NCBI GenBank assembly: GCA_001600815.1
Contig: BCKZ01000019.1
Span: forward strand, 1-64,000
Length of the DNA stretch: 64,000 bases
Source of the DNA: Alloascoidea hylecoeti
Lineage: Eukaryota
Direction of reading: 5' to 3'
Shown here in pieces: positions 1 through 64,000 of this stretch; position 1 is the stretch's first letter; every line of letters begins with the position of its first letter. A model generated the notes under the pieces. The model was not told the DNA's origin. It saw nothing but the letters and a program-made list of their open reading frames with translations, and ran no database searches. The position numbers were made by a program, and so were the translations under genes.

Positions 1-1010
1 TGTCATTGTGATTGCTGGACCAGCACTAGCACTAGCACCAGCACCAGAACCAGGTCTATCTTTTGGATCAGCACTTCCCATGTGTGCAAGACCATTAACA
101 AGTCCCATTCTACTTCGAAGGGAAATACCAATATACTTCTATAGATCTTCCATACCATTATAAATTGGCGTAGAAGATGATGACAAATGCCAGCCAGTTA
201 TTTTTTAAGATTTTTAACACCAGCTTCGCGGGTATAACAGGTGCCAATTTTCATTAATGGTTTAGTATCAACATTTCCATACATTATGATCATAATTTGC
301 AGTAGCAATAGTTTGAGATCAGTATCTAAAACTTCTAAAATTGCAGCAGATTAATCACCATCATTACCACCAATTTTATCATAACACAACTTTTCANGTG
401 AAATACAATGGAATTTACGACCAAGGGGTTGCGGCAACTGATTTAGCCAAACTTGTTTTACCAACACCTGGAGGTCCAACAAGTAGTGAAATAGATGCTT
501 TTGACTTAGGTGGTTCTGGTTTTGGTTAAACTTTGATTATTTCGGATTTTTTCTTCCTTTTCAGAAGAATCATAATTAATATCCTTTTGAACTGTCATTA
601 ATATCAAAAAGATGAATATTTATGTAATAACTGATTATTTATTATTTGAATCAACATCTTTAATTAAAACTTGTATCAATTTTTTAGAATTTTCAACTTC
701 TTTTTCAGTTTCAAAATGTTGATGTAGTAATTGTAAAACAGCAAGATATTGTGATGATCTTTTTTTGGTTTTATTTAAAACATAATTGTCATCTGATTGT
801 TTTCTTGTAGATTCGATAGAAGTGACATGTTGTTCTTCATTATTGTCAGAGGAGGAAGAATTTTTTGTAGTTTTATATCCATTAAAGTTTCCAAATAATT
901 TCTACCAACTTGATATTCAGAATGTGGTAGATTCATACGATATAATTTGAAGATTCTTTTGTTTATCTTCAAGAATATTCAAATTTATTGATTTGTGGAA
1001 GATCTTCATC
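1..1010 (-). pseudogene. Degraded peroxisomal-type Lon protease pseudogene (runs off the window start)
   Basis: Hand translation of the minus strand gives Lon motifs in the correct order across frames: EYQVGRNYLETLMDI; RKQSDDNYVLNKTKKRSSQYLAVL; Walker A LLVGPPGVGKTSLAKSVA, frameshift, TLGRKFHCIS; DKIGG..D*SAAILEVLD; IATAN; GLVNGLAHMGS; PKDRP..SAGPAITMT. Stops, frameshifts and large internal deletions are present. Confidence 0.88.
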
Positions 1011-1199
1011 TTTATATAGTTATATAAGGTCTTATAATAATTGAACGAAATACAAATTATCTACCGAGCTTCTTTTCTAGAGCCTCTTCCTTAAATGTGT
1101 AAGGTCCCGACTTCCTAGACTTCAAAGGCCAAAACAGTTAATTAATAACAAAATAGCGAACAAAACTAAGTGGCACTTATAGTTATAGCGTAAGCAACA

Positions 1200-2480
1200 A
1201 TGAATATTGAGACTAGAACTAATTTTGTTAGATACCTCCCTTGTGAAATCTTCAAACAGTTATCACAGAAAACTTTACTTAATTGTAGAGAAACATCTAA
1301 ATCATGGAAATAAATAGCAGAATATGATGATGATATATATATATATATATGGAAATCAAAATTTAAAGATCAAAAATGTTTGAATTACTATAATGATGAT
1401 TCAGAAACTGATTTATGGTATGAATTATATAAAGAGCATTATCATTTAGATTTGAATTGGAAAAATGATAAGTTTACAACTCATATATTAAGTGCATTAT
1501 GGTAACAATTAAATGTCCAAGATATTACTATTTTAAGAGATGAGCCATAAATAATCGTATTAAGGTTCAAAATGCCTGTTCTCCTAGTTGCGCCAAAGTC
1601 AATCGACTCTTTAGTGAACTGTTCTAAGAGTGTAATATATAGAATATCCAACAAATCGATATCGAAATTTTTTGTTAATTCCTATATTTCGATATCAAAT
1701 TTCATTTAGATACTGTTACATGTATTGATATTAATGATAAATATTTGGTTTCTGGTTCATTGAATGGGTTTTGTATAATATGGAAATTACCAAATTTAAA
1801 ATCAATAGCTCGTATAAAAACGTCACGAAATGATTCTTATTCAATTACCTGTGTAATTGATGTCGCCTTATACAACGATTACATTGTATGTCGTGATGAT
1901 AAATATATACGGGTTTGGAAATCCAATCCCAGTATTTTAGAAAATCAACGACTGTTTAACTTACAGTACAGTTTAATAGGAGAATATTGGTGTAATATTT
2001 GTATTCATGATATTATATATAGTAGACATATGTCAATTGTACTAAGATCCTGAAGTATTGAGACTGGTCAAATGATCCAAGAATTTCAAGATAATCTAAT
2101 AAGGTTCATGACAGTAAAGGATCAAAATTTATTTGCTACTATTTACTACAACCAAATAAGAGTTCGGGATTTACAATCAAATAAATTAATAAATATTATA
2201 CTAGATGTTGAATTCGATGGATTTGTAAATGTAGTTGGTTTCTTTATATCTGATAATAAAATCATTTGTGTTGATTATTATTGTACTATTTGGATTTGGA
2301 ATTTAAATGATCTAAAATTATTTAAAAAGATATAAAATTCAAATATTCCAATCTTACGTTCAACCTACACTTGGTCAATTGATGCTGATTCGAAGAAAAT
2401 GGCTGCATTTATTTTGGATGGTGATCTTGTTATTTATGATTATACTAAACATTTAAGCAAAAAATTTTAAAACATTTATA
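1200..2480 (+). pseudogene. F-box/WD40 protein pseudogene
   Basis: ATG 1200 gives NFVRYLPCEIFKQLSQKTLLNCRETSKSWK* (F-box, TAA at 1311), then W...WYELYKEHYHLDLNWK. WD40 pieces follow: HLDTVTCIDINDKYLVSGSLNGFCIIWKL, DKYIRVWK, CTIWIWNL. Broken into several short ORFs; 3' end approximate. Confidence 0.8.
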
Positions 2481-2826
2481 ATATATTGAACAGTGAAAAT
2501 AAATATCGTTGCTTAATTGTTAAGGAATTTCATTAGAAACTAATATCATCATTTACTACATCTATTGACTGTTTAAATTTGTCCTACACAGAGAATTTAA
2601 CTCATGTTTACTCAGTGTTGTTCCGTTATAATTACTAGGCTTATAATGGTCCCGTTTCTCATAAAAAAAAAAAAAAAAAATAGCCTATAGGTCCCATAAT
2701 AAGTTAACTCTATACTAATTATGTTCAGCTCTTCGTGATCAGGAGTAAACCTCACGAACTCCTCTTAATCTTGCCTGACAATTACCAAAATACCGTAATC
2801 TACTTTCAGTTTGACAGAATTTTACC

Positions 2827-3105
2827 ATGAACATGAAAATGAACATGAAAAAAAAAGATTCAATTCAAACAATCTTACATTACATTAGTGAAAACCTAAC
2901 CACTGACCTTATATTGTGGGGTGGGAGGATATTAATGGACATAATGAGTAGTGATTTCATGGTTTTATTAATCTGGGAGCATCACATTGATGATATATGT
3001 GATAAGGTTGATGAGCTCAAAAATGATATAAATGAAGAGAAATTGTCGAAGTATGAGCTGAACGATCCAAATCCCAATCTTTTTAATCAAAAATTACCTG
3101 TATAG
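2827..3105 (+). other. Short unassigned ORF, probably a gene relic
   Basis: 92-aa ORF with coding-like composition lying among pseudogenes; no recognisable motif. Confidence 0.2.
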
Positions 3106-3277
3106 TCATATAATTAGTATAATGAATATTATGGAGGTTAGTTGTAAAAATGAATATGCGTTTTGGGAGTAAAGTAAACAAAAAAATCCACCACCTTTCA
3201 ACAAAACAAATCATCTTCACGACCAAAACAAAATCAACCCCAACTGTTGTTTCAAAATTCATGTGCATAGATATCCA

Positions 3278-4431
3278 ATGTCACAAACTTCTCATATTCC
3301 GACCTCATACTACACTTCAGCATACACTTCTCGAAAGCAATTTAGAGGTAAATATTATATTTTCATCACAACAAGCTTGCGTATCACAACTATCAAATTT
3401 TATTAAATTGAAAGATTTTAACCAATTTATCTCATTATTAGGAAAAGGACGAAATAGAACACGTCATATCATACCACCGATAACGAATACACCATCGAAT
3501 ACATACGATTATGAATATGAGAATGAGAATGATGGTTCCGATGAAGAGAATATATATGAATTTCAACCACCAAAATCTAAAAAAATCGAGACTCAAAATA
3601 TACAGCAGCAACAACAACAACTACTACAATCCCCTCCTCCAGATATTCAAAATTTTAGGAATCAATTTTATAAACCTGTACGAACCCGAAGGCCTTCTCT
3701 TCGAGGGAGAGAAAGAGTACTATTAGGAAATAGAAGGAAATTATTTCAACGGACTCCATCTAACAATAAACCAATTAAACTATCAAACCGTGAAGCATTT
3801 AGAGTAGCTGAATCAGCAGCTAATGAAATATTTTCTCATGAACATGAAGATGATAATAAAGATATGTTTGATAATGAGAATACATCTTTAATAATATCAA
3901 TACCTGGTATATCATCAGAAGAACTAGCTCAATCTTTTGGTACCGCTACTGGTATAGAAAATAAAAGACCAAGATTTGGTAGATTACCATTTGGTAGTCG
4001 GAATGTTAAGAAAAATGGTACAAGAAGTAAAATACATGTTAATAATAATCATGTAGGATATTTTACAAATATTCAAAAAGGTGAAGATGTTGAAACTTTT
4101 GAAGCATATACAGAAGAATTTGTAGAAGAATTACAGAATTTAAAATCAGAAAATAGTAAGTTTATATCAATTAATGTTTTTCAGAAATATTGAAATTTCT
4201 AACTTCAAAATTTATTAGGAAGAGAACTTCAGGAGAACGAGGTTCTACGGCATGCTTACATTGATCACAGACTCATGGCATTGCCTGGTAAGTTATATTA
4301 AACGGAATTATCGTTCTTTGGACTTATTTATATTAACTACTTTCTTTTCATTAGATGTACAATTAATCCTCCAAAACTCTTTGAAAGAAATCACAAATAG
4401 CCTCCAAGAAGACGAATGGATTTATCAATAG
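3278..4431 (+). CDS. Hypothetical protein, 4 exons (3278-3347, 3442-4155, 4219-4287, 4355-4431)
   Basis: Three GT..AG introns join in frame (MSQTSHIP...NSLQEDEWIYQ*); acidic and poly-Q low-complexity tracts; no family recognised. Confidence 0.6.
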
Positions 4432-4685
4432 ATTAGCAATACCCTAATTATGAAGTTAAAAAAAAAATATATGATTAGCTTAATTTTTGATATCCTTTGC
4501 TTGGTTTCCGCATCACTGTAACTGTAGTATTTGCTGTTCATTTTTGTCTCCTTAAACACAATTGCATAACATTATATAATATGAAGTAATTATATAATTA
4601 TTTTTAGTTTATATATTTTATAAAAGCCACTCAGAAATCTTTGTTTCGCTCAATTCTTTATTTTCTCCTCTTTGATTTACACATA

Positions 4686-6833
4686 ATGAATATCATAAGA
4701 TTACAAGTAAGTTTTCTACATAACTATATCAATATTTATTTATAATATAGATATTCTATGAGGTTTTTAAAAATTTAAAGATTTTGAGAAATGATCGGCA
4801 ATTAATTAACACGAAAATCGATATTAATTTATAAATTATAGAGAAAATTTCCAGTTCTTTCCCAAGAAGATGTATTTAGTCTCATTGATCAATTCAGGTA
4901 AGTTATTTTTATTTTAAAAATTAATTAATCACTTGCAATATTCTAAATTTATATAGAAACATTGATCTTGATGATAATGGATGGGTTGAAAAACAAGCAA
5001 TTGTAACAGCTGTTGCAAAAGCGGGCGAAGGGAATTATGATGAAGTTCGAGAAACTTTAAAATCGGTTGATGTTGATGCTAGTGGTCATGTTGAAGTTGA
5101 TGATTATGTCGAAGTAAGTTTTTTTTCTTTCTATTTACCGGTATATGAGATCGTTGATATTAATAACAATTATATAGTTGGTAGCAAGACTTAGAGAAAC
5201 AAAACAAAATGTTCAAACTCCATCTTCTCCCTTGGCTACACTTCAACATACTGGATCTGGTAGAAATAAAGCTATTGTTGTTGGAGGATCAACTACTGGT
5301 ACAACACATACAATTAATGATGAAGAAAGAGCCGAATTTACACGTCATATTAATTCAGTTTTAGCAGGAGATCCATTAGTTGGAGATAGATTACCATTTC
5401 CAACAGATACATTTCAAATATTTGATGAATGTAGAGATGGATTAGTTTTAAGTGGTTTAATTAATGATTCAGTTCCAGATACAATTGATACTCGTGTACT
5501 TAATTTACCAAAAAGGGGTAAAAAATTAAATAATTTTACAATGTCAGAAAATGCAAATATTGTTATAAATTCAGCAAAAGCAATTGGTTGTGTAATTGTT
5601 AATGTTGATGGTGATGATATTATTAATGGTCGTGAACATTTAATTTTAGGTTTAATATGGCAAGTTATTAGAAGAGGTTTATTAAGTAAAATTGATATTA
5701 AAAATCATCCTGAATTATATAGATTATTAGAGGATGATGAAACTTTAGAACAATTTTTAAGATTAGGTCCTGAAAAAATTTTATTAAGATGGTTTAATTA
5801 TCATTTAAAATCTGCAAATAATTGGTCAAGAAGAGTTTCAAATTTTACAAAAGATGTTTCTGATGGTGAAAATTATACAATTTTATTAAATCAATTAAAT
5901 CCAGAATTATGTTCAAAATCACCATTACAAACTAAAAATTTATTAAAAAGAGCTGAAGAAGTTTTAAATAATGCTGAAAAGATTCAATGTCGAAAATATT
6001 TAACACCAACTGCAATGATTGCTGGTAATCCAAAATTAAATTTAGCATTTGTTGCACATTTATTTAATACACATCCTGGATTAGATCCACTTGATGAAAC
6101 AGAAGCACCAGAAATTGAAGAATTTGATGCAGAAGGAGAAAGAGAAGCTCGTGTTTTTACATTATGGATGAATAGTTTAAATGTTGATCCACCAATTATA
6201 AGTTTATTTGATGATTTAGCAGATGGTACAATACTTTTACAAGTTTATGAAAAAGTATTACCAGGAGTTGTTAATTGGAGATTTGTTAATAAGCGACCAA
6301 ATGATGGTAGAGAAGTTTCAAGATTTAAAGCTATTGAAAATACAAATTATGCAGTTGCAATTGGTAAATCAAATAAATTTTCATTAGTTGGTATTGAAGG
6401 TGCAGATATTACAGATGGTGCAAGAACTTTAACACTTGGATTAGTTTGGCAATTAATGAGAAGAAATATTACTTTAACATTAAATAAATTATCTCAAGGA
6501 GGTCGTGAATGGACAGATACAGATATTTTAATATGGGCTAAAGATAAAGCAAATAAAGGAGGTCATTCTACTATTAGAAGTTTTTCAGATCCTTCATTAA
6601 CAACAGGTATTTTCTTATTAGATGTTTTAAATGGATTAAAACCTGGATATGTTGATCGTAATCTTGTTACTCCTGGAATTACAGATGAAGATAAATATGC
6701 AAATGCAAGATTAGCAATTTCAATTGCTAGAAAATTAGGTGCTTTAATTTGGTTAGTTCCAGAAGATATTAATGAAGTAAGAAGTAGGTTATTGATTTCT
6801 TTTGTTGGTGGATTGATGGCTTTGGAACGTTAG
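4686..6833 (+). CDS. SAC6: Fimbrin; exons 4686-4706, 4842-4897, 4957-5113, 5178-6833
   Basis: Spliced N-terminus MNIIRLQRKFPVLSQED...IDLDDNGWVEKQ, EF-hand-like headpiece and four calponin-homology domains. Confidence 0.97.
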
Positions 6834-6964
6834 TTTTTCCACCATATATTTAACATATTCATAGCTATATAATTAACACAAGTTAAAAAATAAAAAGTGC
6901 CTTTATATATATATATATATATATATAAGTTAAAAATTATCAAAAATGTAAATATGTAAAAAAT

Positions 6965-8029
6965 TTACTCTGCTTTTCTAGTATCAACAATTTGATCTTT
7001 TAATTTTGCATCCCAATGAATTCGTAACTTTTCGATATAATCTAAAACTTTCTCAGACCCAGTAGTATCAACATCATTCCTTCTAATATATTCAGTTCCA
7101 TTTAATCTACAAGCAGAACCATATTTTATTAATTGAGAATCAATTTTTGGATTAGCATCAACAGCAGTCCAAACAACAGCATTTGCAGCAGTATAACCTG
7201 AAATATTATGCCATGGACTACCTAAAATCCTTGCAAAATAAAATAATAATAACATCCCCCAATAAGTAAAATTATTTAAAAATTTAGCAAAAGAAGTAGA
7301 TTGAAAAATTCCAGGTTGAACAAGGTAAGAAGCAACACCATGATTTGATAACAATTTTTCAAAAGTTGCATAATGTAAAAGATCCACTAAACGTTTTGAT
7401 CCTTCATAAGTTGCAGTATTTTTGATCATTTCAATATCATTGAGATCAAGGTATTTTGGATCACTCATTAAACTAGATATCCAAATGATTTTCCCATTTG
7501 CATTTGATAGCAAAGGTAATATTTTATTAATGATATACCAAGGTCCAAAAACGTTAGCTTGGAAAACGGCCCCAAGTCCATCTTGAGATTTAACCCCGAC
7601 TTGTTGTAATTTATAGGTAGGAGCCGTAACAGCATCTAATGGATTTATGAGGATTTCTTTAACAGCTTGAAGCCAATCTATCCCATCAAAGACACCAAAG
7701 GCGGAGTTTGCAAAATAGTAGTCCAACCTATCATATCGGGTGTTTAGCTCGTGGGCGGCCGCGAAAACCGAGATCATGTTTGTGAAGTCGATTAACAAGT
7801 AGTCATAATCCACCAGGATGTTGAGTTTTTGAAAATGAGGGTTTGAAAAGACAAACTTTTTAAGGGTTTCGATGAGTTCGTTTACTCTCGGCAGAGTGCG
7901 AGACGTTAAAACAAGCGTGATTCTTGTATTCGCGTGGCATTTTTCTAGCAACCGGTAGCAGATGCTCAGGCCCAGATTACTATTTGCACCTGTTATGAGG
8001 GCCACTCTGTGTTCTCTTGTGTCTGGCAT
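6965..8029 (-). CDS. ERG27: 3-keto-steroid reductase
   Basis: VALITGANSNLG, VFQANVFG, YEGSKRLVDL short-chain dehydrogenase motifs typical of Erg27; first ATG at 8029. Confidence 0.95.
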   Translation of the reverse strand: MPDTREHRVALITGANSNLGLSICYRLLEKCHANTRITLVLTSRTLPRVNELIETLKKFVFSNPHFQKLNILVDYDYLLIDFTNMISVFAAAHELNTRYDRLDYYFANSAFGVFDGIDWLQAVKEILINPLDAVTAPTYKLQQVGVKSQDGLGAVFQANVFGPWYIINKILPLLSNANGKIIWISSLMSDPKYLDLNDIEMIKNTATYEGSKRLVDLLHYATFEKLLSNHGVASYLVQPGIFQSTSFAKFLNNFTYWGMLLLFYFARILGSPWHNISGYTAANAVVWTAVDANPKIDSQLIKYGSACRLNGTEYIRRNDVDTTGSEKVLDYIEKLRIHWDAKLKDQIVDTRKAE

Positions 8030-8128
8030 TTTATTTGGGTTGGCACTTACTTCGGCAGACACACACGCAGCTATTATATATGTTCTATTAGGTTATGTCC
8101 GACCACGCGGCCGGATCAGCTGATATAA

Positions 8129-10219
8129 TTAAACCAATCCGCTCAAAGTCAACCCTTCCAAAAACGGCGCCAAATCGTCCTTGCGCACCTCGATGATCGA
8201 GCTCTCGAAACTGTCCATCCGCACTTTCGCTCCGGTTTGGTTCGCCACCTGCTGGAACGCAGCACCGAACGAGTTCACGCTCTCGGCCGCCGGAAACCCG
8301 TCGTCGGCCCGTGTTCTCACCTGCAGTCCGTCGTCTTCCGTCCCACTGACAACGTTCCCGTGCCCCCTCGCATGGCGCGCCGCCAGCCCGAGAACGAGGT
8401 ACGTGTCCGCCTCCACGTCCAGCGAAGCCAGCACCAGCGGCAGCGCTTTCGGATCCGCCTCGACGATCCCTTCCGCCATCCAGATCCCCAGCCGTACCAG
8501 CGCCAGCGGATTCCGGAACGTGCCCAGCTCCGGCCCGTCTTTAACAACCGCCAACCGGAAAAACCGCAGATTCCGGACCTGCCGTTTTTCCAGAATCGCA
8601 GTTCCTGTTCGGAATATTATTTGTTGTAGGAACTTTGCGTTTTCCAATCCTTTTTCAATTAATCCGATACTGTCCAAAGCATCCCAGCCTGCCCAAAAAT
8701 TACCAACCCAAATCTTCTCTTTTTCTGCTATTTCCTCCCCAATCGTGTGGTCTTCTTTGTTGCCTTGGCCTTGTCCTTCATATGCTTTTCCCAATGCTAT
8801 ATCCGTTTGACTAACAAGTCCACTTTCTAATAATGCTGCCAGTGCTTCAACACATTCACTGGCTGAAACTGACCCTCTATATCCAAACTTTCGAACAACT
8901 CCTTGTCTTACAATATCATCCAATTCATAAAGACCCGCGACCTTTTTAAGCATCGAAGTTAATGATTTTTTAACTCCCATGTCCATATGAACCCATTGTT
9001 CATGGGCAACTTGTAATGATATCCCCATTCTAGCAAGCATCTTATGTAGTTTCTTCCTACCTTCTTCTTGCCATAAAACTAATTTAGCTGAAACGTATGA
9101 TGAATATAACATACTATCATATAATGACCAATGTCGTAATAAAAACAATAAATAATCGGTTTCAATTACTAATGATGAAGAATCGGCTCCATCTGTAATA
9201 CCACCTTTGTTTTGAGGATTTAATCGTGTTACTTCATCTTTAAGTAATGGATACATTTGTTTATATAGTTGAGGATATTGTGAATCTAATGATGTTGTTC
9301 CAACTACTGCTAACCATAAATTATCAATTGATGTTTCTCCAATTAATGATAATAATGAATAAACTTGTAAAGATGCTGTAGTTACAATTGTTGTTCCAAA
9401 TGAATAATATTTTTCTAATATTTCTTCTGCTTTTTCTGTTTCATTTTCATTATCATCTTGTTGTCTAGAAATTTTGGGACTTGGTGGGGATAATGGAGAT
9501 GATTCTTTCCGTTTTATTTGACTACTTGGTATTCTATCTTCATCATCATCTGTATCATCTTCCCTTTCACTATCAACAACTTCAATTCTTCGTTTCTTTC
9601 GACTACTTCCTTCTTCTTCTTCTTCTTCTTCTTCCTCATTATTTTCTATATTTGTATTTTCATCTTCACTATTATCTGTATCTTCATCATCTTTCTTATC
9701 ATCATTGATAAGTTCGTAATATGCTTTCTTTTGATCTTCTAATTCATCATCAATTGCACCATCATCAAAACAAACAATAATATGTGATCCAAAAATATTA
9801 TCTAAATTCCAAGGTCTATGTCCATCAATGACATAAATTTTTCTTTTTGAAGTAATAATATTCTTATTTTTGATATTTTTATTTCGATTGGTATTTTCTG
9901 TTTCGGTTAAATAATCATCAACATCAATATCTAAAAAAGATTCTAAATCAATTAAAGCACCACAACCAATTAATATAACATTTTTAATATCATCATCTAA
10001 TTGTAAATATTGAGATTTTAATTCTGAATATCCTGCAATTGGAACAATTCTATGAGTTATTAATTCTTTTTTTAAAACTGTTGCAAATGCTTTTGAAGCA
10101 CATAAAGCATCTATATCTAAACATGATGTAAATATAACTAATTTACATGTTGAATGTGATAATGATGAATGTTTAATACTTTTAAAAGTTTCTGAAAATT
10201 GTGAAGGGTTTATAAACAT
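8129..10219 (-). CDS. CDC45: DNA replication initiation factor Cdc45
   Basis: LDIDALCA, IDGHRPWNLDN, acidic insert, LFLLRHWSLYDS, FESSIIEVRKDDLAPFLE. Confidence 0.97.
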   Translation of the reverse strand: MFINPSQFSETFKSIKHSSLSHSTCKLVIFTSCLDIDALCASKAFATVLKKELITHRIVPIAGYSELKSQYLQLDDDIKNVILIGCGALIDLESFLDIDVDDYLTETENTNRNKNIKNKNIITSKRKIYVIDGHRPWNLDNIFGSHIIVCFDDGAIDDELEDQKKAYYELINDDKKDDEDTDNSEDENTNIENNEEEEEEEEEGSSRKKRRIEVVDSEREDDTDDDEDRIPSSQIKRKESSPLSPPSPKISRQQDDNENETEKAEEILEKYYSFGTTIVTTASLQVYSLLSLIGETSIDNLWLAVVGTTSLDSQYPQLYKQMYPLLKDEVTRLNPQNKGGITDGADSSSLVIETDYLLFLLRHWSLYDSMLYSSYVSAKLVLWQEEGRKKLHKMLARMGISLQVAHEQWVHMDMGVKKSLTSMLKKVAGLYELDDIVRQGVVRKFGYRGSVSASECVEALAALLESGLVSQTDIALGKAYEGQGQGNKEDHTIGEEIAEKEKIWVGNFWAGWDALDSIGLIEKGLENAKFLQQIIFRTGTAILEKRQVRNLRFFRLAVVKDGPELGTFRNPLALVRLGIWMAEGIVEADPKALPLVLASLDVEADTYLVLGLAARHARGHGNVVSGTEDDGLQVRTRADDGFPAAESVNSFGAAFQQVANQTGAKVRMDSFESSIIEVRKDDLAPFLEGLTLSGLV

Positions 10220-10343
10220 TTAAATGATGTGTTTTGATCTAATTATTGAGTTTCGACTTGAAGATATAATTCGTATGAGAATAATTATAAATAGATATGA
10301 TTACTATAATCTATACTTAAAATCTAACCAATTTTTTTATAAG

Positions 10344-10445
10344 TCGCGTTTTGTAATTGTTGATAAATTTCGCGTCAAATTCAAAGTCTACAAAACTTTG
10401 AAATTTTACCCGGCATTACCACAATCAAATGTAACATCCGGGTAA
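10344..10445. promoter_or_regulatory. CDC45/LCL2 divergent promoter with MCB/SCB-like and Reb1-type sites
   Basis: TCGCGT at ~10344, TTTCGCGT at 10368-10375, TTACCCGG at 10406-10413 and inverted CCGGGTAA at 10438-10445. Confidence 0.55.
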
Positions 10446-10528
10446 AATATTTTGAACAAGTCATCAGAACCGTATAAGTTTGAACTTTCTTTTACAACAC
10501 TTTTTCAAGAATAATCAATAATAAGAGA

Positions 10529-11007
10529 ATGTTTATAAATTATTTAACAATACTGGTTATATCAATAACTTGTGTTTCTGCTCAATTATTTGATTTTTTT
10601 CAACATTTTGGAGGAGAACAACAACAACAACAACAACAATTCAATTTTCAAGATACATATTTAGATGGTAAGTAATTACAAAAAAACCTCACAAACAATT
10701 GAAAATTTCTAATATATAACAATTAAAATTAACAACAACTGTTTATTATATTATAGCAAATTGTGATAAATTTCTTTGTCAAGATACTTTAATATGTGTT
10801 GATTCTTATTTGGATTGTCCTTGTCCATTCCCAGCATCTGAATTAAAATGTTTATTACCTGATAATAAAAATTATATTTGTATTTCCAAACCTGCTAATG
10901 CAGAAACAAACATTTATGATGATCCAATTAAAGGTCCAAAAGTAACTGGTGGTGATAATATAAGAGATTGTGGTTGGGTTACGAAAGCTTTTAAAGGTCA
11001 GATTTAA
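10529..11007 (+). CDS. LCL2: Lcl2-family small secreted/ER Cys-rich protein; exons 10529-10667, 10757-11007
   Basis: Signal peptide, QLFDFF, poly-Q, CDKFLCQDTLICVDSYLDCPCPFP, RDCGWVTKAFKG. Confidence 0.88.
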
Positions 11008-11121
11008 AATATATTTATTATATAGCCTAATATACTGTATCATATATTGTTGTTTCTTTTAGCATATGGATAAAAAAGTGATGGAATATGAAAATGAAAT
11101 TTAAATGTATATTATTTATAA

Positions 11122-12249
11122 TTAATCTCTATTTCTATTGGGAACCCAACGTCTATAAACAACTTCTTTAATTTTATAACTAGTCAATAATTTTTTAAAA
11201 TCAACAATTCCATCTTTAATAAAACATGAAATATCATTAGGAACTTCAATATAACAAAAAATCATATTTTTTTTAACACCTCCAATAACACGATTAACAC
11301 TTGATGTCCACCACCAAGGTTTAGCAATTTCTAAATTTTTTAATTCATCTTTATATGAAGGAAGAATCATAATTGCAAATTCTGCATGTGCAAAAGGTGG
11401 TCCTTTTTTATAAATTAAATAACTGACACCAAATTTAATTCCACTTCGAACACACCAACCAAGTGATCTATAATGATGATAAGCAATATAATCCAAAAGA
11501 AATTCATCATCTGGTTTTAAGTTTGAAATGAATTGCAAGAATAAATCACTTGTAGTTAAAGGAACAATAGAATCAACTTTCGTAATCTCAAGACAATCAA
11601 AATTTAAAGCTAAAAACAATGCTTCTGTAGGCATAAGTTCTAACACTTCTTGTTGTATAACAGATTGTTTATCAACAGTGACATCAACATCCTCCTGTCT
11701 CCAGTCAGAAACATCAACTTGTTTTGTATTCTTTATAATTGTTTCATTATCAAAAAACTCCATTGGCCTTTGTGGTAAAATAACTTCACCTTCTACTTTC
11801 TCACCCGCATCTAATTTTCTTCTTCTTTCAAGAATTTCAAGGTCTGCTTTGGCACGTTCTTCTTTAAATCGTTGCCTTTCCTGTCTTCTAATCTTGGTAA
11901 TTTCTTCAGAAGATAATGGTATATCGGTTTGTAGACCAAGACGTCTTGAGTATCTTCCTAACCAGGTAGGTTCACTTCGACTTAATGTTCCTTTACCGAA
12001 GAACCCCATTTTCCAAAGCGTAATCATCGCCTTTTCGTCTGAAATTTCAACGACATTATCATCGGTAACGAAACCTTTCACGCAAACTTCTTCAACCGGA
12101 GGTGGGAAGTACAGGTCAATCACATAATAAACCCATGATAACGGATTATGTGGAATAAGAGGAGGATGAGGTCTTATATTCACTGGTAATGGTGATTTAT
12201 AAAGTTCATATTGGTTTGGTCGCCGCCCTGTTGGCTGGGCCATTTGCAT
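11122..12249 (-). CDS. SEN2: tRNA-splicing endonuclease catalytic subunit Sen2
   Basis: PLIPHNPLSW, GFFGKGTLSRSEPTW, YHHYRSLGWCVRSGIKFG, YKKGPPFAHAEF, RRWVPNRNRD; exact start uncertain (possible upstream intron ~12261-12364). Confidence 0.93.
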   Translation of the reverse strand: MQMAQPTGRRPNQYELYKSPLPVNIRPHPPLIPHNPLSWVYYVIDLYFPPPVEEVCVKGFVTDDNVVEISDEKAMITLWKMGFFGKGTLSRSEPTWLGRYSRRLGLQTDIPLSSEEITKIRRQERQRFKEERAKADLEILERRRKLDAGEKVEGEVILPQRPMEFFDNETIIKNTKQVDVSDWRQEDVDVTVDKQSVIQQEVLELMPTEALFLALNFDCLEITKVDSIVPLTTSDLFLQFISNLKPDDEFLLDYIAYHHYRSLGWCVRSGIKFGVSYLIYKKGPPFAHAEFAIMILPSYKDELKNLEIAKPWWWTSSVNRVIGGVKKNMIFCYIEVPNDISCFIKDGIVDFKKLLTSYKIKEVVYRRWVPNRNRD

Positions 12250-12762
12250 ATTATCAACCACTTGTAAAAGGTGAAAAACTTTTGAAAAATCATGTTAATA
12301 ACAAGAAACTCCTTCCTTTTAAAATGCAATCAAATAACAAATCAATTGGTTGTATATCAGATACCGTTGTAGTCTATGAAATCAAATAGTGTGCTCTCAG
12401 CAAGAAACTAATCTCTCAAGCGACGATCGTTTATCATCATGAAAACCAATTGATTATATCAGAAAGCAATGAATTAATATTAACTTACACCATGAGCTAA
12501 ACAGAACTGTTTATTTATATCTAATAAAAGTAGATAAATAAATATAAAAAAGAAGAGCAGACAGAAGAAAGAAATGAAAATTTATTCACTTTTTCAGTGA
12601 TGCGTTCTGAAATTTACGCACCTCCCTACCCAGTTTGGCATGACAACCATTAAATTCCCACAAAGAGACAAAACGTAAACAAAATGTTTTCTTTTTGAAT
12701 TTCTCCTTTAAATTTTACGTTTTACTAAAACATATTTTTATACGTATACCATTTTTTCCACA

Positions 12763-13960
12763 ATGTCAGAATCTGGTGTTTCCATTGAAACTCCTTCAAG
12801 ATCCGTCTTAAGATCTTCTACAAGAAATGATTTATATCCTGAGATCAACATGAATGATGCTTCTCCTTTGGCGAAAATATCTGTGAAAAGAGTAAGTTAA
12901 TTATAATTAAAGAATTGCATTAACAACTGAATTTTTTCTGCGGGACACAAACATTAATCAAGCATTGTTATAGAAAATTGGTCCAGCTTCACGCATCCCC
13001 ATTAATGATGTTCATAAATCCCCTGTTCGACTGAGCCCGGTCAAGTATACTGAAAAAAGCGCCAAATCTGGAAAATCTATACATTCTGTCACACCAAGAA
13101 GAAGGCTTCAAGATGCTTTATTGGCCACCCGAAGCGAATTGAGATCTTCAAGTAGAATCACAGCATCTTTAGATCGTCGTTTCACAAAAGATAGAACTTC
13201 ACTTCCTTTTGCTACTAAGACAGTTCAAACTGAAATACGGCCATCTGTTTCAACCCGTGGTTTCGATAATGTTTTTGATAAAGATACAGTTAGATCCAAT
13301 TTACTGGAAAGATTAAAGGCAATTACTGCAAATACAAAATTAGAAGAGGCGCCAGAAACTCCAAATTCTACAAAAAGATCAATAATATCACCAAGGAAAT
13401 CATGCCTCAAGAATTCTACTTCCATATCGGCTTCAACTAAAACTTCATCTACATTGGTTACATCAAATAAAATTAATAATGAGTCAGATACATCAGAATC
13501 ATCAAACACTTCAATTTCTGATGATACTCCAACTTATTCTTCAAATTCTCCAGATAATCATCCTAGAAAGAAACTCAAGTCGATATCATCTAAGAAACGT
13601 AAAGCAGTAACCTGGAATAAAGAAGCTGAAATGTATATTTTTGACCCTAAAAAAACAAAAAGTTCTTTATTTTCTTCCTTTGATAATGCACCAACCTTAG
13701 CCCCTCAAACTTTTAAAGAAATTGACCCAGATGCACCAGCTACAAGACTTTCTTTTGAACCTTCAACTCCATGTTCTCCGATAATATCTCCATTTCGTTC
13801 TGGTGTTAATAAAACTGAATCTATTGATGATAGAATTGCTACTATGATGCAGAATCAACTTGATATGATAAAAATGATTAAAGATTTAACAGAAGAAGTA
13901 TCTGATTTAAAAGAAATGTTACAACAAACTACCCTTAAGAATTCTAAAGAAAATGAATAA
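12763..13960 (+). CDS. Ser/Thr-rich protein with PP1-docking-like motifs and C-terminal coiled coil; exons 12763-12891, 12974-13960
   Basis: In-frame GTAAGT..TAG intron; multiple SP/TP sites; KSCLK and RKAVTW motifs; heptad-like C-terminus. Confidence 0.75.
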
Positions 13961-14924
13961 ATATTAATGGGGTAATTTTGCATTGCAATTTTCAAAGGTT
14001 TTGTTTTCAGTAATTATAAATTTTCTGGTATATTTCAACATATACCATATATATGCTCGCTTTCATTTACAATCATCATTGATTATTAATTATTGATTTC
14101 TGGTTTTATCACTTTATGTATAATTACTATGTTATTTGTTTTAATTTAATTATAAACTTGCAAATAGTTTATATACTTCTAGATACCTCTAGAATTTAAA
14201 ATTTAAAATTTTAAAAGGAAAATAAAAAAAAAAAATTCAGTCGGAGAATTAATGATATTTTGATAAAGTAATTATAAAAGTTTGTCATTAAATTTAGCTC
14301 GAGTAGAAATTTAGGGAAATACTTTTTGGAAGAAAAACAAGAGAGGTCGAAATTTGGAAGTTTAAACACAATCGAAATATTAATATTAATGCTCATATCG
14401 TCTCTTTTGAAGGCTGATAAAAATATTAATAACAATTTTCTTGATATTAAATAAATTCATAATTATAAATAATAAAAATAGAAGTACTAGCGTTCTTATG
14501 TATTTAGATTCAAACTAAATCAGATATTGATATTGATTAGTTTAAGATTTAAATGGAAATATTGTATGCTTATTATTAGAAGCCATTAGTATTATGATTT
14601 TTTGTACTATCACAAATGCCGAGTAATGACAACGCTATCAATGCAAATGCAAATAAATATCCTTTTAAAAGGCTATAGTATGTAAATTATTTAACAACTA
14701 AATATACAGAAACTGGTAGTTAATTAACGGTATAGTTATAAAAATATGATTCTATTGTGCCGTCATCTTTTTATAATTTTATATGCTAGCTCTTTTTTGG
14801 TATCTATCATCTTTCACCTCATTTTAATCTTGTTGTTAGACACCGAAAAATAAAATCTTCTGGTTAAACTCCTTAATGTAATGTTCAATTTAAAAGATGA
14901 GAAAAGGATAACAAATACTGATAA

Positions 14925-16764
14925 TTATTTCTTTCGGTTTGCATCAAGCTCAATATTATGTTTAACAATATCCATAGATGCAATTGCATCCTCAGCACTA
15001 TCATGTTCTCCTCCTTGGATTGCACGGCTTAAATATTTAAAAGTTAAATCTTTTAATGAAGATTTATAAGTAGGGTTAAATACTGGATATAAGATGGAAG
15101 TATCAACAACTTTATGATGAATTAATCTCATTGCATTAAGATCATTTTCAAGTCCATGTCCTATTAATATTGTATCCTTGTTGACGAATTTACTAATTGC
15201 AACTCTGGAAGTTTCAAAATCTATTGATGGAACAGTCTCTCCAGTCTCACTCACTATACCATGTGAGATATCTTCAGCTGTAATTCCACTGAATTTTGTA
15301 TTTGCATCCCATAACTCACCAATTGGTTTCACTACTCTATCAAGGACGATTTTATTGTCTTCGAAGTTTACTATGGTAACTCTTACTAATTCCATCCCTA
15401 AAGAGGTATATGACATTTCACAATCAACTCCGGCAGCAGCTAACGTTTGTGATGTTGTGTAATCCACTGATGGTTTAAAAGCAATGGCTGCTTGTAGAAC
15501 ATTTGGAGTTTTATCAGCATATGTATGATGTGGAATTGACATACAACCACTTGATTGCCCTATTGGTTCGGAACAGCAGGAATATCGAAGTGATAATTTA
15601 TCGTTTGACACTGCTCTTTCTAAAGTCCAAAAAAGGTAATTTGTTTTGGTTAGCTGATAATATAAATAATTAGGAACTCAAATATATCATACCTTTTTTC
15701 CCCCAGTGGAAAGTACACTTTTGTTCTCTTTTATCATTTATATCAAAAGGAACATTACATCTCTTGCAATTTTGTGTTGATTCGGCATCCACAGGTTCAG
15801 GAATTATTGTAATATATTTGTTTTTCGATAATAACTCAATAGGAATCAATCTTTTAACTAATGCTTGATACATTTCATCTGAACTAAGTTTCTTTGGAAC
15901 ATATGCACCACTAGAAACTTCAAGGCCAACCGTGAATTTTCCAGCCTTTGCACGTACTATTAATTGTTTCATTTCATTTGAATATGTAAATTTGGAGGAT
16001 TTTGCAGCAACTTCTGATTCTTGTTTTATAGCTATTGGGGCAGCTTTTGGATGGTTTTGTTTCTCTAGAGCGGAGTATAGTAATTCGAGGAATTTAGTAC
16101 GCGTACTAAGGGGAGCAGGGGATATCTGTAATGGTTTGGGCATAAGAGACACCTTCTTTTTATCTTTATCATTCCCTATAGGTTTAGGCGCTTGTGGTTG
16201 TGCATTTTTAACCCCAAAGGAACTTGATAATCCATTTATGAGACCATTGATTAAAGATGTATTTTTATATGTTTGTTTGTTTTCTTTTTCAATGGGTTTA
16301 GATATACGAGGGGTATGTGAATGTGTGAATGTTTGTTTTGTTATAAGTATTCGGTCTTTCGTAGGTTTTGGAGAAATTTTGGACTTTTTCAATGGGTTAT
16401 TGCCAACCCGTGGGTCTAATTTTTCGATGCTCCTCTTTTTAACTATAGTATTTGGTGGAGATGTTGGTTTATTAGAAAACAGTGGAATCAATTTTTCAAT
16501 ACTCTTCTTTTTAGTTATAGTCTTTGTGGATTTATTTGGTGGAGACTTTGGATTTTTAGCAATTGGTGGATTTAATTTTTCGATACCCTTTTTAATTACA
16601 GTCTCTATTGTATCAATATGGTGTATTTTCTTTGCTTTAGCCGCAGAGGCCATAGAAGCTGTCGGTGTATGTTGAAATATACAATTAGGAAGAGGACAAA
16701 TTGTATCATAGCGAAGCGAAGGGCACAACGCCTGGAATGAGGTTTTCTGTGAAGTAGGGAACAT
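14925..16764 (-). CDS. REX3: RNA exonuclease 3 (DEDDh); exons 16764-15693, 15619-14925
   Basis: N-terminal CP..C..PNCIF.H, CKRC...CTFHWGK, YSCC, VDCEM, LIGHGLENDLNAMRL, HDSAEDA; intron GTATGA..CTAAC..TAG joins two ORFs in frame. Confidence 0.92.
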
Positions 16765-16896
16765 CTTCAGGATGAAGAACTTCGAGATGGACATATATTA
16801 AGTCTGCCCAGTGCCTGATAACAGTACTGGTGCTACAGAAGTCAACAAGACACCTGAACGCCCACAAATGCAAATTTATTACAACCTATTAATCTA

Positions 16897-18321
16897 TTAA
16901 TGTGACATTACGGGATTATTGAAATCCCCGAATTTTTGTTGTTTCCCCAATTCATACAGGTCTTCCATCAGTGGGTCCAGATCAGCATAATGAATACTTG
17001 TACCAATACTTCCGTTAATGCTCGTGTTATCTTCTATCCCATACCCATCTATATCCTCATCATCGCTGTTATCTTGAATGCTTCCATAACTGTTGTATCG
17101 AGATTTAGGAGTGAGATTAAACAGATGTGGCTTTGCTGCTCTTTTGGAGGCACTAGATGGTAACCAATATTTATCTTTCCCGCCATCAACATACCGTAAT
17201 CCATTCACAATCTTAGACATTCTAGCTCCACTGTCAGGATGATCTAATATAATACTTTCAACTGTATCAAATTTTCTATAATCATATCCCGATCCATTAA
17301 AAGTTACCTTAAAATCAATAATTAAATCTACTAGTCCCACAGTATCTCTTAAAGCGGTAAATATTGGCATCCTAGCACAATCATCAATAAGATATTCTTT
17401 ATAACTGAATCCGTAATAATGAAATATAGCAAACCCAATAAGTTCAATATTCATTAAAGAATTTTGAATAAGCGTTGCAGAATAACCATTACCAACCCAT
17501 CCTAAGAAAACTAAAATTGCTAAAACCACAGTTTGCCAATATGAAAAGAAAATGATGATTTTAATACTGAGAAATTTCATCATTGGATTATAAGGATGTA
17601 AATCAGTTTTTAGACAATACCAAAATAAAGCTAAAGCATATAAAGATATTGTGACAGTAGCATTATAAGCCAACTGAATCCAAACATAACCACTTGTTAA
17701 AGATATTTGATTATCATGATATATACCAATTACTTGCATAAAAGCAATCAATATTAATAAAATTGGTTTTAACCATGTGTATTGTAATATCGCTCGTTTA
17801 ATCCATAAAAATGTATATGGATCGCTTATATCAACTTTACCAAGAACATATTTCAGTGGCCACATAATATGGTCTTTTGGAGTTCTACCTCTTGTAGAAA
17901 TGATTATGTTTCGTTCACCGCCCAGATATTTTGTAAGAAGTGAGAAAAAAGTATATAAAACAAAGGCTTCATATATTTCTCTTATTGGTTCAAATCCATA
18001 CTTAAGAGGCGATTGTATTAGATTCAACCAGGTTGAAATTGAATATATGGGTACCAATAGTAATATTCGATTGATTAATCTTTGCTCAAATGGTTTTCTA
18101 TAATTCTTAGCGTGTTGAAAGATTGCCTTTGATGAAATGATAATCGTTGCGATGGTTGAAATGGTACATATTAAAAATAACCAACTATTCAATGATAAGC
18201 TTAAGGTTAGTTATAAATATTTATAACATCAGTTAGGATGAGCTTACGCTGGGAGATAATAATCCGTGTCTGGTTCTGGGTTTGAGCCAGGATCAGAACC
18301 AACATCTGTGTTATTATTCAT
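16897..18321 (-). CDS. HFL1: TMEM184/OST-alpha family membrane protein (Hfl1-like); exons 18321-18248, 18184-16897
   Basis: NYRKPFEQRL..RILLLVPIY, REIYEAF, DISDPYTFL.IKR.ILQY, KFLSIK.IIFFSYWQ; short upstream exon joins in frame. Confidence 0.88.
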
Positions 18322-18447
18322 TAATATCTATAACTATAAAGGTTTGGGGACTAAAAAATAACCTTATATCGATGTAAAGATGTTTTGGTCCACTTCAATT
18401 TATTAATGAATGTCTATAAATGTAACTAGTCTATATACAACAACAAA

Positions 18448-19845
18448 TTATACATTCTTCTCAGCAAGTTTCTTGGCATGTCTTTCTTGTTGACGTTTTG
18501 CCTTCTCCAACTTTTCTCGTTTCTTTTCTTCTTTTAATGCTCTTTTATCATCACCGCTTTCCGTCACTTCTTCACCCTGGAATCTTAAGATTAATCGTGT
18601 CGCAACATTCCCAATTCTTGCTCCATATTCCTTCGCCCCTGACTCTTCTAAGATCTCCAACAATTCAGAAACAATCTTTTCTCTCCTAATCATTGTTAGT
18701 TCATCTTGTAGGTCTCTCTCCTTAAATTCAACTGGGACCTTATTGGTGTCTGTCTTTTCGATGGCACGTGAAACATCTCTCTCTAAAGATGCCTTTCCTA
18801 AAAGTCTTGCATCGTCCAGAACTATAACGACACGATAACCTTTACTAAAATGCCTTAACAGCTCCTTCTTCTTTTGTTTATCTAAATCAGAACTTGAAAT
18901 GCTCCATGATATTCTAGCGCCCTTAACTATTGAATGTGAAGAGGTGGTGCGCTTTTCTGTAGATTTTTTTATTCGTAACTGTTCTTTAACGAGGGGAATT
19001 TTCGAGCTATTATCCAATCCAACATAAATTAAATCAAATTTATCATGATCTAGTCGTTTCAATGCATCCCCTAAATAGGTTGGTTCTTTTGATATTGTGC
19101 CATCTTTATCGATAAATTTAGCCATATTAAGACCATCTAAACTTTCTACCTGTTTTATTGTCGCCAGTGTTGGTCCACTATATTCTATACCTGTCCTCAT
19201 ATAGTCAGGTAAGTTTGAATTATCTTTTTTGGCCCGTTTAGTAGCTTCCCTTATTGGGGGTATAACATTTTGATCTTGTCTATTAAACATCTGATTGGAC
19301 GGTCTACGAATAGAATTATTCTGCGATTGTCTTGAAATTAAACTTGATTGTAAATTTTCAAAGGATCCGCCATTATTTGATGAAGTTGGTGGTCTCATGG
19401 GTTTACCATTCCTCTCAGTTTCAAGAGAGTTTCTAGGTTTCTGTATGCTATCTTCAAATGACCTAGTCCTATTATTATTTGATCTCAGTCGTGTTAAAGG
19501 TTGTCGTGGATTATCCGATTGTAAACGTTCTGATTCTTTACTTGCAGCTCTATCAAGCAGTCCCTTCAAAAATCTCAGTTGTTCTGGAGGGTTATTTGCC
19601 TTTTTATTGGAATCTCCATTTTCTTTTCTACTTGAATTTTGAAGTATACTATGGATATTGGAAAAATTATCTTTCTTTTTAACTTCAGTTTGACCTCCAA
19701 AAGTCGGTCCATTTGACTTTGAAGCGTCAGCCCATTTCTTCATAAATTGATTTGAAGAAACATACCTCAAACCACATTTACTGGGAAATTTTGCATGCAC
19801 TATAAGACATTTGGCATTTGCAGTATTTATGGCATTAATTGACAT
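18448..19845 (-). CDS. AIM23: Mitochondrial translation initiation factor 3-like
   Basis: Presequence-like N-terminus; IF3-C-like KGARISWSISSSDLDKQKKKELLRHFSKGYRVVIVL; Lys/Glu-rich tail. Confidence 0.72.
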   Translation of the reverse strand: MSINAINTANAKCLIVHAKFPSKCGLRYVSSNQFMKKWADASKSNGPTFGGQTEVKKKDNFSNIHSILQNSSRKENGDSNKKANNPPEQLRFLKGLLDRAASKESERLQSDNPRQPLTRLRSNNNRTRSFEDSIQKPRNSLETERNGKPMRPPTSSNNGGSFENLQSSLISRQSQNNSIRRPSNQMFNRQDQNVIPPIREATKRAKKDNSNLPDYMRTGIEYSGPTLATIKQVESLDGLNMAKFIDKDGTISKEPTYLGDALKRLDHDKFDLIYVGLDNSSKIPLVKEQLRIKKSTEKRTTSSHSIVKGARISWSISSSDLDKQKKKELLRHFSKGYRVVIVLDDARLLGKASLERDVSRAIEKTDTNKVPVEFKERDLQDELTMIRREKIVSELLEILEESGAKEYGARIGNVATRLILRFQGEEVTESGDDKRALKEEKKREKLEKAKRQQERHAKKLAEKNV

Positions 19846-20030
19846 TTTTCAATGATATAAGCTTAAGAAGGTTTTCTTTTTCCTGTTATAATTTAACGTC
19901 GGGTAATTGATGTTGAATGGATGTATCGCATCCTCTTCTTCATAATCTATCGAATAATCTTTATTTATTTTGGGGATAACTTTTTTTTTGTATATCTATT
20001 TTATTCATCTTTTTTTTTTTTCTCCAGAGA

Positions 20031-22121
20031 ATGATCACTTCTAACTCCGGCTCTAATCTCAACGTGCATGAATCAATAAATAAGAGGAAGATGTCTGAAA
20101 TAGAGACAGCTCTAGGGGCAAAGGGTGCCGATGAAACTGACAATCGACCACTAAAGAAACCTTCTACTTCTAACGTTAATAAAGAGGTTGACAAAATCTC
20201 AATTTTAAATTTAGAAAAATTGGAATCCTCCGTTGTTGAATTCATTGATTCTATAGAGAAGATTTTATCTTTGGCGCCTAGTAGTACGACAGTAAGAGAC
20301 ATTACATCTAATTTTGGAAATGATATTGAATTAGCGTTAACTGCTTCTCGTCCAAATATTGTGTTAGGCGTTGTATTAAAGAATTTATATAAAGAAGGTC
20401 GTTTACAATTTTTTGAGGATGTGATTAATTTTTCCAAAACAGGATCCTTTAACGAAAAAAAATTGAATGATTTAAAGGATATTTGTAAACAGGCCATCGT
20501 TTTATCATCTCAGTACCAGAATCGGATAGCTCAAGATGCAAATACCCAGCTTCAATCACAATCTAAACTTTCCCAAGATAGGAAGGTTGTTTGGAATACG
20601 GATCCAAATCTACCTCAAAAAGATGTGAATAATACCTTAATTCCCCCTACTCCAATTAATGCTATCACTGCTACGACTACCTATGCTGCTACTGAGAGCG
20701 ATAATAACGAAAGTACCTCGCTTTCTATCCCAAGTATCGATGACTCTTTATTAGAGCAGGTGCTTACTCATAAATCGTTTTCGGACCAAGTTAATTTTCT
20801 TAAGCTTACTAACAATGAATCTTCAACTTATAAAATAATAAATAATGAAAAGTTACGATTTGTGGGTTCTGCCATCTTGAGGGAAATCATTACAATTATA
20901 TTATACAAAAATTATCCTAATGAATCAACTGATACTTTAGTAAATGCTAAATCAGCTTTGTTAAGTGACTATAGAATATCTGAATGGGCCGAGAAATATC
21001 ATTTACCAGATAAAATACGTTGTACTTTATCTACTGAAGAAATTCAAAAGAAACATGTAGCCGCAGGTTTATTTGAAGCTTATGTTGGTGCGATCTATCA
21101 GCAGGATAATTCATATGATAGGATCAAGAAATGGATAGAAGCATTGCTTGGTCCACAAGTCGATAGTTTCCTTAAAGCAGCTAAATTTTCAGTTTCTAAA
21201 GATTCCGGGCCAGCTGATTATAACTCTAAGAATAACTTGTTTGCGCTTATCGGATCAACTAGACATGTTCCAACTTATGAAGTGATAGTTCAAGGAAATT
21301 CCTGTAGAGATTTCAAGGTAGCATGTAAGTTAATGGATGATGTTTTGGGTATCGGGACAGGCCAAAATCTTAAAGAAGCGGGGTTGCGAGCTGCTTCAGC
21401 TGCCTTGAAAAACAAAGGTGCATTGCAAAAATATATTGAATTGAAAGGTAGCAGGCAACATTCGCCAATAAGTCAATCAAATTCTCAATCTTCGCAGGCC
21501 TATCCATTCAATCAGGTTAAGCAAGAAGATGATTCAAATGGATCACCATTTCCTGGTTTCAGTACTACTAGTTATGCTCGTCTTGTGAATGTGCCTAAAC
21601 AATCCGGTCCAAGTTCTGTGGACGTCTTATCTTCACAAAATAACTTATCCAATCTCTTCCCTCAGCCAACCAAAACAAAGAAAGGCCTCGCACCGTATGA
21701 ATTACCGCTAGTGAAAAAAGCCTATATAAATTCGACATCTGAAATGTGTGGCATTCCATCCAAACAAGGAGCACCTCGCGTATCCAGTGGTCTTTCTAGT
21801 ATCAGATTGAATAATGGGAACACAGATGAAATTCCACCCATTATAACAGATTCAATTAGCGACTTGGATATTGATCGAGGCTCAAAAAATACGTTATATG
21901 CTATTTTATCACAGTATAATATGTCTCCTCCAATTTATGAAACTTTTTACAGAAAAGACACTACTACCTCTCCAACAATTTTAGTGAAAACTAGTTCTGG
22001 AATACATTTGGCTACAGGTACTTCATCTAGTAAGAAGAAGGCTGAAAGAAAGGCAGCAATGAATGCTTTAAAAAACAAAGCAATGTTTAGTTATTTGGAA
22101 AGATTTAAATCAACGTCGTAA
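20031..22121 (+). CDS. RNase III-family protein (NTD-RNase III-dsRBD-linker-dsRBD) with degenerate active site
   Basis: LTHKS, NEKLRFVGSAIL (canonical NERLEFLGD), AGLFEAYVGA (canonical ADxFEAYIG), two dsRBDs (SKNNLFALIG..GTGQNLKEAGLRAA; SKNTLYAIL..GTSSSKKKAERKAA). Confidence 0.9.
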   Translation: MITSNSGSNLNVHESINKRKMSEIETALGAKGADETDNRPLKKPSTSNVNKEVDKISILNLEKLESSVVEFIDSIEKILSLAPSSTTVRDITSNFGNDIELALTASRPNIVLGVVLKNLYKEGRLQFFEDVINFSKTGSFNEKKLNDLKDICKQAIVLSSQYQNRIAQDANTQLQSQSKLSQDRKVVWNTDPNLPQKDVNNTLIPPTPINAITATTTYAATESDNNESTSLSIPSIDDSLLEQVLTHKSFSDQVNFLKLTNNESSTYKIINNEKLRFVGSAILREIITIILYKNYPNESTDTLVNAKSALLSDYRISEWAEKYHLPDKIRCTLSTEEIQKKHVAAGLFEAYVGAIYQQDNSYDRIKKWIEALLGPQVDSFLKAAKFSVSKDSGPADYNSKNNLFALIGSTRHVPTYEVIVQGNSCRDFKVACKLMDDVLGIGTGQNLKEAGLRAASAALKNKGALQKYIELKGSRQHSPISQSNSQSSQAYPFNQVKQEDDSNGSPFPGFSTTSYARLVNVPKQSGPSSVDVLSSQNNLSNLFPQPTKTKKGLAPYELPLVKKAYINSTSEMCGIPSKQGAPRVSSGLSSIRLNNGNTDEIPPIITDSISDLDIDRGSKNTLYAILSQYNMSPPIYETFYRKDTTTSPTILVKTSSGIHLATGTSSSKKKAERKAAMNALKNKAMFSYLERFKSTS

Positions 22122-22399
22122 ATTACATGAGAAAGGTGTATGACAATTGGTTATTATTTGTCTATTAGTCGATTTTGGTACCATGGTGGTCAAGGAAGTG
22201 TTTTTGCTTAATTATTATACCCAATAATATGTAGTGATGGGCAAGCATATAATTAGCATTTACTTATATAAAGCTATTGGATCGATTACAATTTGTGTCA
22301 ATCACAATTGCAAATTAACGTATTTAAATATAAAAACAAAACTATCTAAATTCATCTCATAGTAAATATATGTCTCCCCAGATTAATCATATGGTTACA

Positions 22400-22800
22400 A
22401 ATCCTTTTTCCTCTAAATATCTTTTGAGGAAACCGCAGAAAAAATAATTTTACCAAATGTTAAAACGGTTACAATTTTGGTGTGCTCCAAATATTTCTTC
22501 CACAAAATGTGTGCATTTTTAGGTTAGTGCATCTTGAGAGTGCAACATAGAGTTGGCCATTTGACCTTGTGACTTGTTGATTGTAAAACATGGTCTCACA
22601 GGGAGTTGAGCCTTCATAAAACGAAACCCACATTCGTTTCTTTCCTTGTCTATACCTCAAACAAAAAATGATACTATTTCTAAACACGGTCAAACATCGT
22701 GAAGAAGAAGAAGCAATGATTTTACAAAGTACATTGTGTTCCAAGTAGGATACGTAAGTACTCTAAGGAGAGTGGTTCCACATAATATGATACATTCATA
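22400..22800 (-). mobile_element. Helitron-like Pif1 helicase relic
   Basis: Minus strand across frames: LCGTTL..LEHNVLCKII; FRFMKAQLPVRPCF-TINKSQGQ (22561-22625); GQLYVALSR (~22532-22558). Boundaries approximate. Confidence 0.78.
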
Positions 22801-23416
22801 AACGTTATAATGCAAAAATCGACATCATATCAAGTTATGGTCATGGTATATCTGCAGACGTTGATAACCCCTTCAATTTAATTTAAATTTAGATATTTAT
22901 AACTTATTATGGATGTTGATGTTCTGACGTATAAGGTTAGATCCTGCATAGCTTCAAAAATAACAAAATTAGATATTCTAAATTTAAATGGATACCCAAC
23001 ATGTCAAAGCTCAGAGCTGCAATTGTAACCAAAACTTAACTTTTTGCTCTGCGCGCTCTCTTTGTTTTTTACATGGCTGGGAAAAAGTAGTTTTACCAAT
23101 TGCAAGCAATTAAGTTCCCTACTCCCTAGCTAGAGAAGCACAATTGGAAGTCTAGAAAGGTACTTTATATTAACCAGCTACTTCTACTGACGGAATGTTT
23201 AATAGTTATAAATTTTACACGAAATAAACGTAAAATTAATATATGCTCCTAGATATTGATTATAACACTCTATAAAAAATAATATTAATGGAGATAAATC
23301 AAATCTTAATCAAGCATCAATTCAGTAATAAAGTAAATAAAATAAAAAAAATAAAGATACAACCAAAAGAAATTCTCTATATACTAGTCGATAAAACATA
23401 AATCAATGAAAATTCT

Positions 23417-24561
23417 TTAGCTCACTAGAACCCAAAAGAAGAAAAACACAAAGAGTATTCCGAATATCTTTGCAAATAGCCACCTATTGCTAGAGACTGT
23501 AGCAAAGTACTTCAATAACTCTCTTTGAGCACCACTAACATTAAGTGATGTATCTTCTATATTAGCATCTATTCTTTGAACAACTTCTCTCTGTTCTGCA
23601 ACCATTGTCGCCAGTTGCTGAAATACACTACCTAGTTCTTGCATTGTAGATTCGATTACTTCCACTGCCATACTTCTTTCTTGTTGATATGTCGTTTGCT
23701 GTTCTTCCATTAACAAAAGCTGTTGAGATTGATCTGGTAGAGATAAGAAATCTTGATCTGCTGGATCATCATACGGCGTGCTAGAACGTGATGATTGTGT
23801 CGTGCCTGAAGCATATGGATTGTTCGACAACCCAGGGGATGTTGTTCGGCCCAACAAATTCGGTGCACTTGATACTGCGCCATTGTTCACATTATATAAA
23901 GGTGACTTGTCACTCATTTGTGGAACACCTCGTTTGGTATGAACACCTGAAGCTGTTGATAAAAATTGTTGGGTTCTGTTTTTGGAAGCTTCCAAGTTCT
24001 TTGTTCGGACTTCCAAGACTCCTTGGAAATTCTCAGTCACATCCGTGAGTTTTCCCTGCAGCAAGTTGACAACATTCTTTGAGTGTTCTCCGACTTGAGA
24101 GTGAGCCTTTGCATTCCAACCATTTTGTCCGGACTTAGAAGAGGCCTGTATATCCGAAAGGTTTTGTTTGATTCTTAGAATATCCTGTTTGATGATGAAT
24201 GTCAATTCTGATATTTCTACTGGCTTATCATCAAATAAAGGTTTCCGTTTGGCCACTAAAAAAAACACAGTCAGGAAATGTTATGTATATAGGATATCAG
24301 AACAAAATTCAACTTACGAAGAGCTAACTGCGATAATCGTTCGGTAGTTTTCTGAATATCTCGGGCAACCTCACTTGCACGTATTTGAAACTCGCTTCTG
24401 TGTGTCCCGGGCTTCTCACCGATGGGCTTCTCTCTTGTCTTCATAGATGCTCTAGATGCCGCCACATTTGACCGGTTGAGCTTTGAGATAGAAGCTACGC
24501 AGGAATGAAATTCATTTGTTCGGTCCTGTAAACTTGAAGGGAGTGTATAAACGGACGTCAT
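23417..24561 (-). CDS. SED5: cis-Golgi syntaxin; exons 24561-24318, 24255-23417
   Basis: LQDRTNEF, LAKRKPLFDDKPVEISELT, IESTMQELG..FQQLA.MVAEQ.E.VQRID, C-terminal TM anchor. Confidence 0.96.
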
Positions 24562-24731
24562 CGTGATAATCAGATGTGCGAGAAGAAAAAAATAACGAAA
24601 TATGAAGTGTAACAAAAGAAATAATTAAAGAAAGTAACTCCAGCTGAGCCAGTCATCCGGAAGCTGTCTAAGTGACATTCCGGGACCCGGTGCAATATTA
24701 AATTTTCATTTTCGTACTATTTAAATTATCA

Positions 24732-27506
24732 CTATTTAAATTTTAAGTACGTTTCTAACTCTTCAGCCACAAGTTTCAGGATTTCTTCTCTAGTTTTATC
24801 ATTGTTCTTGAGGTCTTTGTTTATCCTCGTAAATGTTTCACCATGATGTGGATCTGACGCTATGAACTGCTTAACCAACTCTTCTAGCTCTTCTTTTGTT
24901 CCATATTTACTAAGAAACAAGTACATCCAACCCCAACTATCTCCATAATCTTTATCCAATTGTAGAGCTTTATCAAACCAGCTTTTAGCGCTCGCGTATT
25001 TACCCATCTGTAGGAAAATACTACTCATTATTGCCAAAAGATGAGGGTGAATGTCATTTTCTAATTTATTCGCAATATAGCTAATCCTACTTTTTCTTTT
25101 TCCCGATCGGTTTTCAAACATTAATAAATCTTCACCATAAAGATACGTCGACTTAGGACATTGTTGGAGTGCAACAGCAAGAATGTTTTTCGCTTGACTT
25201 TTATTGCCTGCCCTTCTCTCAAGTCTAACTTTTTCAAGCCAAATGAATTCATTCGCTGGATTCGCAAGGGCTGCTCTATCGAGTCCCGAACGTGCACGAA
25301 TCAAGGCACCCTGTTTTTCATCTAAACGAGATAATAGTAACCATAGTGGAATACTATGAATACACACTTTTGTCCCTTCATTATAAGCTTGTCTTGCCTC
25401 AGAAAACTTACCCAAATGCTCATATATTTGTCCCTTTTGCATCCAAAGTTTTGGTGCTCTAGGGTAACGTTTCAGGCCTTTCGAAATCAAATCAAGGGCA
25501 TCGTCATTTTTCCCTAACTGTCGTGCGAAAACAACACTCTTAGACCATATACGTTCTGTTCCCGCCTCACTTCTAGCTTTTTCAAGAAGTTGAAGTGCTC
25601 GGTCGTTTTCATTATTTGAAGCCTCTAATTTAACCGCCGCAAGCCAAACATCTTCACTATTCTTATTAGCTTCAAATGCTTTAGCAAGAATTTCCCTTGC
25701 TCCATTTACATCTTTGGCACCAACCCATTTTTCTTTTGCATACATAAGCCATAATTCCTCAGTTGTTGGACAATTGGCAACTGCTTTTTCAAACACTTCC
25801 CAAAGAACTGGCTCAGAACCATGATCTTTTTCCAAATGAATTGTAGACTTCCATAAATCAGCATCATTAGGGAACAACTGTAATGCATAGGCATAAATTG
25901 CACGAGCTGTTTCATATTTCTCGTTATCATTAGCGTTTTCGGCATCTTTTTTCCAAATTGATAGCTTCTCTCTTTCTTCTTCATCCTCCAATCCTAATCC
26001 TATGGATGCTTTTATTATTGCATGACATGTTAATAATGCATTTTCTTCTTCACATAATTCCGCTTGCTTGATCCAGCCTTCTCTATCAAGAACACAACCT
26101 GACTTGTTCAGAGCTTTAACAGCCTTTTGCATAATCTTGTCTACTTTTAATGCATCTCCATGAGATTGTTCTTCTAATCTGGCACCCGCAATCCAAATTT
26201 CATGAGAGGCCCTATTGGCCTTTCGAGCAGTATTCAGTACTTTCGGTGCGTTTTCAGCTGTTTCCATATGTGCCAAAGCGAGCCATAACTCAATTGAATA
26301 TGGGACCATTGTGACAGCTGCATTAAGCAAATCTCTTGCTTCTTTTTCATCATCTTCTAAACTGACTAGAGACTTCCATAGCTGCACACTTTTTGGAACA
26401 TTCTCCAAAGCCTTCCGAAGCACAAGTTTTTTTGAATGATTATCTGTTTCTAAATCAGAAGCTGCTAACCATATCTTAATACTTTTTGGTAAACGTTGAA
26501 CAGCGTTAGCTGCAACAATTTTAGCACTTCGTAAATCATGTTCCCGGTGCAATACAATATTTTCAAGCCATATGTCATCATTGTAAGGGCATTTTGCACA
26601 ACCTTCTTCAATATATTTACGAGCTTGTGATGGTCGTTTAGCAGCTTTTTCTACCCGTGCCATACTAATCCAGGCGCTTGCATTGGAACCATTTGCTTTG
26701 ATCATACCTTTAATCAATTGTCTCGTTTGACGAATATCACTAAGACTATTAGTAGATTGTACAGATTCTCTTTGCATTTCGGTTAAATATCCTTCCACGT
26801 CGACTTTATTTTTATTATTTGATAACCCACCGATTGTATCTAACTTCAGGCCAAGCATACGGTCTCTAGCTGATGAAATCGATTTGAAGTCTGTAACTGC
26901 ACCATCTGTGCCATCAACTGTACTTATAGAACCTTCTAGTTGGGCACTGGATCTAGCAGCAGTTAATAAACTATCAGGAGTTTGATAGAATCGCCTTTCT
27001 CCTTGAGCAGTTTTTCTTGCTCGTTTATTCTTTCTTGTCAAATCTCCTGCTTCAGGTAAGGCTTCCCATTCTTCATAAGTAACACCTGCCAACCCTCTCT
27101 TTAAGTCCGCAAACTGGGCTGAAATTTTTGGATTATTCTTTTCAAACAGTTTTCTTTCTTCCTCTTCTCTAGCTAATCTTTGTAATTTTCTTCGCGATTC
27201 CATTTTTTCATCAATCATCTTATAAATATTATCTGCTTCCTCATCATCTTTATCAAATCGATCATTTGCAAATAAACCAACATCATTTTCAGCGTCTTTA
27301 AACCTTTCATCACCACCATCATCACTGCCATTACCGTTTTCATCACCACCAGCTCCGTAATTTCTTTGAAATCCCTGGTCATCACCTCCTAAACCCTTTC
27401 GAGCTGTACCTATATCAGATCTTGTCGTAAACCCGGTGGCACCTCTACCTATTCCAGCCACATAGCCTAAAGGGGCTGGCAAATCTAAAAAAGATTTGCG
27501 CTCCAT
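24732..27506 (-). CDS. PRP6: U4/U6.U5 tri-snRNP factor Prp6
   Basis: FLDLPAPLGYVAGIGRGATGFTTRSDIG, QFADLKRGL, long HAT/TPR repeat array. Confidence 0.96.
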   Translation of the reverse strand: MERKSFLDLPAPLGYVAGIGRGATGFTTRSDIGTARKGLGGDDQGFQRNYGAGGDENGNGSDDGGDERFKDAENDVGLFANDRFDKDDEEADNIYKMIDEKMESRRKLQRLAREEEERKLFEKNNPKISAQFADLKRGLAGVTYEEWEALPEAGDLTRKNKRARKTAQGERRFYQTPDSLLTAARSSAQLEGSISTVDGTDGAVTDFKSISSARDRMLGLKLDTIGGLSNNKNKVDVEGYLTEMQRESVQSTNSLSDIRQTRQLIKGMIKANGSNASAWISMARVEKAAKRPSQARKYIEEGCAKCPYNDDIWLENIVLHREHDLRSAKIVAANAVQRLPKSIKIWLAASDLETDNHSKKLVLRKALENVPKSVQLWKSLVSLEDDEKEARDLLNAAVTMVPYSIELWLALAHMETAENAPKVLNTARKANRASHEIWIAGARLEEQSHGDALKVDKIMQKAVKALNKSGCVLDREGWIKQAELCEEENALLTCHAIIKASIGLGLEDEEEREKLSIWKKDAENANDNEKYETARAIYAYALQLFPNDADLWKSTIHLEKDHGSEPVLWEVFEKAVANCPTTEELWLMYAKEKWVGAKDVNGAREILAKAFEANKNSEDVWLAAVKLEASNNENDRALQLLEKARSEAGTERIWSKSVVFARQLGKNDDALDLISKGLKRYPRAPKLWMQKGQIYEHLGKFSEARQAYNEGTKVCIHSIPLWLLLSRLDEKQGALIRARSGLDRAALANPANEFIWLEKVRLERRAGNKSQAKNILAVALQQCPKSTYLYGEDLLMFENRSGKRKSRISYIANKLENDIHPHLLAIMSSIFLQMGKYASAKSWFDKALQLDKDYGDSWGWMYLFLSKYGTKEELEELVKQFIASDPHHGETFTRINKDLKNNDKTREEILKLVAEELETYLKFK

Positions 27507-27678
27507 TGTGATGTTTAGGGAAGGTGAAATGGAATAATATGTAACTTTCTTGGTCTAATTTTCTTTATAATTAATCATAAATTTAAAATGATAATAATAC
27601 TAATAACATCCTATCACACACACAAAATTTTATTTTTCAAAGAATTTTTTTTTTTGATCTTTTCACTATAATTAAAAA

Positions 27679-29253
27679 ATGTCCAAGCGTGTTGCTGATA
27701 CAAACACAATTCCCAATAAGTCAATCAGAACTGAGGGATCAGGGGGATCAGGCCCTTCAGCTAGAAGCAAAGATGTGGATATGCAAATTGATACTGAAGA
27801 CACAGAAGAACAATTTGAAGATCTATATGAAGATGAATTTGAGAGTGATGGAGAAATCTTTGAAGTTGATGGAAATGATGAAGATGAGGATGAGGATTTA
27901 GAATTAACAGCTGAACAACAAGCTGAACAAGCTGCTATTAATGCACAGAGGGCAGTCGAAGAAGATCAAAAACAAGCTACTAATAACGAGGAGAGTTCAA
28001 TATATTTACCTCATAGATCACGACCATTAGGTCCAGACGAAGTTTTGGAAGCTGATCCTACTGTTTATGAGATGCTACACACCATAAATGTTCAATGGCC
28101 TTCTCTTTCTTTTGATATTTTTACAGATTCCTTAGGAAATGAAAGAAGAAACTATCCACAGAGTGTTTATTTAGTCGCTGGTACTCAGGCTGCTAGACCA
28201 AAGGATAATGAATTAACGGTAATGAAAATGAGTTCATTAGGAAAGACATTAATTAAGAACGATGATGAAGAAAGTGATAATGAAGATGAGGATGACAATG
28301 ATGATATTGATGTTGATCCCATTTTAGAACATAAAAGTTTACCATTAAATTCAACTACAAATAGAGTAAGATTATCACCACATTCTGCTACAACGGGTGA
28401 ACATTTAGCAGCAAGTATGTCAGAAAATGGAGATGCTTACATCTGGAACCTTTCAACACACTTTAAATCTTTCGATACACCAGGAACTATAGTGTCGAAA
28501 CAGTCAAATAAACCGGTTTTCACAGTTAGGGCACATGGTAATGTTGAAGGTTATGCTCTAGATTGGTCGCCTAAAATTTCCTCCGGCGCTTTACTCACTG
28601 GTGACTGTTCAGGTCGTATACATTTAACTGTGCGTGATACTAGTAATTGGCGTACAGACAAATTACCCTTCTTAGGTCATCAAGGTAGTGTTGAAGAATT
28701 ACAGTGGAGTCGCACGGAGAACACAGTGTTTGCCAGTGGTGGTACGGATGGATTCATTAAAATCTGGGATACACGATCTAAAAAACATAAAGCATCATTA
28801 TCAGTCCGCGCCTCAAATAGTGACGTTAATGTAATGACATGGTCTTCAAAAATTAGTCATTTATTGGGCAGTGGACATGATGATGGTACTTGGGGAGTTT
28901 GGGATCTTCGTTCTTTCAAGAGTGGTACTACACCAACCCCAGTTGCCTCATTTGATTTCCATAAAGCACCAATTACATCTATAGAATTCCACCCAACTGA
29001 GGAATCCATATTAGCTGTTGCTTCAGAAGATAATACTGTCACGTTGTGGGATTTAGGTGTTGAAGCAGATGATGAAGAAATAACAATACAGAAAAATGAG
29101 GCAAAAGGTGAATTGGAAGATATTCCTCCTCAATTATTGTTTGTTCATTGGCAAAAAGATGTTAAGGAAGTTCATTGGCATAAACAAATTCCAGGTGCTT
29201 TAGTTTCTACTGGTGGTAATGGTATTGCAGTTTGGAAAACAATTAGTGTATAA
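27679..29253 (+). CDS. RRB1: Ribosome assembly WD40 protein Rrb1
   Basis: LEADPTVYEMLH..WPSLSFD, EGYALDWSP, DIPPQLLFVHWQ, WHKQIPG. Confidence 0.96.
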   Translation: MSKRVADTNTIPNKSIRTEGSGGSGPSARSKDVDMQIDTEDTEEQFEDLYEDEFESDGEIFEVDGNDEDEDEDLELTAEQQAEQAAINAQRAVEEDQKQATNNEESSIYLPHRSRPLGPDEVLEADPTVYEMLHTINVQWPSLSFDIFTDSLGNERRNYPQSVYLVAGTQAARPKDNELTVMKMSSLGKTLIKNDDEESDNEDEDDNDDIDVDPILEHKSLPLNSTTNRVRLSPHSATTGEHLAASMSENGDAYIWNLSTHFKSFDTPGTIVSKQSNKPVFTVRAHGNVEGYALDWSPKISSGALLTGDCSGRIHLTVRDTSNWRTDKLPFLGHQGSVEELQWSRTENTVFASGGTDGFIKIWDTRSKKHKASLSVRASNSDVNVMTWSSKISHLLGSGHDDGTWGVWDLRSFKSGTTPTPVASFDFHKAPITSIEFHPTEESILAVASEDNTVTLWDLGVEADDEEITIQKNEAKGELEDIPPQLLFVHWQKDVKEVHWHKQIPGALVSTGGNGIAVWKTISV

Positions 29254-29470
29254 ATTTTTCATACGACTATAGTACTACTATAATTATTCAAGTCATATGT
29301 TATATATTATAATTAGCTGAATATGATTACCAACACCTTAATTAATCCAAAATCCCAATTAAATACTCATTTTATTCTTTTAACATTATGTTGTTGCCCT
29401 ATACATATGCATTCCCATTTATATAAATTATATCTCAATAAAGTAGCCAATACCAATATTAGCATTTTGT

Positions 29471-30274
29471 TTATAATAGAGGGGTTTGTTCATTAACGAC
29501 TCTTGGGTTAGTGGTGATTGACTCAGTCTTTGGTTTAACCCACTCAAAGTAAACACACATTGATAAAACAACACCCTGTAAACAAGCCGCGGTAAAGTAA
29601 GGAAACCAAGAACTCCATTTTGTTCCTTCTCTCATAGCAAGACTGGCAGCCCAAGCAAACCCACCAGGGGTCTGGATCCACATCATTGGAATACTTAATG
29701 AACCAGCGTGTCTTAATTTTGCGGTAGTATGAATCTGGGGTAGATATTGAACAATTGCCAATATAGTTCCTATTATACCTAATAAATCTGCGGTGAAGAT
29801 GATATACTCGGGGTACCAAACTACTACAATAAAAGCAACCAGTGAAGCAATTATCGCGTGTGCTAAACATATTTGACCAGTCGTTACAATTTTGACGTAT
29901 TCATCGTGAGGTTCTAACAGTTGGTTTCTTGTATAAATTAAACAAAATACTAGAATCAAGGCCGCAGATACCGTTTGGATACCGATCTGTATTATTCCCA
30001 AGGTAGCAGCAAAACAGTCACCACCAGCTATAACTTTGCAGCAATTGATTATACCCCCTGATAGCATTAAGATATTGAGGAAGGCACAGGTGCCTGATGT
30101 AACACCCAACAACAAGAACCATGGACTGATACCCTCAGAAGTTCTCCTCTTGATGATCCTTATATGCTGAGGCAGATATGAAAAAAATATGCCAATAGCC
30201 AGGGATATTGCTACGAACGAGGCAAAATGAGACGGATGTTCGAACGGAGCGCAGTCCTGTTCGTGATTGTACAT
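29471..30274 (-). CDS. PQ-loop repeat membrane protein
   Basis: SYLPQH..II.RRTSEGISP, QYLPQI, GSLSIPMM.IQTPGG; C-terminal EQTPLL dileucine-type vacuolar sorting motif. Confidence 0.9.
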   Translation of the reverse strand: MYNHEQDCAPFEHPSHFASFVAISLAIGIFFSYLPQHIRIIKRRTSEGISPWFLLLGVTSGTCAFLNILMLSGGIINCCKVIAGGDCFAATLGIIQIGIQTVSAALILVFCLIYTRNQLLEPHDEYVKIVTTGQICLAHAIIASLVAFIVVVWYPEYIIFTADLLGIIGTILAIVQYLPQIHTTAKLRHAGSLSIPMMWIQTPGGFAWAASLAMREGTKWSSWFPYFTAACLQGVVLSMCVYFEWVKPKTESITTNPRVVNEQTPLL

Positions 30275-30440
30275 TCTTGTTTATACCGCCGTTTAGCTAT
30301 TCTCCTGTTGCAGTTTAAATCTAAGATTCCAAACACCCACACACCAATAGATGTACGGGTGTCCCACAGCCAACCAGAGCCCCAGAAATAAACAAACCTT
30401 CTAATAAAACATCTTCAACATCTAAATAACATCTTCAAAA

Positions 30441-30880
30441 ATGGTTCTTTTGGCAACAGAGCTCGCAGAGACAACGAGGTACACCCTTTCAAGGGCTGAC
30501 ATGCGGGCAAAAGTTTTGTCTTTGTATCGTAGATGCCTCCGAAGTTCGGCCGAAATATCTGAAATGTATGCCCTTAATATGGCTACTGCCGGTGTTAGAA
30601 CAAAGATAAGACAAGAGTTTGAAAGACAGAGATTTGTTAGTGATATAAGGGTCATCAACATTATATATGCTAAAGGCCAGATGGAGTTCCAGGTAAGTCA
30701 AAGTAACTAGCAGAATTCATTGCGCATATAAACATTAACATTGACATATTTGATCTGATTTAGGAAACTCTCAACTTTTGGAAACAAGAATGTCATGTAA
30801 TGAGATATTTCCAAGAAGAAGAAAATTACAATGCTGCTCCAAATTCATTCATGGAGAAATTCTTGAAAGGAAATGCTTAG
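30441..30880 (+). CDS. Complex I accessory subunit B14/NDUFA6 (LYR family); exons 30441-30692, 30764-30880
   Basis: VLSLYRR, RTKIRQEFER, KGQMEFQ|ETLNFWKQECHVMRYF, FMEKFLKG. Confidence 0.92.
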
Positions 30881-31019
30881 GTTATCATATTAAATTATAT
30901 CACAAAAAAACACATTAAAAATATATTATGCATAGGTAACCTCAATATATTGTTTTAGATCAAAAAAGAAGATTGTATACGTATGCTCATTATAGTATGT
31001 ACATTCATAACTTTTAATT

Positions 31020-31893
31020 TCATGCCTCAATCGTTGCCAATGCTCTCTCAACTAGTTTTCCTGATGGATCTAATGCTTTTAAGAAACGGGCTAGTTCTTC
31101 ACACATATCCCATTCTCCTTCCTCTACTGCTCTTTTAAAAACTCTCATTGTATCATCTTCCGGGATCCTTAGCTCGTCCAATGTATTTAAAATCAATAAG
31201 AAATTAACTGCAGTTTTCAATTGTCCTTCCGATAAACATTTTTCAAATAGTGCCCTCGGTGTTTCAGGAACCACTGAATATAAATTTTTCCAATAATGAA
31301 CTTCAATTTTTCTTGTAAATGATGCCAAAACTGTTAAGAAATGTGGGGTTGATTGTAATAATTTAATAACTAATCGTAATGTTTTAATATTTTCTTCAGA
31401 ATTTGGATTGTCTGCTTGAATAACAATACTAAATAATAATAATTCCAAAACATGCGTAAAATATTTTAACTTTTTAAATTTATTCGATATTAAATAAGCT
31501 GATTCAGAATCTGCTTCTGATAAAAATTTTAAAAGAACACTATGCAAGAAGACTGTACTTCTTGTTCGTTGTTTCCAGAAGGAAACACCAACATTGCGTC
31601 GTTGAATTAATTCATTCTCAATACCCATTACGATACCCTTATGACTTAATACTGATAATGGGTAAAAATCAACTCCTGTTGTTAATTGTATTGGCTTCGT
31701 TAGTTTTTTTAGGTCATTTGGTAAATCATTGATTATCCACATCACTGTATTTGTTCCTGTAAATGCTGTAATAAATGTTCCAAATGCACCATTTGTTGTT
31801 AGTTCAAAATATTCTATACTATTGTGGAGAACAGTTTTCTCATATTGAACTACTTTTTTAGTTGGTACTGAACTTAGTGTGGTATTGTTGTTG

Positions 31894-31937
<44 letters not shown>

Positions 31938-34232
31938 GGAATTAGAATTAGAATTAGAATTAGGAGTTGTGATTGTGATTGTGGTATTTGAATTAAGGTT
32001 TGGAGTTGTTTTACTCAATATGTTACTTGGTGTTAATAAATTTAGCATCCCGTCTAACAAAAGCAAGATGTAAGTATTCGATAAATCACTAACTTCTTCA
32101 AACCGTGAACTTCCCATTGTCATTATTTCATTTTTATTTGAAAAACAATTAAAAGCACGAACACGGGCTGGGGAGTGAATAACACCTGCCAATGAAATTT
32201 CTTGTAACAACTGTACTGAGATAAGTTGTGAGTTATTACCGGTACTTCCATTACCATTACCATTAATGTTTTGTCGAGATTTTGGCACCGGAGAAATAAC
32301 AAATTGGTATAATTCATTATTCAACGTATAAACATAAAGACATTTCCCTTCAATTGATAAATGAAGAATCGGGGATGAAAATTGTCGTAACCATAACTCA
32401 TTACCACCTTTTAGTTCCCGATCAGGAGAATATATAAGAACTTCATAATTCTTTTCATTGGTTGTTGATATGACAATAAGTTCATTAAACCAACACATTG
32501 AGCCTCTAACACAAAAATCACCTCCCATATAATCATTACTGTAAACACTCCATTTTGCAGTTGGGAAACAATAGCAAGCTAAACCTCTAGTACCAGCTAC
32601 GACAACATATTTCCCATCTTTTGAACAACTAACAACGCGTAGAGGCCAATTATCGGAAATATATTTCTGTGGTATATTGATAACTTGCCAAAGCAAAGCA
32701 TCATGGCTTATAGTCATTAAATCAGACTGTTCATGGCCTTTATAAACCCAAACATTGGAATCAGTATATAGACATGGTCTAGCTAAATTATCTCTTGAAT
32801 AGTTCCCAATTAAGCTCCACCTAACGGTTTTTAATAAAAATAATTGTAATGAATTATTTGAAACCATTGCAATAGAATTTCCAGAATGTGACCATTCAAT
32901 ACAATTAACATTTTGAAGCCATGTTTCTTTTTTAACACGATCCGTATCCGATATAAATGAAGAACTATTTAAATTTCCAAAAACTGAATATATGGACCAG
33001 CCTTTTTCATATGAAACAAATAAAGCATTCCCATCAGTTGACCATTTCAATTTAACGATACCACCAGATCTAGAGGTTGGGACCAAAGGATTTAAAATAT
33101 TTAGTAAGACAATGTTCCCAGCATAATCACGAACATTATAATGATATACTTGGCCTGTGTTGGTTCCGACTGTTAGTAAGCTGTACCTTGCATTTATTGC
33201 GACACATACTGCGGGTTTTAATTTCACCTGCTGACCTAAATGTCGTGAATAACGCGATGTACCTGATTTATGAAACGAATGACCATTAAATAGTGTAGGA
33301 TATGCTGTGGTAGAAGGAGATGACGAAGCCGATGTAGGTGTATCGATTTGTGTAATGGCCCACGCTTCTCCAGAAGAGCTAACCCATGCAAATAATCCCA
33401 TAGCTCTATTCCATTCTATATTTATTATATTCTCATTTTCCTTAAAGCTAAACCATTTCATTTTTTCCAGTAATTCAGATCTTATTTTCTGTCTCCCATT
33501 GCCATTCCCATTTCCATGTTCAGATGATCTGATCATAGGCACAAACTGAACTGCTTTTGGTGTTTCAGTTACGATCAACAATTCATTATCCATAGGTATC
33601 AAATGTCGCACTCCTGACTCAATTTTAATAGCCATAGTATACCGTATACTAACTTGTTTAAACAGTGGAGGTCCATCATCACTAGTAGAAGAGGAAACTG
33701 AACCATCTACATCGGGATCGTGAGTTTTTGAGGTACTCATCGGGCCCAGCCAATTTGGAAAATAGAATTGATAAATCTCTGGAGTATCATCGTTTATAGA
33801 ACTTAAAGTGAATGTTAAAATATTGCCTGTTTCTGTAGATAATATGATTGTGTTTGTGTCTGGAGAGGTGTATAAGGATTTGTTTTTACCATGAGATAGA
33901 AGTGAAGAATCATCTCTGATATAAGCAGCGATGGGAGCGCATGGGGATGTTTGGTATAGATATAACCCTCTCCAGGTCATCGCAACAAGGTAAAGACTCA
34001 TTTTCACATAGCATATACTTATTATCTCAAAGTCTGAGGTTGTTGAAGGTTTATCGGTAGCCTGTGATTCTTGAAGCAGAGCCTCGTTGTCACCATCGTC
34101 CCCGGTCTGGGTTTCGGCACTGTCTGAAGCCCCACGGCCAAAGGAAAATGGAAGTTGAGAAGCACGTGGCAGCTGCTTTGGAGGCAGTTCGGGCAGCCTA
34201 AGAACTTCTGGAGAAACAGCAGGCCAGATCAT
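31020..34232 (-). CDS. RIC1: Ric1, subunit of the Ypt6/Rab6 GEF
   Basis: MIWP start, WD-like propeller, YISDNWPLR...DGKYVVVAGTRGLA.Y, DFYPLSVL..KGI, RKIEVHYW..L, WDMCEELARFLKALD. Confidence 0.9.
31880..31965. repeat. (ATT)n/(ATTAGA)n microsatellite encoding poly-Asn/Asn-Ser in RIC1
   Basis: Visible tandem trinucleotide and hexanucleotide repeat. Confidence 0.9.
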
Positions 34233-34407
34233 ACAAAAAGAGGTTTTCTTGCTGTTCTATTCTAAGAATACTAGCTATATTTTAGGCTAATTTTTAACCA
34301 TTCCAGTTTTCCTACATGTGTTACCCGGATACTATTAGTCAAAAACAAGATCACCTTCTCGTTGTCTTCTTCACACCACTCCTTATTCTCAATAAGTTAT
34401 ATATACA

Positions 34408-35228
34408 ATGGTATGTATTTTTGGTCCTTTTGGCTTCTTCATTTTTAGTAGGTTGCTTGCCCCGGTGTGGTAGCAATTCGTGTCCTCGGATTGATCGGCA
34501 TTGACCTCTACGTCGGGTCGTGGCAATTGGAACAACCTGCTTCTCGTGTGATCGCCATTGTTCATTCCCCACCATTCGCCATCCATTGATCTTTGTACTA
34601 ACATTTTTTAAATTCTTTATAGTCTCGATCTGGGTACGTCTCAATTTTTCCGCGATCGATTCGTTGATTTGTTGATTTGTCGATCGGTTGATCTCCCTAG
34701 ATCTTATTTATGAACCAACGAACTAACTGAACTTCTCCAGTGTTGCCGTCAACGACTCATCCCTTGCCGCATTCAACGACTTAAAGTTGGGTAAAAAGTA
34801 TAAATATGCTATTTTTGCCTTAAACTCAAGCAAAACTGAAATTGTTGTTGAGAAGACCTCATCCGAACAGGATTATGACACCTTCTTAGGAGATTTGCCT
34901 GAAAATGACTGCAGATATGCTGTTTATGATTTCGAATACAACTTAGAAAGTGGTGAAGGCAAAAGATCAAAAATCATTTTTTACACTTGGTCCCCTGATA
35001 CTGCTCCAATTAGAGTAAGTTTTTATAGTTATGATTTTAAAAACGATATAAATGTTTACTAACTGGGATTGCAATGGCCAATAGAGCAAGATGGTATACG
35101 CTTCCTCAAAGGATGCATTACGTCGCGCCTTGAACGGTGTCTCAACTGATATCCAAGGAACAGATTTCAGTGAAGTTGCTTATGAATCTGTTTTGGAAAA
35201 AGTCAGTCGTGGCGCAGGAAATCATTAA
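34408..35228 (+). CDS. COF1: Cofilin; exons 34408-34410, 34623-34633, 34741-35014, 35085-35228
   Basis: Spliced product MSRSGVAVND...[11 protein letters not shown]...[10 protein letters not shown]...[28 protein letters not shown]. Confidence 0.96.
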
Positions 35229-35646
35229 ATTAATCCTTGTTTTTTTTGTTTTTCCGCTCGTTGTTATTTAATTTAATAACCTTACGAACTATACATTTTT
35301 GAAGCTGAGGAGTGAAGGTTATAATATAAAATTGTTATAAACCCCTTTTTTTGTTTTAAATTGAATGAAAATATATATTTATAACTAACTTGTGCTTGTG
35401 CTGGCAATAATATCGTCATCGTATTACGTAACTGTCCGTGTAACCTGATCCCAGCGTAGGGTAACTTTATAGGAACACATAGAAAACAAAATTTTCAAAT
35501 TGAAATTTTCAGGTTAAAAATTCTTTTGCTAACCTTCAATAGTTCAAGCAGAAAGACTGGTTTTCATCATATTTTCTTCTTTTAAAGGTTTATATATGGG
35601 ATTCTAAACCTCACAACTCTGTGCTTCTCATAAATAATTACATAAT

Positions 35647-38600
35647 ATGCTTCGATTGTCAAGATATAATGGTTTGAAGAAAGCTACCCGGAGTTTATTA
35701 ACAATAAAATCTGGCTCTATGATCATCGCTCGGGATAATAACAACTTTCTATCTCAACGATATATTTCATCAAAACCAAAAATACAGAGTGCAAGTGCTG
35801 CAATTGCATTTAGAGATGATGCCGCAAATATGCCATCTTCGTTTCTCTCTATAGATCCGTCTGAGATTTTGACACCATCCAAAAGGAAGCCGTTGGATTC
35901 TCAAAAATATGTATATTCCAACTTACCTTTAAAAGGAAGAGATTTTCATCATCTCGAATCTATGTTAGATGCTTTTTTATCAGCTGGTGTTTATAAAAGG
36001 GCAGAAACAATCCTTAGTGGGTTATTAACATTATCCGACAAATCACAATTTTTATCATTCTTTAACAAGTATTTATACACCATGGCACAAGATGATAAAT
36101 GTTCTTTAAACGAAGTGGAACAAGCGTTTAATAAGTTATCTTATCAATTTTTAAATGTTTCTGCAAATGCCGGAACATGGAGTGTTCTAATATATGCGGC
36201 TTTTAGAAAAACTGATGAAGATGTAAATATAGTTCAACAATATCTCACATTGGCCCTTGCACGGGACATACTAATCGAAGATATATTAAAGAATTTCTCC
36301 CTATTAGGTGTTGATTGTATGGCTATGATTATCCAACAAAATGAAATTACCGAAGAACAAATTCCATCTGAAATGAGAGAACTTTTATCTCAATATATCA
36401 AATTATCGGAAGGCGATGCACTTAGATCACAAGTTACACAAGATACCATTGCAGAATTAAAAAAGGATGAACTACCTACATCTTTAGTTAAAGGTGATAT
36501 CAAACAATTAAGATCGGTAGAAACATTTGGTATGAAAGCAATAAGAACTACACTAAAAGGTCTTCAAGATCATATGACCCCTGAAAAAACCAAAGAATTT
36601 CTACAAAAGATTAATACAGATGAAGAGACTGGTAGTATATTATATGAAAGTGCTGATAAAAAGAATATTGATTTTTTTGAAATTTATAAAAGTTTACCCG
36701 AGGAAGATAAACCTCAATTTGAAGAAGAATTAGAAAACTTTAATTTTGATAGACAAAGAGTTATAGAACTAAGAGCTTTTGAGTCTGCAAGGGAAAGATG
36801 GAGAATGGATATGCAGGAAATGAAATCAAGAGGTGAAGTTGCTGGTTCTAAGAAGATTGGTGTTGATTTATGGATTTGGCTTACAAATATGGTACCATTA
36901 ATAGAAGAAGAAATCAAACGAGTTGATGAACACTTAATATCAGCAATAGAGAATGATCAAAAGATCCCAAAAAACTTTAACAATAGTGATCGTACAGTTT
37001 ATGGTCCATATATTAAATTAATCTCGCCTGAAAAAATGGCTTCCATTACCATTTTGGAATTGCTGAAATTAAATGCTACAGGTGGTATTGCTGATGGTAT
37101 GAAAACTGCCAGAGCTTGTTTAGAAGTGGGTAAGGCTATTCAAATGGAATACAGATCTGAAATGCTATCCAAAGCTGAAAATGCAATGATTAGAAATCAC
37201 CGAAATTCAAAGAGTCCAGCAGTATTTAGGAAATTGTTAGCAACAATCAAATATAAGAATCCTAAATTAAATAATTCAGATCGTGATATAGAGTGGCCAT
37301 TAGATATTTGTGCCAAGATTGGATCTGTTCTAATTGCGATTCTAATTTCAGTTTCAAAGGTTCGTATATCCGGTGTTGATCCTGACACTGGTCAAAAAGT
37401 TTACGGTGAAGTCCCAGCTTTCCATCACTGTTATCAATTTCAAAAAGGTGCTAGAATTGGTGTCTTAAAACTTCATAGTAGTCTAAGAGACAGATTAGCT
37501 TCTGAGCCCGATTCTTCAGCGGTTAGTCCTCAAAATTTGCCAATGCTAGTAAAACCGGTTCCATGGACCTCTTGGAATAAAGGTGGTTATATATACTCAA
37601 GATCAAAAATCATTCGAACAAAGAATTCGCGTGAACAAGCCGCATACGCCAAAGCCGCTTCTGAAAATGGTGTATTGGATGATATTTTCACTGGATTGAA
37701 CGTTTTGGGTGATACTTCATGGACAGTCAATAAAGAACTTTTAACGGTTATCACTAAGGTTTGGAATGAAGGAAGCGAATTCTTACAAATACCTGCTGAT
37801 GTTAAAAAACCAGTTTTACCACCCCGTCCACCTAAAGGAACTAACCCCGCTGAGTTGCAAAAATGGCAGAACAGTTGTATAGAATTGATCAACAATTATC
37901 AACGTCTTCGTTCTCAACGTTGTGATATCAACTACAAGCTAGAAATTGCTAGAGCATTCTTGGGTGAAAAGTGTTACTTTCCACATAATATGGATTTTAG
38001 AGGGAGAGCTTATCCTATTAGTCCTCATTTTAATCATTTAGGTAATGATTTAACAAGATCTCTACTAAAATTCTGGAAGGGAAGAGCATTAGGAGAACAT
38101 GGTCTTGATTGGCTGTATATTCATTTAGCTAATTTATTCGGTCTTGATAAAACATCATTTGATAATCGTAAGGCATTTGGAAGGGATCACATTGAAGATA
38201 TATTTGATTCTGCAGATCATCCCTTGGATGGTAAAAAATGGTGGATGACAGGAGATAAGCCTTGGCAAGCTCTGGCAACTTGTATTGAGATTGCAAGTGC
38301 CCTCCGTTCTCCTGATCCATCCAAATTTATCTCCCATCAGCCAGTTCATCAGGATGGTACATGTAATGGTTTACAGCATTATGCTGCACTTGGTGGTGAT
38401 GTCATAGGGGCAACTCAAGTAAATTTGGTTCCTTCTGAAACTCCTAATGATGTCTATTCTCATGTTGCCCAATATGTTCGAGAGCTTGTTGAAGAAGATT
38501 TCAAAAACGGTGACGAAAATACAAAGCGTATTGCTGGATTAATGCGTAATAATATCACAAGAAAATTGGTCAAGCAAACAGTTATGACAAATGTTTATGG

Positions 38601-39690
38601 TGTTACATATATAGGTGCAAAACAACAAATTTTCAAGCAAATGAAAGATAATTCTGCTCTTCCAAAAGATGATATGCCAGAATTAGTCCGATACATTACA
38701 GGTCATGTTTTTAAATCTATAAAGGCTTCTTTTGAAGCAGCTCATTTAATTCAGGATTGGATTGGAGACTGTGCAAAATTAATCACCAAATCAATAAGAT
38801 TAGATATGAACTTTGATGATCAAGGTACTAAAACTAAAGCTCCTAAATATGATTCAATGAACTCCGTAATTTGGACAACACCTCTTGGATTACCTATTGT
38901 TCAGCCATATAGAGAGGATTCAAGAAGACAAGTTAATACAAATCTTCAAACAGTTTACATTTTAGATCCATTTAAGAGTGCTCCAGTTGACAAAAGGAGA
39001 CAGGCGTCGGCAATTGCTCCTAATTTCATTCATTCTTTGGATGCAACACATATGATTATGTCTGCCATTGAATGTGGTAAGCTTGGTCTTCAATTTGCTT
39101 CAGTTCACGATTCTTATTGGACACATGCTGCTGATGTTGATACAATGAATAAAGTTTTACGAGAGTCGTTTATCAAACTTCATAAAGTTGATTTAATTCA
39201 GACATTAAAAAATGAATTTGATACTAGATATAATACTTCTTTAATTCAAATGAAGATTAAAGCAAACTCGAAAGTTGCAAAAGAAATTAAAGAATTCAAA
39301 CGACAAAAAACTGAAGAATTAGGAAGTTTTAAAATGTTGGATGAAATTTTATTAGAAAAGCAACGTCAAAAATTAATACGTTCGGAAAATCCAGAGGATA
39401 GAGCTAAAGGTAATGAAATGATCACAACTGTTAGTATCATAGAAAAGGCTCCAATTCCTGAAATAATCACCAAATCTGTTCCTAAAAAGAAATTTGCTCC
39501 AAAAAGTTCATCCCTTAAATCTCTAATTGACTTGGAAGAACAATTCGACCAAGAACATGAAAATGATGAAGTTGTTGACGACCAAGATCCAGTTATGATA
39601 GTTTTAGCTCCATTAGTGTTTCCTGAAATCCCACCTAAGGGACAGTATGATGTTCATTCGTTGACTGACAGTAAATACTTTTTCTCATGA
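35647..39690 (+). CDS. RPO41: Mitochondrial T7-like RNA polymerase
   Basis: Presequence; PHNMDFRGRAYP, HQDGTCNGLQHYAALG, RKLVKQTVMTNVYG, PNFIHSLDATHM, VHDSYWTHA, terminal YFFS. Confidence 0.97.
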   Translation: MLRLSRYNGLKKATRSLLTIKSGSMIIARDNNNFLSQRYISSKPKIQSASAAIAFRDDAANMPSSFLSIDPSEILTPSKRKPLDSQKYVYSNLPLKGRDFHHLESMLDAFLSAGVYKRAETILSGLLTLSDKSQFLSFFNKYLYTMAQDDKCSLNEVEQAFNKLSYQFLNVSANAGTWSVLIYAAFRKTDEDVNIVQQYLTLALARDILIEDILKNFSLLGVDCMAMIIQQNEITEEQIPSEMRELLSQYIKLSEGDALRSQVTQDTIAELKKDELPTSLVKGDIKQLRSVETFGMKAIRTTLKGLQDHMTPEKTKEFLQKINTDEETGSILYESADKKNIDFFEIYKSLPEEDKPQFEEELENFNFDRQRVIELRAFESARERWRMDMQEMKSRGEVAGSKKIGVDLWIWLTNMVPLIEEEIKRVDEHLISAIENDQKIPKNFNNSDRTVYGPYIKLISPEKMASITILELLKLNATGGIADGMKTARACLEVGKAIQMEYRSEMLSKAENAMIRNHRNSKSPAVFRKLLATIKYKNPKLNNSDRDIEWPLDICAKIGSVLIAILISVSKVRISGVDPDTGQKVYGEVPAFHHCYQFQKGARIGVLKLHSSLRDRLASEPDSSAVSPQNLPMLVKPVPWTSWNKGGYIYSRSKIIRTKNSREQAAYAKAASENGVLDDIFTGLNVLGDTSWTVNKELLTVITKVWNEGSEFLQIPADVKKPVLPPRPPKGTNPAELQKWQNSCIELINNYQRLRSQRCDINYKLEIARAFLGEKCYFPHNMDFRGRAYPISPHFNHLGNDLTRSLLKFWKGRALGEHGLDWLYIHLANLFGLDKTSFDNRKAFGRDHIEDIFDSADHPLDGKKWWMTGDKPWQALATCIEIASALRSPDPSKFISHQPVHQDGTCNGLQHYAALGGDVIGATQVNLVPSETPNDVYSHVAQYVRELVEEDFKNGDENTKRIAGLMRNNITRKLVKQTVMTNVYGVTYIGAKQQIFKQMKDNSALPKDDMPELVRYITGHVFKSIKASFEAAHLIQDWIGDCAKLITKSIRLDMNFDDQGTKTKAPKYDSMNSVIWTTPLGLPIVQPYREDSRRQVNTNLQTVYILDPFKSAPVDKRRQASAIAPNFIHSLDATHMIMSAIECGKLGLQFASVHDSYWTHAADVDTMNKVLRESFIKLHKVDLIQTLKNEFDTRYNTSLIQMKIKANSKVAKEIKEFKRQKTEELGSFKMLDEILLEKQRQKLIRSENPEDRAKGNEMITTVSIIEKAPIPEIITKSVPKKKFAPKSSSLKSLIDLEEQFDQEHENDEVVDDQDPVMIVLAPLVFPEIPPKGQYDVHSLTDSKYFFS

Positions 39691-40318
39691 TCCTTTCAAA
39701 TTGCATTTATTCCTTAATTGTTTTTTTTTTTTTTTTTCATAATATTTTATTTTACTTCATCTCATGGTTTTATCATGACGGATAACAAACGAGTGCGGGA
39801 TACATTAAAAGATATATATGTAACGGCCATTAATATTGTATATAGCGTCAATATATAAAACTCATCATTATCAGGATTGGAACGAAAAGCAAGCTTATAA
39901 GATACATATTTACATAGATTTAGTATAATATGAAGTCATATATCTGTTAGTAAATGCTAAATACGTATAATTATCTATAAATGGATTGAAATAGGATTCC
40001 ATAACAAGCACTCACATCTATCACAATACCTTTTTTAACCAGCGAATGTAATTTTTCATTTCATCTGGAACAAGTTCAATACTCAAAATCTAAAAATGGA
40101 AATATATCTACTGAATTGATTCATTTGATATTAAATAGTGGAGTTTTAATAAAAATGTCAATGATATGGTTTAAATGTTACTAAATTCATCACTCTTTCT
40201 ATCTATCAAACAATCAATTCAATTTATTTTAAATTTAATTATGTAAATATTAACCATACAAAGTAGTCATTAATCAAAAAAAAATGTATCATATTTTTGA
40301 TAATCACTATTATTATAT

Positions 40319-41338
40319 TTATTCATTAATGATTTTACCATTTTCTTCTAATATTTCAATAAGAGGTATTAAAGGTTCAAGTTCCTTACGTTCGATCATG
40401 TCAAATGTCTACAAAAATAAAAAAAAATAAAAAAAGTTGTTAGTTAACAAGATTTGAAAAATAAAATTCCGAAAATTCATCGTACCTTTACAAATGATAT
40501 AAAATGGGCAAATAATGAGTTCCAATATGCCTCCAAAGATAAGTGTAAGATCTTATCAAAATGATTATGATATATATGGGCGAAAATCCGGAACATTTGC
40601 CTGCAGATGTTCTTAAGATCCTTTAAGTAGTTTGGGGGGAATGGAACACCTAATTTAAAGTTAGTTAGTCAGTTCATATAGCTTCTTTTTAACGAAGTAA
40701 ATAACGAAGCATACCATTTTTAGTTGGGAAAAGAGTTTGGTCATTGAATTTATTATTGATCCATGTCAATACATAGTCAATATAAGCACCAGCTGGTAGG
40801 ACAACCGTCTTTTTATTTGAGTCCACCCATAAGTAGTCAACACCGGGACCTGCATTCATCGTAGGATAGGCCTCGGGTGTAACATATTCAGCAATAACAC
40901 CATAAAATTGATTGAGCTGGGTAAAAAACTCAAATACATTTAATGCGACCCATTCACCATATTCCACGTATTTCGGTAGTTGCACGATAGTTTTGAAATT
41001 ACCTTTCACTAGGGCGGTCAATACAAAAGGCTTGCATAAAAAAAGGGGTTTACCACCAGCTTTTGTAATAGCCTGGGCCTTTTTTAAAGACATGGAGGAT
41101 CCAGTTGTATTGGAGTATATTTGGCTCTGACTTCCAGCAGATAGATTAGACAAGCCCGAAGAAGGGGCGGCATCCTTGTGTTGAGTCTTATTTCGCTTGG
41201 AGCTACGGGAGGTTAAGCCTCTAAACCCAAATACAAAAGGTTAGAAATCAGTAAAACGCGTCTTATTGACGAGGTATTTGGCAGAAGACAGCATGGAGCT
41301 GTAAATAAAGCGTACCTTATGGTGTTGAAGAATGACAT
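40319..41338 (-). CDS. MOB2: Cbk1 kinase activator Mob2; exons 41338-41316, 41220-40715, 40649-40486, 40408-40319
   Basis: MSFFNTIRGL, PLFLCKPFV.TALVKGNFKTIVQLPKYV, QMFRIFAHIYHNHFDKILHLSLEA; all introns in frame. Confidence 0.95.
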
Positions 41339-41437
41339 TGCTGGGATCTGGGAGGTGAAAAGGAATAAGTTGAAGTTTGAAAGTTTGAAATTACAGGCAG
41401 CTGCCTTTTCTGATCTGCCGGGTAACAGACACACTAT

Positions 41438-43152
41438 CTAATATTCTATGCTACTATAAACAACGGTGGATCCAACCCTGTTATAGTACGACGCCACTAT
41501 CTCTCCGTGGCTGTGCCACCCAAGGCTCGTTATACTACTGCCCCTCAGGTACTCCGGAGTGGGAATGAGATCAGACTCAATGGTCCCTCGCCGGTCTCGA
41601 TCTCCGTGTGTTTGGTAGATGTATTGATCTCTATTAGTTGGTAGATGGAACGTAAATATACCATTTGATGAGGAGCACGCTATAAACGATTCTCCTTTTT
41701 GGATTGAGCATTTTTGATCAAAACTACTCACTTTTAACTTTTCATTCCAAAGTTGAGTTAAGGGTTTTTCTCTTTCGCTAGCAACTCCCGAATACCCATA
41801 CAAAATACCGTTTTTACTCAATGCCCATATGAATCCACTTCTAGTGTCATATTGAAGTGATGTTACACCATATGGTCTGGATGTTGTTGGTGTGTCAGTT
41901 GTTATGGCTGTGGACTTCATGGCGGCATTGCCAATTGGATATTTTATATCCCAAATTTTTAGTTCACTAATGTTGAAATATTTAGTTAGAACCAATTCCC
42001 ATAAGGAAGTAAATATATCTAAAACCATCCTTACCTATTAGCTGAAGAAGCGGTCACAAAAGAAGAAGAATTTATCCATTCAAATGAAGTTAAGCAATGA
42101 CTTTCTTTCTTCCTACCAATCCGATGAGCATATCGAATATTTATACTTGGTGTATCACAGCGGTAGCGTATATCAAAAATTCTAATTGTGCCATTTTGTG
42201 AAGTAAGAGAAATAATGTCTAAAATTGTTAATAAAGAATATTATTGATGAATAAGGAAGTACATACTTTGATTATCAGGACAAAACTTAGCTTGTTTTAT
42301 TGGAGAAGCTCCTTCATCTTCAGGTTTATCTATTCCGTTAAACATGGACTCTCCTTGTAAATCAATAATTCCAGCATTATAATCTCCAGATACCAGTAAA
42401 TTGTCTTTAGTGCAGTCGAGTTGTGAAATATAATCTCCAATGTAATTTTGTGGGATGTGACAACTCTTAAATTTAAGAGAAGTATTCTTAGCTATCGGTA
42501 ATGATTATTAGATTTGGATTATATTGAAACCAGATTTGTTACAACTTACTACTGTCTATATTCATCAAATCGACTCCAAGGTCCCCATTAGAAAATCCTC
42601 TAAAGAAGTATGGACCATCTTAATATGTTTATAAAAATTAGTATTTTGTTTTCGATTTAATCTTTGAATAATAATTGTACCTACTCGGATAACAGGCCAT
42701 AGAAGTTATTTTCGAGTCTGTATACATTGAATATTGATTAGTTATTGATTTCCAGTTATATTTCCGTTTCACTATATATTGGTAGGTTAATATGGAACAA
42801 TATAGAGCGTATAAATAATTGCATACATACTATCTAGAAGATTTATAGATTCTCTTGTATAAGCTCCACCCAACTGCCTAAGCAGGAGCAGCTTCCCAAT
42901 TGATATGTCTATCACTTCATCAGATTTTTTAATAATACACCCATTATTTTGTATCAATTGTTTCGCTTCTGGTTTTGTATCTGATTTAAATCCTTGTATT
43001 TGAACACCTTCATTTGGCTCAGTTTGCAAAGAGGATAATTTTGATTCGTTGAATCCCTGAGCTGTCTTTTTTCGTTTCCCAACTAAATCGCATATATCAT
43101 AATATAAGTTACTGTTGGATGTTCTTTTTAGATTTTTATTTGTAGATTTCAT
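41438..43152 (-). CDS. CDT2: Cdt2/DTL-like WD40 protein, 6 exons
   Basis: Five GT..AG introns give one frame: SPIKQAKFCPDNQNIISLTSQNGTIRIFDIR, YAH, LTSFEWIN..FVTASSANSELKIWDIK, RPYGVTSLQYD...IWALSKNGILYGY, SSFDQKCSI; perfect MCB just upstream. Confidence 0.7.
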
Positions 43153-43190
43153 TTTATATATTTTTAATAAAAAAAAACATTTTTATTTAG

Positions 43191-43223
43191 ACGCGTCGCA
43201 TCTAACATCGGTTATCCGGGTAA
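43191..43223. promoter_or_regulatory. MCB (ACGCGT) and Reb1-type site in the CDT2/ARG2 divergent promoter
   Basis: ACGCGT at 43191-43196; CCGGGTAA at 43216-43223. Confidence 0.6.
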
Positions 43224-43312
43224 ATCGCCAATGCCTTTTCCCCCCAAATGATTTGTACAGTGGAGACATAAAAGTTCAAAAATTTGCCTTATTCCTCCTA
43301 TAAACTTCAAAC

Positions 43313-45259
43313 ATGATCAATGGAGTGTCGAAATCTTTTCTTCTTGGTTCTTCATCACTAGGCTACTCAAGGATATGTTTGAATCGGGTATGCAACTAAT
43401 TGTATACTCTATATATTTAGATATAAACTAACTGACTCATAGTCTCAAGTAAGCAAATTATGGTATAGCACAAATCCAGAAGATATTGAGAAAAATGATA
43501 AGGATAATAGGCAAAGTACTGATAAAATTGTATGTTTAAATTAATATATTTATATTTTATAAAATTTATACTAATTTCTTATCTATTTCATCTATTTTAG
43601 GATTTAGTATTATCAATTCTTAACTCAAGTGCAACAACAAGAGAAACAAAACAATTTATATCTCGTTATGATCCAGATTCATCATCAAGTAATTTAAAAC
43701 CAAATTATAAATCAAATTTAATTAATAGAGAAAATTTTGTTAAAAATTTATTACGAGATTCACAATTTAGTTCAACCCCATCATTTCTTATAAGGCCTCC
43801 TGGAATTAGGGATGATAACTTTAACGGTTCCCAACAGAATCTTCAAAATACAAATCAAGAATACGCCATTAATGTTAGAAAAACGTTAAGGATTACTATT
43901 TTGAAAATTAGAAATATTCATGAATTTAAACCAAAAGATGTTAAAGGTGTTGTTAAGATGATTGTTAAATTACAACAATTGGGAGTTAGTCCTGTTGTTA
44001 TATTGGACGCTTCTGAACCGATACATAGTCTTCCTCCCAATATTTTAGAACATCAATTAGTACAATTTTGCCAACAATTAGATGTTGAGTATAAAGATGG
44101 ACAATTACACTCTAGACCTGTTCGTGGTTTATTAGAAATTTTTAAAGGAAATGATAATGAAAATAAAACTTTATCAATTCCAATACCTGATTTAATTTAT
44201 TCACCATTACATCAAGATTTAGTACCAGTTTTAGAACCCGTTGCATATGATTTAGAAACATCATCAAATAAACTTGTTTCAGGAAATGATATTACACTTC
44301 ATTTATGTGAAAAACTATCTATATCACCAGAAATCTCAACAATAGAAAAAATTATTTTTATTGATCCATTAGGTGGTATCCCAAGTGTTGAACGGTCATT
44401 TGGCTCTCATGTTTTTATAAATCTACAACAAGAATATGCAGATATTGTTTCTGAACTTCATATTGGTTTTATAAAACCAATTGAACAAGATATTCATTTA
44501 TCAAATCTAGAAACAATGAAACTTGCTTTAGCAAATTTACCTGATTTAACAAGTGGTATAATTACAAATCCTGAAAGTGCTGGAACATCATTAGACTCAT
44601 TAAATAATAAAAGCAAAAATCCAATTATTTATAACATTTTAACAAATAGACCTACTATTTCTTCTTCTTTACCGGTTGGATTAAAACGAACACCTACACT
44701 TTCAACATCGGTTATTAGGAGTGGAATGCCTGTTGAAATGCTTTATAGTGATTCTGGCCTTGATTTAATAAAACTTGCAAAAGAAAAGAAAATCGACCTT
44801 GAAAGACTTTGGAGTTTAATAGATGATTCGTTCGGAAAAACACTCGATAGAGAACATTATTTGAAACGAATCAACAAACACGTTGCTGGTCTTATTATAG
44901 TAGGTGATTATGAAGGATGTGCAATAATTACGTGGGAACAACCTTCATCAAACCCAAATGGTGGGAAAATAGCATATCTTGATAAATTGGCGGTTTTACA
45001 GAAATCTCAAGGTTCAAATGGTGTTGCTGATGTTGTTTTTAAAGCAATGACTATACATATGTTTCCTAAAGAATTGATTTGGAGATCTCGTGTTAAAAAT
45101 CCAGTTAATAAATGGTATTTCGATAGGGCAAAAGGAAGTTTCACACTTGAATCGAAAATATGGAAAATGTTTTGGTGTGGAAGAGAAACAAGAGAGGTTG
45201 AAAGGTTTAAGGACTATAAAGAAATATGCTCATCAATAATTCCTTCCTTTAAAAGCTGA
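43313..45259 (+). CDS. ARG2: Mitochondrial N-acetylglutamate synthase; exons 43313-43387, 43443-43529, 43601-45259
   Basis: DLVLSILNSSATTRETKQFISRY, EKIIFIDPLGGIPSVER..SHVFINLQQEY, AYLDKLAV, LIWRSR..NPVNKWYFDRA. Confidence 0.93.
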
Positions 45260-46100
45260 TATTTCATATGGTTTACTAAATTATTATAACTTACTCGTAA
45301 TTGAGGCGGTTTCTCACTTTCTTCAGTTAAATAGTTTCTAATTACAATGTTTAAACAAAATACATGTGTCGGTTTGCAATGTATCTAAGCTCTTTTTGCA
45401 ATTTTTATTAGACTTCCAACTAATCGCTCGTTATCATTCGGATATATTAGCCTGCCTTTGCTAATGTTTCCATTTTTAAGCACTTGAGTGATATGAGTTT
45501 TTCCCAAAAAATGATACATTAATCAATTGAAACTGTATCATTGCAATTTAACTGAACATTATGTCTCTTCATTCCACAACATCGCAGTTGATTTTATTAT
45601 CAATTCAAAATGTTGTGGAGAAAGATTAGAGGTCAGACTATTCAGGAATATATGTTTAGTGATTAAGATTGAAATAACTGATAGGTAAATAGATACAGTA
45701 TATGAGATTTGGCAATTACAATTGAGCACCATAATGAATATTATTAATTAATGAACCTAGAGTTTATATAAATTACATGTAATATTTAAGCATCTATTAA
45801 AAGGGCTAGATTTGAACCAGTTTTTAAAAGGTCATTTTGAAAAATGTTAATAAAGTTGTGATGATGATCAAAATGAAAGAATGGGCCGATAAACTTAAGA
45901 TTCGGAATGGGATTATGAATGCAATATTGATGCTGTTTGCTTTTTTTTTTTCATGGAGTCGTCAAATATGAATTGTAGGGGGCTGTAGATTATATACTGT
46001 ATGCTAATGAGTCCCAGGAATATAACAAAAGATTAAGTAAAAAAATAAAAAGAAAAAGATGAATATAACAATGAAAAGAAATTAAAAGTGAGGTTAAGTT

Positions 46101-47273
46101 TTATACCAACCATTCGTCAAGGTAAATGCAGTCTGCAACATTAACTGCTTGTTTACTTCCAGGACCTTCACAGAAATCAAAATTAACACATTTTGAGCAA
46201 GGGACTTCACTGAAACCATCCAAAGTTTCGATATCCCCTAGACTGGCGGCCTCACCACCACCACCTGCTTCAATCAAAGAGTGCCAAGTCGCCTTATAAG
46301 TATGACCCCCATTCCATCTTTCAAACTTATCATCAAAAACAAGAACTTCGCAAAGAGCTCTAATATCATTAGCCGAAAGATCAACTGTAGTGATTCTGCT
46401 ATTCATAATAAATTCCTGAATTTCAGAAACGGTTGCGTAGCCAGCATAGTTGGAAGGATATGTTTGTTGCAATGGAATGTTGATATTTCGAACTATTTTA
46501 CCTTGGTTGCGGTTATGATTACCACCAAAGGCATTTGGATATGATTTTTGAGCTACAAATCGCCAAACCACAGTTTGTAAACTTTCAATAAATTCAGTAT
46601 CGAGTTCACTATCGGTGAACCAAGGGCCACCTGATACCTCAATTGATGGTTGTAAATTAAACAACATGTAGATTTTCCTGGTTGGAAACTGATAAAAAAA
46701 ATATTAGTATATATTCATGTTTTCTTGATTCAAGTAAGTTACTTACCTTAACAGACTTAACAACTTTGATATACCGTTGATTTTCCAAATTTTTTAGGCA
46801 TCTTTGTACAATAGTTTGGTGCAAATTTGTTCTTGCTCTAATGGTTTTGCTCCAGATACCTTCTCTTCCAGATGACTCAATATGAGAATAAATCATACTT
46901 TCATCAGTGTTCATTCCCTTAACCCTAAAAGCAATTTCCAGTTAGAATCCAATTATCAACTGCCTAAAAGGATTAATAAAAACATACTTGTTGGCTTCTT
47001 CAGACGCAACGGCTTGGAAGTATAATTCACCACTCCGTGTAGAAAGTTTAATTAAATGCTATATAAAAGATTTGTTAATTTTTTGTACTTATATTGATCA
47101 TTATGATAGTTTTAACATACTTGATTAATCAATTCTTGAGCTAGAATCATGAGGTCAGCAATATTTTTCATTTCTGCAAGTTCTAACAGTTCGGTCTGCC
47201 CATAAATTTCACCTGAAGATTTTCTGGCTAACATCTGACGATGAAGAGACATGGCTTGATCCGAAATAGACAT
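46101..47273 (-). CDS. RPC34: RNA polymerase III subunit C34; exons 47273-47121, 47058-46988, 46924-46747, 46688-46101
   Basis: IYSHIESSGREGIWSKTI, KSVK|FPTRKIYML..LQPS.EVSGGPWFTD.ELD.EFI, C-terminal Cys cluster. Confidence 0.95.
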
Positions 47274-47399
47274 GATTAATAAAGGAGATTGATTGGCAAT
47301 ATATCAGTAGGGTATAGAGTAGAATAAAGTGTGTAGAAGTGTTTGGGAAGGAATTATTCAAAATGAACTTGAGTGAAAGGAAAGAAGAAAAAAATTGAA

Positions 47400-47409
47400 T
47401 GAAAAATTT
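47400..47409. promoter_or_regulatory. RRPE element upstream of RPC34
   Basis: TGAAAAATTT in the RPC34/NTR2-like divergent promoter; a similar motif lies upstream of RPO41 (~35500). Confidence 0.45.
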
Positions 47410-47539
47410 CTCTGCATTTTTATATTGTTTGTAACCTTATATGTTTTTGGTGGGAGACAAAAGATCTGTGGTATGCTTTAGTTAGGTCTGTTAATTACTC
47501 CTCGCAGTATATTTCAGACCAACATACATTAGACTAAAG

Positions 47540-49750
47540 ATGATTCATTTAAACCATGACTCGATGAGAAAATTAAAGGCTAAAATAATAGCTAGAGATG
47601 ATGACGATGATGATGAAGATGATAATAGCTTTATCTCAACAGTGACTCATCCAAAAATGCACGTCACCAAAAGCGAAAGAAAGCGGCTTCCGTTTAAAAG
47701 GTTAAATATTGATAACGAAGATGAAAATGAAGAACTCAATATCAAAGTCAATTTCAAATTAAAATCTGGTATTAAAAACTTGAATATTGATGAAAATTTT
47801 AATAATGAAACCAATATCTCAATTGAAAATTCTACTAATAATGAAGTAGGGCCTCATACAGAACCAAAATATACATCTACATATTTAAACGAACTAAGAT
47901 CTAAAAACAAAATAGTACCATCTGAAGAAATAAACGAGGAGGAAACAGTGTTTACTTCTTCTAAACCTATCAAGGTCACCACAATTCCTGATCAGAGCGC
48001 TATTGAGGAAATTAAAAGGAAAAAGCAATTGCTACGAAATCTTAAAGAAAATGAATTGAACGAAGATATTATATATTTAGATGAGGAAGATGATGGTAGT
48101 AACAATAAAAGAGAGATACACAAAATTAGCGATGAAAATGATGATGACGATGATCTGATGGAAACAGGCTCAAAAAATATAGTAAATGCATATGATGATT
48201 TCGAACTCGAAGGTAAGTCATTCCATAGTCTCATTGCAAGATAAACAAAAAACGGTTCTAACTCATGGTTCTAGGAATGGTGTTTGACGATGGAGTGCTC
48301 CCATTGGATGAGAAAGCTCAGAGGGAACAAACTAAACAACAGAAGTTAGATATTGCAAATGCAATTTATGATGCGTAAGTACTCATTTATTTGTCCCAAG
48401 TTCCATTGATTATGACTAATTATAATCTAATTTTGTAGGCAAATTGGTTCTGACTCAGATATCAGTGACATATCAACCAAAAGGTGGGAATCTGAGCAAA
48501 TTCACAAAGCCAGCTATGGTTCCAAATTACTCAATTCAGAACTTGACAATAATATAAGGGTACCCACAGAATTTCCTGCTGCTCAAAAGATTCCATCACT
48601 TACTTTATCTATTGCTAAACTGAAATCGAAACTTGAGAATATGAAGGTTGAAAAAATACAGTTGTCTAATCAATTGAAAGGCATTTCTGATCAAAAGGAG
48701 AAAATTAATGAACGTGAAATACAGTTGAAAACTGCAATTGGGAACGCCAGTCTTAAATATAAAAATACTCTCAATGGGTTAATTTCAACTACAACGAATG
48801 TTGAAGATCACAAACCGTTAGAAATCTATAAAGATGATTTTGTTAGGGCAGTTCTATCGGATACCCCACTGTACCTTGGTGATACTATCGTTAGTCCAAT
48901 TTCCACAACGCCAATTTATACTTATTCACAGTCAGATTTTATCCAGTTATTTCAAAAGTTAAGGATGTTAAGTAGAGTTTTAAAGTCAACTCTTGAGGTT
49001 CGGAGAGTTGCCTTGATCACAACTTCATTACATGAAGTCAGATTGTATCCTCTATCAGGCTTGTCGGATGATTGGGAACCAATTATGTCATCAGAAAAGG
49101 TGTATAATGAAGTGTTTCCTGGATATATCACAACTGAAGATGCAAACCCTCAAGATCCATCCATACTTGAAGCCACTAAAAGAAAGATTATTAATGGTTA
49201 TGATCCTAACTTAACGTTATCATTGGATACGATTAACAAGACTTTCTTTGGTGATATTACAGATGATAACTTGTTTGCTAAATTAACCAGAGGAGAAATC
49301 CCCCAATATAGAATTTGGGAAAACGATACGCATTTGGCTTTTTTGACACCTTTTCCCAATACACCCGCAGCCACTGTTGTTATTCCCCGTCACCATACTA
49401 CCAGTGATATCTTATCACAATCTGAAGAAGATTATAAAGAACTTCTTATTGCGTCTTACTCTGTGATTCAAATATTAAAAAAATCTCTGGGATTGAAACG
49501 GATAGGAATAGCATTTGAAGGATTTGAAATTGATTATGCTCATGTTAAACTCTATCCTATTTGGGAAGATTTTAACAATTCGATTCCCGAAAATTGTGAA
49601 ACAGTAAGTTGGGAGGAGGTTTATCAAGGATTTATTACATCACAAAAGGGACCAATGGTTTCAGCAAAAACTCTTAATCCTCTTTATTCACAATTAGTTA
49701 AAGCTTTTCATGATTCGAAAGTCGACGATTATCATGAAGCATCAATATAA
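47540..49750 (+). CDS. Ntr2-like splicing factor region fused to tandem HIT-like domains; exons 47540-48212, 48275-48374, 48439-49750
   Basis: PKYTSTYLNELR, IPDQSAIEEIKRKK, DDGVLPLDEKAQREQ, RWESEQIHKA and a coiled coil (Ntr2/GCFC-like) run without a stop into NLFAKLTRGEIPQYRIWEND.HLAFLTPFPNTP..TVVIPRHH...EGFEIDYAHVKLYP. Confidence 0.8.
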
Positions 49751-52258
49751 TGAAATAAAGTCTGTGTTCATAGTCCGAAGGCTATTTAAGATGTTTGAAT
49801 GTTTTACTATTATCCAATCATTTGCAATTGATGTGAAAAGAGTCATAAAGAAGTAGGTTTTTCCCTATGATTATTGATATCAGAATTGAGTTCCTAGTTG
49901 CAGATATAAACTTTATGGTATTTCTTTGATCAATTTGATAAGTTAAAAAGTTTTAGACTATAAGACAAGCTTAAACTTATACGTGATTAATTAATATATA
50001 TTCTTATATACTATAGCTAGGCATGTATATTTTGAAAATCTATATCCTAACAGGTTGATTATACGAAACAAAAGAAAAATTGAGCCTCCTTTGTGAAATT
50101 ATACTCATACGTATACAAAATAATTTTGGTTGAAATGAAACACTTTCTTGAATTTTAAAAGAAAGCCTCCGGCTACATTTTCAATTGAAAATCATAGGTG
50201 AATATTCATATTTAAAATGTATATTAATTCATAATTGTATATCATTATATCTATAGGCCTATATCATTGTAATATAATATTAATTATAAAACCCACAAGC
50301 TTAAGTGAAACATTCTTCGTGGCGGGATTTTAATGGGTGGTACATGTATGTTCATTTCTGAGGTACGACATTAAATTAAATATACGCCTCCTGCAAGAAC
50401 ATATGCATAATAATCATTTATATTGATGGATCTAGAGTGATTATAATAATATTCAAAATCAAAGATACCATAATAATATTAATCCTCACCGTAACTGTTA
50501 AGATATTGATCTAGTACTATAGCTATAGCTGGTCTCTTATATAAGATATACGTAATAAATGAAAAAATAATAAGCTTGATTAACATGTATAATTTACTTA
50601 TATTTAATCTATGATTTCCATATGACCCTAGATATCGATCAATTAATCGGTTTTCAGTTCATCTTGTGAAGTCATAATTAGACTACAGCTGATATTTACA
50701 AGAAGCATTGTTTTTGTTAACTATCATAGTACATAAAATATATATTTTAACTCAAACAATTAAAAGAAGTAAAAACAAGATATAAAATTTTAAGAAGTTT
50801 TAATATTATTAGTATCTTTATACTTATATATATATATATATAAATTTTCAACCCCCAAAACAGCTATATATTATTTGAAAAAGTGTTTAGTATGGTTTAC
50901 CATGGTTGCTGTTGATGTTGCTGTACTACTGTTACGGATGTTTTCTCAAACAAATGAATCTGAACATTTTCAATGAAAATACTCATTGATTTATTGATGC
51001 TATATTATAATTATACATATACGTTGGTAATATAATAGGGAAAAAAACGGTAAAACTCTATAAGAAGGTCGTAATTATGTCTGAAGCGTTTAATATTATA
51101 TAATTATTAACAATACTTTTACAATGCATATGCATACTATAACCAACAATTGTAGATGGGTATGCATATGCATAGAAGAGGCATAGTTGAAGAATTTATA
51201 TGGTAATATAATTATAAGGAGACTCTATATCCTACATTTAAGTATTTTATAAAGATAAATTTTAAGAGATTACTGATCAGAATCGAAAATGTTTACGCTT
51301 TAGAGTTTTATATATTAATGCCTTCTTGAAGTTTGAAATTGTCGTCGTCTAAAGCTTTATATAGTTCCAGAAGGAAGATAAAACAATTTAAATATCAAAT
51401 TCGAAGGTCTTAAACTAAAACAAATTTAAGTTTAAGCCACTAATACTAGATAACACGAAGTTTCCAATATTATAAGTAACTAATATTAAATATGTTACTA
51501 CGTTATAACAATGTAAACAAGAGCCGTAGAAGATTATTATTCTCAAGTGCAAATATTGCAATATATTTATTCCAAGCCTTCATCTTGATTAATATTGATA
51601 TTATTGTTATGCATATACAATCACATGTTCTACTTTTTTTGCCTTATACGTATAATCTAATATTTTCTATCCTTGAAGCTTCTGAAAGATATTTAGCACT
51701 TCTAGTGGATAGGACTTATAAGTTATAATCAATATTCAAATTTTATATACTATATGCATATGTATAAACCCATTTACTATTTACGGTTTTTTTATTCTTT
51801 GAGAGCTATGCACATATTAAGATCGAATGATACCAAGATATCATCCCAAACTACTGTTCCCCATCCGACTCTTCACCCTTCACAATCGATATCGTCACCA
51901 TATTTTTAGATAAATATTTGTATACTATTATAATTAGTTATATATATACATTTAAGTTTTAGCTAATTAAATCAGGATCCATAACACCTGCACTGCAGTA
52001 GTAAAAGTACAGGCAATTGAAATAGGCGACGTTAAATTTGATACAGATATACATGTATAATATTTACCTATAGCTTAACAATTAATTTTACTATGTCTAA
52101 TTGTAAGAGAAATTGGAGAAAGATATTAGTGCGTGTTATTTGTTATATACACGTATTATAATACATAAGTTTTTGTTCAAGCCCAACCTTTAGAACTTTC
52201 GGCTTTCAACCACCTCATGTTATCAAGGTACTTTCACTTCCACAATAAATTTTTGAAG

Positions 52259-52265
52259 TATATAA
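52259..52265 (+). promoter_or_regulatory. Probable TATA box of the GH45 gene
   Basis: TATATAA about 85 bp upstream of ATG 52348. Confidence 0.4.
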
Positions 52266-52347
52266 GAACGAATTCCCCCTTAGTTTGCTGTTAATTTATT
52301 CTATCATCAATTGCAGTTGGATTATTATTGGTTCTGCTTTCCCTATA

Positions 52348-53598
52348 ATGGCTTATTCGAGATCGTACCTGATTCTTCTTGGTGCTTTAGTGAGTGGTTC
52401 ACTTGCTGACTCCTGTGCCGACCTTTACTATCAATGTGGTGGTAATTCGTGGACTGGAGCAACCTGTTGTGCTACTGGTACTTGTAAGAGTCAAAATGAT
52501 TTCTATTACCAATGTGTTCAAACAGATGACGACGCTGCTAGTACAGCAGTAGCTGCTGCTACTACCACTGCTGCTGGTTTCGCCACTACAACTACTGCTG
52601 AAGTTTCTGCCACTCAAGCCGAAACTAGTGTTGCTAGTACTCAGAGTTCCAACACTTTCACTGTTCAATATGTTTCTTCAAATGAAGAAACTGCTTCCTT
52701 TGCTGCCGCTAGTACTGCTGCTGCTTCCACGGAGGAAGCACAATCCATTGTGGTTGAAGAAACAACATATGCACCTGCAGCTACCACTGCTATTTCATCT
52801 GTAGCTTCATCATCTGAAGTTGCATCATCCAATCTAGTCGTTGGTTCTTCCGCTGTCAATGCCGCTGTTGATGTTTCAGAAACTACTTCATCAACCGCTG
52901 CTTCAACCGCTGCCTCATCATCTTCTTCATCTTCATCTTCATCTTCAATTGAAGTTATATCTGGTGGAACGTCTGGTACTGGTAGCACTACTAGGTACTG
53001 GGATTGTTGTAAACCATCCTGCTCTTGGTCCGGTAAAGCTGATGTTTCTTCACCAGTTGCTGCTTGTGCTGCTGATGGTGTTACAACTTTGGGGGTTGAT
53101 ATTCAAAGTGGATGTACGGGAGGTACTGCTTATATGTGCTCGGATCAACAACCGTTTAAAGTTAGCGATGATTTGGCCTATGGTTTTGCTGCAGTTTCAT
53201 TGAGCGGAGGTAGTGATGATTCTATGTGTTGCTCTTGCTATCAATTAACTTTCACAGATACTACTCTTGCAGGAAAGAAAATGGTTGTTCAAGCTACAAA
53301 TACTGGTAGTGACTTAAGTTCTAATCAATTTGATATTGCTATGCCAGGTGGTGGTCAAGGTATTTACTCTGGTTGTACATCCCAATGGAGCAGTTATAGT
53401 AGTTCTATTTGGGGAGAACAGTACGGTGGTGTTAGTTCCGCTAGTGCATGTGATGCTTTACCCACTCAAATCCAATCAGGCTGCGATTGGAGATTTGATT
53501 GGTTTGAGGGTGATGATAATCCAAGTGTTACATTTGAGCAAGTTGTTTGCCCAACTGAATTAACTGATATTACTGGTTGTATTAGAGATGATCAGTAA
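52348..53598 (+). CDS. Secreted endo-beta-1,4-glucanase: signal peptide, CBM1, Ser/Thr/Ala linker, GH45
   Basis: CBM1 [30 protein letters not shown]45 [14 protein letters not shown] and [17 protein letters not shown] with both catalytic Asp intact. Confidence 0.96.
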
Positions 53599-53840
53599 AT
53601 TAATGTTTAGTCTCATGACGATTAACGTTTTTTGCAGTTGATATTAAGGGTTAAAGAAGAGAAATATTAACCTGCTTTGCTGCCTAAAAATTTATGATTA
53701 AGGATTTATATAAGTGTTATATATGCATCATATAAAAGTTATAAAAAACATTTTTATTTTTTATTAAAATTTATTTATATGCTTATTCTTTACGATCTAT
53801 TCTTCATTATATGATTATATGTAATTAAGTAAAGTAAATA

Positions 53841-54072
53841 CGGTAGTGAAGTACCTATTGTGCAAATCACCTACATTTATGCTGGGTAATGCCTCATTTT
53901 ACGCCGATTGGTTTTTGACCCCGATAACCGATACCCGGCATCCTGATATGATACGCTAGTTACATAATCGGTGGCCGGTACTTTCCGCTCCATCATGTGG
54001 CCGTGATCCGAAATACCGTTCCAAAATTTACCTTATTTAAGAGGTGATTGCACAACAGGTACTTCACTACGG
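53841..54072. mobile_element. MITE, Tc1/mariner-pogo type, 232 bp
   Basis: Left TIR CGGTAGTGAAGTACCTATTGTGCAAATCACCT versus reverse complement of right end CCGTAGTGAAGTACCTGTTGTGCAATCACCT; TA on both flanks (53839-40, 54073-74); no ORF. Confidence 0.88.
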
Positions 54073-55279
54073 TATGAGTCTTGTTTGTTACATATTAACT
54101 GTTTTGAATCTATGAAAATTATTATTTAATAAGTAAAAATTATTACGTTTGTCATGATTCTAATATTCCTGATCGAGAGTTGTAGTGTATATTAATATTA
54201 TAGATCAAAGTTTCCAAATAATTGATCAGTGGAAATAATGTAATTAGGCTCAAGCTTATGATTAAATTTACGCATGTAAGGTTTACTATGGATAATGGAG
54301 TGAATATGAGCTTTTACCAACACTCTTTTAACCAAACATCAAAAAGAAGTTAAGAAAGATTCCATAATATAATGTTTAGTTAGTTTGAAAAAATATGTTT
54401 CGATATCAAATATTAATTTATTTACTAATTTTTATTAGCCAAAATCAACTGTATTGATGTTTAGTTAAATCAAATGATCTTAAGATAACTTATACATATA
54501 ATACTTTCCTTATTTTAACAAATCTCTAAGTTACATTATTTTTAGCTATAAAAATTCGGTCTTATAAAGTGAATAGTGATAATTAGTAGGAAACGAATTA
54601 TGCAGCGAATCAATTCTAATATTGTACTACTTGTGAAGTGTAACTTCCATTGGTATGAGATGTGACCAGTCATATATGGCGTTTTGCTTGTGTATTTTTA
54701 CACTACTTATAAAAATAATGGTATATCATGTGGTTATTTAAGTTTGAAAAGTGGAAATATCCGAGATCGAATATCAAATTCCTAATTATATGTTCACAAT
54801 TTCATACAAAATGTAGGTAAACTCAATATTCACTTTTAGGAACTAAATCGCGGTGTATATTAATATTGAATTAATGGTATAGAATATTACTCAGATTAGT
54901 TATAATTCCTGCATCTATATGCAGCCGATTGAGTCTCGACATAAGCTCCTCTGCTATTTAACCTTTGTGTTCGTTAATTCTGTTTCTTTCTTACACACAA
55001 GTTCAGTTCATAGTTGATTTGCTGCTACCATTAATAATGATTTAGGATGCCAAAAGGCACTTCAGCTATTGCTAATTATTTTATTAACCCAGGACTTCCA
55101 ATCACATCTTATTCGTTTATAACTCACTTATATTTTACTCTTTACTCCTATACACATTGTATACAGATTTCAAAACTCTCAATATATACCAGATTAATGT
55201 AGACATATATTTATCTAATATATTGAACTTCTAAATTTCCTTAATCAATCAAATTTGATTTTCTTATTCAAATAACTTT

Positions 55280-55460
55280 AAGGTGAAGATCAGAGAGTAT
55301 GGGCTTGTTCGTATTCTTTTTCCCATTCCTTAGAGCCCTTGAGCTTTTGATTTAAGGCGCTCTTTATGGTTTGGTGGCTGTAAAAGGAGGACGGACGTTT
55401 GTGTTACAACTTTTTTAGCATGGGGTGGAACGGACAAATTTAGAGGCTTCATCAATTCTC
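55280..55460 (-). mobile_element. Possible Tc1-like transposase relic (linker before the first catalytic Asp)
   Basis: Across frameshifts: RPPFTA/NHKERLK../KEWEK../ILSD, resembling KKPxLTxxHKxxRLxWA...W..VIFSDE. Confidence 0.35.
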
Positions 55461-57289
55461 ATTTTTCACTACGGCGCTTGTATTAAGAAGACATTAGACG
55501 ATTATATGATGCTAAATGCATAATATGATCTCATGTCACCTTCCAGCTAATTATCGTATGCTTGAATTTAAGATTGAAGTTGGTGTTTGAACTCAGTAAG
55601 CAAATGATCAATCGCAGAAGAACGCTCGCACCACAATATTTACGAAAATAAATATCGAATATATATTATCAGAATTATGAAGTTAATTAGGTTTTAGTAA
55701 TACTGTTTTTAATAATTTATATTTGTTGCTGGCTTTGAAATTCGTGGTTGAAATGCAACAATATTGGTAGGCTTTTTGGTTGCGTTAGCGCTTACTGACG
55801 TTCAAAATTTATGATTCAGAGAGTACACCAAAGAGAAAAAAAACATATACCATAGAAGGACTTCTCGAATTTCATTAAGCGAGATTTTAGGTAATTGGTG
55901 TCCTGAAAAGCATTTGCAACCACCTAAGCAGTGAACTATGTAATCTAAATAAACATGCATATGGCTTCTCAATTGCCGAAATAGGCTGTTTATTATCAAT
56001 ACTTCAACTGTGCAGTTAATAGTAAGGAAGTATTCCAATAACTCTCCCCTGCTATAACAGTTCCTCGAGCATAAGGGTCCACAAAACTTGCTGACGAATC
56101 AATTCTGAAAGCGGTAGCTTCTTCCTTGAATAAGTTTGATGAACTGACTTAAAAATTTCAACATTAATATATCAAAGACCACCTAAGAACTCCTCTGAAA
56201 AATCTTGAAAATAGACTATTTTCGCCACGTAAGAAGGCTTTTTTGAGAGAAAATAATCAAAGGAGCTGAAGGACGTTCTGGATAGTGTTGTACTCAACAA
56301 GTTCATCACAAGGTAGGCATTTTGATTATGAGCCCTCCATTTGATGTAGAAGTGAATAAAGATATATTATTTGAGTCTTTCAAACTACGTGGATCTCATG
56401 GATCAGGATCATTGATAATCTGATTGACTACAAGCCTCGTAGAATAGTGTCAATTTTTGACGGTAATTATAAGGGTATCAACACTGAATAATAAATTTAT
56501 GTCATTTTATAAGATAGTCTAATAGAATTTCTAGAATTCACGGATTATTCAGCATTTTAAGAACAATTTAAGACCTTATAGAGTGGCTAATATTGTTTTA
56601 TTTTTGCGGTGATGTCCGAAAAAAAGGGTAAACTTAAATTTGGTGCCGTGGTTTTAGATTAGATATATAAGATCATCTTTCCTCTAACAAATGTGTAGAT
56701 GTGTGCATAGTATAACTTATTCTTTTAGTAGTATCATGGCCTACAGCTAAATTTCATCATTTTGATTTTTAACTTGGGTTTGTTTCAATTGTGAAACTAC
56801 TTAGACATTATAGCTGTATTTATAATTGAAAATGATAATGGTTCTTTCTTAGTTAAAGCTGATGGAAGTTCATATGTACCAGTAATATATGCTGTAATGA
56901 ACTCTCCACAGCTAGAGATTGATATATTGTGAAAAAGCTCCAACATCCAAATATTACTTAGATATTGATTCCATTACAGATTACACAGAATTTTATTAAA
57001 ATAAGCAAATACTTTTCAGAGAAGAAGGCAAACGTTCCGATCTCCTATTTCTAATCATGTCATTTATAGTATACTAGAAAGAATAATCGAGGTCCAACCT
57101 GTCATTCAAAAGTTCATTCATCATCTTCAACATTTATTCGAGATTCAACGTTAGAAAAGAGTGTATTTGGCTCTATTATCTCTAAAGACATTCTAATGTA
57201 TTTCTGAAGTTGGTCTATCTTCTTTTTTTTCTTTGCTTCCCCGTAGGTTTATAAAGCTGGTTCATTTTTACGGGTGATGATCCCTTTTT

Positions 57290-57700
57290 ACACATCAATT
57301 GAGTTCGAATTCAGAACTTACTATAATTATATGCAGGTCACTCCATCACCTTAATTCCATCCTCTTCAATCCATGACATGAAAATACCAGCTTAATGAAT
57401 AGGAGTGTTATCTCGCATGAATATTAACCTGTCTTTGAAAATTTTGCCAAAAGTTTCGACTAGGTGAGGCACTTTTGAGAGTTGTAGATTTGGGAACCGT
57501 TGCATTGCGATATTTGATAACGGCAGCAAGCCGGTTAGCAAGCACCCAATTTGCCGAGTGCCAAAAGGAGCTAAGTGTATTTATTGGTTTTATCTCATGG
57601 GGTTAAGACCTCAGAATAGAGGGGCTTTAACCTTTTACTTGCTCATCACGAATCTTTCCACAGTTTTTATGATTAAAGTTAAGCTTCCATAATTGAGTTC
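57290..57700 (-). mobile_element. Tc1/mariner transposase relic (DDE core)
   Basis: Minus-strand frame reads RLIFMRDNTPIH*AGIFMSWIEEDGIKVME*PAY (~57328-57430), matching FMQDNAPIH.A....W....I.VMEWPAYSPDLNPIE; upstream extent approximate. Confidence 0.8.
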
Positions 57701-59894
57701 AAACGTATTTTAGAGTTATAACTTTTTTGAAGAAAGAGAAGGATGTTGAAGTTCCATAATATTTTGCTACTAGCTTTATATCTTGATGATCATGATTATA
57801 GGTATTTGGTTTATATCTATTATCTCAATCTTAAGGCTTGTTTGGTGCTACTATGCATATGTAATTCTTTTTATCCAAATATTTAAATTTAAAGTAATTC
57901 CTTTCAAAGAGATTTTTTATCTAAGTTCTGTGTTATGCTGGATGTAATACCACAGTCGAATATCTATTTACAGTAATTTAATCTTCAATATTGCCATTTA
58001 TGAGATCATCTAAAGTTTTTTCATCTGATAATACCTACTTCTGAATCAAGTAAAATTTGCTTTTAATTTCCTCCATGTTTTATGAAAGATTAAATATCTT
58101 CAGGATCTTTTCTAGTGAATATGATCTTGAGAAAATGCCATACGCTGAAGGTAGACAAGGTAGTATAGAAGAGAGTTGGACTGCTTTTATCGATGATGCC
58201 GTTGATCGAAATAACCAAGCTAGAATGATTCGAAGATCAACTAGATTTGGATATAAATGAAACATTTCTAATTTTGATAAAGGAACCACACAAGAACAAA
58301 GTTGAAGGAGTATGACATCAGATTTCCTACAAGGGAAAAAGCTTTTGAATTTGAAACCCACTATATCAATATCTTTTTCTTGATTGATTTATATAAAGTT
58401 ATATATACGCTTAATTATTATTAATTATGATGGAGTATCAGAGTTAGATATCAAACTAACGTGGACATCAAAAGTTGGAAACGTTAACTAAGCGATTTTG
58501 TATTTCAATAGATAAAATTAGACTTCATAAAGAGTAGCACTATAGACATTCCTGCAAAGCATAAAATTACAACACCGAGATTACTATAGCATTTTTATTT
58601 CCCAATTTGATTTCATCTTATTGTGCAGTTTACAAGACGGAAGATATATCAAAAGATTAAATGAGACTATACAATCCATGCAAATATTAATAAATTAGTG
58701 GAGTTAAAAGAACAAGGCCAATATAATATGTGTTATATTTAAGAGGAAACATGGTAATATTCAAGAATTTTATTAATAATTATAAATAGGATGATCAGGC
58801 AAAATTTGAAATCAAACATAATATAATACTCTATAAACTTATACCATTATAATTATGAACGCCATTCAAATTCAAATCATTAACGTTATAATATTTAAAT
58901 TTATCATATGCATATGTGCATATACATATAACATCAAACCACTTCGAGCTTGATTCTTCTTGTGTATCTGATTGATCTAGGAAAAGTGTTTTTTAATTCT
59001 TAGATCACCTAACTCCTGAAAAGTTTACCGTATCTATTATAGTTAGGATTAAAATAAGATTAAATGAGGTCAATAAGTGTGTATTCCTCATTTTAGATGC
59101 TGAAGGACTTCTGTCGTCCTTGTATGGGTTTCTCAGGAATATTCATAGCGTTTACCGGAATAAATTTCAATTTAAGATAGTTAAAATCAAAGATTACATT
59201 GATTAGTTTTAAATAGAGATATTTACTAACGATTAAATAGTATATTTTATCATGGTAGCTAGGCAATTGTTAACGTTATATTTAGAATCTACAGTGAGTC
59301 AATTGCATCCGCGTTGACAGTTGTGATTGTGTTTCACCCCAATTCCTATGTAACATGCAGGATGTAAGGCTTACGAATATTTCATTAAAAACTTTATTCG
59401 ATACACCAAAGCTCAATGATTTATAAAATGTCTACCGGTAGTTATGAATAGCAGCGCGTTGCCATAAACCAATAAAGATGTTATACAAACAATTTTAAAC
59501 TTGTCTATATGATAAATAGGATGTTATATAAAAACACTAGCTAGCGGGATCAAATATCTATTTATGCATATGACAACATAACAATAAATACGTAACTAAT
59601 GGAGATAATAATAGCGATAGTTTCAGTAAATAAAATCCATCAATGATCAAATTTATAAGATAATATAACAAAGCATATCAATTATAATCAATGTAGAGTA
59701 TGCATGAGGTAAATAAATTTAACAATATTTTAAAAAAAAGAAAAAAAATAGAAGTAAGCTTAATTTTTAAACTTAATTCATTTTTAAGTTCTTGCATTAA
59801 TTTATAATTGAAGATCTTCAGGAGGAGGATATATCTTTATAACTTTCAATCAGCCCTAAATATAAAATAACAAGAAAAAAACATTTAATCGAAA

Positions 59895-60010
59895 GATAAA
59901 TAGATTAATAAATAAATAAATAAATAAGTAAATGAATAAATAAATAGATAAATAGATAAATAGATAAATAGATAAATAAATAAGTAAATAAATAGGCAAA
60001 TAGATAGACA
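59895..60010. repeat. (TAAA)n/(ATAAATAG)n microsatellite
   Basis: Visible tandem 4-mer/8-mer repeat downstream of the Myb gene. Confidence 0.9.
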
Positions 60011-60362
60011 AAACAAAAATAAACAATATGGAAAAATAGCAGACATCATTCACAAACTCAAATTCTTTTTTAACGATATATACACAGAATTAAACATCGA
60101 CGATCTAACAGCAACAACAAATAACAATAGCTAAATAGTATTAGCAATAATTAATAACAATAATTTCATCATAATCATTAACAATTTAGAAAAAAATAAA
60201 TGGTTTCTCTTCTTTTTCTTTTCTCTTTTAATCATTGCTTTTAAGATCGATTCCCTCTTCCTTTCTTTTGAGGTGAGATACATTAAGATCTTTAGTGTCA
60301 GTTCTTTAGTTTGTAATCGTTTTGAAAACCCTATAATCAATAATCATAATCATTTTATCTCA

Positions 60363-61343
60363 TTAAGATGACGATAAAGATTTTAAAATATTTGAAAGTG
60401 GTGGCAAGACAATACCAGTACCATTACCAGAATTTAAACTTTTATTAACAGTAGGAGTATAATAGTAAACATTTGGATGAATTTGGATATGTTGTTGTTG
60501 TGCACCAGTTAAATAACGATTATTATTAATGTTTGTTGTGTTATAAAACGGAGTTTTGGTAGTATCACGATCAATTATGGATGAAATAGATAAGCACGGT
60601 GAAGAAGTATCAACAGCCGAGGTATATCTTGACGGTATTGAATCGTCGGTTTGATAAGACATTACCGAAGAATTTGGAGAAGAGGGAGAAGGGGAAGCTG
60701 AATAATTTGAAATAAGTGAAGGGACCCTCGAAAAAGTATTAGCATTGCTACTTGTTGTTGTACATGGATTATTCAATAATAAGGGTGGTAATACAGTGGA
60801 TGTAGAAGAAGAGCGATACATGGATAAGCTCGAAAGACTTGGTAAATGTTGTTTTTGATTTTGCGTAGTATAACTTGGAGTTGAAAGCCTTTCGTAATCA
60901 GAATTACGGTCTTTAACTTCATTAGCTTCAAGATGGGCTATCCGCAACCTTATCTCGCTTTCAGTTTTGGAACACAGGATAACAGAAAGTTCATCGGGCG
61001 TTAATCCTCGGGCCACACGCGAAAACAGAATGTCATCTTCTTCTTGTGTCCATTTGCTATTTTTGGCACCAATAGTAGTGCTGGATAATGGAATTTTTGA
61101 TTTCATTGTAGAAGTATCATTACAAATATCATGATCAACAGAGGAGCTTTTCATGCGAGATTTTCTAGCAGTAGTGGTAGAGCCCGTGATGCTCTGCCTG
61201 AGCCTTCTCCACCGAAATTGGCAAGCATTTGGAGTACGATTTTCGAAGTGGGCGCTGATCTGCTTCCAGCCAAGTTTCTGTTCCTCTTTTAGATGTCGAA
61301 GAAGAGTATCGTGTTCAGAGGTCCAGGAAGTGGGAGAGGGCAT
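60363..61343 (-). CDS. DOT6: Myb/SANT transcription factor, Dot6/Tod6-like
   Basis: SWTSEHDTLLRHLKEEQKLGWKQISAHFENRTPNACQFRWRRLR, second degenerate Myb repeat WTQEEDDIL, Ser-rich tail. Confidence 0.82.
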   Translation of the reverse strand: MPSPTSWTSEHDTLLRHLKEEQKLGWKQISAHFENRTPNACQFRWRRLRQSITGSTTTARKSRMKSSSVDHDICNDTSTMKSKIPLSSTTIGAKNSKWTQEEDDILFSRVARGLTPDELSVILCSKTESEIRLRIAHLEANEVKDRNSDYERLSTPSYTTQNQKQHLPSLSSLSMYRSSSTSTVLPPLLLNNPCTTTSSNANTFSRVPSLISNYSASPSPSSPNSSVMSYQTDDSIPSRYTSAVDTSSPCLSISSIIDRDTTKTPFYNTTNINNNRYLTGAQQQHIQIHPNVYYYTPTVNKSLNSGNGTGIVLPPLSNILKSLSSS

Positions 61344-64000
61344 AATTATTAAGTAGAAAGGAAGAGAAGAGAGATGCAAGAAAAAGGAGAAAAAGATGGA
61401 GAAGAGGCAGACGGGGATAATAAATATAAAAAAAAAACAAAGGCCAGGATTTTCGTAAGAGGAAATATGATTTCTTAGGATTAAAATAGAAGGCCTTAAA
61501 AGTGAAAATAATCAGAGATGCCTCATTGAGCGAACCTGATGAAATAACGTAGAACGCTAGTTGTGCTGCAGTGTGGCATGCAGTAGTGCAGAGAGCCACC
61601 TTTAACACCTGTTACACCTGCCTGTTGCTTGTTTTTTACAATTGTTGCTGTGCGTGTGCATGCGTCACATCGTACTAAACACAATTGCAACACCTCGGAT
61701 TACCGATCATCTTTTTGCCTGACTGGAAGCGCCCCACTGCGTGGACTTTGTGCCTATCTCCCGTTGGGCCGGTCATCTTCTTAATCAGAACTCATCCAGA
61801 AGTCGTACCTGTGGAAAGATTCGTCTTCTCTTTTTCAAACGATCAACAATAAACAATAATCGCTCGAAAATCCTTGCTGTGAATGTTGTGAAACTTCTAA
61901 CCTCTAAATTTCCATGTTTCTATGCAATATAGTACGATGAGCTACATCGGATCTAACTAAAGCTTGCAATTTCTCAACGCCTGATCGGCCCAAACCCATC
62001 CAATTTATTTTTATAGTCGTTATTATATAATTATCATTATCGTCACCAGAACCGATCCATCGATCGGATTAATAATATTCCTACATATAGATAGCATATT
62101 CAGAAATTATACGACTGGTTGGAATTTCGATCAACCTCTAGCTCAATCATGATCATACATTTGAGTTTTTTTTGTAAGCAGGCCTCATGATATAAATGTT
62201 AGCGTTGAATGTCTTGGTTAATCCGTGCGTTAATTTTCACATTTCACATTTCATACCATCGATCTGCTGATGAGGTAACGTTTGTACAAAATTATTATTG
62301 TTTTCAGTTAGTAAGGCTCGAGCTCTAGATCTAAGTTTAAGGCACTACCTTTTTATATACCAGTAATTATATGTGCCTAACAGACAGCCTGGCATATTTG
62401 TTTTATTCTTTCATTTACTTTGTCATATTAATTGATGTTTATTATTTGATTTCATAATATTATAGAAGTGCTATAGTTTATGTAATTAACAAACCCGTAT
62501 CTCGAAAAGCCTCGATATATTGATCTTCATTTTCATTCTTGGTCCTAACAATAGCGATATCTCTACTCATTAATATTCATTGATATATCTTTCAAAATTC
62601 TTTATTCCAATATGGATCAATCTATTATAATTCTTTGAAAAATATTCATTTAAAATGATATTACCCCCATTCTATGCAATCGGGAATAAATACTATATTA
62701 ATACTATGGAATACAATACTCCGTAGCTATATCTATAGGTAACTAGTTATAATTCTGGTAGCAGCTATAAGCGAAGATCGGAGATTTTTGAAAGACACAA
62801 AACAATTGGATATCCATAATATGTAACACACAGCTATGTGTTATACGAGCAATAGCAACGAATTGTTATCAAAAAACGTCAATATATTGTAAATTTTTTG
62901 TTAAATGATGTGGCAGCGTGAGGGAGAAATAACACTCGATGACCATATGCATACGTACCAATCTATAAAAAGGATGACTTTTGTAATCGAGGGTCTTAAG
63001 GCTCTTAACCCGTGAACCAATAACATGGAGAAAAGAAAAAAAAAATCATTTGCCATTTATTATAATGAATTCTAATTGAAGATTTTGAGATATTTATAAA
63101 TTTACAAAAATGATAAAGGTGATGATGATGCACATGTTTGAATTATTAATTTCTGTTTTAGATTCATCTTATATTTAAATTTGAACCCAGTTAGCTATTT
63201 ATGGCAACTGCAAAACTTAATATAAAACTAATGGATAATAAATTAGAATGATAACTCGAGAGGGTTAATTGTAAATAATTACATGGAAAAATATGGTTTC
63301 AAACTAAATATTTACGTAATTTCTAATAATTTATATATAAATATCGATGGGTCTTCTATTTGTTTAGATCTAGATCTATCTTTATAATAATAAGGAAGCG
63401 GCAATTTTAATCATTCAGAATCATAACGCTTGATGTAAAATTAAAAAGTTTTTTGATGATGAATTACTTGAAAGCTTGGGCTAGGATAAGAGAAATAAAC
63501 TAGCTACCTTTCACATTATTCATCAATTAATTGATTGCAATTGCAACTGAATGCCCCGATGGTTATATTATATAATTATTAAGGTGAAATAATAATCTGG
63601 GGGTGGATCGAATACTTATTTAGTAAATATGCCTTAAGAATTCTTTCAAAATATATATTAATTATCCATGTTTGAGCTCGAGCTAAATCAAAAAGCTTGT
63701 GTAGATAAATACTAAATAGTTAACATTTCAATCTTTTATTATAATTATCATTCTTTTTATAGATCAATCTCGATCAAGAATCAAGAGGTTTAAAAGATAA
63801 AAATGAATATTCATGTGACCGATAGGTAAATTACGAAACAATTAAATAAATTCAGATTAAACGATCAATTGATTAGTGTTGCAATTTAATCTATTTTCAA
63901 TTCGAATTCTGTGCTAAAGTCTCACCTGTTGAAGTTCTATTGGTTACTACTTAGAGAACAATCCACATTTATTATTCAGCATGTGCATGATAACTCCATC

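What the first reader, a model, noticed from the sequence alone, without database searches (positions are those of the whole stretch)
20031..22121. Catalytically dead Dicer/Rnt1-architecture protein kept as an intact ORF
Seen: the RNase III signature reads NEKLRFVGS instead of NERLEFLGD (E to R, D to S) and AAGLFEAY instead of ADxFEAY (D to G). Three of the four acidic metal ligands are lost, yet the 696-codon ORF and both dsRBDs are intact. Known: NTD-RNaseIII-dsRBD-dsRBD is the budding-yeast non-canonical Dicer layout, and Candida albicans Cdl1 is a described inactive paralogue. Inference: this is a pseudo-nuclease in a CUG-Leu lineage that may bind dsRNA or heterodimerise with and regulate an active Rnt1/Dcr1. 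It is either an ancient Cdl1 orthologue or an independent inactivation.
Basis: partly seen in the sequence, partly recalled or inferred. Interest (0 to 1): 0.72.

Follow-up and report, generated by a model that had tools for sequence, protein, structure and literature searches.

The report
Dead Dicer-like RNase III paralogue
This yeast gene encodes a Dicer/Rnt1-type RNA-cutting enzyme that has lost its cutting residues but kept its RNA-binding and pairing parts, and it seems to have arisen separately from the similar dead enzyme Cdl1 already known in Candida.

Summary
Window 20031-22121 (+) is an intact 696-codon ORF with RNase_3_N, an RNase III domain and two dsRBDs. Alignments to solved Rnt1 and Dcr1 structures and to 31 active relatives show the catalytic E, D and D replaced by R276, S280 and G346. 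The conserved EG motif is also changed, to TD. Two further DNA data sets carry the same letters at both motifs.

The dsRBDs and NTD are as conserved as in active enzymes. Only the nuclease domain has drifted. This fits a maintained pseudo-nuclease that binds dsRNA and dimerises but does not cut.

CTG aligns with Leu in the neighbouring CDC45, so this is not the CUG-Ser Candida clade.

The protein has no orthologue among 1.84 billion representative proteins; the next best match is 33% identical. Its nearest relative is P0003, an unnamed active protein of the same layout. They pair in the tree with UFBoot 93 / SH-aLRT 95, apart from a 100/100 Cdl1 clade. An AU test does not reject Cdl1 kinship (p 0.31).

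Most likely this is an independent, Cdl1-like inactivation. Its function is inferred, not shown. Interest is moderate.

The parts
20031..22121 (+). Intact 696-codon ORF (stop included) encoding the pseudo-RNase III
   Evidence: no CTG codons
20199..20471 (+). RNase III N-terminal domain (aa 57-147), the dimerisation/NTD module of the Rnt1/Dcr1 family
   Evidence: Pfam PF18497, E 4.8e-13; AF2 helices 58-177 with block pLDDT 74-95
20739..21143 (+). RNase III domain (aa 237-371): fold kept, catalytic site degenerate
   Evidence: Pfam PF14622/PF00636; PDB alignments; Foldseek top hits are Rnt1p 5t16/4oog, P. stipitis Dicer 7dey and K. polysporus Dcr1 3rv0; 21 kept and 14 changed of the 35 columns that are at least 90% conserved in actives
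20844..20870 (+). Degenerate signature NEKLRFVGS (aa 272-280): E to R at 276, D to S at 280
   Evidence: confirmed in runs X3 and X4
21060..21083 (+). Second catalytic motif AAGLFEAY (aa 344-351): D to G at 346, E349 kept
   Evidence: confirmed in runs X3 and X4
21210..21440 (+). dsRBD1 (aa 394-470), as conserved as in active enzymes
   Evidence: local HMM; 43% mean identity to 6 active Dcr1s against an active-active mean of 46%; 13 of 15 conserved columns kept; block pLDDT 87-96
21867..22103 (+). dsRBD2 (aa 613-691), the extra C-terminal dsRBD that marks Dcr1-type proteins
   Evidence: Pfam dsrm best stretch 619-682; local HMM; 41% identical to P0003; block pLDDT 86-95 over aa 611-690
20491..20491 (+). 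Strain polymorphism A>G (Q154R), the only coding difference seen in two other data sets

Best explanation
The gene encodes a catalytically dead but maintained paralogue of the budding-yeast Dcr1-type RNase III (NTD, one RNase III domain, two dsRBDs).

Shown: the metal-binding acids are replaced (E to R276, D to S280, D to G346, and the EG motif to TD). The fold, the helix that carries the dimer interface, and both dsRBDs are kept.

Inferred mechanism: the protein still dimerises through its RNase III domain and NTD and clamps dsRNA with its dsRBDs, but cannot hydrolyse it. It would therefore act as a non-cutting dsRNA binder that shields, competes for or hands over substrates. I put a homodimer at about 45%. 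A mixed dimer with the lineage's active Dcr1/Rnt1-type enzyme (P0003-like) would leave only one working catalytic centre. I put that at about 35%.

Inferred origin: a duplication of that active enzyme within this isolated CUG-Leu yeast lineage, independent of Candida Cdl1 (about 65-70%).
For: Dead site:
- PDB alignments.
- The three acids are conserved in 31 of 31 active relatives and changed here.
- Of 151 family members aligned, 116 carry the full E-E-D-D-E pattern and this protein carries E-R-S-G-E.
- Solved A. aeolicus RNase III point mutants D44N, E110K and E110Q were crystallised bound to dsRNA or product (entry titles). That fits binding without cutting. That these mutants are cleavage-dead is recalled knowledge.

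Maintained:
- A 696-codon ORF has a chance of about 2e-23.
- Mean identity to 6 active Dcr1s is dsRBD1 43%, dsRBD2 31% and NTD 26%, against active-active means of 46, 26 and 29%. The RNase III domain falls to 28% against 44%.
- 13 of 15 conserved dsRBD1 columns are kept, against 21 of 35 in the nuclease domain.
- AF2 folds all four domains with block pLDDT mostly 80-96.
- Foldseek top hits are Rnt1p and yeast Dicers.
- The sequence is identical at both motifs in runs X3 and X4.

Dimer:
- The complex test of the two RNase III domains (this protein with P0003) scored 0.84, best control 0.00. That mark was reached by 51 of 78 solved complexes and 2 of 108 mismatched pairs. The runs agree in at least 96% of contacts and the partner's pLDDT is at least 83.
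- The interface lies on residues 273-304, the signature helix.
- RNase III dimers are solved, so this pass shows likeness to them. It does not show that this copy binds, nor which partner it takes.

Origin:
- P0003 is the best hit (BLAST E 3.6e-50 against 1.5e-37 for the next; HMMER 213 bits).
- This protein and P0003 are sisters at SH-aLRT 96 (51 rows), 95 (30 rows) and UFBoot 93 / SH-aLRT 95.
- The Cdl1-like clade, which includes Priceomyces carsonii and Candida verbasci proteins, is a separate 100/100 clade.
- This protein lacks the Cdl1 clade's insertions in dsRBD1 and keeps an N-terminal extension that the Cdl1 proteins lack.
- Cdl1 proteins have a degraded dsRBD1 (21% to actives).
- CTG aligns with Leu.
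Against: - No binding, cleavage or expression data exist.
- The AU test does not reject a clade of this protein with the six Cdl1-like proteins (lnL difference 4.03, p 0.307).
- The domain-only FastTree did not pair it with P0003. It joined the long branch P0126 instead, with support 84.
- With bacterial outgroups, this protein and P0003 came out as successive basal branches, not sisters.
- This protein has a long branch (1.55-1.68), so its placement is uncertain.
- An apparent shared insertion with P0003 in the 13-row alignment was not unique in the 32-row alignment.
- P0003 is unnamed, and I could not show that it comes from the same genome. The window's genome is not held.
- Two new acids, D301 and D313, sit at otherwise conserved G and N columns. 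I could not exclude that they contribute to a remodelled site.
Confidence: 0.6

Rival explanations
1. It is an ancient orthologue of Candida Cdl1. One duplication and inactivation predated the split of this lineage from the CUG-Ser1 clade, and the copy was then lost in the intervening lineages.
For: The layout (NTD, RNase III, two dsRBDs) and the dead site are the same as in the Cdl1-like clade. The AU test does not reject monophyly with the six Cdl1-like proteins (p 0.307). PMC3579876 states that an early origin of the Cdl1 duplication cannot be ruled out.
Against: The ML trees place it with the active P0003 (SH-aLRT 95-96, UFBoot 93), outside a 100/100 Cdl1 clade. None of the replaced residues matches: E-R-S-G-E here against A-S/G-R-N-L and similar in the Cdl1-like proteins. 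It lacks the Cdl1-specific dsRBD1 insertions. Its dsRBD1 is 43% identical to actives against 21% for the Cdl1 proteins. Identity to the Cdl1-like proteins is 22-24% overall against 30% to P0003. Many independent losses would be required.
Confidence: 0.2
2. It is a decaying relic: a duplicate that lost function and is drifting, with the open frame not yet broken.
For: The branch is long (1.55-1.68). 14 of 35 conserved nuclease-domain columns are changed. There is no orthologue elsewhere.
Against: The protein is 70% diverged from its nearest relative, yet 696 codons are open (chance about 2e-23). Conservation is domain-specific: the dsRBDs and NTD are at active-enzyme levels and the linkers are not. 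All four domains fold confidently. Two other data sets show only one coding difference.
Confidence: 0.08
3. It is still a nuclease, using a remodelled active site (the kept E273 and E349 plus the new D301 and D313), or it is the organism's only RNase III.
For: E273 and E349 are kept. G301D and N313D add acids at conserved columns. The genome could not be searched for another RNase III.
Against: The three lost acids are invariant in 31 of 31 active relatives and present in 116 of 151 family members aligned. An arginine sits at the first metal-ligand position. Single substitutions at these sites were used to trap uncleaved dsRNA complexes (PDB titles; their inactivity is recalled). The active P0003 is its nearest relative and, like the window's CDC45, has no close kin in the database (best non-self 31-44% and 51-54%). 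This fits one isolated organism holding both.
Confidence: 0.05

Closest known systems
Candida albicans Cdl1 (Candida Dicer-like 1) and its CUG-Ser1-clade relatives
   Same: Both have the Dcr1-type layout with a second dsRBD, altered Mg-coordinating residues and an intact gene (PMC3579876). Cdl1's function is unknown (PMC11047096). The unnamed-plus-named Cdl1-like clade here has the same layout.
   Different: This protein sits in a CTG-Leu organism. It lies outside the 100/100 Cdl1 clade in the ML trees. The replacement residues differ. It has no Cdl1-type insertions in dsRBD1. Its dsRBD1 is conserved at the level of active enzymes, whereas that of the Cdl1 proteins is degraded. It keeps the E37- and E110-equivalent acids (numbering recalled).
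Budding-yeast non-canonical Dicer Dcr1 (N. castellii, K. polysporus 3rv0/3rv1, C. albicans, P. stipitis 7dey)
   Same: It has the same NTD, single RNase III domain and two dsRBDs. 7dey is the best PDB sequence hit (E 8.1e-32). The structural hits agree. The predicted RNase III-type dimer interface is the same.
   Different: The catalytic E, D and D are replaced. The dsRBD1-dsRBD2 linker is much longer (aa 471-612, disordered in the model).
S. cerevisiae Rnt1p (5t16, 4oog)
   Same: The NTD, RNase III domain and dsRBD1 are shared. Rnt1p chains are the top Foldseek hits (E 5.9e-14). Sequence match E 3.7e-25.
   Different: Rnt1p has one dsRBD and is active. This protein has two dsRBDs and is dead.
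Other proteins with degenerate RNase III domains: mitoribosomal mL44, and the partner proteins of trypanosome editing endonucleases (the latter recalled, not tested)
   Same: An RNase III fold is kept as an RNA-binding or dimerising scaffold without catalysis. mL44 chains appear among the Foldseek hits (ranks 22-41), and Pfam PF22935 gives a weak hit (E 2.1e-06).
   Different: These have a different layout, with no RNase_3_N and no second dsRBD. They are much more distant in sequence, and nothing suggests a ribosomal role here.

Membership tests
RNase III superfamily (Pfam PF00636 / PF14622) | RNase III domain fold recognised by the family profiles | tested here: met
   PF14622 57.9 bits (cut-off 35) and PF00636 44 bits (cut-off 27); Foldseek to Rnt1p E 5.9e-14
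RNase III superfamily (active enzymes) | Signature ERLEFLGD and AD..E with four metal-ligand acids | tested here: not met
   NEKLRFVGS and AAGLFEAY; E to R276, D to S280 and D to G346, against 31 of 31 conserved in actives
Budding-yeast Dcr1-type RNase III | RNase_3_N domain, one RNase III domain and two dsRBDs (a second C-terminal dsRBD absent from Rnt1) | tested here: met
   Pfam; local HMMs find the NTD at 53-151 and dsRBDs at 394-470 and 613-691; AF2; definition from PMC3579876
Budding-yeast Dcr1-type RNase III | Dicing of dsRNA into siRNAs, with an Argonaute in the same genome | not testable with these tools
   The window's genome is not held; no biochemical data
Cdl1 (Candida Dicer-like 1) | Dcr1-type protein with altered Mg-coordinating residues | tested here: met
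   definition from PMC3579876
Cdl1 (Candida Dicer-like 1) | Descent from the Cdl1 duplication (membership of the Cdl1 clade) | tested here: inconclusive
   The ML trees exclude it from a 100/100 Cdl1-like clade and pair it with P0003, but the AU test does not reject the joint clade (p 0.307)
Cdl1 (Candida Dicer-like 1) | Clade-specific sequence features: no N-terminal extension, insertions in dsRBD1, pattern A-S/G-R-N-L at the five acid columns | tested here: not met
   Alignment A1; motif table
Cdl1 (Candida Dicer-like 1) | Host in the Candida (CUG-Ser1) clade | tested here: not met
   The 13 CTG codons of the neighbouring CDC45 lie mostly opposite Leu of S. cerevisiae Cdc45 (read by eye)
Cdl1 (Candida Dicer-like 1) | Synteny with CDL1 loci | not tested

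The most novel reading that the evidence does not exclude
Dead Dcr1 paralogues have arisen repeatedly and independently in budding yeasts: Cdl1 in the CUG-Ser1 clade, this gene in an isolated CUG-Leu lineage, and further degenerate copies such as P0066 and the Wickerhamomyces group. The recurrence would have a reason. A dead subunit pairs with the single multifunctional Dcr1/Rnt1-type enzyme to make a one-site dimer, or a substrate-sorting partner, that separates rRNA/snRNA processing from dicing.
Probability: 0.2. Interest if true: 0.65.

Novelty: new variant of a known kind. Interest (0 to 1): 0.4.

Why it matters
Cdl1 has been known since 2012 as an inactive RNase III of unknown function. 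A second, probably independent dead Dcr1-type protein, in a distant yeast lineage and with fully conserved dsRBDs, would suggest that such pseudo-nucleases are selected for rather than being accidents. It also offers a cleaner case for asking what they do, because here only the catalytic domain has drifted. The result bears on how budding yeasts divided Rnt1 and Dicer functions after losing canonical Dicer. It is not a new kind of system, and nothing here shows function.

Tried and rejected
- Own-genome searches for other RNase III genes and for Argonaute (Piwi) were not possible because no genome is held.
- tRNA scan of the window for a CAG tRNA: none found.
- Rfam: only snR79.
- The bacterial-type promoter/terminator scan is irrelevant for a yeast and was at shuffle level.
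- Metagenome scans with P0003 and with this protein found no relative. This gave no diverged orthologue for dN/dS and no DNA for P0003.
- Sequencing runs: no RNA holder is listed. Run X6 (organism B, 0.09 of words) and run X5 turned out to hold only identical pieces of 199 and 204 bases plus low-complexity matches, not a related species.
- The word-indexed search with this protein found only the strain variant P0002 (Q154R) and P0003.
- Large trees did not finish on one CPU (141 rows quick). The AU test on 51 rows also did not finish, so I cut the set to 30 rows that I chose to represent each clade.
- An apparent insertion shared with P0003 was not unique in a larger alignment and was dropped as evidence.
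- Earlier-findings look-ups returned nothing.
- PMC12663654 (fungal Dicer survey, passages only) does not treat dead budding-yeast RNase III proteins.
- Paper searches for dead Dicer-like proteins outside Candida listed only the Cdl1 papers.
Full report
**Observation**

Window 20031-22121 (+) is a 696-codon ORF. It contains no CTG codon, so its translation does not depend on how the organism reads CUG. In composition-matched shuffles stops occur at 0.072 per codon, giving about 2e-23 for 696 open codons. The other five frames of the stretch hold 27-89 stops. An antisense ORF of 178 aa at 19961-20497 is within what chance gives here.

Pfam finds RNase_3_N (aa 57-147), an RNase III domain (aa 237-371) and two dsRBD stretches. 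HMMER alignments to solved structures put NEKLRFVGS opposite NERLEFLGD, and AAGLFEAY opposite YAD[IV]FEAY, of P. stipitis Dicer (7dey) and S. cerevisiae Rnt1p (5t16, 4oog) (titles).

**How dead is the site**

I aligned 151 family members: this protein, P0003 and 149 representatives from the exhaustive search. Of these, 116 carry E-E-D-D-E at the five acid columns, and this protein carries E-R-S-G-E.

Against 31 active relatives that I selected, 56 columns are at least 90% conserved. This protein keeps 37 and changes 19. The changes include E276R, D280S and D346G (each acid 31 of 31 in the actives), the EG motif to TD (aa 300-301), K342H and N313D. By domain:
- nuclease domain: 21 kept, 14 changed
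- dsRBD1: 13 kept, 2 changed, both conservative (A to S, Y to F)

As a control, P0003 keeps 52 of 58 such columns and this protein 38 of 58. The A. aeolicus numbering for these acids (E37, E40, D44, D107, E110) is recalled. PDB titles show that D44N, E110K and E110Q mutants were crystallised with dsRNA or product.

**Not an assembly error**

Four runs were laid at 80% likeness.
- X3 (a metagenome, possibly a source of this DNA) covers the whole 2401 bases in one contig with one other letter.
- X4 (another study, same coded organism) covers both motif sites in three contigs with the same one other letter, plus a T inserted in the upstream T-run.
- That letter, A>G at 20491, gives Q154R. It is the only difference between the window's protein and database protein P0002.
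- X5 and X6 held only short identical pieces.

**Is it maintained**

Mean identity to six active Dcr1-type proteins, by domain, from a 13-row alignment:

| Domain | This protein to actives | Active to active | Cdl1-like to actives |
|---|---|---|---|
| NTD | 26% | 29% | 22% |
| RNase III domain | 28% | 44% | 26% |
| dsRBD1 | 43% | 46% | 21% |
| dsRBD2 | 31% | 26% | 29% |

Drift is therefore confined to the nuclease domain. The linkers are about 18% identical to P0003.

AlphaFold2 with a 32-row alignment gives mean pLDDT 69.4 and pTM 0.37. It folds four domains confidently (aa 58-177, 230-392, 399-474 and 610-695) and leaves aa 1-54, 182-228 and 476-598 disordered. Foldseek's best PDB matches are Rnt1p, P. 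stipitis Dicer, K. polysporus Dcr1 and bacterial RNase III. This pattern argues for long-term constraint on RNA binding and on the fold. It is indirect evidence. No orthologue was available for dN/dS.

**Organism and relatives**

No genome is held for the window.

Twelve of the 13 CTG codons of the neighbouring CDC45 gene lie in codons 543-632. In the alignment to S. cerevisiae Cdc45 they fall mostly opposite Leu, read by eye. The organism therefore reads CTG as Leu and is not in the CUG-Ser1 Candida clade.

Its CDC45 is only 51-54% identical to the best non-self proteins, which come from several budding-yeast orders. The lineage is isolated in the databases.

The exhaustive HMMER search of 1.84 billion representatives gave 2345 hits at E up to 0.001, 170 up to 1e-10 and 25 up to 1e-30. 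The best non-self hit is a Nadsonia fulvescens RNase III at 33% identity and 152 bits. There is no orthologue.

The word-indexed search found one closer protein, P0003 (654 aa, 213 bits, 30% identity). P0003 has an intact NERLEFLGD and the same four-domain layout. It is unnamed and NCBI-only, and its own best non-self hits are only 31-44% identical across many orders. That is the same isolation as the window's CDC45. I think it likely (about 75%) that P0003 is the active paralogue in the same organism, but I could not show this.

**Cdl1 or independent**

PMC3579876 (whole text read) describes Cdl1 as follows:
- It is found in members of the Candida clade.
- It has the Dcr1 domain structure.
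- Several Mg-coordinating residues are altered.
- It is probably a duplicate of CaDcr1.
- An earlier origin cannot be ruled out.

PMC11047096 (passages) still calls its function unknown.

Among the representatives, seven proteins form a dead clade with patterns such as A-S-R-N-L. They include proteins of Priceomyces carsonii and Candida verbasci. I take these to be Cdl1 relatives. C. albicans Cdl1 itself was not in my set.

Trees:

| Method and rows | Result |
|---|---|
| FastTree, 141 domain rows (10 of 151 dropped for short domains) | Cdl1-like clade 100. This protein joined to the long branch P0126 (support 84), not to P0003 |
| IQ-TREE quick, 54 full-length rows that I chose, 3 bacterial outgroups | This protein and P0003 are successive basal branches |
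| Same without outgroups, 51 rows | This protein with P0003, SH-aLRT 96 |
| 30 rows, quick then careful | SH-aLRT 95, then UFBoot 93 / SH-aLRT 95. Cdl1-like clade 100/100 elsewhere |

The AU test on the 30 rows does not reject this protein plus the six Cdl1-like proteins as one clade (lnL difference 4.03, p 0.307).

Discrete characters also separate them. The Cdl1-like proteins share insertions in dsRBD1 and lack an N-terminal extension. This protein has neither feature. A seemingly shared insertion with P0003 was not unique in a larger alignment, so I do not count it.

Weighing these, I put independent inactivation at 65-70% and Cdl1 orthology at about 20%.

**Mechanism**

What is shown is the loss of the metal ligands and the retention of the fold, the signature-helix surface and the dsRBDs. 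From established RNase III biology (recalled):
- each domain of a dimer cuts one strand;
- point mutants at these acids bind but do not cut.

The most likely action is therefore non-cleaving dsRNA binding by a dimer.

A structure-prediction test of the nuclease domains of this protein and P0003 scored 0.84, with a best control of 0.00. The mark was reached by 51 of 78 solved complexes and 2 of 108 mismatched pairs. The runs agree in at least 96% of contacts and the partner's pLDDT is at least 83. Contacts lie on residues 273-304.

Because RNase III dimers are solved, this shows that the canonical interface is still recognisable. It does not show that this copy binds, and it cannot tell a homodimer from a heterodimer. 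A mixed dimer would have one working centre.

**Context of the kind**

Degenerate RNase III paralogues are not rare in the set:
- P0066: NEQLTFIGY, Dcr1 layout, from a JGI metagenome, near Sugiyamaella in the FastTree.
- P0072: NERLEFLGT with ADGFKAY.
- P0115: Wickerhamomyces ciferrii, D to N.
- P0112 and P0149.

This lowers the surprise of one more, and raises the question of why they recur.

**Verdict**

The thing is a Cdl1-like pseudo-RNase III in a non-Candida, CUG-Leu yeast. It is probably an independent inactivation of a lineage-specific Dcr1 duplicate, and it is distinguished by fully conserved dsRBDs. Function is inferred only. It is a new variant of a known kind, of moderate interest.

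Noticed in passing
window 8129-10219 (-), CDC45: There is an extreme GC3 gradient inside one ORF: 0.05 in codons 1-150, rising to 0.78 in codons 541-640 and 0.77 in codons 641-696. Other genes of the window have GC3 0.22-0.28. Twelve of the gene's 13 CTG codons lie in codons 543-632. This could be a recombination or biased-gene-conversion hot spot, or a patch of foreign origin.
   Followed up: partly
window 52348-53598 (+): An ORF with a fungal cellulose-binding module (CBM_1) and a glycosyl hydrolase family 45 domain, i.e. a cellulase-type gene in a budding yeast. Two of the runs holding this DNA are labelled wood decay metagenome.
   Followed up: no
window 12355-12444 (-): snoRNA snR79 (Rfam RF01184, 59.1 bits against a gathering score of 55), just downstream of a tRNA-intron endonuclease-like ORF.
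   Followed up: no
proteins P0056 / P0119 and P0062 / P0115 (not in the window): Wickerhamomyces mucosus carries two RNase III genes with adjacent locus tags (WICMUC_005511 and WICMUC_005510). In W. ciferrii the two lie on a contig of the same length (152691). The second copies have altered acid columns (G-E-D-D-E and E-E-D-N-E). This suggests a tandem-duplicated, partly degenerate Rnt1 paralogue group in that genus.
   Followed up: partly
protein P0066 (JGI metagenome record, not in the window): Another Dcr1-layout protein with a dead site (NEQLTFIGY and AEMMKAY). It groups near a Sugiyamaella RNase III in the FastTree, so it may be a further independent inactivation.
   Followed up: partly
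window 20009 and 20491: Strain differences in other data sets: a T inserted in the T-run 22 bases upstream of the ATG (run X4), and A>G giving Q154R (runs X3 and X4, and database protein P0002).
   Followed up: yes
window 23417-24561 (-): Two ORFs (166 aa with a SNARE domain, and 96 aa upstream of it on the same strand) look like one syntaxin-type gene split by an intron.
   Followed up: no
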